IMG/VR virus record: IMGVR_UViG_3300020042_012255
Span: 1-38,764 of that record
Source: a virus
Lineage: Duplodnaviria > Caudoviricetes
Length of the DNA: 38,764 nt
Reading direction: 5' to 3' (one strand)
Shown here: positions 1-38,764 of the stretch, one piece after another
How the letters are laid out: the number at the start of each line of letters is the position of its first letter
How positions within the stretch are numbered: position 1 is the stretch's first letter
Notes under the pieces: generated by a model
What the model was told of the DNA's origin: nothing
The model's database searches: none
Seen by the model: only the letters and a program-made list of their open reading frames with translations
Position numbers and translations under genes: made by a program

Positions 1-121
1 ATGTTTGCTCCAGCTACGATAGAATCAACCCCACCCGTATTTGAATTTGAAGTTACTTGATAATTAGACATTCTTTCCTAAATATAGCTTATAAAAATTT
101 TATCTATATCCTGTGATATAA
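1..121. repeat. Terminal direct repeat, left copy (assembly overlap of a circular or circularly permuted genome)
   Basis: 1-121 is identical to 38644-38764. Genes 100..468 and 36837..38714 are contiguous across the junction. Confidence 0.95.
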
Positions 122-468
122 AAACTTCCGGTTCCTGCTGTTCCTCTACCAAAAATAATTTGTCCCTGTCTTCCATTTAACGTGCCTGAAGAATACGAGG
201 AATTATTTGAGTGATTAGTTTGTAAATCTAACACTAAACGTCCTCCAGCTTCTATGAAATCGTGTCGTGTTATCCCATCAAAACTAATTGTGACACCGAC
301 ATTACTTGTATTTTTTAAAACTAAAATCTTGATGTCTTTTTGAAATCCATCTCCGGTGTAAATCTCGTAAGAAGCAGCTAAATTCATACCTGCATATGAA
401 CTTGTAAGAGATGCAGTGTTATACTCAGCCATTTCTATAGCTTGAAAAGATGACAAATCTTGAACCAT
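100..468 (-). CDS. Small beta-rich virion/tail-associated protein (putative)
   Basis: 122 aa, within the tail fibre cluster, directly abutting the upstream gene. Confidence 0.6.
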   Translation of the reverse strand: MVQDLSSFQAIEMAEYNTASLTSSYAGMNLAASYEIYTGDGFQKDIKILVLKNTSNVGVTISFDGITRHDFIEAGGRLVLDLQTNHSNNSSYSSGTLNGRQGQIIFGRGTAGTGSFYITGYR

Positions 469-681
469 TTAAATTACCTCGGTAGGTGTGATGACTTCTT
501 CTTCATTTTTTTTATTTTCTTCTTGAGCAGCTTCCTTTGCTTTTTCTTCTACATTTACAACTACGGCCACAAACTTAGATAAAGCTTCTTTAATTTCAAT
601 CGTAGGACTATCACTATCACAGAATAAATTATAGACTCTATCTCCGATCTTATGCTCAAGCTTTACCATTTGTTTTATCAT
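469..681 (-). CDS. Hypothetical protein (possible tail fibre chaperone)
   Basis: 70 aa, AAGGA SD, acidic tail, follows a fibre gene. Confidence 0.6.
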   Translation of the reverse strand: MIKQMVKLEHKIGDRVYNLFCDSDSPTIEIKEALSKFVAVVVNVEEKAKEAAQEENKKNEEEVITPTEVI

Positions 682-712
682 AATTTATCCTTTGAAAATT
701 TAAGTTTTGTTT

Positions 713-1585
713 TTAATTAATAACTAAAAAAGTAAATGTAATATTAGCTGTCGATGTCGTAGCTCCTGTCCCATTCGTAACAACTATCGTAGAAGAAGTT
801 GCAGCAACGTTTGTGTAGCTTTGGATAGATAGAGCTGAACCTGTAGTTGACCCAGTCATTGAATACAAAATGACCGTTCCTATAGCTGCGATGGTTGTAT
901 TGTTAATCACAAAACTTTGTGTGGCTCCAGCTGCTATACTCACACCTGTAAATGTAACGATTCCAACTCTTGCGTTGCATGTTTGGGGAGAAGCGCCCGA
1001 AACTACAGTTGCCGGAAAAAATAGACCATTTCCTGTTCCTGTAATTTCTATATCATTGTTAAAAGTAAAGCCAGCAGCTGATCCACCTGTAGAAAATGTA
1101 AGAGGTTGGCTGGGTGTCGAAGATAAAGAAATAGTTGCAGTATTTGTGCTTGCTCCAATTGCAAAACTAACCCCTCCAGCTCCTGCGTTACTTATGCTTA
1201 ATGGAGTAAGCAAAGACCCAGAAGATCCTGAATGAGTAGCAACGGGAACCGACAAAGTAGTTGTCGATGGGTTGTATGTCAGAGAGCTGTTTACGTTTAT
1301 TCCTAAGTTTCCACTTGTTGCACTTGCGAATAAAGGATAAAAAGTTGCGTTTGTTGAAACCGCTGTAATAGTGCTTGCTGAAGAAGCAGAATCAGAAACC
1401 CAATTTCCGGCTCCGGTAGTTACGTATAGAGTAGGAGGCGTGGTTCCTGTGTATTGCCAAACAGTATTTGCAGGGTATACATCTAATGTTGTAGGGATTC
1501 GATTTGCAAAAGGAATTGTGACGGGTCTTGTAAACTGATTTGTAAGAGCATCTAATGGATCTGTTGAAACCGATGAAACTGACAT
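713..1585 (-). CDS. Tail fibre/spike-like protein (modules A+B)
   Basis: S/T/G-rich, 290 aa. N-terminus shared with 1623..2960; internal segment shared with 36837..38714. Confidence 0.75.
   Translation of the reverse strand: MSVSSVSTDPLDALTNQFTRPVTIPFANRIPTTLDVYPANTVWQYTGTTPPTLYVTTGAGNWVSDSASSASTITAVSTNATFYPLFASATSGNLGINVNSSLTYNPSTTTLSVPVATHSGSSGSLLTPLSISNAGAGGVSFAIGASTNTATISLSSTPSQPLTFSTGGSAAGFTFNNDIEITGTGNGLFFPATVVSGASPQTCNARVGIVTFTGVSIAAGATQSFVINNTTIAAIGTVILYSMTGSTTGSALSIQSYTNVAATSSTIVVTNGTGATTSTANITFTFLVIN
1076..1321. repeat. Module B repeat, copy 1 (copy 2 at 37941-38186)
   Basis: 246-nt ungapped alignment with about 10 substitutions counted by eye, mostly synonymous. Confidence 0.9.
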
Positions 1586-1588
1586 AAT
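1393..1588. repeat. Module A repeat, copy 1 (copy 2 at 2768-2963)
   Basis: Both copies encode MSVSSVSTDPLDALTNQ...GAGNWVS, with many third-position differences. Confidence 0.9.
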
Positions 1589-1622
1589 GAGATTTCCTAT
1601 TTATTAATTTATAATCTTCCTA

Positions 1623-2960
1623 TCACACAGTCGTACCTATCACAACCCAGCTGATTGTTGATGTTGAATCTGTAAGATCTGTGGATCTAACGGTGACTGT
1701 GTTTAGTGTAGCTACGGCAGAAAGTATTCCAGGTGAAGCCTTAGGAACTATATAACTTGGTATAATAATATCACCTGCAACAACCGAAGTTGATGGGAAT
1801 GTAAAAACTCCGCTTGTTAAAATGCCTGTTCCTGCCGTTTGATTTGTTCCCGAACCTAAAGTAAGTTTTGATGCTGTTCCAAGTGTTAAACTTCCTGTAA
1901 TTGTCGTGTATGGAGTAGATGGTGGAGACCCTGAAAATCCTACATTACCTAAAAATATAATGTTTGATGCTCTTACATTAGCGACATTAGTTCCCTGTAT
2001 AGCAAGCAAACTTGATGTAGATAAAACGGTTGATGTTAAATCAAGAGGTGCCGACGATAAATAAGAAATACAAGGGTTTGCACCCGTAATAAATTTAGAG
2101 TTTGAAATCTGTCCACTGGCTGTACCTATTACCGCCAAAGGTTGATTAAATATAACATAATCGGCTGCAATGGTAGTTCCTGTTCGCGCAGTCCAAGGGC
2201 AATTAAGGACTATTTCTTGCAATATTACAGGGCCTGTTGTTGCCATTGTGTTTCCACTTCCGGCCCCCAAGGTTGCTGAAATAAAAAAGCAAGTGGAGCC
2301 ACCTGAATTATCCACGTATCCGTTGTTTGTGCTAAAATCAGCTGTGTTATAGAGAATTAGATCTCCTGTCCAATTCGGTACATTGAAAGTAAATCCGTTT
2401 GTACAGTTAACACCTAGATTTGTAAGCCATAGAGAAGCTGTTCCTACTGCTGTGGAGCTAAATATATGAGTTGAGCTTGTAAGTAAAACGTTTGCAAAAC
2501 AGAAAGAGCCTGTGCTAGGTGGGGTGTGCACTCCAGTGATAATTACACAGTTTCCAGAGGTTCCTGCATCAGAATTTCCTGTAGCTCCCGTAATAGAAGT
2601 GTTTCCGTACAAAGTTAAATTTTCTACATAAGTGCCAGGTTGAACCCATATTTGACCGCCACCCACTGCATTTGCTGCATTCAAAGCAGATTGAAGGGTT
2701 TGATATCCTGCTTGTCCTGCTGGGCCAACCACAAATCTTGTTATAGGAAAATTTCCTGATCCAACTACAGAAACCCAATTCCCTGCGCCAGATGTAACAT
2801 AAAGAGTAGGGGGTGTTGTTCCTATGTACTCCCATGTAGTGTTAGCAGGATACACATCTAGTGTTGTAGGAACTCGATTTGCGAATGGAATTGTGATCGG
2901 ACGGTTATACTGATTTGTAAGAGCGTCTAAAGGATCTGTTGAAACTGACGAAACTGACAT
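1623..2960 (-). CDS. Tailspike with pectin-lyase-like beta-helix (putative depolymerase/receptor-binding protein)
   Basis: YQTLQSALNAANAVGGGQIWVQPGTYVENL is a typical beta-helix cap. Start moved to ATG 2960 (GAGGT SD, matches the paralogue start). Confidence 0.75.
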   Translation of the reverse strand: MSVSSVSTDPLDALTNQYNRPITIPFANRVPTTLDVYPANTTWEYIGTTPPTLYVTSGAGNWVSVVGSGNFPITRFVVGPAGQAGYQTLQSALNAANAVGGGQIWVQPGTYVENLTLYGNTSITGATGNSDAGTSGNCVIITGVHTPPSTGSFCFANVLLTSSTHIFSSTAVGTASLWLTNLGVNCTNGFTFNVPNWTGDLILYNTADFSTNNGYVDNSGGSTCFFISATLGAGSGNTMATTGPVILQEIVLNCPWTARTGTTIAADYVIFNQPLAVIGTASGQISNSKFITGANPCISYLSSAPLDLTSTVLSTSSLLAIQGTNVANVRASNIIFLGNVGFSGSPPSTPYTTITGSLTLGTASKLTLGSGTNQTAGTGILTSGVFTFPSTSVVAGDIIIPSYIVPKASPGILSAVATLNTVTVRSTDLTDSTSTISWVVIGTTV

Positions 2961-3029
2961 AATAAAACCTCTTTTTTTCTTTAACGTTACATTTGTCAAG
3001 CAAACATTAGTAAAGAAATAAGTATAGAT

Positions 3030-3233
3030 TTATATGTTTTCGTATTTTTTGGCTGGCATTACAACAAGCACTTCCCAACCTGCTTTTTTGCAGATTTCGA
3101 GGTCCTTACGCGTCATAGATTTTGATTTCATAAGAGAACACAAAGTCATTGATAATGAGTTACATGGGTAGAACCTTTCATTACCATATGCGCTATGAAG
3201 AATCACTTCCACAGAGTATCTATTAGCACTCAT
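3030..3233 (-). CDS. Hypothetical protein
   Basis: 67-aa ORF with a weak SD (AAGG). Confidence 0.5.
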   Translation of the reverse strand: MSANRYSVEVILHSAYGNERFYPCNSLSMTLCSLMKSKSMTRKDLEICKKAGWEVLVVMPAKKYENI

Positions 3234-3303
3234 ATTGAAGCCTTATATTAATTGCTTTAATTTACGGGAATTTTCTTTTTATGACAACCTCATTAATGTC
3301 AAC

Positions 3304-3460
3304 TGGGGTTTAGTCTTTTTTAGACCCAACCCCATCCATTATTTCATTTTGACTATGGGGGTAAATCAAGTTCAAGAATATATATGAAAGAGTTTTATAC
3401 TTTACCCCATTACTAATAAAATAAAATTGACTAAGTGGATAATAACACACTGAACCCCAT
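3304..3460. repeat. Array of five ACCCC(A)/(T)GGGGT motifs in a divergent intergenic region
   Basis: Copies at about 3304, 3329, 3355, 3404 and 3454 in an AT-rich background, forming two inverted pairs plus a single copy. Confidence 0.6.
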
Positions 3461-3547
3461 GTGTGATTTTAAAAAGAGAGTTGAATTTTTATATAATAAA
3501 ATAGATTAGAAAGGAATAATTTATGTAGAAACGCAATAAATAGGAAA

Positions 3548-3763
3548 ATGATGACTGAAAAATCTAAATTTTTTACCGTAAAACAATTTGCTAAAAAAAA
3601 TCGAGAACAAGGAAGCTGGCCTGATAGCGAATCTTCTATTTGGGCAATTCGTCATGAATGTCCCGAAAATGGATTTTCTGATTCTTTTATTACTATTGGA
3701 AGAAGAGTTCTCATTGACGAAGATAAATTTTGGGAATTATTGAGACAAACAAGTAATAAATGA
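3548..3763 (+). CDS. Small excisionase/AlpA-like winged-helix DNA-binding protein
   Basis: FFTVKQFAK...NGF...IGRRVLIDEDKFWELL; TAGGA SD; paralogue of 27026..27250. Confidence 0.65.
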   Translation: MMTEKSKFFTVKQFAKKNREQGSWPDSESSIWAIRHECPENGFSDSFITIGRRVLIDEDKFWELLRQTSNK

Positions 3764-3764
3764 T

Positions 3765-4229
3765 TTATGACAACTTCTGATATGCAAATCCTCCAGCTTT
3801 TAGAAGAGCGTTTACCGCAGCCCCTAAACTTGGGGTAACTCCTTTATGCCAAGCGTGATACCTATTCTGTCCAGAAGTCTTAGGCCCGACTCCTCCTCTC
3901 TCCAAAATTTTAAATATGTATTCAGGTACGCCTGCGTAAGAATAAACTGGCCCTTCGGCTTGAGGATATGGGCCGTGGAATTGCACTTTTAATTCTTGAG
4001 AATCTGGGTCATAATAGAAACCGTTAACATTTGAGCTTGGATATTCAGAAGAAGGTAGATTTAAGTCTGATCCATTTCCAATTCCAATTTCCGCTTCCTG
4101 TTCTTGGATCAATTGAATAGCTTCTTGAAACAAAGTCAATACTTGAGCCATTTCCTCTTCAGATAACTCATCAGCTAGCTCACCTGCCTGTTGCATCAGA
4201 GATTGAAGAAGATCAATTACTTCATCCAT
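3765..4229 (-). CDS. KTSC-domain protein with acidic helical N-terminus
   Basis: SSNVNGFYYDPDSQELKVQFH...VYSYAGVPEYIF fits the KTSC pattern. Confidence 0.75.
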   Translation of the reverse strand: MDEVIDLLQSLMQQAGELADELSEEEMAQVLTLFQEAIQLIQEQEAEIGIGNGSDLNLPSSEYPSSNVNGFYYDPDSQELKVQFHGPYPQAEGPVYSYAGVPEYIFKILERGGVGPKTSGQNRYHAWHKGVTPSLGAAVNALLKAGGFAYQKLS

Positions 4230-4987
4230 TATCGATTCCTAAGTCCTTGTAATGCTTGAGTAAGCTGGCTAAGACCAGCTAAAAATTCCTGCTTTCCCGA
4301 ACCTTGACCTTGTTGTTGCTCAGGTTGACCGTAACCACTAAATCTACTTTTTACGATGTCAATAAAAGGCATTCCTGTTTCTTGTTCCGCTGCTGCAATG
4401 ATTGGTTTAAATGCTGTATTGGCTCTTGCCGTGCTTACCGCTTTTTGAAGTGGCTCTCCTTTGCTAACTCTACTTTCTATAAATGAAAATAGTTTATCTA
4501 TTCCGTTCATGGCAGATGAACCAGGTTGGTTTTGTTCTTGGAGTCCTGCTCTAGATAGTGGAGATGGTTGTTTTGTTTGAGTTTGCATTTGAGGTTGCTC
4601 TGATTCATTTTCTGTAACCGATTGCCCTAAAACATTTGATAATCCTCCGAAAGCCCCTAATCCACCGGCTGTTGCAAGACCAGCTGTTGCTAATTGTTTT
4701 AGTGTTCCGGCTCTTTGTTCACCTTGCTGTATTTCTTGGGCAGCTACTCTTTCATCTGGACGAAGAGTTCCTTTTTTTACACCTTGGGAAAGTCTTGACT
4801 TTTCAGATTCAATGACAGGATTTTGAAATTTATTTCTCAAAAAAGATAAAGCTGCTGTAGTACCTATTCCGCTTTTGGTTGCATTTGAAAAGAATTTTCC
4901 CATCCTGGGATCAACTTTAGATAAACCCTTTTCAGCTAAATTTTCGGGAATTAATTGATGTAAAAGCGATTTCATTTTATCAATCAT
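4229..4987 (-). CDS. Putative internal virion/DNA ejection protein
   Basis: Helical, Q-rich, with a G/A-rich hydrophobic segment; follows the tail genes. Confidence 0.55.
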   Translation of the reverse strand: MIDKMKSLLHQLIPENLAEKGLSKVDPRMGKFFSNATKSGIGTTAALSFLRNKFQNPVIESEKSRLSQGVKKGTLRPDERVAAQEIQQGEQRAGTLKQLATAGLATAGGLGAFGGLSNVLGQSVTENESEQPQMQTQTKQPSPLSRAGLQEQNQPGSSAMNGIDKLFSFIESRVSKGEPLQKAVSTARANTAFKPIIAAAEQETGMPFIDIVKSRFSGYGQPEQQQGQGSGKQEFLAGLSQLTQALQGLRNR

Positions 4988-6249
4988 TTTATCTCCTCAA
5001 GAGGGTTCATGCCAAAAAATGTGTAAAGGAAAATATCTGCAATATTTGGATTAACGGGTTTATAATCATCAAATTCTCTTACTTGACGCGGATTTAAATT
5101 ATCTAAATAGTTATCTTGTATGTAATCTAAGACGGCTACGTCATCTAATCCTTTCCTGTGTAGTTGTAGTCCTATAGAAAAAATACTGTCATCCGGTTTA
5201 ATATTTCTTCCAATCTCATCTGCTAATTTTAATTCTTTTTCTCTTGATCCAATTCCTCTGCCACCAGGTCTTCCTTTCGTATTTGCGATAAGATTATTGA
5301 CTTCTTTTGTTAGAGGATAAGCAAGGTTTCTGGCATAGTGTTTCGATAAATCTTGAGTGCTTTGAACTTCATTGGCAAATTCTTCTAATCCTCCAACTTC
5401 TTCATAAGCCTCTCTCTGCGATTTTAATTGTTTTAAAGCGTTACTAGGGCTTAGTTGAAACCATTTAGCAGATCCCGTCTTTCTTAAGTTTTGATGAGCT
5501 TGGGCAAGGCGCAAAGCTTCTTGAGAGTATTTACTTGCAACTTGATTTGGATTAGCGCCAAGAGCAACTTCTGACTTTGCTTTATTTAGTAATTTCTCTT
5601 GCAGCTCGCCACTTAAGTCTATAAAGGTTCCTTCAGGACTTTTTTGTAATTTTTTTTGTAGAATGTTATTAAATTCATTCTCAACTAAATCTTGTCTACC
5701 TTTAAAAGCTAAATCTCCTTGCACTCTTTCATTATCTTGTTTGTCTATGTAGGCTCTTGCTTGCTCAGGATCTAAAAACCTTCCTTGTCTAATTAGTTTA
5801 GATGTTTCTTGTTCTTTTTGCTGAGGAGTCATTGGCTGAAGATAGTTAGCTCCACGAACTTGCTGATTTAATGGAATTTCGCCTTGTGATTGAGAAGACG
5901 CTTGCCCTGCTTGACGAGTTACCGTAGGAGCTTCTACATTTTCAATATTTATTTGCGGTTGCCTTTGCTCATTCGATCCTCTATCAGCATTTTGTAAATA
6001 AGCTCGTCTTTGTTGCTCTTGTTGTAACAAAGGAAGATATTGTGATAATTGCTCTGGGCTAAATCCACTTTTTAAAAGATGAGAACTTTGTTGCAATGGA
6101 GTTAAATTGCTCTGATTTGCAATTCTTTCAAGTCCAGAAGATAGCCTTCCTCTTTCTATCTCTTTAGGTAATTGCTCGCTTAAACCCTGTGCAAATCCCT
6201 TTCCTATGCGCCCTGCTATGTTCCCACTTTGCTCTATGATTTGAACCAA
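4984..6249 (-). CDS. Putative internal virion/DNA ejection protein
   Basis: 421 aa, Q-rich and helical; TTG start with GAGGT SD; position typical for podoviruses. Confidence 0.6.
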   Translation of the reverse strand: MVQIIEQSGNIAGRIGKGFAQGLSEQLPKEIERGRLSSGLERIANQSNLTPLQQSSHLLKSGFSPEQLSQYLPLLQQEQQRRAYLQNADRGSNEQRQPQINIENVEAPTVTRQAGQASSQSQGEIPLNQQVRGANYLQPMTPQQKEQETSKLIRQGRFLDPEQARAYIDKQDNERVQGDLAFKGRQDLVENEFNNILQKKLQKSPEGTFIDLSGELQEKLLNKAKSEVALGANPNQVASKYSQEALRLAQAHQNLRKTGSAKWFQLSPSNALKQLKSQREAYEEVGGLEEFANEVQSTQDLSKHYARNLAYPLTKEVNNLIANTKGRPGGRGIGSREKELKLADEIGRNIKPDDSIFSIGLQLHRKGLDDVAVLDYIQDNYLDNLNPRQVREFDDYKPVNPNIADIFLYTFFGMNPLEEIK

Positions 6250-6258
6250 TTTGCACCT

Positions 6259-6864
6259 CTACATTTGCGGTTTACTAAACATTCCACCACCAATCGCTCC
6301 GCCTATTGGGCCACCAAACGCAGCTGCTGCTGCCTGTCCGGCTACAGGAGCCACTTTTTCCAAAAATCCAGGTCTTCTAAGATATAAATTCTCATCAAAC
6401 TGACCAAGACCTTGCCCACCGAGAGACTGTAGTCCTTGCGCGCCTTGCTGTCTTAATTGCGCTCTAAGAGAGCCAAGTCTTTCGGATAAATCAGCTCCTG
6501 CATTTACAGCAGCGTTTCTAAATCCGCTTGAAGAAAGCCCTCCTGATCCCATACCTGCAAACTGCTCGCTAAGATCGGGAATGGTTTGTTCTCTGAATCT
6601 TCTCAGTTCTGGATTTTGCATCTGATTAAATGTGTCATTGTCATTGCTAAGAAGATCTCTGTAGTAGTCAGCAGAATCCCCAAAAGAACCACCTGCCCCT
6701 CTGCCTTGATTGGCTTGAAGAAGTTGATTGTAAAGGTTTTCTTGTCCTGGACGTAATTGAGAAATTTTCTGAATTTTATCTTTTTTTCCAAATAAAAAAT
6801 TTCCTTGCTTTCTTCTTCCTTTCTTTGTGAAAAGACCAAGCGGTGTGTAATCTAAAAATCCCAT
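6259..6864 (-). CDS. Putative DNA pilot/ejection protein
   Basis: G/Q/A-rich, with GLSSSG and a C-terminal AAAAAFGGPIGGAIGGG glycine-zipper segment; AGGAG SD. Confidence 0.65.
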   Translation of the reverse strand: MGFLDYTPLGLFTKKGRRKQGNFLFGKKDKIQKISQLRPGQENLYNQLLQANQGRGAGGSFGDSADYYRDLLSNDNDTFNQMQNPELRRFREQTIPDLSEQFAGMGSGGLSSSGFRNAAVNAGADLSERLGSLRAQLRQQGAQGLQSLGGQGLGQFDENLYLRRPGFLEKVAPVAGQAAAAAFGGPIGGAIGGGMFSKPQM

Positions 6865-6874
6865 AATTTATCTC

Positions 6875-7357
6875 CTACAGTTCTTGTAAATACTCAACCA
6901 CACAAAATGCACGATCAAATGCCTGAGGCGAGGTAATTACTATTTGTGTTGCATTTATAAGCACATCGTTCGGATTAATATTTCTCGCAGTAAACGTGCT
7001 TGAATTTGTTCCTGCTACCCAGATGTCAATCAAAGTAAAGTTTGCATCAAATGTTATCCCATGAGAAACGCCTGCATTCAAACCTGCTGATAACGGGCCT
7101 ACATTTATAACTTTTCTAAGTACTTGTCTAAATTGCCCTGGGTTATTTCCTGCAATTGTAGCTCCAGGAATAAAAGATTTTCCTGAAAGAAGCTCTTCAT
7201 CAAGAAAAAACCCAATCTCTTTCACATTTAGAGAATTTGTAATCTTTTTTAGTTGCTCTACAATAAATACTCTTGCTTCATCCCATTGCTCAGGAACTGC
7301 ATTGTATACCGGTACATATGACTCAAAAATCTGGCTATTGTTCGGATCAAATGTCAT
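6875..7357 (-). CDS. Tail-associated structural protein (putative)
   Basis: ATG 7357 overlaps the upstream stop (TAATG); beta-rich C-terminus. Confidence 0.6.
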   Translation of the reverse strand: MTFDPNNSQIFESYVPVYNAVPEQWDEARVFIVEQLKKITNSLNVKEIGFFLDEELLSGKSFIPGATIAGNNPGQFRQVLRKVINVGPLSAGLNAGVSHGITFDANFTLIDIWVAGTNSSTFTARNINPNDVLINATQIVITSPQAFDRAFCVVEYLQEL

Positions 7358-7923
7358 TAATAACCTATTGATAACCAAAAATGTGTTGAACCTACGGCAT
7401 TTGTAATTATATTAAATCCATTAACTGTACCTGCGTCAACATTACAATTAAAAGATGGGCTGTTTACGTTTATTATTGCTGTTTCAAATATAAATCCATT
7501 TGGATACGCAAGTAATCCTAATCCAGCATAGTTCACAGGAAATGTAGTTGCGTTAGGGACTACTTTCCCAAATTTAATTATAAACCCCCCTGGAAGGAAA
7601 GTGCTTCCGGATGTGCTAAAATCTCTAATAGGATTTCCAGTAGTCATCTGAATGACAGAGCCATTGCTAGCACGTCTCATAAATAGTTCTGGAATTGCTG
7701 AAACAAGCTTGTCATATATGGCTATTTCCCCTGCTGCCGTAGTAGGGTCTGACTGATTTACAAGATGTACTGCTTTGTGCTTTCCGTTGTTTGCTGTTAG
7801 ATCAGAAAACGCATAATGGTCGACAGCAAAACTTGTATCCAGTTGTTGATTATTACCAAGAAGTTGACCTTGAGAATTACTCTGATCATCTGTCGGTTGA
7901 GGGATGTTGGGTAAAAATACCAT
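7357..7923 (-). CDS. Short tail fibre/needle-like protein
   Basis: GKHKAVHL and FLPGGFIIKFG...HFWLSIGY resemble fibre-tip domains; AGGAG SD. Confidence 0.6.
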   Translation of the reverse strand: MVFLPNIPQPTDDQSNSQGQLLGNNQQLDTSFAVDHYAFSDLTANNGKHKAVHLVNQSDPTTAAGEIAIYDKLVSAIPELFMRRASNGSVIQMTTGNPIRDFSTSGSTFLPGGFIIKFGKVVPNATTFPVNYAGLGLLAYPNGFIFETAIINVNSPSFNCNVDAGTVNGFNIITNAVGSTHFWLSIGY

Positions 7924-7925
7924 AA

Positions 7926-10253
7926 TTAAGCTCCTAATGCCAGTTTTCTGCCGGCTGTTCGTAAATATAAAATTTGCGCGTCTATCTGAACATCCGACTC
8001 TTGCTCTGTTCCTACTAATTGCGTATTAGAAAGAGTCCATTCAATTGTTATAAAGTTTCCTCTTACAGGACAAATCACTCTTTGCCAATTTTTTGAAGAT
8101 GAGATGCCGCCATTTTGTGAAGTAGGAACTGTAGAGTTAAAGAATGGGTCAGGTAAATTCGTTGAAGGATTAATGTTCTGCGGTAAAATATTAATGGGAG
8201 AGTTGTCGTTGTAATCTAAGTAAAGGTTGAGGGAAATAGCGCCTTCCGATGTTGAATTAACAAGTAAATCAATAAATCCAAGTTGTATATTCTGACCTTG
8301 ATCTAAGAAATTAAACTTCTTGCTGATGATACTAAATCCATCACGAATTGCGATTTGCGCTCCGCCAATGTAAGTGCCAGGTGTGTCAAGCTCAGGTGTG
8401 TCAAAATCCCCCGTAAAAGGGTTAAATTGCCACAGCTGGAAGTTGTCCTTATCTACTATGATAACTCCAAAGATACCATCGTTAATATTAGCGTAAAATG
8501 GGTCGGTTGTAGCAAGACCCGTGATCTTGATAACTTGTCCATTCTGCAAATTGTGATTTACGCTTCTAATTACGGTCGGAGTAGTCGTATTTCCAGTGAT
8601 ATTGTAAATGTAAAGACTTACATCGTTAGAAACTTTTGGCTCTAAGTTAGAAGATAGATATTCAACATACCCCTGCTGATTACCACCAACAATTGATGGA
8701 AATTGAGCCGGTACATCAGTCCATGGAAAGTTTGCTTGTGACCAAGGGTATGTAGCAGAGGCCCAAGTTCTTTGCACCGGACTTTGATATGTACCAAGTG
8801 TCGTTAGTGAATCGGTAAATATTGCCCAGGAGTCGTTTTCGTAATTATAGACAAGTCTTCGATTAGGAAATATAGTAGAAAACCCACTCCCTGGATTATA
8901 AGGATATGTCCAATAAGCGAGTCTTTGCTGAATATCTCTAATACCATGAACCCTGGCAGATCCATTATTTGAATTCCTAAATTGATAGATTAAATCAGGA
9001 ATTTTTATATCAATTCTTTCGGATTTATAGCTATCGCATTCAACAACGCCCTTATCACCGATTCCAACAAGAGATGTATCAAATTGAACGGCGCTAAATG
9101 TGCTTTCTGCGCCCAGTTCGCTATTTACTTTCTCAATTTGAAACGGAGCTATTGATCTTTCTACATACCTAAGCTGCCATGTGCTTCTTTCGCAATAGAT
9201 GACTAGATTGTCTCTAACAAATCCCACTGATACAATGTTTTCAGATGTAGGGATATCAAGATATCCTCCCTGACCTCTTATATCATCACGCCAAGCATTT
9301 GGATTTACACCAGAAGGAAATAAAGCGCTTACATCGGAAATAGGAGTGCCGATTGCAGCCCATCTGATTCTTTGTCTTTTTTGCACAGAACTTGCAAGGT
9401 TTGCCCCTTCAAACGTGTTGAATGTTACAAGTCTTCCCCTAAAAGGAAGCATTGCCAAACACTGGTTTAGTCTGTCACCTGATGCATTTATGGTAGGCGC
9501 AAAGTCAACCCAAGCCGAACCGTCTGTATATCTGATAGGGTCACCGCTTACACCAGAAAAATTAGTCACCCAAAAGATTTTAGAGTTAGGGTTTGGACTA
9601 CCAGAAGGTGTAATCCAAAAATTAGTTGACCAGAAGAAATTAGAATCTGTTCCAGTCCATGTAGTTCCTGGTATAAACTCTTGCCAGCCTGCATTGTAAA
9701 TGTAAGCGTATGTTTGATCAAAAGCTACAAGCTGCTCAAAATTGATGTTGTTTAGCTCTCTAGATCTAAGACCCATAACAGGCAGACTAGCATAGTAGCC
9801 AAACGTAATAGTTGAAGCAACTCCAGCCCCTGCCGTGTGAGTAAGTGTTACTGATCCTGTGCTATAATTAATTGTACCACTATTTCCTCCTGTAGGACTT
9901 GTAAGTGTACCATCACCCTGGTCAGTGAATGTAATAGCTCCACCACCGCTTCCGATCACAATTACAACGCTACCAGGGACTATTTGAGCATTAGGCTGAG
10001 TAATTGCAGGTATAACTGTAGAGAATATTGTAAACGTCCAAGGAGATGCGCCAGATGTGGAAATAGACACGGCAGTAAAATTTCTTCTGAGTCTTCCGAG
10101 TAAATCGTAACCCTGTCTTCTTCGAATTCTTTCTCTCCAGATATAAGCATTTTCTAAAACGGGATAAGCGTCATCAGGCAAAAGAAAATTCTCACGACCT
10201 TGTACAAGTCCTGTTGTATTTCCTGTTATGTGAAGAGGCTCATACGCTCCCAT
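7926..10253 (-). CDS. Tail nozzle/hub (P22 gp10- or T7 gp12-like stabilisation protein)
   Basis: About 775 aa, beta-propeller-like repeats (RIRWAAIG), follows the adaptor; TGATG coupling at 10253. Confidence 0.7.
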   Translation of the reverse strand: MGAYEPLHITGNTTGLVQGRENFLLPDDAYPVLENAYIWRERIRRRQGYDLLGRLRRNFTAVSISTSGASPWTFTIFSTVIPAITQPNAQIVPGSVVIVIGSGGGAITFTDQGDGTLTSPTGGNSGTINYSTGSVTLTHTAGAGVASTITFGYYASLPVMGLRSRELNNINFEQLVAFDQTYAYIYNAGWQEFIPGTTWTGTDSNFFWSTNFWITPSGSPNPNSKIFWVTNFSGVSGDPIRYTDGSAWVDFAPTINASGDRLNQCLAMLPFRGRLVTFNTFEGANLASSVQKRQRIRWAAIGTPISDVSALFPSGVNPNAWRDDIRGQGGYLDIPTSENIVSVGFVRDNLVIYCERSTWQLRYVERSIAPFQIEKVNSELGAESTFSAVQFDTSLVGIGDKGVVECDSYKSERIDIKIPDLIYQFRNSNNGSARVHGIRDIQQRLAYWTYPYNPGSGFSTIFPNRRLVYNYENDSWAIFTDSLTTLGTYQSPVQRTWASATYPWSQANFPWTDVPAQFPSIVGGNQQGYVEYLSSNLEPKVSNDVSLYIYNITGNTTTPTVIRSVNHNLQNGQVIKITGLATTDPFYANINDGIFGVIIVDKDNFQLWQFNPFTGDFDTPELDTPGTYIGGAQIAIRDGFSIISKKFNFLDQGQNIQLGFIDLLVNSTSEGAISLNLYLDYNDNSPINILPQNINPSTNLPDPFFNSTVPTSQNGGISSSKNWQRVICPVRGNFITIEWTLSNTQLVGTEQESDVQIDAQILYLRTAGRKLALGA

Positions 10254-11320
10254 CAATACCACCCTTGTCCAAAACCGTTATTCGATCCTTGATTTGGTTG
10301 CGTACCTGCGAAAATTGTCCCATTCCTGCTGTTAATCTCTTCAGTTGCCTGTCTCTCTAAAACAAGACCTTCTTGCCTTTTAAACCCTTCCATTAGATTT
10401 TCTACGCCTTCCATATCTTGTCTTTGGCGTAGTATCTCCATAGACACCCCGTATGCTATGTACTGAACCCATTGATTGAGTATTGGGCTGTCTGTGGTTT
10501 GCATAAACTGTACTGGAGTTAGGTAAGTTTCCACTTCGATCTTATGAATAAGCTTAGGAATCGGTCTCACACGAAATTCATTATTCCAAAACAAAAGTGA
10601 ATAGGGTCTTCCTGTCTGATATTGGGATACCCACAAAGTCATCGTCTCACCCTGCGCTGGTATCACACTTCCTGGAGCTAATGCGAAGTTAACAGTAAAT
10701 ACTCCAGTGACGTAATTCACAGTGCCGATATTTGTAACAGTTAATAGACCAGGGTTTCCTGTGTTTAAGTTATACATGCCAGGAACTGGGGGTGTTTGTG
10801 TAATCGGAGGAACTGACACTACAGCATTTGGCACTACATACTGGAGATTGCCATTTCCATCATCTCTCACGCTAATCGCATTACCGTTAGTATCGGTACC
10901 TCCTAGCACTACTTCTTCGCTTAAGAAAGGTCCTGGTATAGTAAATGTAAAAGATTGTGTTACCCCATCTCCTGCGATCGGCTGAAACTTAGTAGGAAAT
11001 CTAGGCCATAAGTTGTAGAATTCATTCCTATCTTTGTAAAAATTCCCTTGGATACCTTCTACATAAACTGGGGATCGAACGCCCTGATTGTAGTTTACAT
11101 CAAGCGGATATCTATCAATGTAAGGTCTTGTGTAGAAAGTATAAACAGATCGCATCTGATCAAGTTTAATCGCGTAGGGGAAGTCTGCTGAGTAGAATGT
11201 ATTGACCTGTTGCTGAATATCTGCGCTTGGCAATGTAGATTCAGAAGACGATGCAGTCAGCCGCCTTACCAGCAATTCGATCTGGGCGTAAGTGTTATTT
11301 GCTTGTACAACGGCTGACAT
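10253..11320 (-). CDS. Head-tail adaptor (tail tubular protein A-like) with inserted beta domain
   Basis: Helical N- and C-termini (VRRLT..., WVQYIAYG) and RVRPIP motif; gene position. Confidence 0.65.
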   Translation of the reverse strand: MSAVVQANNTYAQIELLVRRLTASSSESTLPSADIQQQVNTFYSADFPYAIKLDQMRSVYTFYTRPYIDRYPLDVNYNQGVRSPVYVEGIQGNFYKDRNEFYNLWPRFPTKFQPIAGDGVTQSFTFTIPGPFLSEEVVLGGTDTNGNAISVRDDGNGNLQYVVPNAVVSVPPITQTPPVPGMYNLNTGNPGLLTVTNIGTVNYVTGVFTVNFALAPGSVIPAQGETMTLWVSQYQTGRPYSLLFWNNEFRVRPIPKLIHKIEVETYLTPVQFMQTTDSPILNQWVQYIAYGVSMEILRQRQDMEGVENLMEGFKRQEGLVLERQATEEINSRNGTIFAGTQPNQGSNNGFGQGWY

Positions 11321-11332
11321 ATATACCCCTTA

Positions 11333-11737
11333 TTAAATTTCTGCCGAATAGAATCTATGGAGTTTCTCTCCAGGCCCGTCTTTCTTAGTAGGAACCCCGT
11401 TTCTATCCAAAATCTCGCTTCTTTGCGCTAATTCAGGTTGGCTATTTACTTCATAAATAAGACCTTTTGGCACTGTATAAACGTGATTGTGGATAAATCT
11501 CCATGTAGTGATAGGCTGCCCTTCATATTTCATGTACGGACGCTCTAATCTTTCATTTGCGCCTTTAGAATTGATGTATATAACCTTTTCAAGCTTTTCG
11601 TCCTCTTTCTTCATTTTTTTGAGAGATTCACGAAAATTTTCATCAAAACGTTTAAAGCCTGTATCGGGTACAGAATTACTTACTGTATTAATAAGACCGT
11701 GTTCTATTCCTGATGCTGTTCTTTGAGTTAAAGACAT
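11333..11737 (-). CDS. Hypothetical protein of the head-tail module
   Basis: 134 aa, TAGGA SD. Confidence 0.65.
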   Translation of the reverse strand: MSLTQRTASGIEHGLINTVSNSVPDTGFKRFDENFRESLKKMKKEDEKLEKVIYINSKGANERLERPYMKYEGQPITTWRFIHNHVYTVPKGLIYEVNSQPELAQRSEILDRNGVPTKKDGPGEKLHRFYSAEI

Positions 11738-11751
11738 GTTTTTCCTATTGT

Positions 11752-12162
11752 TTAGTTTCCGACCTGTCCATTCAACGCGTGGAATGGAACTATTTTTAAA
11801 TTAGTGTTTAAGTTAGTTAAATTCCTGCTTCCGGCAGGAGATAATGTAGCCGGTCTTTCTAATGTAAACCCTGATCCAGGAAAGACAAATGGGTCAAATT
11901 TCGTAGAGTCTATATCGAAAGTAATCTGTAAATTAGTCTGATCAACTGCAAGTATTTTTCCGGTAAGTGTGTTGAGTTGAAACATTCCGTACGTGTAAGG
12001 GATGGTGAAATAAGCCAATTGGTCTACTACATAACTGTTAGCAGTTGTTACCGTAACAACCATTGGGCTTGAGTTTGTAATTGCTGAAATAACTAGAAAT
12101 GTTGGTACTACAGGGCTTGGTGGCAAAAATGTGTTTGCTCCTTGATATGTAAGTATTGACAT
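11752..12162 (-). CDS. Virion protein with ISAITNSSPMVVT beta-barrel-type repeat
   Basis: Similar motifs occur in 12216..13274 and in the nozzle; AAGGA SD. Confidence 0.6.
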   Translation of the reverse strand: MSILTYQGANTFLPPSPVVPTFLVISAITNSSPMVVTVTTANSYVVDQLAYFTIPYTYGMFQLNTLTGKILAVDQTNLQITFDIDSTKFDPFVFPGSGFTLERPATLSPAGSRNLTNLNTNLKIVPFHALNGQVGN

Positions 12163-12173
12163 TTCTTATCCTT

Positions 12174-12202
12174 AAATATAGGGGGAAGAAATTTCCTCCC
12201 CC
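12174..12202 (-). terminator. Probable intrinsic terminator after the capsid/decoration genes
   Basis: Minus strand GGGGGAGGA-AAUU-UCUUCCCCC followed by UAUAUUU; the G-U pair favours the minus strand. Confidence 0.7.
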
Positions 12203-12215
12203 AAAAAACTAACTT

Positions 12216-13274
12216 CTAGTTTTCGAACTTGTACGCTGCCCAATTAATTACATCATTGTTTGCTCCAGCTGGGGAATTAGCTCCGCCTGCCAAGAACATA
12301 AATGGAGTAATTTGACCCGAATGGAATGGAGTCAATGCAAACTCATACCCTGTGTATACGTTTGTAATTGGGTTATATGTAGTAGAAGAACCGGCAGGTG
12401 CAAATGTCGCAAACAGCTGAGCTGTTGGAGAAAGTGCAGAAGCTGGGTATGTAAATGCAGTGAATGCAGATACATCTATATCTACCACAACGTTATAAGC
12501 TGCTGTATTTGTTGTTGCAGCTCTGTTAAGTGCGGTAATAGTTCCTGTAAGTTGATTTATTTGTGTCATTCCAAAAGAAGAAGGAACACTAAAATGAATC
12601 TTGTTACCAACTACATAATATAGAGACGGATCAACAGACACGCTAATTACAGCTCCGGCTAAAGGAGTTGCTAGCACTGACGCAGGAGAAATGTTTGTAA
12701 TATACATTATCTCTGGGTCTACTGCTGCGTTCTTAGAAACACGTCTTGTAAAGCCTACTGTCAATGCTGAAAAACCGTTAGCAACTGTAGCAGGTAATCC
12801 AAGAAGTGTATAACCTGTCCCCGAAACAGAAGAAATTTGAAATTTCATTCCGCCCAAAGTTAAATCGCCTGTTGTGTTGTAGAGATATACCAAATCTCCA
12901 TTCGAATAAGTGTTAGTCTGAGTAACAACAGCTGGGTTAGCAGCAGTCATTGTCAAACCACTTACGTTCGCAGCTTCGATAATCGGAGCTGTTGTGTAGT
13001 AAGTAAAACCATTCGATGCTGTAGCTGTAGCAAAAGAATCGATCAGAATCGCTGAAGATGCTGCTTTTCTCCATCTAAGTCCTCTATTTGCAGCTGATGC
13101 GCCAGGCCCGAATTTAGAGCCAAACCATTCGCCACCTACACAAACTGTAGGAGCTGCAGCTGCGTACTGCGTGATATTCCATGTTTTGAAATAATCAGCA
13201 GAGCTTGGAAGAGGGATAGATACCCCCGCTCCTGTTGAGGTGAATGAACCACCTGTGATAATTGTAAAAGCCAT
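12216..13274 (-). CDS. Structural protein, putative capsid decoration/minor capsid
   Basis: 352 aa, T/A/S/G-rich, immediately after the major capsid gene and before the terminator. Confidence 0.65.
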   Translation of the reverse strand: MAFTIITGGSFTSTGAGVSIPLPSSADYFKTWNITQYAAAAPTVCVGGEWFGSKFGPGASAANRGLRWRKAASSAILIDSFATATASNGFTYYTTAPIIEAANVSGLTMTAANPAVVTQTNTYSNGDLVYLYNTTGDLTLGGMKFQISSVSGTGYTLLGLPATVANGFSALTVGFTRRVSKNAAVDPEIMYITNISPASVLATPLAGAVISVSVDPSLYYVVGNKIHFSVPSSFGMTQINQLTGTITALNRAATTNTAAYNVVVDIDVSAFTAFTYPASALSPTAQLFATFAPAGSSTTYNPITNVYTGYEFALTPFHSGQITPFMFLAGGANSPAGANNDVINWAAYKFEN

Positions 13275-13284
13275 AATTTACCCC

Positions 13285-13892
13285 TTATAGTCTTTGAGTT
13301 ACGTTTAGACCAGTCACCCAGTTTTGGTTAGTGATCGCTCTCGCAATCGCAAACTTAGCGTAGAGTTGGCTGTTTTGTGCAACTGACGAAACAACGTAAG
13401 GAGGTCTATATCCCAACACTGCCGAATAGTTGTTTTGCTCGATTTTTGCAGCAGCTTCCATGCCATACATTGGAATTGTATAGACGGTTTGTCCACCTGG
13501 TTGAGAGATTCCAGGAATCTTCGCGGCTTTAGAGCTGACAAAGAATCTAAATCTGGAAACAGAGCAATACTCTTCTGGTCTCAATCCCTGCTGGTTTGGA
13601 TATGCGTTCTTTAAAAGAACACCCTGCACGTTTTGAAGGTCAGGTGTAATATCTGTAGAAGCAAGTGCTATAAACGCATCTCGAGTAGGAGCTGTTGCAA
13701 ACTTAAGATCTGCATCAATTCCTTCAAGCATTGTTCTTGCATCATTACCAAGCAAAATACGTTCGATGTTGTTCACATCATTACGAGAGATTTCGCTGGG
13801 CTGCTGGCCGTTGATACCCCCGACTGCGTTTAAATAACTTACGCTTGAAGCGTACAGGTCACGCATTAGCAAATCTTCCTTCTCTCTCATCC
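13285..13892 (-). CDS. Major capsid protein (N4-gp56-like), exon 2
   Basis: (W)MREKEDLLMRD...EEYCSVSRFRF...ITNQNW is the C-terminal part of an HK97-fold capsid; in frame with exon 1 after splicing. Confidence 0.85.
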
Positions 13893-14148
13893 CTAAAAAA
13901 ATTTTTTTACAATTTTTTTCTGTTACTTTTGTGACCCTGTGTAATCATTACACATTGGCGGTGCAACTTCTTCGAATCGCACTCTCTATGTTTCCATAGA
14001 GTTCAGACTATCGCTTACCCTATTTCTAGAGTCCCTCTCACTTAGTCGTTCACGGTGGCTTTCGCCTTCCGCCCTGTTATCCGTCTGCTTTAAGCAGCGA
14101 GGACGTCCAAGTCAATCAGAGTGGGTTTAAAGTCAGCAGATAATGTTA
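13893..14148 (-). ncRNA. Group I self-splicing intron (256 nt, no homing endonuclease ORF)
   Basis: P1 GUCAGU/GCUGAC with U-G at the 5' splice site; P10 UUAUCU/GGAUGA; P3 CCCACUC/GAGAGGG; P7 GACUA/UAGUC; P8; P9 CUCUAUG-GAAA-CAUAGAG; terminal G. Removal restores CAG-TGG-ATG in frame. Confidence 0.92.
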
Positions 14149-14509
14149 ACTGACCTAATAATGCAGTGAACTTTGTAAGAACCTTATCGTTCTCATACAA
14201 AGTAACTTGCTCATTTATGACTACTGTCTTAGCATAAATTTCTGTTGTAGCATCAATATCAGTACGTACGACAACTTCAGGAGCTGGATCAATACCAGAA
14301 CCATCAAGTTGACCGCCTTCTGTTGATAGACGCTCATATCTCGACATACGAGTAGTTTTACCGATGTGCGCTTCAGCATAGTGAAGGTCAGCACCAAAGG
14401 AGTGAATTAAATTGAACATTGGCGTGCTTAAGAGATCTTCGCTAAATTGTAGCGGAAGCTCCGGAGCCATGTTCTGAATGTTTGTGATACCTGTAGTAGA
14501 AACAGACAT
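14149..14509 (-). CDS. Major capsid protein (N4-gp56-like), exon 1
   Basis: GKTTRMSRYERL...LDGSGIDP capsid N-terminal motifs; 120 codons plus 1 nt. Confidence 0.85.
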
Positions 14510-14516
14510 GATTATT

Positions 14517-14614
14517 CCATCGTTAAGTTATTAATCATGTTTGATGGCCAAATCAAACTAAATTAAGCCTTACGATGGTCAGCCGTATATTGAACCTGAG
14601 AAGAGCCACTTCTC
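14517..14614 (-). promoter_or_regulatory. Structured 5' leader of the capsid gene (three hairpins with UGRCY loops and an SD-occluding helix)
   Basis: GAGAAG-UGGCU-CUUCUC, UACGG-CUGACCA-UCGUA, GUUUGAU-UUGGCC-AUCAAAC; CCAUCGUAAG can pair with CUUAACGAUGG over the SD. Confidence 0.6.
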
Positions 14615-14648
14615 GATTAAGCTAAAATAAAATGTATATAATCAAATA

Positions 14649-14876
14649 TTAATTATCAATATTCTTATCTGGAAACGGAAAGTCTTCTGCATACATCCAC
14701 CAGTAGTTTGGCAAAAGATTTTCTTTCTTGCAGTAATTTATGTATTCATTCCAATCTACACCATGTGAGTCATATTTTCTCATTCCTATTGGATAATGTC
14801 CTTCATATGGAGCATCTATCTGAATGATTTCCCTTCCATCTTCAGGCTGACAATCTAATATATGATTCCATTTCAT
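14649..14876 (-). CDS. Small DUF551-like hypothetical protein
   Basis: MKWNHILDCQPEDG...YWWMY pattern; ATGA coupling with the scaffold gene. Confidence 0.55.
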   Translation of the reverse strand: MKWNHILDCQPEDGREIIQIDAPYEGHYPIGMRKYDSHGVDWNEYINYCKKENLLPNYWWMYAEDFPFPDKNIDN

Positions 14877-15586
14877 TTCCCACCCCTCATGACGCGTTGC
14901 ATCCGGTTCCAGTTGTCTTTTCTTCTTTGATCATCTAACATCACTGGAGCATGATCGCTTGTTGTTGTTACACCAGGAACTGACATGGCTTGAGGTTTAG
15001 AAAAGTTCTTTTCAGCTTTTTTCTGGTCTTTGTTATTAGTTGCGTTGGGCAAGAATCTCTTCACAGCCTTGTATACATTAGACCATTTATCAAATGAATC
15101 TGGTGCGTTCTTAAACGCTGCTGCAACTTCAGGATAGTGATATTCAAGATAGTCTAAATTCTCTTCAGAGCATACTTGATCAAAGTCATTATATGTTTGC
15201 GCTAAGCGTTGAGGAAACTCAGCATGTTCTCTTCGTACTCTTTCTTCTTCTGCTTTCTGTCTTTCTTTTGCAAGTGCTGCATCAATCTTCTTCTGAATAC
15301 GATCTTCTTCCGATTCATCTACATCGTAATTATTAACAGAGTTGTTAACGGGTTTATTGAGTAACGCTTCCATCGCAGCTTTGAGAGCTTCAGCCTCGGC
15401 AGTTTTTTGAGCTGCTCGTCTTTCCGCTTCTTCTTTTTGCTGTCTTTCTACTCGTCTAGCTTCTTTAAATTTACGCCAATCAATTTGCTGCGGATTTTCT
15501 TCCTCTTTTGATTCAACAGGTTGATTGTTTTGGGGTTGCGCTTGAACTGCTTTTTCTTCTATATTTGTTTCAACTTGTTCTTCCAT
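14873..15586 (-). CDS. Capsid scaffolding protein (putative)
   Basis: Acidic disordered N-terminus and long coiled coil; upstream of the capsid gene; AGGAG SD. Confidence 0.75.
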   Translation of the reverse strand: MEEQVETNIEEKAVQAQPQNNQPVESKEEENPQQIDWRKFKEARRVERQQKEEAERRAAQKTAEAEALKAAMEALLNKPVNNSVNNYDVDESEEDRIQKKIDAALAKERQKAEEERVRREHAEFPQRLAQTYNDFDQVCSEENLDYLEYHYPEVAAAFKNAPDSFDKWSNVYKAVKRFLPNATNNKDQKKAEKNFSKPQAMSVPGVTTTSDHAPVMLDDQRRKDNWNRMQRVMRGGK

Positions 15587-15597
15587 GATGGGCTCCT

Positions 15598-15864
15598 ATG
15601 TCTGATGATTCTGAATTTGATGTTAAAGAAGAGCTACAAAAGAATTTAGCTCACTATCGTCTCACTATGAGTTATCTTGGGGCTAATGCTCCAATCGGCG
15701 TTTTATGTTTACCCAACGTTATCGAAACTATTCTCGTCAAAGACGGATGTGTCAGGGTATATGACCTTATTAACCGCGATCTTAGTAAAATCAAAGGGCT
15801 CGGGGCTAATAGGCTTGACTTGCTCAGGACTCGACTTGATGAGTTCTTCACGATTGGCATTTAG
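15598..15864 (+). CDS. RNA polymerase alpha-CTD-like (helix-hairpin-helix) protein, antisense within the head operon
   Basis: PIGVLCLP..IETILVKDGCVRVYDL...LSKIKGLGANRLDLLRTRL parallels alpha-CTD PVDDLEL...L...I.DL...LLKTPNLGKKSL. Confidence 0.65.
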   Translation: MSDDSEFDVKEELQKNLAHYRLTMSYLGANAPIGVLCLPNVIETILVKDGCVRVYDLINRDLSKIKGLGANRLDLLRTRLDEFFTIGI

Positions 15865-16344
15865 ATATTCTGTTTCAGATAGCATAGTAATACCGTGTTG
15901 TTTGCGTATGTAAGGCCAAAATTTAAGCTTGAAGAATGCGTCGCACCAGCCTTTCATTTCTTGATATTTTTTATGCACATAAGACATTTCGGATAGCTCT
16001 GCCATTGTTAGCGCGTTCGGTAATGTCCAAAGTCTTTTAGTGAATTGTTGTTTTGTTTTGTTATACAGAAAAACTGCTTGGTTAGGTCTAGGAGAGGGTA
16101 GATATAAAAAGGCAAAGAACTTCCGTCTCATCACATTATGAATGAGTGGATCTCCAGCAATAACATAACCTACGCAGTATTCATCTTCGTTAAATATTGC
16201 TTCGTGACGATAGGCGCATATCATAAGTTCTTTTGCTATATCATCTGTAAGAGCATGACCCACTTCCAAAGCATCATACTTCGTAGTATCGCTGGCTGCC
16301 TTCACGGACTGCTCGCCAGCGGTTTTACGTTTTCTTTTCATCAA
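15709..16344 (-). CDS. Hypothetical protein of the head module
   Basis: 211 aa, globular-looking, coupled to the upstream small ORF. Confidence 0.75.
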   Translation of the reverse strand: MMKRKRKTAGEQSVKAASDTTKYDALEVGHALTDDIAKELMICAYRHEAIFNEDEYCVGYVIAGDPLIHNVMRRKFFAFLYLPSPRPNQAVFLYNKTKQQFTKRLWTLPNALTMAELSEMSYVHKKYQEMKGWCDAFFKLKFWPYIRKQHGITMLSETEYLNANREELIKSSPEQVKPISPEPFDFTKIAVNKVIYPDTSVFDENSFDNVG

Positions 16345-16520
16345 TGATCTTCTTTATTTACTTTTTCATAAGTAGTTTTACGCATATCAGAACGTTTTGG
16401 AGCAAAATCAGAACCTTGAGTAGCATACATGTTCCTAGAAGGTTCATTAGTACTATACATTTTTTCCCAATGGACATTAGTTACCGCATTTTTACTTCCT
16501 GAAGATTTTTTACCTGCCAT
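16341..16520 (-). CDS. Small basic protein (59 aa, not in the ORF track)
   Basis: MAGKKSSGSKNAVTNVHWEKMY...KEDH; GAGGT SD; fills the gap in the operon. Confidence 0.7.
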   Translation of the reverse strand: MAGKKSSGSKNAVTNVHWEKMYSTNEPSRNMYATQGSDFAPKRSDMRKTTYEKVNKEDH

Positions 16521-16534
16521 AGAAACCTCTCGGC

Positions 16535-16723
16535 TTAGTATTTCATTTTGTTCTTTTTAACGTAGCTTGCAAGAGCTTCGTTTGCGCGATCTAGATCTTG
16601 TGGGTTGCCGAACTCAGTTGCATACTTCTCATTAGATGTATGTCCAAGTTTGCCTTCGTTTCTTTCAAATTGATGGGCAGGCATTTTTGCGCTGCGCATT
16701 CCGCCATTTTTCTTACTATCCAT
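16535..16723 (-). CDS. Small basic hypothetical protein
   Basis: 62 aa, AGGAGG SD, directly after the portal gene. Confidence 0.75.
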   Translation of the reverse strand: MDSKKNGGMRSAKMPAHQFERNEGKLGHTSNEKYATEFGNPQDLDRANEALASYVKKNKMKY

Positions 16724-16731
16724 ATATCCTC

Positions 16732-18720
16732 CTAGGATGCTAATTTTTGACTGTCTGGGTTATTGGCAATTTTTATAGCTTGTGCCAACTCAAAAGCTTC
16801 TCTGATCTGATTAAACTGAACGTCTTCAAGCTCCATCGCAAGTTTCACAAGATTTAAGTCGGACTCAATCTCTTTGTGTTCTGCGTTTGATTCAAGTTCA
16901 TGTACTTTAGCTATGCTTTCTTGAGCTTTAGCATATTTAAGTGTGTTATCTGCTTGACTCTTCTCTTGTTCTGATTGAGCTTGTGCTTGTGCTTGTTGAT
17001 TTTGCTGCTCAACTTGCGCTGCCATGTCTTCCATTACTTGCTTTTTGTTAGTAATGAATGCTGCTTCAAGAATGGATTTGTCAGCGATTGGAATTCCCAT
17101 TTCTTTGAAGTGCAAGAGTTGTTGGAGTTCCATCTGTCTTTGTGTAGTAGAGTAATTTCCTTCTTCGACAGCCACTGCATATTTAAGAGAGTGAGTTGTG
17201 AAGAATCTTGGATCGGGTTCATGACCAAGGATACTAGTAATTTTACCTTTACTGAAGTTCTTACGAATCGCTTGTAAACGAATTTTGCCATAAAGTCTTT
17301 GACTGTAATCTAGCTTGTCGAAAATGGTTTGAAGAGTTGTAAGACCTGCTCCTTGTCGTAGCATAGATAAAATACCAGATTGATCGTCTGACGCTGCGCC
17401 CAAAAGTTCTTCATTTACACCGGAAATTCTAGTGATGTCTTCAGAAAGTGATCTAGAAAGCTCTATCATCGATGCAGGAATACCAGGAGCTTCTATACGC
17501 TGTGCAACTTCTTGAATGTTCCTTCCTGCTTTAACAGGCACGAGAAAGCCTTGTCCTGATTGTCTAAATGCCTTCGGATCTACTACTCCGTCTACTTGAT
17601 AAATCCAACCTGAATTGATTTGAGATTGAAGAATATCAAGCTCAATAACCTTGCGCATGTTGTACAAATATTGCGCATCGCGAAGATTGCGAACTATACC
17701 GTATTGTCTCCACTGATATGACTGTATATCGGGCTCTCGATAACAGCACACTGGGACGAAAGGATAATTATCAATATTTAGTAGATTTTTTTCGTGATAG
17801 ACTATCTTGCCAGCAAGTGATATGACAAGTTTAACAGTTGGCACTTGAGTCTTGCGAGTGACAAGCCAAGGTTGCATCTTGAGAAGTTGTTGCATCTCGT
17901 CTTTAAGCTCTTCTTCATCTTCTTCCCACTCGACAGATTCACCCGTCTTAGGATCTAAGATAAGAGTTGCTTCTCTGCTTGTTCTGTAATGAAACTCATC
18001 GTACGTGAATAGCTGATTAGTTTGTAGATTGAGTAGCTCTGCTTGCAGAGGAAACCTGCCATCTTTCATCGAAGCTGGTTTCATTCTATCGATTTCTTTC
18101 CCGTATCCAGGAAGTAATGCTTTAGATTGAGACTTATTGACCCAACGTCTTCTCCAGATTCCATTGCAGTCGGTCAAGTCTTGCTTGCGCCAGTAAGAAT
18201 CTATGAGAACATTGTTATAACTGACGCAATCAGTAAAAAGATCGCCAGAAACAGGATCAAGAGTGTAATCAGGATACAAATGGAGCATAGAAAAGCCAGT
18301 GTCGAGGGCTCCTTCGAACGCTTGCGAAAGATATTCTTGAAACCCATCTCTATCTTCACTCCATTTCATTACTTTATTAAAGTCATCGGCCAAAGGGTCT
18401 GCGCCCTGCTGGTTGGGAACTGTGATTGTAGACTTACGATTTTGTCTCTGTCTTCCTGCAATCATATTGATATGACGCATGATTAGATTAAAAAAGAAAC
18501 GACGAGATTGATAGAATTGATTGTCGCCGTATATCATTGACCAGAGAGTCTGATCGCCGACTTTAAAGCGCTTGTCGATGCTGCCTTGTATCCAGAAAGC
18601 AGAATTGCTTGGATAGTTACCCTGATAGAATGAGTCCATCATTTGCTTCAAATGACTTGCACCTACGTCTGATGGATCTATATATCCTAGACTTAGCGAG
18701 CTAGCATCATACGAACCCAT
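16732..18720 (-). CDS. Portal protein (P22-like)
   Basis: 662 aa after the terminase; YPFVP, YGIVRNLRDAQ, ISGVNEELLG...SGI motifs and a Q-rich C-terminal coiled coil. Confidence 0.9.
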   Translation of the reverse strand: MGSYDASSLSLGYIDPSDVGASHLKQMMDSFYQGNYPSNSAFWIQGSIDKRFKVGDQTLWSMIYGDNQFYQSRRFFFNLIMRHINMIAGRQRQNRKSTITVPNQQGADPLADDFNKVMKWSEDRDGFQEYLSQAFEGALDTGFSMLHLYPDYTLDPVSGDLFTDCVSYNNVLIDSYWRKQDLTDCNGIWRRRWVNKSQSKALLPGYGKEIDRMKPASMKDGRFPLQAELLNLQTNQLFTYDEFHYRTSREATLILDPKTGESVEWEEDEEELKDEMQQLLKMQPWLVTRKTQVPTVKLVISLAGKIVYHEKNLLNIDNYPFVPVCCYREPDIQSYQWRQYGIVRNLRDAQYLYNMRKVIELDILQSQINSGWIYQVDGVVDPKAFRQSGQGFLVPVKAGRNIQEVAQRIEAPGIPASMIELSRSLSEDITRISGVNEELLGAASDDQSGILSMLRQGAGLTTLQTIFDKLDYSQRLYGKIRLQAIRKNFSKGKITSILGHEPDPRFFTTHSLKYAVAVEEGNYSTTQRQMELQQLLHFKEMGIPIADKSILEAAFITNKKQVMEDMAAQVEQQNQQAQAQAQSEQEKSQADNTLKYAKAQESIAKVHELESNAEHKEIESDLNLVKLAMELEDVQFNQIREAFELAQAIKIANNPDSQKLAS

Positions 18721-18748
18721 TGTAACCTAAAATTTTTAATATGATGGC

Positions 18749-18777
18749 AGAGTAGTAAAATATTTATTTAATGTAAA
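18749..18777 (-). promoter_or_regulatory. Candidate sigma70-type promoter for the portal operon
   Basis: TTTACA-N17-TACTCT on the minus strand; AT-rich context lowers specificity. Confidence 0.45.
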
Positions 18778-18826
18778 TAGCCTAAAGTTAATTTTTTAAT
18801 TCTGTGGAATTTATAACTGACAGTAA

Positions 18827-18899
18827 TGACGTTCAGGGCAGGAGTTGAACCTGCATTTATATTTCTATAAGTTTTGCTCTTTTGTTAAACTACCCTACT
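18827..18899 (-). pseudogene. Degenerate tRNA-like element
   Basis: Perfect T-arm GCAGG-TTCAACT-CCTGC, and GGG-TA-GTTTAA U8/A9/D-arm start; acceptor stem and anticodon arm broken. Confidence 0.5.
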
Positions 18900-19161
18900 A
18901 GTTGTTTTCTTTTAGCAAATTAGAGAATTTATTAAAAGAATTTCTAACTACCATCGAAACATATGTGTAGATTTGACTTCTTAAATTACTTCTAATTGAT
19001 TCTAATTCAATTTCAGTGAAAAAACAAGAAAGAGGGATTTTACCATTTTTTATTTCAAAAATAATTTCTTGTTTTATTTTATTATGAACATGATCATAAA
19101 GACCTTTCATTTTTTCATGACAAATTTTAGCTGCAATTTCTTTTACTCGATCTTCATTCAT
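18898..19161 (-). CDS. Hypothetical protein
   Basis: 87-aa AT-rich ORF coupled to the terL stop. Confidence 0.55.
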   Translation of the reverse strand: MNEDRVKEIAAKICHEKMKGLYDHVHNKIKQEIIFEIKNGKIPLSCFFTEIELESIRSNLRSQIYTYVSMVVRNSFNKFSNLLKENN

Positions 19162-20435
19162 TAATAATACCCCCCAGGACTTTGATTAAATATGTCAGGA
19201 CTATCCCCATATACTTTTCTTCTAAGTTGTTCAATAGTTAGATTCTCATCAGGATGATATAGTTCTCCGGTGGGGAATGCAGAGGCTATTGCATATCTAA
19301 GAGCGTCACAGATGTGATCATTCACTTTAACTGGTTTATCTTCTCCTCTATCAGCTGCTTTAGAATCCCATTCGTACGATGCTAAATGCTCTCGAAGCGT
19401 AGTGCATCCTTTCTGAATTACTAGGTTCTTTCCTGATATAAACTTAGATACAATCTTAATTCCTAAAATCACGTCGTTAGTAGCATCTATAACCGGAAGA
19501 TCATTTTGTCTTAGCTCAAGCTTAAGACTTGCTGCTGCCGGATCAACATAGATTGCTCTAATACTCTTATAACCAATGAACTCTTTGATATCTTTGACAA
19601 GCTCGAAGTCTGTTTTAGATCTGCCTTTCTTAGATGAATCCCAGTAATACTCAGACTCGACAGCAATTTGAGGCCATTGATTCGGTGTAATTGCACATAG
19701 AACAGCAGCAGTTGCGTTCGTAGTGCCGTAATCGACACCGACAATGTAGTAATTCGGATTGTTTCTAGGATTTTCATACAGATTCATTTCGTCAAAGTTG
19801 TCGTATATAGCGCCGTGAGCTGCTGCCCATTCTCCTAAAATTAGACGACGATAGAATATTCCAGAGAGAGATGCCTTTGTATCTTTTATGTATGCAGGAT
19901 CAAGACTTGGGTTGTCTTCAATATTAAAGTCCCAGTGAACCAAGTCTATTTCTTTTCCTCTGTCAAGATATTCTTTCTTAAGCCAGTGAGCTGGGCCCTC
20001 AGGGTTTCCGGTCGCTAATAGCTGCGCGCCTGGCACTCTAAGACGAGTGACAAGCATAGACCAAGCTGGATATGGCATTTTTGGAGCTTCGTCAACATAT
20101 GCAATTGCGAGTGTAGATCCTTGTATAGATGAAACAGCTCTCTCGTTGTTACATCCGACAAAATAAATTCGTCTTCCGTATAGTTTAGCTTCGTTAGTCT
20201 TAGAGCTTGGAGTTGGAAATCCCATCCGATCGTATAAATCTTTAAGAATGTTACGCTGAATTGATTCTCTTGATACTCCTAAAATCATGCAGTCACCTGC
20301 CGGCGCGTGTTGAATTAAGTGTATAAGTTTATCGATAGATGCGTAAGTCTTACCTGAGCTGACTGCTCCTATCCATAGATTGAATCTGTGAGTTGCTTCG
20401 TTGTAACTCTGGATTTGTTTTGGACTTAAGATCAT
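19161..20435 (-). CDS. terL: Terminase large subunit (PBSX-type)
   Basis: Walker A GAVSSGKT, Walker B IAYVDE, ATGNP, nuclease GVDYG and DHICDALRYA. Confidence 0.95.
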   Translation of the reverse strand: MILSPKQIQSYNEATHRFNLWIGAVSSGKTYASIDKLIHLIQHAPAGDCMILGVSRESIQRNILKDLYDRMGFPTPSSKTNEAKLYGRRIYFVGCNNERAVSSIQGSTLAIAYVDEAPKMPYPAWSMLVTRLRVPGAQLLATGNPEGPAHWLKKEYLDRGKEIDLVHWDFNIEDNPSLDPAYIKDTKASLSGIFYRRLILGEWAAAHGAIYDNFDEMNLYENPRNNPNYYIVGVDYGTTNATAAVLCAITPNQWPQIAVESEYYWDSSKKGRSKTDFELVKDIKEFIGYKSIRAIYVDPAAASLKLELRQNDLPVIDATNDVILGIKIVSKFISGKNLVIQKGCTTLREHLASYEWDSKAADRGEDKPVKVNDHICDALRYAIASAFPTGELYHPDENLTIEQLRRKVYGDSPDIFNQSPGGYY

Positions 20436-20850
20436 CTAATTCTTTTTTAAGTTTTTGCATTTCATATTGAGAAGCATAGAAAGCATTCTTCATATCAATA
20501 CTTTCTTGAATAGGTGACGCTGTTTTTTCTTCGTGATCTTTTTGACCAAGCCACTGCTTACCGAGCCAGATTGCCATTGCAGAATTAGTTTCAGACATTC
20601 TAAATTGATTTCTTCTTAAGCTGCTTTTACCGCCTTCCGAATACTTTTTATATACGCTCGCGAATGGTTCTTTATAGTTATCTTCAACTCTTCTGATTAA
20701 AGTCTCGTGATGTATTTTTAAAAAAGAGGCGATTTCGCTTTGTGTGCATTGAATATGACATAGTTCTTCAAAGATTTTCCAATCTATATCAACCAACGGA
20801 CGGCCGGTAGGCTTAGTTTTGAAAATTCCACGGGGCATGCAACTACTCAT
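20350..20850 (-). CDS. terS: Terminase small subunit (putative)
   Basis: GRP...HTH (CTQSEIASFL) and MAIWLGKQWLGQ motif, directly upstream of terL. Confidence 0.8.
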   Translation of the reverse strand: MSSCMPRGIFKTKPTGRPLVDIDWKIFEELCHIQCTQSEIASFLKIHHETLIRRVEDNYKEPFASVYKKYSEGGKSSLRRNQFRMSETNSAMAIWLGKQWLGQKDHEEKTASPIQESIDMKNAFYASQYEMQKLKKELDDLKSKTNPELQRSNSQIQSMDRSSQLR

Positions 20851-20920
20851 TAAATAAATGAGATTAAACTCTTGTCAAGTTTTTATTTCAACTTAAATTA
20901 AAGTAATTTATTTAAAAACA

Positions 20921-20966
20921 AAATGCTTGCAAGATAAATCGCATATCATTTATGATATGCATATCA
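20921..20966 (+). promoter_or_regulatory. Promoter/operator P1 with GCATATC sites
   Basis: TTGCAA-N18-TATGAT overlapped by GCATATCAT-TT-ATGATATGC and the palindrome TGATATGCATATCA. Confidence 0.75.
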
Positions 20967-21001
20967 GTATGTAAAACATACCAAACCCAAAAGGAGAAAC
21001 T

Positions 21002-21262
21002 ATGAATAACTTACAAAAAATAGCTACAGACATAAGTGGATACAGCTTAACAGATGAGGCAGGCGCAAGAAACGACTATTTCTACGATTTAGAAACTTAC
21101 AAAGAACAATTAGAATTTATTAAAGATTATTCTAATACAGTAGACGACGTAATGCCGTTAGATGATCGTGAAGCAAGACAAATTGTAAATTACTTAACAG
21201 CAGATTTTGATTGCGGTGATGATCGTTGGTATGCTTTAAATGAACTTGGATGGAATGGATAA
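21002..21262 (+). CDS. Small acidic early protein
   Basis: 86 aa, strong AAGGAG SD, sole gene behind P1. Confidence 0.75.
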   Translation: MNNLQKIATDISGYSLTDEAGARNDYFYDLETYKEQLEFIKDYSNTVDDVMPLDDREARQIVNYLTADFDCGDDRWYALNELGWNG

Positions 21263-21305
21263 GAATGTAGTAAAAAGACAACATTTACCTACATTCTTAT
21301 CCATT

Positions 21306-21509
21306 TTAATCTTTTGGGGGATTTGGCAGTGGCATCCAATGGGTAAGATCTTCGTCGTACTCACGGTCGCAACAAGTGCAAATTATAGATTGTAATCTCC
21401 ATTTTACATAAACAAAAACATTTTCAGCTACGATTATGAATTCGCCATTGGTTGCTAAAACATGAGTTGATGGAGGGGGCATACGATCCTCGAAGCTAAT
21501 CCATTGCAT
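21306..21509 (-). CDS. DUF551-like protein
   Basis: MQWISFEDRMP...THWMPLPNPP; GAGGT SD before ATG 21509. Confidence 0.8.
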   Translation of the reverse strand: MQWISFEDRMPPPSTHVLATNGEFIIVAENVFVYVKWRLQSIICTCCDREYDEDLTHWMPLPNPPKD

Positions 21510-21531
21510 CTCTACCTCTTTTTTCTCCAAT

Positions 21532-21625
21532 TACCAATTTCCTACCAAAATCTACTTCCTACCAAAATCTACCAATTTGGTATTAAAATAATTTTTATAT
21601 TTCTGAACCCTGAATAACCCTGAAA
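21532..21625. repeat. Short repeat cluster
   Basis: TTCCTACCAAAATCTAC x2 (21539-21572), inverted repeat TACCAA-T-TTGGTA, AACCCTGAA x2. Confidence 0.7.
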
Positions 21626-22256
21626 ATCAAATCTTCGCGGTTGAAGTATTTGATAATTTTTTTTCAAAATAATCCTCTTTTTTAATCCATTTTTTCTTCA
21701 TATTTGGTTTGATCAAATCGTTTGTCAATCAAAGCTTCTTCCCAATATTGTTGAACTACAGCGTAACTTTTTTCATATGTTTGTTCTAAACATTGTTGAA
21801 GTGTTTCCCGAAGTTTATATCTTTTTCTCGCAAATCCTGACATATTTATCCAATCACCAATTTCGTATTAAAAGAAATTTTTATCTATTTTCGCGCTTTA
21901 GAAAAATAGTTTTTTGCAAATAAAGCAATTTTATTTTTTTGAATTTTGTAAAAATATATTTTCATTGTACTTATATTTCCGAGACGTGTTAAGTCTGTTA
22001 AATCTTGCAAAAAACTTTTTCCGCGAGAACTATAAATGTTATCTGATAATTTTTTTTCCAAAATAATCCTCATTTTGCTAGAGTGTTTGCATAAGTCAAA
22101 AATTTCTGTAAATTATTTCCTAACTACTTTCCTTAATTTTAAGTTTTAAGTTTAGCCTTAATGAGAAATCAGAGGAAGGATTGAGGGTTTTAGAACGTCT
22201 GATAATTACTATTCTGTTGTAAATCATGTTTTGATAGCAAAATTCTTAATTTATTC

Positions 22257-22484
22257 TTAACGATGTAAAGTCCAATTTTTAATAAGATTTCTCCCCAAAT
22301 TTGCGTTAAACTTCAGCTGTTCTATAAAATCTTTTGCTTCTTTAGCATTTTTAGCGTTAAACAAGATAAGAATAGACACATAGTCGCCGATTTCTTGTGC
22401 ACATACTTCAAAATCTTCGTTTACATATATTCGTGAAATATTTTCTAAGTTGATTAAATCTCCGCATATGTCTTCAATCCACAT
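22257..22484 (-). CDS. Hypothetical protein
   Basis: 75 aa, LINLENISRI motif common in small phage proteins; overlaps the upstream gene. Confidence 0.6.
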   Translation of the reverse strand: MWIEDICGDLINLENISRIYVNEDFEVCAQEIGDYVSILILFNAKNAKEAKDFIEQLKFNANLGRNLIKNWTLHR

Positions 22485-22719
22485 CTTCGTTTCCTTTTTT
22501 AAATCTATCTCTGGTTTTTTCTACCATTTTCTTTATATCTGAAAAAACAATCTCTAAAACTTTTTCTTGAGTGTCTACTTGAAAGTTTTTTGCAATAGTG
22601 TAAGCGAGCATTAAAGAGATTGTTTCAATTTGTTCAAAGTGATTAAATTCATTTGACAAATCTTCAATAAATTTTTTACATAAAGAAAATTCGATACGCT
22701 TGTCTTCTTCATCTCTCAT
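22474..22719 (-). CDS. Hypothetical protein (weak paralogue of 27537..27761)
   Basis: 81 aa in a tightly coupled gene run. Confidence 0.55.
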   Translation of the reverse strand: MRDEEDKRIEFSLCKKFIEDLSNEFNHFEQIETISLMLAYTIAKNFQVDTQEKVLEIVFSDIKKMVEKTRDRFKKGNEDVD

Positions 22720-22933
22720 TTTCCCTTTCCTTAATCTTTTCAGTAATCTCTACAGCTAGATCGAAGTCAATTTTAAACTTGCGAATAAGTACTGAAGGAG
22801 AAATCTTTTTCTCTTTAGAGAGTTGTAGGCATTCATAGAATAGATCGGTGTTCATATCATCTTCTATATCCAGCACAATCAAGACACACAAGTCCCAGCG
22901 ATCTCCATAATTCAACAATCTCAGCATTTTCAT
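22709..22933 (-). CDS. Small winged-helix-like protein (FtsK-gamma-like pattern)
   Basis: KKISPSVLIRKFKIDFDLA; the true start is probably the internal Met (MNTDL). Confidence 0.5.
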   Translation of the reverse strand: MKMLRLLNYGDRWDLCVLIVLDIEDDMNTDLFYECLQLSKEKKISPSVLIRKFKIDFDLAVEITEKIKERENER

Positions 22934-23474
22934 CTAAACAAAATAGTACGTCATAGTTGTCTCGAATATGCTTTTCGTAGATTTCTCGTTTGATTTCAAC
23001 GTCTGGTCGGAAATCATCATCTGGGCGCATGAAAAGATTCTCAAATAAAACATTTGGATGTTCTAATGTTTTATACATATCAAAATCGCCTTCCCATTTA
23101 TATATCCATTGACCAATCTGAAAACTAGTTAACAATCTAAATTTTTCTTTTCTTGCAGTGACAAATAAAATTTCTAAGCCCCACCAACATTGTACCAATA
23201 AATCTACACACCACTCATTCGGAGTGTCGTGAATCATGGCGGCATTGAATGCATTCCAATCTGGCTTCCATTGTTTATTTGTATCTTTATATAAAAATCC
23301 AGATTTGCCATTTAAGTATTTATCTGATTCTTCCCAGTTGATAGATTGACTACAATAATATAAATCAAAACTACCGCATTTGTTTTTTACAAAATTGTAA
23401 TCAACAAAATGTCTTCTATGGTTTATATTCGCGAGCGTTCCGTCAATATCACAAATTATTGCTTTAGTTTTCAT
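22857..23474 (-). CDS. HAD-family polynucleotide 3'-phosphatase (T4 PNK phosphatase-like, no kinase domain)
   Basis: AIICDIDGTLA, FVTAR, LFMRPDDDFRPDVEIKREI, CLDEN...WRSLGL. Confidence 0.85.
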   Translation of the reverse strand: MKTKAIICDIDGTLANINHRRHFVDYNFVKNKCGSFDLYYCSQSINWEESDKYLNGKSGFLYKDTNKQWKPDWNAFNAAMIHDTPNEWCVDLLVQCWWGLEILFVTARKEKFRLLTSFQIGQWIYKWEGDFDMYKTLEHPNVLFENLFMRPDDDFRPDVEIKREIYEKHIRDNYDVLFCLDENAEIVELWRSLGLVCLDCAGYRR

Positions 23475-23499
23475 ATCAACTCCAAAGTTATTTATTATA

Positions 23500-23706
23500 T
23501 TACTTCGGTGCTTTAGGAATAGGCATCCAATGACTCACTGAACAACGATCATTTACAAGCCGACAAGCCCATAGCCAATCGTCTTCGTCGGTTTCATTTG
23601 GGCAAAGAATAACATAATCTATGTTGAATTCTTCATCTTTATCCGAAAACGTAATAACATGAACATATTCTTCGGGCAATTGATCTTTTACACTTATCCA
23701 TTCCAT
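23500..23706 (-). CDS. DUF551-like protein
   Basis: MEWISVKDQLP...VSHWMPIPKAP. Confidence 0.8.
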   Translation of the reverse strand: MEWISVKDQLPEEYVHVITFSDKDEEFNIDYVILCPNETDEDDWLWACRLVNDRCSVSHWMPIPKAPK

Positions 23707-24107
23707 ATAAATCCCATTGGTTCTCCACCTTTGGCAAAAAATGTCCGCGTTTTCTTTTTATCTTTTTGTGAAGACTCTTTTACTTCTTCCTTTTTTTCAG
23801 GATTTCCTCTTATGTGATATATCATGGCAATTATTTCCTCTATGCATAGGTATTCATTGAGATTTGGCCAATAAATTGCATCATTTTCAACGGAAAATTT
23901 ATAGTCTTGTCTTTGAATCTCATTTGCGTGCCACAATTTTGGGAAAAACAAAATAGGGAAGGAAATACTTACGCCATTAACCATATCAATGACTAGGCAA
24001 TCTTGAGTAAAGTAAATGTATTCAATGTAAAATTTCTTTTCTTCAATCTTTGCCATAATCACATCCATTTTTTTTAGAAAAAAGAACTCTTCTAAGCTCA
24101 TAAACAC
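23694..24107 (-). CDS. DUF2442-like protein (start uncertain)
   Basis: L.IDMVNG..ISFPILFFPKLWHANEIQRQDY...AIYWPNLNEYLCIE fits the DUF2442 pattern. Confidence 0.75.
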   Translation of the reverse strand: MFMSLEEFFFLKKMDVIMAKIEEKKFYIEYIYFTQDCLVIDMVNGVSISFPILFFPKLWHANEIQRQDYKFSVENDAIYWPNLNEYLCIEEIIAMIYHIRGNPEKKEEVKESSQKDKKKTRTFFAKGGEPMGFIWNG

Positions 24108-24392
24108 AACAACAACTATTTTTCTTATTTCTTGATAATCTTTTTATTGTTGATTTTTTTGTCATCTGCTTGTTTCTCATCCTGGGAGCCACCAAATGCA
24201 TATCCATTCCAAGAATCTCCTGTTTTTAAAGATAAAAAATCTTTTAATTCTTCTATTATTACTGTCATTTGTTCAGATTCTTTTTCATTCATTTTTTACC
24301 TATACTCATAAATAACTGCCGCAGAAAAATTGTAACTAGTTCCAAAAGCTTCTACTTCATAAATTTCGTATATTTTTTGTAAAATGCCGACT

Positions 24393-24587
24393 CTATATTT
24401 TTTTATCATTCTCAATTGATTCAGTATCAATTTTTACTGAAGAAATGAATTGAAAATTAAAATTAAATTCAGTGTCAGTATTCAGCAAAATTTGCTCGTA
24501 AATATGTTTTGCATCCTCTTCGGAATCGGCTTCTATAATTTTTTTTGGATATAGAGTTAGCCTAGCCATGACTTCAAATTTTTGCAT
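24393..24587 (-). CDS. DpnD/PcfM-like small protein
   Basis: IIEADSEEDA motif. Confidence 0.6.
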   Translation of the reverse strand: MQKFEVMARLTLYPKKIIEADSEEDAKHIYEQILLNTDTEFNFNFQFISSVKIDTESIENDKKI

Positions 24588-24765
24588 GATCCACTTCTAA
24601 TTTATCTATTACTTCTAGATCTGTAGCCGTTCTCTCCCAAGTTCTTCCTGTAGAAAAAACGGGATCTATTTTTTGAGCAAGTTGTCTTGCTTCATATTCA
24701 GTATCTGCTTCTACTTCTACTTTATACCAGTCCATAGAACACACGTTGACTCTATATTTCTTCAT
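24574..24765 (-). CDS. DpnD/PcfM-like small protein
   Basis: MKKYRV...VEVEADTEYEA motif; tandem paralogue of its neighbour. Confidence 0.6.
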   Translation of the reverse strand: MKKYRVNVCSMDWYKVEVEADTEYEARQLAQKIDPVFSTGRTWERTATDLEVIDKLEVDHAKI

Positions 24766-25081
24766 CTATTTCCTCTTTGCTATTTACTGAGTCGTTTTCA
24801 ATTTGAATGCTAAAAAACAGATTTGTGGCAATCGATTTTTTTCTAAAAGTAATTCTTCTTCTTTTCACAAAAGCTTTGTGAAGCTTTATAGCGTCTTCAG
24901 CAGAAACGTTGCAGAATTGTAAATCACTAGAATCTCCAACACTGGAAGATAATTCGACATAATATTTAATGTTGTACTCTTCCTTTTTCATCAGATTTGT
25001 CTCTATGTTTTTTATTATTCTGTTGTCACATACGTGAGAAAAATATTTATAACTGGCGAAATCGATGTTTTTAAGACACAT
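24752..25081 (-). CDS. Hypothetical protein
   Basis: 109 aa in a coupled gene run. Confidence 0.5.
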   Translation of the reverse strand: MCLKNIDFASYKYFSHVCDNRIIKNIETNLMKKEEYNIKYYVELSSSVGDSSDLQFCNVSAEDAIKLHKAFVKRRRITFRKKSIATNLFFSIQIENDSVNSKEEIDEEI

Positions 25082-25095
25082 TCCGCCACTTATAA

Positions 25096-25290
25096 TTATT
25101 TCTCTTCTTCTTTAAATTCTTTAACTTGCTTGATGACCATTAAATTAGTTCTTAGAAAAAGAGAACGCCAGAACCCTATTTTTGGAAAATATTTTCTTAG
25201 GTGATACCACTTGAAAATACAATATATGAATCCGCCAAAAGGCCATAAAATACCAAACAACAATGTGACTAAAATACTTCCTTCTCTCAT
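25096..25290 (-). CDS. Small membrane protein
   Basis: N-terminal hydrophobic helix; AGGAG SD. Confidence 0.65.
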   Translation of the reverse strand: MREGSILVTLLFGILWPFGGFIYCIFKWYHLRKYFPKIGFWRSLFLRTNLMVIKQVKEFKEEEK

Positions 25291-25373
25291 GTTAACTCCT
25301 AATTTTTGTTAATAAATAAAAAAAATACAGCACTGTGACAAGTTTTAAAAAAAATATTTCACTCTTTTTCACA

Positions 25374-25568
25374 TCAGTGCCCTGGAAAACTTTCAGACCA
25401 ATAAGTCACGTTATATATAATAGGCTTTCCTTCAACAACAGCGTTTGCCGTAATTCTTACAGTAATTCGCTCGTTTGTAGGCAAAGTAGCAATAAATTCA
25501 ATTGCGTCATTGAATTGTGAAAACTGCACTGTTACCCAAAAAAACAGGAAATTCAATAGTAGTTTCAT
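25374..25568 (-). CDS. Small protein, paralogue of 26607..26807
   Basis: MKLLLNFLFFW...FS vs MKQLFSFLFAW...FS; TAGGA SD. Confidence 0.6.
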   Translation of the reverse strand: MKLLLNFLFFWVTVQFSQFNDAIEFIATLPTNERITVRITANAVVEGKPIIYNVTYWSESFPGH

Positions 25569-25770
25569 ATAATAATTCCTATCGGATTGTTCGTTTACAT
25601 AATATGATTGTCATTACTTAATCTCTTTAATTCTTATTCGTCTAAAAACATCATTTTCGTTAATCAGACCAAGTATTTTTCCAGCCGTTAGTGAAATTCT
25701 GGGTCTGTCACAAGATCCGCAAACTCCGTACACTTCAAAACTTTTTGGATCGCACTGATTGCAATAATTC

Positions 25771-26043
25771 TTATTTTCTTTCATTATTTCGATTAAATCC
25801 AAATTCGCTTTCTTGCATAAGTTCATATCCATACCCTTCGTGAGAATTTCTCGTATTTTGTGAAAGATCGTTATAAAAAACTCTCCAATACCCTTGAATA
25901 GCGTTTTGATGAACAAAATCAATTTTCACTGTTTCAGCTTGCCGCTGAGTAATATTTCTTAAAAAACTAACTAATTGATCTCTATTTGCTATATTCAAAA
26001 TTATCCAACCAAAAACCATCGTGCAAAAACGTAAATATTTCAT
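25771..26043 (-). CDS. Hypothetical protein
   Basis: 90 aa; overlaps 25614..25922, whose true start is probably internal. Confidence 0.4.
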   Translation of the reverse strand: MKYLRFCTMVFGWIILNIANRDQLVSFLRNITQRQAETVKIDFVHQNAIQGYWRVFYNDLSQNTRNSHEGYGYELMQESEFGFNRNNERK

Positions 26044-26069
26044 ATTTCAACCCAATTTTTCATTCTTTT

Positions 26070-26315
26070 TCAAAATCCGTCTCCAGATCCATCTCTATTT
26101 CCAGATCCATCTAGGTGTGCAAATCCATACCCATATGCATCTTCAAATCCAGATCCAGATCCAGAACCAAATCCATCTCCTTCTCCAGATACACATCCAG
26201 ATCCAGAACCGTAACTAAATCCAGATCCAAATCCATAGCCATGTCCAGAGCCATGTCCAGAGCCATGTCCAGAGCCATGTCCAGAGCCAAATTCAAAATC
26301 TATTACTCTTTCCAT
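26070..26315 (-). CDS. Gly/Ser-repeat (GSG/GYG/GDG) protein
   Basis: Low-complexity GX repeats, including the 12-nt tandem AGCCATGTCCAG x4 (26237-26284); coupled to the upstream gene. Confidence 0.7.
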   Translation of the reverse strand: MERVIDFEFGSGHGSGHGSGHGSGHGYGFGSGFSYGSGSGCVSGEGDGFGSGSGSGFEDAYGYGFAHLDGSGNRDGSGDGF

Positions 26316-26590
26316 ACAGGAACTTCTTTTATAGATTTTTTTGCCTCTTCCGTTACTGATAAAATTTCTATTGCTTGTAAAAGTTCTATTTTCCCTACTT
26401 CACATGGAAATTTACACTCATTCGGTTTTTTAGTTCCTTCCATCGCAAGTTGAGACAAAGTAGCAGCACCTTCCCAGTACCAGATTCTTCTAGCATTAAT
26501 TAAAACAACTTCTTGTCCATTTCTGCTTTCTAATTCTCCAGCAAACACTCCAGCTGAATATGTTCTAACAATTACATATGGTTTTTCCAT
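26303..26590 (-). CDS. Conserved phage protein (DUF6948-like)
   Basis: VIVRTYSAGVFAG...ARRIWYWEGAATLSQLA motif. Confidence 0.75.
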   Translation of the reverse strand: MEKPYVIVRTYSAGVFAGELESRNGQEVVLINARRIWYWEGAATLSQLAMEGTKKPNECKFPCEVGKIELLQAIEILSVTEEAKKSIKEVPVWKE

Positions 26591-26606
26591 TTTCTTTCCC
26601 TTTTGT

Positions 26607-26807
26607 TTACTTTCTTTTCACATCGCTTTCATATTCCGGATACCTGATCTTATACTTAATATTTCCACAACAGCTTGTAGTTACTTGATACGTCATACAG
26701 CGTTCTTTTTGCCATGGAAGAAGTCCGTTATATATCTTCTGTATTGATTCTTCTTCTGAAAACGTCATAATGATCCACGCAAAAAGAAAAGAAAATAACT
26801 GTTTCAT
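26607..26807 (-). CDS. Small protein, paralogue of 25374..25568
   Basis: AAGGA SD; first gene of the leftward early run. Confidence 0.6.
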   Translation of the reverse strand: MKQLFSFLFAWIIMTFSEEESIQKIYNGLLPWQKERCMTYQVTTSCCGNIKYKIRYPEYESDVKRK

Positions 26808-26885
26808 ATAGTAGATTTCCTTTTTCTATAAAGTGTTAACATGCTAACATTGACAGAAAGAAATAGCAAGACAAAAGGCAGGAAG

Positions 26886-27026
26886 ATGACTAAACCCGAT
26901 TTGTGCTTTATAGTAGCTAGAATCCCTACCGCAATTCATAAAAAGTTGAAGAAATATTGCTTAGAAAATGAAACTTCTGTGCAGAAACTATTAGAAAATT
27001 ATATAACTTCAATCCTTTTAAAATAA
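26886..27026 (+). CDS. Ribbon-helix-helix DNA-binding protein (ParG/Arc-like)
   Basis: FIVARIPTAIHKKLKKYC...SVQKLLENYI; AGGA SD before ATG 26886. Confidence 0.7.
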   Translation: MTKPDLCFIVARIPTAIHKKLKKYCLENETSVQKLLENYITSILLK

Positions 27027-27250
27027 TGGATGTTATGGATCAAAATTACGAAAAATCAAAAACACTTCTTTCAATAGAGCAACTATCGCAGAGGCATCCT
27101 GCGTTCAGCCCTTCGGCGATTAGGCATCTTATATTTGATGCTAAAACAAACGGGTTTGATCAAGTGATCTTTCGGGTGGGTAGAAAGGTAGTTTTGGAAG
27201 AATCTGCATTTGTAAATTGGGTATTACAAAAAAATGAAGTGGAAAACTGA
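27026..27250 (+). CDS. Small excisionase/AlpA-like DNA-binding protein
   Basis: LLSIEQLSQRHPAFS..AIRHLIF...NGF...RVGRKVVL. Confidence 0.7.
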   Translation: MDVMDQNYEKSKTLLSIEQLSQRHPAFSPSAIRHLIFDAKTNGFDQVIFRVGRKVVLEESAFVNWVLQKNEVEN

Positions 27251-27358
27251 TTTTAATAAATCTGACAAACATCGAGAACGGGAAAAAAGAAAATCATTAG
27301 AAAAAGAACATTTGAAACGAATCATTGAAACTATTGAAGTAAATTGGAAGGAAGATAA

Positions 27359-27532
27359 ATGCAAGAAGACTTCTTAGACGCAGTTTTAACTAAAAAGATT
27401 GATAGACTTGAAAAATGGATGTTTAGGCTTCAGAAAGAGATGCATTTTCTGAAGAACGTGCATTCTTTGAACAAGGGACATAAGATCAATAAGAAGATAG
27501 AGCAGTTAGATTTATTTCAAAAAATAGGATAA
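27359..27532 (+). CDS. 57-aa coiled-coil protein with C-terminal QLDLF motif (not in the ORF track)
   Basis: MQEDFLDAVLTKKIDRLEKWMFRLQKEMHFLK...IEQLDLFQKIG; AAGGA SD. Confidence 0.7.
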   Translation: MQEDFLDAVLTKKIDRLEKWMFRLQKEMHFLKNVHSLNKGHKINKKIEQLDLFQKIG

Positions 27533-27536
27533 AAAC

Positions 27537-27761
27537 ATGGTGGAAATAGAAAAAATTAATTTATTTTCTGACAGAGTTGAATCTTTAATAAAAGAATTGT
27601 CTGTTTCTAGTGATGAAATTTGCCCATCTCTTTTAACTATTATAGCATATGAGATTTATTACAATAATGATAAAGAAGAAAGAGAAAAATTATGCAAAAA
27701 ATGTTACACAATCACTAAAAATATAATAAAATTTTTAGATATATATAATGGTAAAAAATGA
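27537..27761 (+). CDS. Hypothetical protein
   Basis: 74 aa, TAGGA SD. Confidence 0.6.
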   Translation: MVEIEKINLFSDRVESLIKELSVSSDEICPSLLTIIAYEIYYNNDKEEREKLCKKCYTITKNIIKFLDIYNGKK

Positions 27762-27816
27762 TTGACGAAGAAAAAAACGAAGGACTCAGATCCCAACCCG
27801 ACTCTCCGTGGGGACG

Positions 27817-27862
27817 CTTTGCGACTGTTAAACAGTTTCGACTTTCGTCTCATCAGGCAAAA
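27817..27862 (-). ncRNA. Hammerhead ribozyme, type I
   Basis: UUUUGC-CUGAUGA-GAC(GAAA)GUC-GAAA-CUGU(UUA)ACAG-UC^GCAAAG: complete catalytic core, three stems and a GUC cleavage triplet. Confidence 0.92.
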
Positions 27863-27909
27863 AAGGAAAGCTGCACCACAACATTATCCTTCTCGGTGGC
27901 CTTGTGCTT

Positions 27910-28152
27910 TTAATTATCTTCTTCTCCGTAGGCTATTTCCCTACATTCATGTATCTTATCCCTTAATTCTTCCAGCTGATATACTAAGTTATGCAAAAAC
28001 TCTTCCTGGGTTTCTTCATCAAGAGTTTTAAATACTTCGGCAAAATCTTTGTTTCTGCAAGCAATAGAAGCTCTATTGTCCCAAATTTCATGATCTAGAA
28101 TAGCATCTAAAAGAACTGAAATTTTACCCAAGTCTTCTACTCTCTCTCTCAT
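27910..28152 (-). CDS. Hypothetical helical protein
   Basis: ATG 28152 overlaps the upstream stop (TAATG). Confidence 0.65.
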   Translation of the reverse strand: MRERVEDLGKISVLLDAILDHEIWDNRASIACRNKDFAEVFKTLDEETQEEFLHNLVYQLEELRDKIHECREIAYGEEDN

Positions 28153-28289
28153 TAACAACCCTTTTTCATCATTTTTTTGGCTTTATCTACTTTTGAATCC
28201 ATCTTCTTGTCAGATTTTAGCAAAGACTTTTCTGCTGAAGATTCTTTTTTTCTAATACTTTGAAAAGCTGATTTAATTTTTTTATCCAT
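28152..28289 (-). CDS. 45-aa lysine-rich protein (not in the ORF track)
   Basis: MDKKIKSAFQSIRKKESSAEKSLLKSDKKMDSKVDKAKKMMKKGC; GGGTG SD. Confidence 0.65.
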   Translation of the reverse strand: MDKKIKSAFQSIRKKESSAEKSLLKSDKKMDSKVDKAKKMMKKGC

Positions 28290-28638
28290 ATTGCACCCAA
28301 ATAATTTTTATACGATCATCTGATATATAAACTATTTTTGGAAGAAAAATATGAAAGAAAAATTTGACTCTTTTTTTTGGGTCATGGCTTTGATAATTAT
28401 ACTCGTAACATTAGCAATACTGTTCAAAAAATGCTACTTATCAAAAATTCCAGGAATCTTCTATTAATCGTTCCAGAATCTATGACGATATGATAGAGAT
28501 TTAAGAAAATATATCATTACCATTTTCCATCTCGGGATATATTTGTATTCGTCTTCCATTACTTCTTGTTTTTTACCTCTTTAGATATAACTTGTTTAAC
28601 TTGTACATCTTAAATTAAAAAAATTTATTTATAAAGAA

Positions 28639-28700
28639 AAATGCTTGTAAAACAAATCGCATATCAGATACGATATGCATATCGACACTTAAAGCATATC
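28639..28700 (+). promoter_or_regulatory. Promoter/operator P2, twin of P1
   Basis: TTGTAA-N18-TACGAT with GCATATC...GATATGCATATC and an extra GCATATC at 28694. Confidence 0.75.
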
Positions 28701-28717
28701 AATTTTGTGAGGAAAAA

Positions 28718-28903
28718 ATGGATGAAGAATTAGAAATCATTGAAGCAAGAGATGAGGCTAACTCATATATGAGAAAAGTCTATCTTGACAATCTTAAAGA
28801 CACATACAAAGAAGATTGGGAGCGTGCATATATAATTGGGAAAAGCAAACACAAAGCTGAGCAATTACTGTTAGAATGGACGTTTGAATACGATCAAGAA
28901 TAG
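28718..28903 (+). CDS. Small acidic early protein
   Basis: 61 aa, GAGGA SD, first gene after P2. Confidence 0.7.
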   Translation: MDEELEIIEARDEANSYMRKVYLDNLKDTYKEDWERAYIIGKSKHKAEQLLLEWTFEYDQE

Positions 28904-28944
28904 TTTATTTATACGTAAATCTTACATGAAAAAACAAATATGGA

Positions 28945-29160
28945 ATGAACATGGAAAAAATGAAATCAATGCAATTACGATTACCGCATGTTTGGCATGA
29001 AATTTTAACGTTTGCAGCTAACAAAAAAAAGCAAACTCTTTCTCAATTTTTGAGAGATGCTTTAGATAAAGAAGTTAAAAAAGAACTTAAGAAAATAGAA
29101 GAAGAAGCAAGAGAATTAAAGGAAAATATATATGACCCTAGAATTACAAATTTCAAATAG
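28945..29160 (+). CDS. Ribbon-helix-helix repressor (CopG/Arc-like)
   Basis: KSMQLRLP...AANKKKQTLSQFLRDAL. Confidence 0.75.
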   Translation: MNMEKMKSMQLRLPHVWHEILTFAANKKKQTLSQFLRDALDKEVKKELKKIEEEARELKENIYDPRITNFK

Positions 29161-29383
29161 TTTTCAACAAGACATGGATCAATTGCTTAAAAAATATTTG
29201 GATAGCATTCCTGATGATCATATCTATTTTAATTTAGGAATTTCTCTACTTAGACATTTTCTTGAGACAGAAGAAGATGATTTAGAAGCGCTAAAAAAGT
29301 ATAGAGATATGCTTGTCTCTCATTTAACGACTGCAAATGACATGATTAAAAATATAAGTTTACAAAGAACTAGATCGTATTAA
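29132..29383 (+). CDS. Hypothetical protein
   Basis: 83 aa, AAGGA SD. Confidence 0.6.
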   Translation: MTLELQISNSFQQDMDQLLKKYLDSIPDDHIYFNLGISLLRHFLETEEDDLEALKKYRDMLVSHLTTANDMIKNISLQRTRSY

Positions 29384-29768
29384 CTTCGATAATCGTTTTT
29401 GCAACTTCTCCATATTTTTTCTCATTAATCTGAGAAATAACATGAGAGTCGTTAGAGATAATACCGGCTTTTTCTAAGCAATCTTCCATGAGCTTGACCA
29501 TGTTTGTCAAATCTGGTTTGTGAAGATGTTGAATCTCTCCTTGGAGCATAAAATCTTTTCTTTTTTTAGATGTGGATTCAGGGACAGGCATAAAGAAAAC
29601 AAACTTAAGTTGAATGGCTCCTGGCAGAGGAGAAAGGGGCCGTTTTTGAGATAAAATTTGAAATAATATGGATTTTTTGTGCGTAGACTTTTTGTCATAA
29701 AAGCCTTGCGAGCCTTTGACAGGTGCTGCCCACGGTACTGGATCGCCTAGAATTTCATATGCATACAT
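29370..29768 (-). CDS. rusA: RusA-family Holliday junction resolvase
   Basis: F.MPVP.S.SKK...KPDLTNMVKLMEDCL..GIISNDSHV...KKYG. Confidence 0.9.
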   Translation of the reverse strand: MYAYEILGDPVPWAAPVKGSQGFYDKKSTHKKSILFQILSQKRPLSPLPGAIQLKFVFFMPVPESTSKKRKDFMLQGEIQHLHKPDLTNMVKLMEDCLEKAGIISNDSHVISQINEKKYGEVAKTIIEVNTI

Positions 29769-29793
29769 AAAAATAAATTTAAAGGAAATCGCG

Positions 29794-30108
29794 ATGACAA
29801 TTCAACAAGAATTACAGAATATAAAAAAATTATCTAGCGAACTAGAAATAAAACTAGATTCTATAAATGAAGTAATAAAAGAAATTCAAGAAAACTTGAG
29901 AATGGTTCCATTTTATTTTGAACTTTTTTTACCCGATGATAGTTGTATTTGTTGGGAACCTAAAGAAAAAAAAATTATCTATAAGGATTCAGATTATCCT
30001 GAAGGCAAACATGCCCTTAGTTCTTCTATAGCTGACAGAATAAAATTTCATTCGTATTTATTGGAATTCGTAAAATTAATAAATGAAGAATTTAAAAATA
30101 AATTTTAA
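29794..30108 (+). CDS. Hypothetical protein
   Basis: AAGGA SD before ATG 29794; N-terminal coiled coil. Confidence 0.6.
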   Translation: MTIQQELQNIKKLSSELEIKLDSINEVIKEIQENLRMVPFYFELFLPDDSCICWEPKEKKIIYKDSDYPEGKHALSSSIADRIKFHSYLLEFVKLINEEFKNKF

Positions 30109-30124
30109 TTTAAAGGAAATCAAA

Positions 30125-30697
30125 ATGGAAAACAAAGAAAAAAGTAAACTTGATGAAGCATTAGCAAAAGCTCAGGATCAATTTGATACTGTAGTATTTG
30201 ACAAAGTCAACCCACATTTTAAAAGCAAATTTGGAAGTATAGCTGCAATTAATAAAGCTACACGGCCGGCTTTGTCTAGAAATGGGTTATCTCTTACTCA
30301 ACGTTTTAATCGAGATCCCGAAGGTATTATTTTAATTACACGCCTGGGTCACGAAAGTGGAGAACTTTTAGAATCTGAAATATTAATCATAAGAGCAAAT
30401 AAGACTGATCAGCAATTAGGAGCTTCTTTCACATATATGAGAAGATATTCAATCATTGCTATTTTAAACGTTGTTGCTGAAGAAGAAGACGATGGAGAGG
30501 TAGATAGAAAAAAATCTGAAGAAACCATTTCTGAAGAGGAAATTGAAATGATAGAAGTTTTATTAGAAGAATATCCCCACAGAAAACAAAAACTTATAGA
30601 TATGTGTAAGGGAAATCTCAACAACATGAAAAAATCTGTTTATCTGAACACGATCGATTGGATAAAAGCTCCTCCAAAAACAAAACAAGAGGTTTAA
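30125..30697 (+). CDS. erf: ERF-family ssDNA annealing protein
   Basis: NPHFKSKF...LSRNGL...GHESGE...QQLGASFTYMRRYS...EEDDG. Confidence 0.9.
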   Translation: MENKEKSKLDEALAKAQDQFDTVVFDKVNPHFKSKFGSIAAINKATRPALSRNGLSLTQRFNRDPEGIILITRLGHESGELLESEILIIRANKTDQQLGASFTYMRRYSIIAILNVVAEEEDDGEVDRKKSEETISEEEIEMIEVLLEEYPHRKQKLIDMCKGNLNNMKKSVYLNTIDWIKAPPKTKQEV

Positions 30698-30698
30698 A

Positions 30699-31574
30699 AT
30701 GGAAATTGAATTAGTACAAGGATCGCAAGAGTGGCTGGATTTTAGATTAAACAAAATCGGAGCTTCTCAAATTGCAGCCATAATGGGCCTTTCTCCGTTT
30801 TCATCCAGAATTGATGTGTATAACGAAATTAAGGGTCTAAAAACGAAGTCAATGACAAAAGCAATGCAAAGGGGTAAAGATTTTGAATCAGACGCTTTAT
30901 CAGCACTAGAAATAGAAACGGGTTTTCTTCTTAGACCTGCTGTTTTTCAAAATGATCAACTTCCATGGGCTTTTGCTTCACTAGACGGAATCAGTCTAAA
31001 CGAAGATCTTATCGCAGAGATAAAAGTACCTGGTAAAAATTCTTTTGAAAATATGAGAAGAGAAATTCCCGTATATTATCAATATCAAATGCAATGGCAA
31101 ATGCTAGTCACTGGAATCAAGAAAAACATTTTTATGGTGTACTCTGAAAATGAATTTTACATGCACTCATTGGACTACGATCCAGTTCTTGCGGACAAAT
31201 TGTTGGAGTGTGGTCGAGATTTTTACGAAAATCACATCTTACCTTGTATTCCCCCAGAGCCAGAAGAAGATGAACCCGTATTTTGTGATGATCCGGTTTT
31301 TTTAGATCTTCAAGAAAAATATGTGCTGTGTGATGCGTCTTGTAAACAATTTGAAGCAGCAAGAGAAAAATATAAAAAAGCAATCATTGAAAATTTCTTT
31401 GATGACACGGCAGTAAAGGGAAAACTGTTAGTTATAAAAAATCAATCCAGAAAAGGGGCTCTTGATGAGAATGCAATGCTGTCAGATGGCATTGATCTAA
31501 ACAAATACAGAAAGCCTAGCGTGAATTTTCCGGTGATTAAACTTTTAAAAGAAGACAAAAATGATAGCCCATAA
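30699..31574 (+). CDS. YqaJ/lambda-exonuclease-like recombination nuclease
   Basis: QGSQEWLDFR..IGAS, ASLDG, EIK, YQYQMQWQM. Confidence 0.9.
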   Translation: MEIELVQGSQEWLDFRLNKIGASQIAAIMGLSPFSSRIDVYNEIKGLKTKSMTKAMQRGKDFESDALSALEIETGFLLRPAVFQNDQLPWAFASLDGISLNEDLIAEIKVPGKNSFENMRREIPVYYQYQMQWQMLVTGIKKNIFMVYSENEFYMHSLDYDPVLADKLLECGRDFYENHILPCIPPEPEEDEPVFCDDPVFLDLQEKYVLCDASCKQFEAAREKYKKAIIENFFDDTAVKGKLLVIKNQSRKGALDENAMLSDGIDLNKYRKPSVNFPVIKLLKEDKNDSP

Positions 31575-31635
31575 ATATTAAATAAAATATTATACATATC
31601 GTAAAGAGCATTTATTTTCATAGTTGACTCCTTTG

Positions 31636-31673
31636 ACCTTGTTAGAACGAAAGTTTTGACAAGGTTTTTTTTT
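31636..31673 (+). terminator. Intrinsic terminator
   Basis: ACCUUGUUAGAAC-GAAA-GUUUUGACAAGGU followed by a U-run. Confidence 0.85.
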
Positions 31674-31736
31674 AAATTTAATCTGTGAAAAATGGATATG
31701 CGAATAAAACTTCTCTAGGGAAGTTTTAGATTTAAT

Positions 31737-31765
31737 TTGCAAGAAATGACTTTGAAAACTAAGAT
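31737..31765 (+). promoter_or_regulatory. Sigma70-type promoter of the replication operon
   Basis: TTGCAA-N17-TAAGAT, just after the terminator. Confidence 0.7.
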
Positions 31766-31783
31766 AAAAACATTTTTAAAGAA

Positions 31784-31934
31784 GTGGGCCTGAACGAATC
31801 GTTTAGAGGCGGCTTTTTCAGAGCCCACATGGATAACTTACTTATGGTCGAATAGTATATTTATACTAGATTTTTTTTCAAATAAAATCAAAGACAGGTA
31901 AAGAAAGTTATCCTACAACCGTAGGATTTCTTAA
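31784..31934 (+). promoter_or_regulatory. Structured leader with uORF and alternative SD-sequestering hairpin
   Basis: GUGGGC/GCCCAC hairpin; GGAUAACUU/AAGUUAUCC competes with AUCCUAC-AACC-GUAGGAU; uORF MDNLLMVE at 31829-31855. Confidence 0.6.
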
Positions 31935-32690
31935 ATGTCGCTAGAAGATTCTCAATTTCATCACGTAGAAATATTAGACAAACTAACAAAAAAAGAATTT
32001 CAGATCGTTAGGTCTCTGTTAATTATTTTTAAAAGCCATAGGGACAAGAACTATAAATACTCTTACCCATCCATTCCTCTCATAGCGAAAATTGCTAAAT
32101 GCTGCCCCAGAACAGTTAATACATTCATAAAAAAATACGAAGGCATTGTCTTTACTCATAAAAATAGAAAACATGGGGCTACGGGCAAAAATCTACCAAA
32201 CCTTTACAAGTACAACGTTGCATTTTTCGAGACACTAATTTTGCTGGAATTTCATCACTATTTGCACGACTGGAAAAGATACAGAAAAAAGGTGCATTCA
32301 GGATTGATGAATAACGCTGATTTTCTCAATGAAAAAACCATAAAAGTCTTGCAGTTATCAACACACAAATTGCGCGCGGAAAACCTAGCAAAATTGCGCT
32401 GTATTAATTCTTATATAAATTCTTCTAAGAATATAGTACTTAAAGAAGAAGTGCCATCAACAGAAAAAGAAAAAAGATTCGGAATACTTCAAGGAGAGGC
32501 AATTTCCTACCAGCAAAAATCTTATTTATCACACAACTTCTCTCCGGAAAGCGTTTATAAATCGGTTATGGATCTAAGATACGTAAAATCTAGGGAAAAC
32601 GTGGCAAATATAGGAGGTTTTCTCTATGCAAAAGCGATGGAACACACTATCAAAGGAATACAACAAACTGGAAGGAGACTAAACTTATGA
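31935..32690 (+). CDS. HTH-domain replication initiator (putative)
   Basis: YSYPSIPLIAKIAKCCPRTV HTH followed by PNLY; C-terminal NIGGFLY motif; located near ssb. Confidence 0.7.
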   Translation: MSLEDSQFHHVEILDKLTKKEFQIVRSLLIIFKSHRDKNYKYSYPSIPLIAKIAKCCPRTVNTFIKKYEGIVFTHKNRKHGATGKNLPNLYKYNVAFFETLILLEFHHYLHDWKRYRKKVHSGLMNNADFLNEKTIKVLQLSTHKLRAENLAKLRCINSYINSSKNIVLKEEVPSTEKEKRFGILQGEAISYQQKSYLSHNFSPESVYKSVMDLRYVKSRENVANIGGFLYAKAMEHTIKGIQQTGRRLNL

Positions 32691-32766
32691 CAAAAATTTA
32701 CTTTAAAACAAAATCGTTGGATCAAAATTAACAAGAGATTACAATAAAATTTACCTGGAGATCTTC

Positions 32767-32976
32767 ATGAAAAATATGAAAAAAATAAAATCTCAAGAAG
32801 AAAATGAAATAAAAAAAAAAGAAATTAGGACTTTGCTATTTGTTGCATTCGTTGCCATAGCTACAATTTTTATCTATAACGAAAAAGACAAAGAAGAAGA
32901 AAATAAAATATCAATGATTCTTGGAAAAGGTCGAGATCTTTGCTCCGCTGAAGCCATGGATGACTCAGAATTATAG
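32767..32976 (+). CDS. Small single-pass membrane protein
   Basis: LLFVAFVAIATIFIY; GGAG SD. Confidence 0.55.
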   Translation: MKNMKKIKSQEENEIKKKEIRTLLFVAFVAIATIFIYNEKDKEEENKISMILGKGRDLCSAEAMDDSEL

Positions 32977-33017
32977 ATTAAATAAAGTATTGAAAAACTA
33001 CAGAACGAGCAATTTCT

Positions 33018-33428
33018 ATGAACCAAGTCACTCTAGTGGGCTACATTGGTAGCGATCTAACAACTAAAACTTTTGACAATGAAAAAAAACTGACTACATT
33101 TTCTTTGGGCTGCAAAGCTAGAGGAAAAGAAAAAACGATATGGTACCGCATTTCTTTATGGAATGGGAACTTTGAATCTATTTATCCATACCTTAAAAAG
33201 GGTGGACAAATAGCCATATCAGGTGAATTGCAAAAACCTAGAGTTTTTAATGACAAAGAAGGAAAGCCTACTACTTTACTTGAAGTTGTTCCCTACAGCA
33301 TTAATCTTCTAAAATCTAGTTCAGAGGAAGGATCTGTTACAAAGCCTGTACAAGAATCTCCATCAAAATCAGATCTGGGAAAACATTTTCCTCCTTCCGT
33401 TTTTGATGATACGAATTTGCTCTTTTAA
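33018..33428 (+). CDS. ssb: Single-stranded DNA-binding protein
   Basis: MNQVTLVGYIGSD...WYRISLW...LKKG.QIAISGEL OB fold; acidic tail FDDTNLLF. Confidence 0.93.
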   Translation: MNQVTLVGYIGSDLTTKTFDNEKKLTTFSLGCKARGKEKTIWYRISLWNGNFESIYPYLKKGGQIAISGELQKPRVFNDKEGKPTTLLEVVPYSINLLKSSSEEGSVTKPVQESPSKSDLGKHFPPSVFDDTNLLF

Positions 33429-33452
33429 CAAACAAAACAAAGGATAGAAAAT

Positions 33453-33632
33453 ATGTTCGACAAAATTTTTGAAGCATTAGATAACGATCTAGGAGAATTT
33501 GAAGACTTCGTTTCAAGTTTAAAACAATTCATGCGTTGTATAGAAGACGGTGGAATGCAAAACAAAACTCTTAGAAACGAAGCAATTGATGAAGTTGCAA
33601 AATTTATTCTAGAATATAAAAGTAAAAAATAA
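33453..33632 (+). CDS. Hypothetical protein (59 aa, not in the ORF track)
   Basis: MFDKIFEALDNDLGEFEDFVSS...YKSKK; AAGGA SD. Confidence 0.65.
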   Translation: MFDKIFEALDNDLGEFEDFVSSLKQFMRCIEDGGMQNKTLRNEAIDEVAKFILEYKSKK

Positions 33633-33682
33633 ATAATTTAATTTTTTTAGACCCAATATTTGCAACTGATAATATATATAAA

Positions 33683-35305
33683 TTAGTTTATATATTCTGT
33701 AATTATTATAATTCCTGAAGCTCCTTCCCCACCCATCGCTCCTGTACTTCCGCAAGAATTTCCACCACCACCTCCACCACCGTACAAAAATCCGTTGCCA
33801 CCCGATTCATTTGTTGGGCTTCCTCCGACTCTCCCACGTCCTCCTGCTCCAAGAAAAGATGCTCCACCAGGACCTGAGCTAGAAATAACAAGTGAGATTG
33901 AAACTCCACCAACCCCAAATGAGAAGTTGCTGGTTCCTCCAGGAACGTGTAAATATCCACCGACACCTCCACTGCCACCTGCTACCCCTGGTTGACTTGA
34001 CGAAGACGCAGATGAGTCGCCAAAACCTCCGATTCCGCCCAATGTGGTCAATAAAATTCCAAACGTTGTATTTCCGCCTAATGATCCATTTCCACCAATA
34101 GAACCTGCACTTCCTCCAACTCCTATGGTTACAGTTTGCGAAGGACCTATTTGAGAATCTGTAAACAATCCCTCGGCATATTCTCCACCACCACCGCCCG
34201 AGCCAGCTGAATTGTTAGTTATAATTCCTAATTGCGATGCAGCTCCTCCACCTCCACCGCCTCCTGCTTGCGCTTGCACTTTACAATACGTCATTCCTGG
34301 CGTAGGAGTATAAGTACCAGAAGAAGTGAAAGTTTGAACATTTATTTGAAAAGGGGTTGTAGGTGAAAATTGCTGAAATATGATTGGGTCAGTGCCAATT
34401 GTTATAACATCTGCTGTTTGAAGCCAAATAGTTCTTGCAAATGTTGTTCCTTGCTGAACGGGAATTAAGTTTCCCTTTGCTATTGGAGGTACTGTGTTGT
34501 AATCCGTAGAGCGCGTAAGAATCCAATTTGTCGAAACACTTCCTATGTCAGTTACTACATATACTCCGTTCTGAAACTGTGTAGTCTGCGCTTGAACTAA
34601 AACTCTGTTACTTACAGACAGTGAAACTCCATCTATAACTAGAGCTGCTTGTGTTCCTGAATTAGTTAAAGTAGCTCCAACACCAGCAGCTCCATTGCTA
34701 TAGATTGCTGTTAAATTTACTGTTGTTGCAACAAGAGTTGCTTGTATGAATGTAAATCCAGCTGCTATTTGGTCTACATAGGCTTTATTAGCTCCATCCG
34801 TTGCGCTAACTGGAGCGTTAGTAATAGTAATTGTACTTACAGTGGGAGAATCTGTAGAAGAAATATCAGAAGTTCCGTTTCCCTGTAAAATCTGTCCTGC
34901 CGTAAATGTATTAGCTCCTGTTCCCCCGTTAGTTACGGGAACGATGCCAGTGATTGCAACCGTTTCTGTGTTTGTGCCTGCATTTCCGGCTACTGTAATT
35001 ACAGATCCATCACCAACCAAATTTATGTTTCCGTTTGTATCGGAGCCAACAATAACTGAATCATTACCGGTTACTGTCTCGATTGCAGGTCTTACATTTG
35101 ACAGATCTTGCCAAGTGGCTACTCCTCCAAATAAATTACCTAAAATAAAAAATTGAGCCGGATTCACTGTATAGTAAATCCATATATCACCTATTTCTGC
35201 ATTTATATCAGTGGGTAACGGAGCCCTATTATTTCGTATAACATTCGGTGGGTTTTTTGGTAATACACCTAAATAGCCTTGCGGATTTGAAGAAATTGAA
35301 GACAT
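33683..35305 (-). CDS. Tail fibre protein with C-terminal glycine-rich domain
   Basis: DGANKAYVD and RVLVQAQT..QNGVYVV fibre motifs; FTSSGTYTP...GGGGGGG domain. Confidence 0.8.
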   Translation of the reverse strand: MSSISSNPQGYLGVLPKNPPNVIRNNRAPLPTDINAEIGDIWIYYTVNPAQFFILGNLFGGVATWQDLSNVRPAIETVTGNDSVIVGSDTNGNINLVGDGSVITVAGNAGTNTETVAITGIVPVTNGGTGANTFTAGQILQGNGTSDISSTDSPTVSTITITNAPVSATDGANKAYVDQIAAGFTFIQATLVATTVNLTAIYSNGAAGVGATLTNSGTQAALVIDGVSLSVSNRVLVQAQTTQFQNGVYVVTDIGSVSTNWILTRSTDYNTVPPIAKGNLIPVQQGTTFARTIWLQTADVITIGTDPIIFQQFSPTTPFQINVQTFTSSGTYTPTPGMTYCKVQAQAGGGGGGGAASQLGIITNNSAGSGGGGGEYAEGLFTDSQIGPSQTVTIGVGGSAGSIGGNGSLGGNTTFGILLTTLGGIGGFGDSSASSSSQPGVAGGSGGVGGYLHVPGGTSNFSFGVGGVSISLVISSSGPGGASFLGAGGRGRVGGSPTNESGGNGFLYGGGGGGGNSCGSTGAMGGEGASGIIIITEYIN

Positions 35306-35318
35306 TTTTTCTCTTATT

Positions 35319-36488
35319 TTATGTTTGAATATATTCTGTTATCATGACAATTCCTGCGCTACCGGCTCCTCCTGATTGCGCTCCCCCTTGATACTGAGAT
35401 GCACCGCCTGATCCGCCAGCCCCATAACCTGTAGCAGTATTTCCATTTGCTCCAGAAACAGTGTTTCCATTGACTTCTTGTCCGCCAGCTCCATATATTC
35501 CGCTTGCTCCGACTCCGCTTATGCTTACTTGAAGTCCTGTTAACTTTATAGAAAATGAAGATCCCCCAGACGCTCCTTTAAAACGAAGAGATCCGCCTGA
35601 TCCGCCAGTGCCTCCGGCGCCACCTGTAACAACTGGATCTCCAACACCTGCTCCATTTCCACCCGTTGCGCCAACAGCTGTGATTATAGCGCCAAAAGAA
35701 GAAGTGCCACCATTGCCCCCAGGATTATTTCCTGCTGCACCTCCAGCTCCTGCTGTGCCAACAGTTATAACTTGAGAAGCTCCGATTGTAGCAGCTGATA
35801 CAAAACCTGAAGCATATTCACCGTACCCACCACCGCCCGATGCAGAGTTGTTGGGTATTCCCTGATTTGCTACTCCACCACCACCTCCTCCTCCTCCTAT
35901 AACTTCAACATATGCATAGGATAAACCAGTTGTAGGTGTATACGTTCCTGACGCGGAAAAAACCTGTTTATTTAAAGTAAGTCCTGAAGGCGAAACTCCC
36001 CACGGGTAATTATTTCCTGCTTCGTCCTGGTAAATAGGAACTGAAAGTCCTGTGATTCCGCTTACGGAAGAATAAATCTGTGCAGCAATTTGGCCTCCGC
36101 CAAAAACTGGCGGTGGATTTCCCGATAGTATAGAAATCCCATGCGAATGAAAAAACGTCTCTGATGTATTTTCAAATGATATTGATCCGATTGCAAAATT
36201 TGCATTGTACATAAGGATTTCTGAGTTATCTAAAACGTCTTTAGAAAGCGTTATTTGTGCGCTAGACCCAAATCCATTTGATGTAACCGAACCCAAAAAA
36301 ATAGAATTCCCAGACCCATCATCTAAAGTATTGTTAGTTGTATCTACAACACCTGTAAAAATAGGATTGCCTTGCACAGACACAATAGGATTTTCGGGGT
36401 CTGTGCTATCTACCGCAATGTTTGATCCAGCTACAATAGAATCAACCGTACCAACATTTGGATTAGACGTTACTTGATAATTTGACAT
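35319..36488 (-). CDS. Tail fibre protein (module C plus glycine-rich domain)
   Basis: N-terminus shared with 36837..38714; C-terminal domain homologous to that of 33683..35305. Confidence 0.8.
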   Translation of the reverse strand: MSNYQVTSNPNVGTVDSIVAGSNIAVDSTDPENPIVSVQGNPIFTGVVDTTNNTLDDGSGNSIFLGSVTSNGFGSSAQITLSKDVLDNSEILMYNANFAIGSISFENTSETFFHSHGISILSGNPPPVFGGGQIAAQIYSSVSGITGLSVPIYQDEAGNNYPWGVSPSGLTLNKQVFSASGTYTPTTGLSYAYVEVIGGGGGGGGVANQGIPNNSASGGGGYGEYASGFVSAATIGASQVITVGTAGAGGAAGNNPGGNGGTSSFGAIITAVGATGGNGAGVGDPVVTGGAGGTGGSGGSLRFKGASGGSSFSIKLTGLQVSISGVGASGIYGAGGQEVNGNTVSGANGNTATGYGAGGSGGASQYQGGAQSGGAGSAGIVMITEYIQT

Positions 36489-36515
36489 GAGTTCCTAAAT
36501 ACAATTTATAAAAAT
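36375..36515. repeat. Module C repeat including the upstream intergenic sequence (other copy about 38601-38742)
   Basis: MSNYQVTSN...VDSIVAG.NI.VD.TDPENPIVSV in both genes, plus the shared flank TTCCTAAATA...TTATAAAAATT. Confidence 0.85.
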
Positions 36516-36823
36516 TATATTTCTTTTTTATTTCTGTTTTCTAATTTTTCTCTTTGTGATCTGTCTTTGTATTCAGGATGAGAAAAAATAAGTTCGGCTA
36601 ATTTTTCATCGGAAGTAGGAATTAATTCATAATATTCTTCGAGCTTATCTTTCCAATCCTTTTTCAATCTTTCCATGCAGTTTTCATACTTATGCATCAG
36701 TATGTAATGTATTCTTCTTTTCATATCCTCTTCGAAAATCTCAGAAGGTATGTCATTTTTAATTACTTTCTTTTGGGTTTCTGAAAGTGTAAATAATTCT
36801 TTTCCGTCTACTTCTATTTTCAT
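36515..36823 (-). CDS. Hypothetical protein, possible fibre assembly chaperone
   Basis: 102 aa, charged and helical, directly after the long fibre gene; AAGGA SD. Confidence 0.65.
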   Translation of the reverse strand: MKIEVDGKELFTLSETQKKVIKNDIPSEIFEEDMKRRIHYILMHKYENCMERLKKDWKDKLEEYYELIPTSDEKLAELIFSHPEYKDRSQREKLENRNKKEI

Positions 36824-36836
36824 ATTTTCCTTCTTT

Positions 36837-38714
36837 TTAACATGCTAAATAACCGGTGAAAAAAGTTTGCATATTTAAATCTCCATATAAGTCATCTACT
36901 TTTCCTCCGCTGTCGGTGCTTTGAATTCTCACTGTACATACATCTCCTGCATCCATATCAACTAAAGCTGAAAGAGGATTACCGGATCTTGTAAATGAAG
37001 ATTGTGGAGTTGAATAAAAATAGTTTCTGTTGGATGTACCAAAACTTGTGTCAATGAGTGAAATATTAGTCCCCTGATAAAGAAGAGCACCGGCAGAAAA
37101 TTGATATCTTCCCGTAATCGGAGCTGTAAACACTCCAGTTGCGTTATTATAATTTCCTGCTTGGTCAAAAACTTCCGTATCAAAAATAATTGTAAAAAGG
37201 GTAAGGTCTCCGGTTACATTGTTAGAAACAAAACTTTTATAAGCGGAAAAAGCAGGCTGAAGAGGATAATTAAATTGTCCTGATGTATTAGCTCTCATTA
37301 CATTAGTAATACCAAGTGTGGTAGAAGCGCTTATTACAAGAGAATCAGAATCAGAGTTATCCACTCCTAAAGTCCAGTTCGTTACTCCTGTTACAGTAAA
37401 AGTTGCTACGGCATCTCCTGAGCTAGCACCACCCGTAGTAAGTTGCAATCTGGCATTAGATGCTGCGTTGGTATTATCAGTATTAGATACCGTTAAAACT
37501 CTTGCAGTACCAGCTGTTGTGCTTGTATAGGAAAAGTTATTAGCTACAGTAAGTCCAAGCGAAGGAACTCCAGTTCCGCTTGTAACCAGAACACTATTAT
37601 TAGCAGTAGCTAAACCAGCTACTGTGTTTGTAGCACTGGAATAGAGAAGTTGACTTACTGTCGTGGTTGCAGGATACGTTGCAGTTGACCAAGCAGGTGC
37701 TGTGGCATTTCCTGACAATAAAACTCTATTTGCAGCGGCTACCCCTGATAAAATAGCCATTGCACTTGATGTTGAATAAACAATTCCACCATTCGAAGCT
37801 GTCAAGTTTGCGTTTGTTCCCCCATAAACCAAAGGAATCAAAGAAGCATTCCAAGTTCCAGCTGTTATTACACCCGAGTTAGAGACCGTAAATTGAGAAG
37901 CAGAACCAGCGGATAAAGCTCCTATAAAATTAAATCCAAGAGCTGATCCACCTGTACCAAATGTAAGTGGTTGGCTGGGTGTCGAAGATAAAGAAATAGT
38001 TGCAGTATTTGTGCTTGCTCCAATTGCAAAACTAACCCCTCCAGCTCCTGCGTTACTTATGCTTAACGGAGTGAGCAAAGACCCAGAAGACCCTGAATGC
38101 GTCGCAACGGGAACCGACAAAGTAGTTGTCGATGGATTGTATGTCAAAGAGCTGTTTACGTTTATTCCTAAGTTTCCACTTGTTGCGCTCATAAACGCAG
38201 GGAAAAAGCTAGCATTCGTTGTTGTGGATGTTACTGTGCTAGTTGTAGACGTAGTAGCTGTCGTAGCATTAGAAGCTGTTCCTGTCAAGTTAGCTGTAAT
38301 AGTGCCTGCGCTAAAGTTTCCAGATCCATCTCTTTGAACTAGTGTGCTTGCTGTATTTGCGTTTGTGTACGCAAGACTTACTAAATTCTTGCTTCCGTTT
38401 GTTACTACAGCTTGTGATGCCGTAAGAGCTGTGATTGCTCCCAACTCAGTTATATTAGCTTGCACGGCTGATGGAAGTGTTGTACTTAAAGAAGGAACTC
38501 CCGATCCGTTAGTTACAAGCGTAGAATTATTAGCTATTGCAAGGGATGTAAGAGATCCAGATGCATTCCCTATTTGAATTGCGTTTTGTGTTGTTCCCGA
38601 CACGGAAACAATGGGATTTTCAGGGTCTGTGTTATCTACATTGATGTTTGCTCCAGCTACGATAGAATCAACCCCACCCGTATTTGAATTTGAAGTTACT
38701 TGATAATTAGACAT
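36837..38714 (-). CDS. Long tail fibre with C-terminal C1q/TNF-like domain
   Basis: T/S/A/G-rich shaft; QPAFSAY...FDTEVFDQAGNYNNATGVFTAPITGRYQF...MDAGD is C1q-like. Confidence 0.85.
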   Translation of the reverse strand: MSNYQVTSNSNTGGVDSIVAGANINVDNTDPENPIVSVSGTTQNAIQIGNASGSLTSLAIANNSTLVTNGSGVPSLSTTLPSAVQANITELGAITALTASQAVVTNGSKNLVSLAYTNANTASTLVQRDGSGNFSAGTITANLTGTASNATTATTSTTSTVTSTTTNASFFPAFMSATSGNLGINVNSSLTYNPSTTTLSVPVATHSGSSGSLLTPLSISNAGAGGVSFAIGASTNTATISLSSTPSQPLTFGTGGSALGFNFIGALSAGSASQFTVSNSGVITAGTWNASLIPLVYGGTNANLTASNGGIVYSTSSAMAILSGVAAANRVLLSGNATAPAWSTATYPATTTVSQLLYSSATNTVAGLATANNSVLVTSGTGVPSLGLTVANNFSYTSTTAGTARVLTVSNTDNTNAASNARLQLTTGGASSGDAVATFTVTGVTNWTLGVDNSDSDSLVISASTTLGITNVMRANTSGQFNYPLQPAFSAYKSFVSNNVTGDLTLFTIIFDTEVFDQAGNYNNATGVFTAPITGRYQFSAGALLYQGTNISLIDTSFGTSNRNYFYSTPQSSFTRSGNPLSALVDMDAGDVCTVRIQSTDSGGKVDDLYGDLNMQTFFTGYLAC

Positions 38715-38764
38715 TCTTTCCTAAATATAGCTTATAAAAATTTTATCTATATCCTGTGATATAA
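38644..38764. repeat. Terminal direct repeat, right copy
   Basis: Exact 121-nt match to 1-121. Confidence 0.95.

What the first reader, a model, noticed from the sequence alone, without database searches (positions are those of the whole stretch)
13893..14148. Minimal group I intron splits the major capsid gene, so capsid synthesis depends on self-splicing
Seen: exon 1 ends ...GGT CAG T and exon 2 starts GG ATG AGA. Removing 256 nt gives LLGQ-W-MREKED and a 322-aa capsid protein. The intervening RNA has P1 with the U-G splice-site wobble, P10 to exon 2, P3, P7 (GACUA/UAGUC), P8, P9 with a GAAA loop, further P9-region hairpins and a terminal G. Unspliced RNA hits a stop 19 codons into the intron. 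Established: the best-known phage group I introns lie in DNA-metabolism genes and often carry homing endonucleases. This one has no ORF and I see no endonuclease elsewhere in the genome. Inference: either a relic that lost its endonuclease, or a domesticated guanosine-dependent gate on the most abundant virion protein.
Basis: partly seen in the sequence, partly recalled or inferred. Interest (0 to 1): 0.85.

Follow-up and report, generated by a model that had tools for sequence, protein, structure and literature searches.

The report
Spliced intron in phage capsid gene
A 256-base group I intron with no gene of its own splits this uncultured phage's major capsid gene, and community RNA of a close strain holds the exact joined form; it is likely an ordinary mobile passenger that swaps parts with sister introns, not a control switch.

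Summary
Observation confirmed, on the minus strand. Removing 14148-13893 gives a 322-aa N4-gp56-type capsid protein; 94 of 94 full-length homologues are colinear across the junction. P1, P10 and P3-P9.2 are present and covary in 60 relatives. One metatranscriptome contig skips exactly these 256 bases and matches the exons of a strain whose DNA carries the intron.

The 'domesticated gate' reading is not supported. 69 of 72 related loci that cover the site lack an intron there. Close strains have none, or have one at other codons. Three of four other same-site introns encode LAGLIDADG proteins. The intron is a mosaic: its guide follows the site (13/14 with a distant same-site intron); its core follows the phage lineage (94-98% to an intron 17 codons away).

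Capsid-gene introns, ORF-less virion-gene introns and retargeted cores are published (PMC3706429, PMC7886860, PMC2504315), and this scan noted the family before on other DNA. Own features: RNA support, and a 27-nt 3' tail against 4-6 nt in 15 of 15 relatives. New member of a known kind; interest 0.3.

The parts
14149..14509 (-). Exon 1 of the major capsid gene (120 codons + 1 nt, ends in U)
   Evidence: matches TIGR04387 profile positions 1-110
13893..14148 (-). ORF-less group I intron, 256 nt, terminal G at 13893
   Evidence: RNA contig joins 13892 to 14149; an intronless DNA allele joins at the same bases
13285..13892 (-). Exon 2 of the major capsid gene, including the stop codon
   Evidence: matches TIGR04387 profile positions 115-268
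14130..14156 (-). P1: exon end 14156-14149 pairs with the guide 14137-14130 (8 bp, U.G at the 5' splice site); the P10 strand 14143-14138 lies in its loop
   Evidence: compensatory change in same-site introns L020, L069, L071, L284
13887..13892 (-). Exon 2 strand of P10 (6 bp with 14143-14138)
14033..14125 (-). P3 (14125-14119 with 14039-14033) enclosing P4 (14111-14108/14076-14073), P5 with P5a, P6 (14072-14069/14055-14052) and P6a
   Evidence: all 7 P3 pairs, 3 of 4 P5 pairs and 5 of 6 P6/P6a pairs have two-sided changes
14005..14049 (-). P7 (14049-14043 with 14010-14005), predicted guanosine-binding G-C pair 14047/14006; P8 14032-14017 inside
   Evidence: last P7 pair A-U in 48, G-C in 12 of 60
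13934..14001 (-). P9 with GAAA loop (14001-13984), P9.1 (13982-13961), P9.2 (13959-13934)
13893..13926 (-). Conserved GUAACAG motif (13926-13920), then a 27-nt tail with a weak A-U hairpin; 13894-13909 is a perfect 16-bp DNA palindrome
14090..14092 (-). In-frame stop met by ribosomes on unspliced RNA

Best explanation
A 256-nt ORF-less group I intron interrupts codon 121 of the phage's N4-gp56-type major capsid gene; the exactly joined exons occur in community RNA, and the intron likely removes itself by ordinary guanosine-started self-splicing and is likely a near-neutral mobile passenger. Shown: boundaries, fold, colinear protein, joined RNA contig. Inferred from group I chemistry: a free guanosine bound in P7 attacks the U.G pair in P1, then exon 1 attacks after the terminal G, aligned by P10; unspliced RNA gives a 139-aa stub. 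Inferred history: the site is a homing target, held in other phages by introns with LAGLIDADG genes. This copy has no such gene. It probably persists by descent and by recombination in mixed infections, which also swaps ribozyme cores between introns at neighbouring sites while the site-specific guide stays.
For: Protein: 94 of 94 full-length homologues among the 120 listed have Trp121 and an ungapped junction. An intronless homologue passes the TIGR04387 cut-off, 76.4 against 60 bits. Structure: 34 of 48 pairs show two-sided changes, 96.8% of cells pair, 0 of 500 shuffles reach this, and slid controls give 37-45%. P1 and P10 re-form with different sequence in same-site and other-site introns, and 16 of 16 have U|...G ends. 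RNA: a 153-nt contig in run X10 joins 13892 to 14149. It carries the five exon 2 differences and one exon 1 difference of the strain in DNA runs X1 and X2 of the same study. There, contigs cross both splice sites into the intron and no joined form is listed. Passenger: 3 of 72 covering loci have an intron at this site, and 17 of 74 have one somewhere in the gene, at eight or more sites. LAGLIDADG proteins are encoded in same-site introns L020, L071 and L284. Mosaic: guide 14-mer 0.93 to L284 but core modules 0.62/0.60; core modules 0.94/0.98 to L012 (codon 138, about 92% identical genome) but guide 0.57.
Against: The RNA evidence is one low-depth contig (depth 2.3) of 3 RNA runs laid, from a sample other than the DNA runs. 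An intronless sister strain or DNA carry-over is not excluded, and an intronless DNA allele with the same joint exists in run X5, though it lacks four of the five exon 2 differences. The RNA is of a close strain, not of the window's own genome. Protein-free self-splicing was not tested. Rfam score is below the gathering threshold. The 60 aligned introns were chosen by a P4/P7 motif, so invariance there is circular, and the pairing was partly read from that alignment. No endonuclease-bearing intron close in core to this one was found, so how it arrived is inferred.
Confidence: 0.85

Rival explanations
1. Simple relic: a direct descendant of an endonuclease-bearing intron at this site that deleted its ORF, with no later exchange of parts.
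For: Three of four other same-site introns have LAGLIDADG ORFs; L284 shares 13 of 14 guide bases. The gain-and-loss cycle is described in PMC2504315 and PMC3984707 (passages read).
Against: Core modules are only 0.41-0.74 identical to the four same-site introns but 0.94-0.98 to L012 at codon 138. A second intron near codon 187 in strain X1/X2 shares the same core pieces, with 0 differences over 13918-13967 and 3 over 14044-14116.
Confidence: 0.06
2. The ORF-less ribozyme itself moves to new sites by guide-directed reverse splicing, so the same core appears at several codons of the gene.
For: Near-identical cores sit at codons 121, 138 and 187, and a 91% core near codon 102, in close strains. 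L012's guide at codon 138 is 0.93 identical to codon-187 introns (L070, L145), and both sites end in UUCGGU. The codon-146 intron L056 has a guide 0.86 like this one and a look-alike target.
Against: For this intron, and for the codon-187 and codon-102 introns in X1/X2 and X7, the 5' end matches distant introns of the same site, which fits core swapping and not fresh guide evolution. L012 differs from the window by 21 of 60 nt just upstream of its intron against 0-7 elsewhere, which suggests exon co-conversion; PMC2504315 states that reverse splicing gives none. No reverse transcriptase appears among the 80 ORFs scanned.
Confidence: 0.05
3. Domesticated gate: the phage keeps the intron so that capsid output depends on guanosine or on folding conditions.
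For: Full-length capsid protein does need splicing. The family is concentrated in capsid genes, 37 of 53 flanks. The 3' tail is unusual and shared with strain X1/X2. A riboswitch-controlled group I intron is known (PMC3984707, passage).
Against: Absent at this site in 69 of 72 loci. Strain X5 (693 exon 2 bases, 48 differences) has no intron in the gene stretch, and X3 and X7 have it elsewhere. No other Rfam family lies in 13700-14350 at E up to 10. The tail is not conserved in 15 of 15 relatives. Conserved, much-targeted sites explain the capsid bias without regulation (inference).
Confidence: 0.03
4. Not an intron: two separate genes, a dead gene, or an assembly artefact.
For: Gene callers list separate products of 190-212 aa for some relatives; exon 2 begins near an ATG.
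Against: Colinear single proteins in 94 homologues. That Met is Leu in 71 of 94 and is changed by 13888 C>G in strain X1/X2. Independent DNA assemblies cross both junctions. Covariation and the joined RNA contig.
Confidence: 0.01

Closest known systems
Mycobacteriophage LittleE capsid-gene intron and BAKA/Optimus 265-bp tail-gene intron (Pope et al. 2013, PMC3706429; abstract, outline and passages read)
   Same: Probable group I intron in a major capsid gene, spliced in vivo, with U|...G ends. A related ORF-less intron of similar size lies in a virion gene and shares a 98% identical 156-bp segment with the capsid intron.
   Different: LittleE's intron is 819 bp with an antisense LAGLIDADG-like ORF, in a siphovirus with a known host. 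Here the intron is ORF-less, in an uncultured phage with a P22-like portal and N4-gp56-type capsid. Sequence relationship was not tested directly; those phages were not among the 32 blastn records.
TMP-IVS1/IVS2/IVS3 introns of Bacillus cereus group prophages (Tourasse and Kolsto 2008, PMC2504315; passages and section 8 part 1 read)
   Same: Group I introns at several sites of one virion gene, some lacking a complete endonuclease gene; cores 90-92% identical between sites with P1 adapted to each; different cores with the same guide at one site.
   Different: Tape-measure gene; assigned to IA1/IA2. This intron has no P2 and only 3 nt between P7 and P3; its subgroup was not assigned.
Group I introns in major capsid genes of crAss-like phages (Yutin et al. 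2021, PMC7886860; passages read)
   Same: Capsid genes interrupted by group I introns, one gene split into five fragments.
   Different: Found through intron-encoded protein domains in large gut phages; no ribozyme structure or RNA junction in the passages read.
Rfam RF00028 Intron_gpI
   Same: P7, P8 and P9 and the R and S motifs align.
   Different: 23.1 bits against a gathering score of 50; routine annotation misses it. PMC11878797 (passages) reports the same shortfall for phage introns.

Membership tests
Group I intron | U.G pair at the 5' splice site in P1 | tested here: met
   8-bp P1; re-formed with other sequence in 15 relatives, 6-8 bp in 14 and 3 bp in L025
Group I intron | Terminal G and P10 pairing to exon 2 | tested here: met
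   G at 13893, 6-bp P10, best of 18 candidate Gs
Group I intron | P3-P7 pseudoknot with the guanosine-binding G-C pair next to a bulge | tested here: met
   P3: 7 of 7 pairs covary. P7: 1 of 6 covaries, the rest invariant, partly by selection of the set
Group I intron | P4-P5-P6 domain | tested here: met
   P4 varies on one side only
Group I intron | Precise removal from RNA | tested here: met
   one RNA contig of a close strain, exact 256-base skip; an intronless sister strain is not formally excluded
Group I intron | Protein-free, guanosine-started self-splicing | not testable with these tools
   needs an in vitro assay
Rfam RF00028 | Score at or above 50 bits | tested here: not met
   23.1 bits, E 0.0011; filed as group I on structure, not as an RF00028 match
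Group I subgroups (IA1-IE) | Match to subgroup models; peripheral elements P2, P7.1, P7.2 | tested here: inconclusive
   No P2 or P7.1/P7.2 in the sequence; subgroup models were not available
Mobile (homing) group I intron | Homing endonuclease ORF in the intron | tested here: not met
   No ORF of 60 aa or more
Collaborative homing pair (ORF-less intron + free-standing endonuclease) | Free-standing endonuclease in the same genome | tested here: not met
   None in Pfam scans of 80 of 103 ORFs, nor in six-frame searches with PF14528, PF13392, PF01541 and the L284 protein; an unrecognised family is possible
N4-gp56 family major capsid protein (TIGR04387) | Profile score above the 60-bit cut-off | tested here: met
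   Intronless homologue P0002 (94% to exon 2) scores 76.4. The two exons alone score 31.7 and 27.7 on consecutive profile parts; the joined protein was not submitted
Riboswitch-gated intron | Ligand-binding aptamer coupled to a splice site | tested here: not met
   No other Rfam family in 13700-14350; an unknown aptamer cannot be excluded

The most novel reading that the evidence does not exclude
Within one phage species an endonuclease-free ribozyme core is being re-aimed at new sites of the capsid gene (codons 102, 121, 138, 187) by exchanging short guide modules, and at least one move (a codon-187 guide now at a look-alike site at codon 138) is a recent ectopic transposition. That would be a living system in which to test how ORF-less group I introns reach new sites.
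Probability: 0.2. Interest if true: 0.6.

Novelty: new member of a known kind. Interest (0 to 1): 0.3.

Why it matters
It corrects the annotation: the capsid gene is one 322-aa product, not two ORFs, and Rfam's threshold misses the intron. The family is large (about 740 viral stretches estimated to hold the core motif) and mostly in capsid genes, so such genes are likely often mis-called. The strain series (no intron; codon 121; 121 + 187; 138; about 102) gives natural variants for asking how ORF-less introns spread, for which PMC3984707 says direct evidence of the RNA route is lacking. The 27-nt tail shows that the 3' splice site tolerates an inserted hairpin.

Tried and rejected
Rfam at gathering score: no hit. 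Pfam and PHROGs do not recognise either exon; NCBIfam does. Other splice-site pairs: 59 in-frame U|G pairs near the ends were listed; the stated one restores Trp121, has the best P10 and matches the RNA joint. The G at 13910, which resembles the relatives' 3' end, has no P10 and is out of frame. A second intron of this family in the window: none. Internal promoter or terminator: counts at chance level, 4 against 4.0 and 2 against 1.1. The 16-bp palindrome has two looser copies elsewhere (3 matches; 2 of 100 shuffles reach 3), not followed up. Host: not found. The capsid protein has no match in 50,697 phage records. Six GTDB contigs from unrelated taxa are probably misbinned (inference). The Atlas gave only viral clusters. 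The metagenome scan kept the best 80 of 215 loci, all uninterrupted; this is biased towards intronless alleles and was not used for frequencies. RNA runs X8, X10 and X18 have no contig inside the intron, which shows nothing about splicing efficiency. My guess that L070's intron ORF resembles window 14649-14876 failed (the notebook entry (e) is void). No tree of intron cores was built; the mosaic claim rests on module identities. Recombination between T4 introns is recalled and named in an earlier scan note, not checked in a paper. Five literature searches (listings only) showed no paper on this phage group or intron family; most subscription journals are not covered and no supplements were read.

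Full report
Context. The window is a complete 38,764-base virus record with direct terminal repeats. It has a terminase, a P22-like portal, tail-fibre-like genes and an ERF/YqaJ/SSB recombination set. The host is unknown. The finding lies on the minus strand, in the virion gene block downstream of the portal.

Observation. Exon 1 (14509-14149) ends in U; the 256-nt insert ends in G; joining gives 322 aa with Trp121 formed at the junction. The unspliced frame stops after 139 aa. A search with exon 2 found 675 proteins. Of the 120 listed, 94 are 305-330 aa, and all 94 read xLxGQW[L/M]REKED without a gap. One of them passes the cut-off of the N4-gp56 capsid family, and the two exons match consecutive parts of that profile. 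A DNA contig in run X5 joins 13892 to 14149 exactly, which gives the empty site.

Structure. The minus strand folds better than 200 of 200 shuffles (z -4.6). Rfam RF00028 matches weakly (23.1 bits, below 50). I aligned 60 of 67 complete ORF-less cores, leaving out 7 near-duplicates. For a 48-pair model of P3-P9.2, 96.8% of cells pair and 34 pairs change on both sides; 0 of 500 shuffles reach this and slid controls give 37-45%. The invariance of P4 and P7 is partly due to how the set was chosen, and the pairing was partly read from the same alignment. P1 (8 bp) and P10 (6 bp) are in register. In 15 related introns whose ends were fixed by protein comparison, both helices re-form with different sequence, weakly in L025 (P1, 3 bp) and L012 (P10, 2 bp), and all have U|...G ends. 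There is no P2 and no P7.1/P7.2; I did not assign a subgroup.

RNA. Of 19 runs listed, I laid 8: 3 RNA and 5 DNA, all as contigs. RNA run X10 has a 153-nt contig, depth 2.3, that skips exactly the 256 bases. Its six differences from the window are those of the strain in DNA runs X1 and X2 of the same study, where contigs run across both splice sites into the intron and no joined form is listed. The intronless strain in X5 lacks four of the five exon 2 differences. This is good but not final evidence: one contig, another sample, and rare alleles drop out of contigs. RNA run X8 has a 21-base loose end identical to the joined exons of L012 at codon 138, and ten listed differences agree with L012; this is a weaker, second sign of splicing in the family. 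X18 does not reach the junction.

Distribution. Of 74 viral loci with this capsid gene, 18 have an insertion and 17 match a model built from the family (L047 and L048 have the same boundaries and length). Sites lie at codons 31, 100, 102, 121, 124, 138, 146 and 187; the ends of L055 and L068 near 102-104 were not fixed. At codon 121, 3 of 72 covering loci have an intron (L020, L069, L071), and a pattern search added L284. L020, L071 and L284 encode LAGLIDADG proteins at different places in the RNA, L284 on the antisense strand; L069's is ORF-less. Across the wider family, 37 of 53 flanking frames tested are major head proteins, 7 tape measure, 2 ribonucleotide reductase, 1 each portal, terminase and HNH, and 4 have no hit. 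These 53 are of 94 flanks; left out were the window, 6 loci of this capsid family, 27 short loci and 7 further flanks of loci already used. Close strains differ in intron state: X5 none, X1/X2 codons 121 and about 187, L012 and X3 codon 138, X7 about codon 102. This turnover argues against a conserved control role.

Mosaic. The 14 bases before P3 match L284 at 0.93 and L069/L071 at 0.79 (same site), while the P4-P6 and P9 modules match L012 at 0.94 and 0.98 (other site; genome about 92% identical) and the same-site introns at 0.41-0.74. The second intron in X1/X2 has a 5' end like L070's codon-187 intron but core pieces nearly identical to this one. So guides follow the site and cores follow the phage lineage. 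Recombination between introns is the simplest reading (inference). L012 also differs from the window at 21 of the 60 bases that span the stretch between the two sites, against 0-7 per 60 elsewhere, as expected of exon co-conversion during homing. L012's guide resembles codon-187 introns (0.93) and both targets end alike, which leaves room for an ectopic jump.

Peculiarity. The conserved GUAACAG motif is 27 nt from the terminal G here and 4-6 nt in 15 of 15 relatives. The extra bases form a weak A-U hairpin (-3.5 kcal/mol). Strain X1/X2 keeps the tail with one base fewer, and the RNA joint uses the distal G.

Mechanism. Shown: boundaries, fold, colinear protein, joined RNA in a close strain, no endonuclease gene found. 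From established group I chemistry (PMC3984707 section 5): guanosine bound in P7 attacks the P1 splice site, and P1 and P10 juxtapose the two sites. Inferred: near-neutral persistence, arrival by homing of an endonuclease-bearing form or in trans, later core exchange. Capsid synthesis does depend on splicing, but that holds for any intron in an essential gene and is no sign of regulation.

Comparison. Pope et al. 2013 (PMC3706429; abstract, outline, passages) showed a spliced capsid-gene intron and an ORF-less 265-bp tail-gene intron sharing a 98% segment, and cite a capsid intron in Tuc2009 (second-hand, not read). Yutin et al. 2021 (PMC7886860; passages) report introns in crAss-like capsid genes. 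Tourasse and Kolsto 2008 (PMC2504315; passages, section 8 part 1) describe conserved cores with site-adapted P1 in one phage gene. PMC11878797 (passages) notes that current models miss phage introns. PMC3073962 (passages) was read for regulation and gave no capsid case in the passages shown. Earlier notes of this scan describe the same family, antisense endonucleases and mosaics on other DNA; they are unchecked and were used as leads only.

Verdict. Real, well supported, and a new member of a known kind. Interest 0.3.

Noticed in passing
L008 2644-2687: A 44-nt frameshifting insert at codon 105 of the capsid gene with U|...G ends and no ribozyme core. No family intron in that record (62% complete). 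Guide pairing is weak and the insert reads like coding DNA, so it may be a core-less mini-intron, a dead gene or a misassembly.
   Followed up: partly
L034 760-1556, L047 2699-3502, L055 about 2205-3045, L069 about 3915-4715, L284 960-2042: Introns with ORFs on the antisense strand. Pfam names LAGLIDADG for L047, L055 and L284; L034 and L069 have the motif by eye but no Pfam hit.
   Followed up: partly
L020 4392-4904 and L071 4236-4859: Sense LAGLIDADG ORFs that run into the ribozyme core (through P6' and P7) before their stop.
   Followed up: no
Runs X1/X2, near window 13697: A second intron near codon 187 whose core collapses with the codon-121 intron in the assembly graph; such twins may cause misassembled capsid genes.
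   Followed up: partly
L070 4326-5000: A 675-nt intron with an 80-aa ORF of no Pfam family in P9 and a further insert in P8; not similar to window 14649-14876.
   Followed up: partly
L022 4658-5000 and L027 560-857: Introns with 60-100 extra bases in the P6 loop, possibly remnants of a deleted ORF.
   Followed up: no
window 26070-26315: 81-aa ORF with Gly-Ser-Gly-His/Gly-x-Gly repeats next to a DUF6948 gene.
   Followed up: no
window 713-2999 and 33683-38714: Five tail-fibre-like genes around the ends of the record; pairs share N-termini, and two share an internal stretch of about 70 aa, which suggests module shuffling.
   Followed up: no
window 13894-13909, 21584-21599, 28616-28631: An A/T palindrome in the intron tail with two looser copies between genes elsewhere.
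   Followed up: no

Follow-up and report, generated by a model that had tools for sequence, protein, structure and literature searches.

Antisense RNAs that block translation starts have been established in phages for sar of P22 and c4 of P1, as described in the excerpted text of PMC12197685. Another described system with which the present locus can be compared is the domain at the C-terminus of RNA polymerase's alpha subunit (alpha-CTD), whose determinant positions are taken here from the excerpted texts of PMC10853779 and PMC1874639. In the first of these excerpts, the 265 determinant for DNA is made up of R265, N268, N294, G296, K298, S299, and E302, and activators are bound via the 287 and 265 determinants. 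The excerpted text of PMC6614797 describes binding of alpha-CTD to both NusA-AR2 and NusA-NTD. The small gene discussed below bears on both systems, as it lies antisense within a phage head operon and encodes a protein that resembles alpha-CTD.

The window, meaning the whole 38,764-bp stretch of DNA that was analyzed, is a complete virus record with direct terminal repeats. The terminase and P22-like portal genes are found on the minus strand, and the genes for ERF, YqaJ, a replication initiator, and SSB are found on the plus strand. The minus-strand order runs from portal through two small genes to a 211-aa gene (15709..16344, referred to here as the partner), then to a 237-aa scaffold-like gene (14873..15586) that directly precedes the major capsid gene. 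Family searches with the scaffold-like protein gave no match, but its position and coiled-coil character suggest that it is a scaffold. The small gene is a plus-strand 88-aa ORF with an ATG start (15598..15864), and its direction is that of the replication genes and opposite to that of the late genes. There are 11 nt between its ATG and the scaffold-like ATG at 15586, and it overlaps the partner gene codon-to-codon for 156 nt (15709..15864), an overlap and a spacing that the original prediction had described and that the sequence bears out. Among 72 distinct relatives the overlap measures 120-222 nt, with a median of 129. The phage group is uncultured and of the P22-portal type; no cultured phage matching the partner protein was found, and the best portal match is 23%. 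Three genome-bin contigs that carry the partner gene, one of them phage-sized, were not accepted as host evidence. A 625-aa tail-region protein on the minus strand (36837..38714) has a C1q domain at its end and may inform the type of host. The same strand holds an 81-aa ORF made up mostly of Gly-Ser-Gly-His/Tyr repeats (26070..26315) and, within a cluster of small genes, a DUF2442 protein (23694..24107).

Over more than half of its length the small ORF has a conserved gene on the opposite strand, and the single 88-aa protein had no match in Pfam, PHROG, or PDB searches, both of which would be expected if the ORF were a shadow of the partner that is never translated. Relatives were fetched by patterns from the partner core outside the overlap, which makes their selection independent of the small ORF. 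The antisense ORF is intact and in the same phase in 80/80 viral loci (the best 80 of 135), in 76/83 metagenome and genome loci, the other 7 being cut by contig ends, and in 79/80 loci ranked on distant partners (the best 80 of 206), where the small gene and the partner are both broken in the remaining locus by a slip of a single base. These three sets overlap. Pooled, they comprise 243 loci, which group into 101 clusters when partner identity is set at 90%; the ORF is intact and antisense in 99 of these clusters, cut by a contig end in one, and disrupted by the single-base slip in one, though the relatives share ancestry and the counts are not independent events. Conservation of both frames, which had been proposed as a check, is thus borne out in clusters selected on the partner. 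By comparison, only 35 of 216 antisense 42-codon windows elsewhere in the partner are free of stops, so that retention of the ORF is far above chance. The codons TTA, CTA, and TCA, which read as stops on the antisense strand, are common in the rest of the partner and number zero inside the overlap. Disjoint pairs drawn from 101 distinct full-length loci gave dN/dS values outside the overlap of 0.07 (12 pairs, at least 80% identity), 0.13 (23 pairs), and 0.15 (50 pairs). Within the overlap, changes that alter both proteins occur at 0.28-0.41 of the rate of changes synonymous in the small gene and at 0.26-0.39 of the rate of changes synonymous in the partner, a low rate which argues that both frames are under purifying selection. 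Together with homology to a known domain, alpha-CTD, these patterns leave the shadow explanation with next to no probability, and the pattern of selection itself refutes it. The ORF at 15598..15864 is a real, selected gene.

The 88-aa protein consists of a variable acidic N-terminus, a helix at approximately residues 10-29, and an alpha-CTD-derived domain at approximately residues 30-87. A profile search with the family yielded 120 clusters, of which 118 were scanned and 2 partial matches left out. Among the short relatives, 14/96 match PF03118 (alpha-CTD) at E ≤ 0.05, 4 of them above the Pfam cut-off, and HHH_5 and RAD51D_N were each matched once; the long matches of the family profile carry PF03118 in 22/22 cases. 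When a 108-member profile was searched against the PDB, the first 25 of 35 matches were RNA polymerase alpha-CTDs (best E 1.4e-5, 1doq), with RAD51D (E 0.62) and NusA (E 0.64) far weaker. The match of the family to E. coli RpoA alone is weak (E 0.065). The AlphaFold model of the 88-aa protein (pLDDT 82) is a compact helical HhH fold as in alpha-CTD. The top Foldseek rows are alpha-CTDs with an rmsd of 1.0-1.3 Å, but their E-values are 0.14 or worse and non-significant. In a VIA fold comparison, alpha-CTD 1z3e_B reached Z 8.9 with an rmsd of 1.4 Å over 61 residues, but other HhH domains tie with it, namely AF1548 (Z 8.3) and the RAD51C N-domain (Z 8.2); NusA scored Z 6.2. Because the Foldseek E-values are non-significant and the Z-scores are tied, the claim of descent rests mainly on the sequence profile, by which descent of the small protein from RNA polymerase alpha-CTD appears clear. 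The protein does not have the N-terminal assembly domain of RpoA, by which the CTD is tethered to polymerase; its ORF stands alone, with the scaffold start as its limit in 98/98 loci. The original prediction of a stand-alone alpha-CTD-like gene was therefore correct, with the resemblance clear from the family profile and the structure model. Of the search proposed to check it, the Pfam part failed for the single protein, while the family profile found the alpha-CTDs of the PDB and the fold proved compatible.

What the protein has kept of alpha-CTD is a separate matter. Determinants were compared with E. coli alpha only, and the surfaces of the host's own alpha-CTD may differ. In the 265 determinant, the E. 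coli residue is found in 8 of 108 members at R265, 30 at N268, none at N294, 67 at G296, 12 at K298, 8 at S299, and 5 at E302, and the 88-aa protein retains G296 only. R265, N268, K298, and S299 align to V41, T44, N71, and R72 in the same register in three comparisons, which agrees with the earlier claim that these DNA-contacting residues are replaced. In most relatives the overlap, with its median of 129 nt, does not reach positions 265 and 268, so their loss was not forced by the partner. The 261 determinant for sigma region 4 (257-259 and 261) fares no better: D258 is found in 1/108, D259 and E261 in none, position 258 is E in 38/108, and E261 is replaced by C in 92/108. Finally, in the 287 determinant for activators (285-289, 315, 317, and 318), positions 283-285 are deleted, E286 is found in 4/108 and V287 in 10/108, E288 is replaced by D in 88/108, and the chain stops before 315-318. 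Residue by residue, this comparison shows that the family has lost the three classical E. coli contact patches for DNA, sigma, and activators.

These losses bear directly on the decoy proposal, in which the protein would act as a free alpha-CTD and titrate activators of the host or NusA. Clear descent from alpha-CTD speaks for it, as do the activator and NusA contacts described in the excerpts of PMC10853779 and PMC6614797, and a decoy aimed purely at proteins might have lost its DNA contacts. The 287 patch has the three-residue deletion and rarely keeps V287, the cysteine at 261 predominates, and the 265 patch is variable; with all three determinants altered, conservation is lowest on those surfaces that a decoy would need to mimic. 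The decoy is therefore improbable, and this part of the original prediction is weakened. The alternative suggested there, that the protein may be a late-transcription factor, has to be set beside the direction of the gene, which runs with the replication genes and opposite to the late genes. Conservation in the family falls instead on Y20 and L36 (106/108 each), P32 and R53 (104 each), F83 (98), and C37 (92), and L46 is kept to a similar degree, within 98-106/108. It is possible that these residues are structural and pack the extra helix on the domain.

Alternatively, the protein may be a small HhH DNA-binding protein, such as a repressor or architectural factor, with the coupling of start codons being compaction only. 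Such a binder would use its helix-hairpin-helix hairpin and the shifted basic residues K40, K64, K66, and R72. The G-h-G motif of the hairpin is kept in 65/108 members and lost in 43/108, and the DNA-facing surface is net positive in 81/108, including the 88-aa protein, and net acidic in 16/108, with some members having a WLDD hairpin. A basic residue at 265, G296, and a basic residue at 298 occur together in only 5/108. The tie between alpha-CTD and the AF1548 and RAD51C domains is in keeping with a DNA binder. DNA binding is thus possible, but probably not family-wide, and as an account of the gene we consider this rather unlikely.

The partner protein belongs to a large family, with 1198 matches and an invariant PSPRP motif. 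Its last helices and a low-confidence tail are encoded opposite the small gene, and the model is confident to approximately residue 171 and weak beyond. Distant fold relatives of 154-167 aa do not have the overlapped tail, which, together with the weak model past this point, suggests that the tail may have grown over the small gene. The fold gave no PDB match above Z 3.2 and no Atlas match, and the model is possibly that of an undescribed fold. It could be supposed that the small protein is a dedicated inhibitor, chaperone, or subunit of the 211-aa protein or of another head-assembly protein, with no part in transcription. The near-perfect co-occurrence of the two genes, an overlap selected in both frames, the position inside the head module, and the loss of all three transcription-related patches are each in line with this. 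The overlap, however, enforces co-inheritance without any binding, and the short fold relatives of the partner do without the overlapped tail. A dedicated assembly partner is accordingly quite unlikely.

In the neighboring major capsid gene, the coding sequence is split by a group I-like intron of 256 nt (13893..14148, minus strand) that has no homing ORF. The exon ends in T and the intron in G, removal results in an open 322-aa frame, and the match to Rfam RF00028 (23 bits, E 0.005) falls below the cut-off of 50. The capsid gene is interrupted in 6 of 71 relatives with enough sequence. In one of them (L002:3127-3684, minus strand) the interruption contains a 185-aa ORF with what is presumably a LAGLIDADG-like motif.

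The spacer between the back-to-back start codons is 11 nt long (15587..15597). In this genome its minus strand carries a strong AGGAG SD that would serve the scaffold gene, and its plus strand a weak SD-like TGGG (-2.4 kcal/mol) that would serve the small gene; the closest relative has TAGG. The earlier statement that the small gene has no clear SD holds for this genome but not for most relatives, which do have an SD-like motif. Their typical spacer is a dyad, e.g., GGAG-n-CTCC, in which the scaffold SD adjoins the ATG of the small gene and the SD-like motif of the small gene adjoins the scaffold start. Scored against a generic anti-SD motif, an antisense SD-like site of -3 kcal/mol or lower is found in 64/98 scaffold leaders, a type of count that overstates the number of events because scaffold starts were picked by best sense SD and the relatives are non-independent. 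At control genes the total is 15/327 (capsid 6/85, partner 2/98, portal 7/54, and the 62-aa gene 0/90). A dyad arm of at least 4 is found in 37/98 spacers vs 3-9 at controls, and in most spacers the loop is, by its sequence, too short for an intramolecular hairpin.

The start of the small gene lies 8-16 nt from the scaffold start in 92/98 loci and -2 to +2 nt from it in the other 6, and the most distant locus inspected (L063) has the same start-to-start spacing. Despite this fixed distance, the N-terminus ahead of Y20 spans anything from 12 to 48 codons, which argues that the start codon of the small gene tracks the scaffold start and not the domain. This comparison of loci shows the start codon to be locked to the scaffold start through what appears to be a two-way SD-like box. 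Tight start spacing could also be plain genome compaction. For a DNA-binding protein, the dyad-symmetric spacer could be an operator, but two SDs, each at the usual distance from one of two start codons, account for the dyad. In six relatives (L003, L004, L139, L006, L079, and L089) the start codons are directly adjacent or share bases (CATATG, CATG), and there the first codons of the small gene cross the scaffold SD.

The reading that we favor, tentatively and with somewhat less than even confidence, is that the small gene is a two-layer timer of head-gene expression, acting through both its RNA and its protein. Any leader that uses the plus-strand SD spans the spacer and so necessarily carries a sequence complementary to the scaffold SD. 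By geometry, the whole coding region of the small gene is complementary to the late message, and antisense complementarity across the scaffold ribosome-binding site is present in 92/98 loci. The original prediction had proposed that antisense RNA could tune the head genes, and the geometry for this is stronger than was claimed, as the leader covers the scaffold SD. The plus-strand mRNA would be made before the late phase from a promoter inside the scaffold gene; we infer the timing from the strand, which is that of the ERF, YqaJ, initiator, and SSB genes. The mRNA would pair with the late message over both ribosome sites, in the way that sar of P22 and c4 of P1 pair with their targets (PMC12197685), and mutual blocking of the two sites would hold scaffold synthesis back for as long as late RNA is not in excess. 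The protein, with its alpha-CTD fold and remodelled surfaces, is predicted to regulate transcription via a protein partner rather than as a faithful copy of alpha-CTD. Its new set of conserved residues would contact that partner; a role in transcription is plausible given the origin of the domain, and this is the weakest step of the proposal. A further-reaching form, in which a palindromic 8-16-bp box, acting as ribosome-binding site for both genes, makes a lineage-wide mutually exclusive switch, with the mRNA silencing the scaffold and the protein controlling the early-to-late transition via its new face, is unlikely. As a whole, the original interpretation is partly supported.

The promoter of the small gene likely sits within 14873..15586. 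At scaffold codons 2-11, -10-like hexamers are found on the plus strand in 56/98 loci vs 43.6 +/- 3.2 in synonymous shuffles, a slight excess that four control genes do not show. A stricter -10 test gave 17 vs 11 +/- 2.3, with a maximum of 18 in the shuffles, and is not above them. Promoter calling in the window returned none on the plus strand, and no conserved promoter, including a leaderless -10 box, was found among the relatives. A terminator of the antisense RNA was rejected as a candidate, as the hairpin and U-run found near the partner start in 17/96 loci can be explained by Lys/Arg codons.

In open-licence papers, judged by title and the start of the abstract, nothing was found on this family or layout, an absence which is not proof of novelty. 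By the three tested determinants, the protein appears to be alpha-CTD-derived and not a functional alpha-CTD, in what is seemingly an undescribed, doubly overlapped layout. The locus is a clean natural example in which a transcription domain of the host was taken up by a phage, lost the contact surfaces known for it, and became a fixed core gene at an unusual site, with overlaps on either side. The predicted two-way box for ribosome binding offers a simple, host-independent reporter test of head-to-head mRNA blocking, and a long overlap selected on both strands in approximately 100 lineages is a good model for the origin of antisense overlaps. It is also possible that gene callers drop such small antisense genes, as close relatives in the protein search numbered 18 for the small protein vs 1198 for the partner, although the sensitivity of such searches differs with length.

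Set against alpha-CTD itself (PF03118; 1doq, 1z3e_B), the small protein retains the core residues P256, L260, L262, L270, D280, L281, L289, and L295, but it is without the alpha N-terminal domain and carries an extra N-terminal helix, and the family has the three-residue deletion at 283-285 and a conserved set of its own (Y20, C37, R53, Y55, and F83) in place of the 265, 261, and 287 determinants. An alpha-CTD domain in a phage is not new per se. The phage alpha-CTD proteins in BFVD (A0A6J5MNY7, A0A6J5L490, and A0A5Q2WLP1) and the bacterial multi-alpha-CTD/sigma70-r4 proteins likewise have the domain outside RpoA. Those are 128-149-aa fusions or repeat proteins at 20-29% identity, whereas the present family is a separate one, mostly of 80-110 aa, in a fixed antisense position within the head operon. 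Sar of P22, OOP and aQ of lambda, and c4 of P1/P7 likewise show complementarity to a phage message, at the point where its translation begins or close to it, and the excerpted text of PMC12197685 describes them as small regulatory RNAs acting on regulator genes. Here, by contrast, the antisense RNA would be a predicted mRNA that itself codes for a protein and has a capsid-assembly gene as its target, and the same 8-16 bp would contain both ribosome sites.

What the first reader, a model, noticed from the sequence alone, without database searches (positions are those of the whole stretch)
27817..27862. Type I hammerhead ribozyme at the junction of two convergent transcription units
Seen on the minus strand: stem I UUUUGC/GCAAAG, CUGAUGA, stem II GAC-GAAA-GUC, GAAA, stem III CUGU-UUA-ACAG and a GUC triplet. 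Cleavage is predicted between 27823 and 27822. It lies 47 nt after the stop of 27910..28152 and points into the oppositely transcribed RHH/Xis/QLDLF operon. Inference: self-cleavage defines the mRNA 3' end, or releases a 5'-OH antisense RNA against the regulatory operon. With the intron, this small genome carries two ribozyme classes.
Basis: partly seen in the sequence, partly recalled or inferred. Interest (0 to 1): 0.85.

Follow-up and report, generated by a model that had tools for sequence, protein, structure and literature searches.

The report
Hammerhead nicking a symmetric knotted RNA
The hammerhead fold is real, but it is an optional insert in a small, doubly knotted, two-fold symmetric phage RNA that no catalogue searched lists; it likely nicks that RNA at one fixed point, so that one end piece would swap places with its twin, rather than trimming a neighbouring mRNA.

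Summary
In detail: a canonical type I hammerhead lies at 27862-27817 (-), and 0/300 shuffles match it.

The interpretation needs changing. The hammerhead sits inside a 129-nt element (27907-27779) whose flanks form four helices and two pseudoknots, built from two similar halves, A and B.
- I found 144 distinct members, mostly in phage contigs; 44 of 45 records searched hold exactly one copy.
- In an independent set of 94, helices P1, P3 and P4 pair at 98.6-99.8%, against 69-83% when partners are swapped.
- Three arrangements occur: A-hammerhead-B (window), A-B without a hammerhead (12) and permuted hammerhead-B-hairpin-A (9).
- The first base of half A's leader equals the first base after the cut in 91/94 (chance 43), so both leaders fit stem I.
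- tRNA neighbours (26/144) are all on the same strand.
- A relative 88% identical lacks the element, so it is not a conserved regulator of this operon.

Best reading: the hammerhead likely nicks a stand-alone RNA that stays paired, and leader A then replaces leader B in stem I. Rfam and nine paper searches show no such family; three earlier scan notes describe what appears to be the same one. Nothing is tested experimentally.

The parts
27779..27907 (-). Whole element: half A, hammerhead, half B (129 nt; GC 51% against 26-30% in the flanks)
27901..27907 (-). Leader A (GCACAAG); its first two bases equal those after the cut, so it is a candidate alternative 3' strand of stem I
27896..27900 (-). 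P1 5' strand (pseudoknot 1), pairs with 27879-27875
27886..27892 (-). P2 5' strand (outer helix), pairs with 27785-27779
27875..27879 (-). P1 3' strand
27865..27871 (-). P3 5' strand, pairs with 27807-27801
27817..27862 (-). Type I hammerhead; predicted cut between 27823 and 27822; 27822-27817 is both stem I 3' strand and leader B
27811..27815 (-). P4 5' strand (pseudoknot 2), pairs with 27794-27790
27801..27807 (-). P3 3' strand
27790..27794 (-). P4 3' strand
27779..27785 (-). P2 3' strand
27771..27777 (-). U7 run after the element; possible transcript end (a competing hairpin precedes it in the MFE fold; the terminator scan did not list it)
27533..27909 (.). Variable cassette (74-aa ORF 27537-27761 plus the RNA element), absent in a close relative
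27910..28289 (-). Two small leftward ORFs whose transcript probably runs into the element (inferred)

Best explanation
The hammerhead is an optional module inside a single-copy phage small RNA made of two similar halves locked by four helices, and it likely nicks that RNA exactly at the start of half B, after which leader A would take leader B's place in stem I. SHOWN by sequence comparison: the four-helix double pseudoknot (order leader A-P1a-P2a-P1b-P3a-[insert]-leader B-P4a-P3b-P4b-P2b); the three arrangements; the fixed position of the hammerhead cut site at the first base of leader B; equality of the first bases of both leaders and their complementarity to the bases before CUGA; one copy per genome; same-strand placement among tRNAs; absence from close relatives. 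INFERRED: the RNA is made by read-through from 28289-27910 (-) or cut out of tRNA operons elsewhere; the hammerhead cleaves (about 0.85); the pieces stay together through P2 and P3; leader A then pairs with positions 2.1-2.x, hindering re-ligation and leaving a free 5'-OH leader B (about 0.5). GUESS (about 0.3): the nicked RNA is a stable ligand or decoy for a protein that handles 5'-OH / 2',3'-cyclic phosphate ends, such as an RNA-repair ligase or an end-sensing nuclease.
For:: 57 of 80 distinct type-I-closable cores fit the cage with score 55 or more (next 36); none with a 4-bp GAAA-capped stem II did; window score 55, 0/3000 flank shuffles reach it; a profile built from 11 subtype relatives without the window finds the window as best hit over positions 8-135 (46 bits), against 20 bits for a locus with the same core and no cage. 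(set chosen by half B only): 94/95 have half A; P1 99.3%, P3 99.8%, P4 98.6% paired against 68.7/83.1/69.7% with swapped partners; P2 score 19.9 vs 10.9; A1=B1 in 91/94 (permutation mean 42.6, max 58); both bases equal in 48/57 at exactly -12 (mean 17.6, max 29); this holds within each of three subtypes; only B1 and the base before CUGA covary clearly with A1 (MI 1.12, 1.02; other independent positions 0.30 or less), and leader A pairs as many bases as leader B; 13 of 22 pairs change on both sides among 12 hammerhead-less members (slid controls 3-6); permuted form; tRNA nearby in 26/144, all sense, against 0/40 other hammerhead cores; 4 start within 2 nt of a tRNA 3' end; 44/45 records have exactly one match; empty sites.
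Against: There is no experiment on cleavage, folding or exchange. The window is the weakest member (score 55, several G-U pairs), and its MFE fold uses competing hairpins (-37.8 kcal/mol against -20.3 for the nested part of the cage plus hammerhead, pseudoknots not scored). Leader A pairs more weakly than leader B in the window (-1.6 vs -4.0 kcal/mol) and in 26 of 56 members (A stronger in 11, equal in 19), so exchange needs tertiary help. Twelve members have no hammerhead and 7 have a decayed or replaced one, so the nick is not always needed or is made otherwise. In 10 of 85 a 13-20 bp closing helix is possible, which in the cases inspected includes leader A. Permutation controls ignore relatedness. 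The RtcB link is weak: 4/100 records vs 0/46 controls (one-sided Fisher about 0.22, by hand), adjacent in 2 of 80 neighbours scanned.
Confidence: 0.55

Rival explanations
1. Circle maker: after cutting at leader B, the hammerhead ligates its cyclic-phosphate end to leader A, giving a small circular RNA (85 nt here, 27907 to 27823) and releasing half B. The cage itself may supply the needed 5'-OH at leader A by self-cleavage, which would make it a new ribozyme class.
For: The three-way covariation is what a ligation acceptor would show. Conservation starts abruptly at A1 (0.06 bits at -1, about 2 bits at +2 to +4, where the search anchors partly fix the bases), as for ribozymes that lie 3' of their cut. 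Four members begin at a tRNA 3' end like theta ribozymes (PMC10879173 passages). In 10 of 12 hammerhead-less members the base before leader B is complementary to A1/B1. Predicted circles are 79-104 nt.
Against: No NUH triplet precedes leader A (8/57), so the hammerhead cannot make that end. Transcription starts and RNase Z ends carry 5' phosphates (established knowledge), and a TAnnnT excess 6-7 nt upstream (16 of 116) hints that some leaders start at promoters. The HDV-like P3/L3/P1.1 core is absent. Perreault et al. looked for spliced or circular products at other phage hammerheads and found none.
Confidence: 0.2
2. Folding timer: leader A, made first, occupies the 5' strand of stem I during transcription and delays cleavage until half B has folded into the cage. 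The cage is then a stable protein-binding or nuclease-blocking RNA, and the nick only relaxes it.
For: The same covariation; leader A precedes leader B in 116+ of 144 members; weaker pairing of A than B in many members fits a temporary blocker.
Against: A1=B1 also holds in 9/9 permuted members, where A is made after B, and in 12/12 without a hammerhead, though several of these are related.
Confidence: 0.15
3. One reading: a free-standing hammerhead that defines the 3' end of the leftward mRNA or releases an antisense RNA against the rightward regulatory operon.
For: Position between convergent ORFs; phage hammerheads are proposed to split transcripts (PMC3088659, section read).
Against: Embedded in a conserved cage that keeps the products paired; absent from relatives with the same genes; no conserved context in the family; the U-run ends the element before the opposite ORF.
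Confidence: 0.07
4. Selfish or decaying cargo: a mobile RNA cassette, possibly already non-functional in this phage.
For: Patchy presence, empty sites, varied contexts, lowest cage score in the set.
Against: One copy per genome, no conserved mobility gene beside it, intact core and all four helices, placement in tRNA arrays.
Confidence: 0.03

Closest known systems
Type I hammerhead ribozymes of bacteria and prophages (Rfam RF00163; Perreault et al. 2011, PMC3088659)
   Same: Full consensus core, short stem II, open stem I, phage intergenic location.
   Different: Stem I opens into a four-helix double pseudoknot that also exists without the hammerhead. The pseudoknots described in the passages read join stems I and II; these do not involve loop II. 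A second leader fits stem I.
HDV-like / theta ribozymes (Kienbeck et al. 2024, PMC10879173)
   Same: Double pseudoknot, phage-borne, some begin at a tRNA 3' end, no conservation 5' of the first base.
   Different: No P3/L3/P1.1 core; different helix order; two-fold internal symmetry; usually carries a hammerhead; no Rfam HDV-like hit.
Non-circularly permuted hammerheads SGC/CSG/GCS (Eckert et al. 2023, PMC10085705)
   Same: Hammerhead core amid several pseudoknots.
   Different: Here the core keeps the ordinary type I order; it is the host RNA that is circularly permuted.
Two-piece (permuted) tmRNA and permuted tRNA genes (recalled, no call)
   Same: A small RNA gene found in one-piece, nicked and circularly permuted forms, among tRNA genes.
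   Different: No tRNA-like domain or tag ORF (ARAGORN finds none in the window); the break is made by a ribozyme.

Membership tests
Type I hammerhead (RF00163) | Core C3 U4 G5 A6 N7 G8 A9, G12 A13 A14, A15.1-U16.1, H17 | tested here: met
   no deviation
Type I hammerhead (RF00163) | Three stems, II and III closed, I open | tested here: met
   6, 3 and 4+1 bp
Type I hammerhead (RF00163) | Rfam gathering score 34 bits | tested here: not met
   26.6 bits
Type I hammerhead (RF00163) | Stem I / loop II tertiary contact | not tested
   A U-run beside stem I and a GAAA loop II are present; the contact was not examined
Type I hammerhead (RF00163) | Mg2+-dependent self-cleavage after NUH | not testable with these tools
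   needs an in vitro assay
RAGATH-1 hammerhead (RF03152) | Model match at gathering score 56.3 including the 5' extension | tested here: not met
   19.8 bits, positions 25-77 only
HDV-like / theta ribozyme | Nested P1-P2-P3-P1.1(-P4) topology with L3 and a J4/2 cytosine | tested here: not met
   Only 3-9 unpaired nt between P2a and P1b, no P3 hairpin; no Rfam hit
HDV-like / theta ribozyme | First base at a tRNA 3' end | tested here: inconclusive
   4 of 144 within 5 nt; the window has no tRNA
Non-circularly permuted hammerheads (SGC, CSG, GCS) | Rearranged order of core blocks | tested here: not met
   order is CUGAUGA, GAAA, cut site = type I (PMC10085705 passages)
Uncatalogued two-half double-pseudoknot RNA (this report) | Helices P1-P4 in family order and spacing | tested here: met
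   score 55, 0/3000 shuffles
Uncatalogued two-half double-pseudoknot RNA (this report) | Leader A dinucleotide at -12 equals N1.1-N1.2 | tested here: met
   GC / GC
Uncatalogued two-half double-pseudoknot RNA (this report) | Sequence match to relatives beyond the hammerhead core | tested here: met
   46 bits full length to the subtype profile; no hit to the main-subtype hammerhead-less model R1, so it is a divergent subtype

The most novel reading that the evidence does not exclude
The knotted, two-fold symmetric core is itself a new class of ribozyme that exchanges two equivalent 5' leaders at one phosphate (cut and rejoin through a cyclic phosphate), so that one half is excised as a circle of about 50-100 nt. 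The hammerhead is a plug-in that supplies the first cut, and the one-piece, nicked and permuted genes are three routes to the same catalyst.
Probability: 0.2. Interest if true: 0.92.

Novelty: categorically new. Interest (0 to 1): 0.74.

Why it matters
Why bacteria and phages carry self-cleaving ribozymes is an open question (PMC6765202 and PMC10085705 passages say so). Here a hammerhead has a definable job: cutting a specific host RNA at a fixed base. The host RNA is small (about 100 nt), widespread in phages (144 distinct members found; about 210 IMG/VR stretches estimated for one subtype's half B), uncatalogued in Rfam, internally symmetric and naturally permuted. Its second leader fits the ribozyme's substrate site, which gives a cheap in vitro test for strand exchange, circle formation or a new catalytic class. 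The hammerhead alone would be an ordinary new member.

Tried and rejected
Exact 22-nt core in IMG/VR: 0 hits. Homologues of ORF 27026-27250: none confirmed.

Known-fold ideas (twister, pistol, hairpin, hatchet, glmS, HDV-like, SRP Alu, group I P6 insertion) came from recalled motifs and were dropped: helix order does not fit, and Rfam gave no hit over the cage.

A conserved partner protein was rejected: 459 neighbouring ORFs gave a largest cluster of 6 (NinG-like). RtcB enrichment was not significant (100 of 118 viral element loci and 46 controls searched).

The antisense ORF 27758-27913 was rejected as a family gene. It has no PHROG hit and is absent in L328. Stop-free antisense frames exceed shuffles (45/57 vs mean 32, max 42) but are spread evenly over all three frames (24/21/20).

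A U-rich 3' tail is not a family trait (0.30 vs 0.28 U). Pairing of leader A with the AUCURG junction was dropped by eye for lack of covariation. One search used wrong columns for two helices and was redone.

No RNA holder was listed; none of the four laid DNA runs covers 27818-27891. Model R1 did not detect the window or its subtype. The host was not determined. No structure or complex prediction was run.

Full report
1. The observation. The window is a complete 38,764-base virus record with direct terminal repeats, with terminase, portal, tail-fibre, ERF, RecE-like, RusA and SSB genes. A descriptor scan found it as the only compact type I hammerhead in the window, and 0 of 300 dinucleotide shuffles gave an equal. 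Rfam RF00163 gives 26.6 bits, under its cut-off of 34. The fold is not the MFE of the local sequence.

2. Finding relatives of the RNA. A pattern for hammerheads with a GAAA loop II returned 88 viral loci. Most real ones were type III with a 4-bp stem II, but those with a 2-3-bp stem II shared flanking structure with the window. Further scans gave 11 genome, 48 metagenome and 54 viral loci. Of 139 distinct cores with an intact stem II, 80 could be closed as type I with full flanks (5 more lay at contig edges and were left out). Of those 80, 57 fitted a four-helix descriptor with score 55-76, one scored 36 and 22 gave no fit. The order is leader A, P1a, (C)A, P2a, loop, P1b, junction, P3a, U-run or hairpin, hammerhead, leader B, P4a, CCA-like joint, P3b, loop, P4b, junction, P2b. 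P1 and P4 are pseudoknots. The two halves mirror each other in leader, joint and junction.

3. The window is a member. It has the lowest score (55), but 0 of 3000 shuffles of its flanks reach it (max 52), and the element is a GC island of 51% in 26-30% flanks. A sequence-only profile from 11 members of its subtype, built without the window, ranks the window first among 34 sources at 46 bits over model positions 8-135. A locus with the same core and no cage gets 20 bits. The model of the main subtype does not detect it, so it is divergent.

4. Independent test. A pattern for half B alone, with no hammerhead letters, returned 121 loci; the scan was cut off and about 210 were estimated. These gave 95 distinct hits, 94 of them with half A located by sequence anchors. 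P1, P3 and P4 pair in 99.3, 99.8 and 98.6% of cells against 68.7, 83.1 and 69.7% with partners swapped, with up to four pair types per position; three P3 positions were fixed by the pattern. P2 scores 19.9 against 10.9. On a plain MAFFT alignment of the 12 hammerhead-less members, 13 of 22 pairs change on both sides, against 3-6 in slid controls; P2 is poorly aligned there, 65% paired. These controls do not remove relatedness.

5. Three arrangements. Among the 94: 66 are A-hammerhead-B like the window, 12 join A to B by 1-3 bases with no hammerhead, 9 are permuted (hammerhead, half B, hairpin, half A; 8 shown directly), and 7 have a decayed or replaced insert. Wherever a hammerhead is present, its cut falls at the first base of leader B. 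Pooling both sets gives 144 distinct elements. They include prophage-like loci in a Bdellovibrionales MAG and Marinibaculum pumilum.

6. The second leader. Two bases exactly 12 nt before the end of P1a equal the two bases after the cut in 48 of 57 (permutation mean 17.6, max 29; other offsets 0-6). Seven of the nine misses match at +-1, and the pattern recurs with different dinucleotides in each of three subtypes. In the independent set A1=B1 in 91 of 94. Only B1 and the base before CUGA covary clearly with A1, and leader A can pair with the 5' strand of stem I over as many bases as leader B, though often more weakly: window -1.6 vs -4.0 kcal/mol; B stronger in 26, A in 11, equal in 19. There is no conservation and no NUH 5' of leader A. 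I infer that stem I is built to accept either leader.

7. Context. In 45 records searched with the model, 44 had exactly one match; the miss belongs to another subtype. tRNA genes lie within 300/250 nt of 26 of 144 members, all on the same strand, against 0 of 40 other hammerhead cores. Four members start within 2 nt of a tRNA 3' end, and three of these are followed by the next tRNA 3-4 nt later, which outlines the mature RNA. No neighbour gene is conserved and flanking orientation is mixed. RtcB is the immediate neighbour in 2 of 80 ORFs scanned and occurs in 4 of 100 records against 0 of 46 controls, which is not significant. In this phage lineage the element is accessory. L328, about 88% identical, has the two convergent stops overlapping and lacks 27533-27909. 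One contig of run X4 skips 27756-27916 and another skips 27529-27909.

8. Mechanism. Shown: structure, arrangements, leader covariation, copy number, strand, absence in kin. Inferred: transcription, cleavage, retention of both pieces by P2 and P3, and takeover of stem I by leader A, which would hinder re-ligation and expose a 5'-OH leader B (0.55 overall). The cellular target is unknown; my guess is a protein that binds ribozyme-type RNA ends (about 0.3).

9. What is known. Hammerheads in prophages are long known (Perreault 2011: passages, section 6 and a supplement motif search). Eckert 2023 was seen as outline, passages and supplement search, Kienbeck 2024 and Weinberg 2019 as passages, and Fremin 2023 as passages plus a supplement search in which files 1, 2 and 4 could not be searched. 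None of what I saw describes this core. Nine searches (listings only) and Rfam 15 found no such family. Subscription papers and large alignment files remain unseen, so it may be listed there as an unnamed motif. They agree but are not independent support, and part of one was later marked as fallen. The summaries shown do not mention the internal symmetry, the permuted form, the leader covariation or an empty site.

10. Verdict. The hammerhead is real and, alone, ordinary. The RNA that holds it is an uncatalogued, well-supported structural family with a sharp, testable prediction. Interest 0.74.

Noticed in passing
window 13891-14150 (-): Probable group I intron between ORFs 14509-14090 and 13890-13285 (RF00028 23.1 bits, below cut-off); L089 carries two similar stretches in the matching region. 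The 3' splice site was not defined.
   Followed up: partly
window 22857-23474 (-): Polynucleotide-kinase family protein (phrog_415, E 6.6e-33); such enzymes can heal cyclic-phosphate RNA ends (recalled).
   Followed up: no
window 27910-28152 (-); L089-L093: The MRERVEDL ORF sits in different gene neighbourhoods in the five related loci found, i.e. a mobile small gene.
   Followed up: partly
window 26070-26590 (-); L273: A Gly/Ser-repeat ORF and its upstream partner resemble, by eye, the two ORFs right before the permuted element in L273.
   Followed up: no
L105 56-1186, L150 773-1978: RtcB ligase genes start directly downstream of family members.
   Followed up: partly
L211, L225, L241, L284, L321, L234: Members whose hammerhead is decayed or has core changes while the cage is intact.
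   Followed up: partly
L216, L295, L235, L256, L260, L281, L309, L324, L250, L211: A 13-20 bp helix can close the whole element; inverted repeats also flank L037 and L062.
   Followed up: no
L118, L133, L192, L193: Other short-stem type I hammerheads with shared flanks that do not fit this cage; possibly another motif.
   Followed up: no
L001-L088: Many type III hammerheads preceded by a small hairpin and followed by a ribosome-binding site and start codon.
   Followed up: no
L136 about 1300-1345: Tandem duplication of the hammerhead core stretch inside a member.
   Followed up: no
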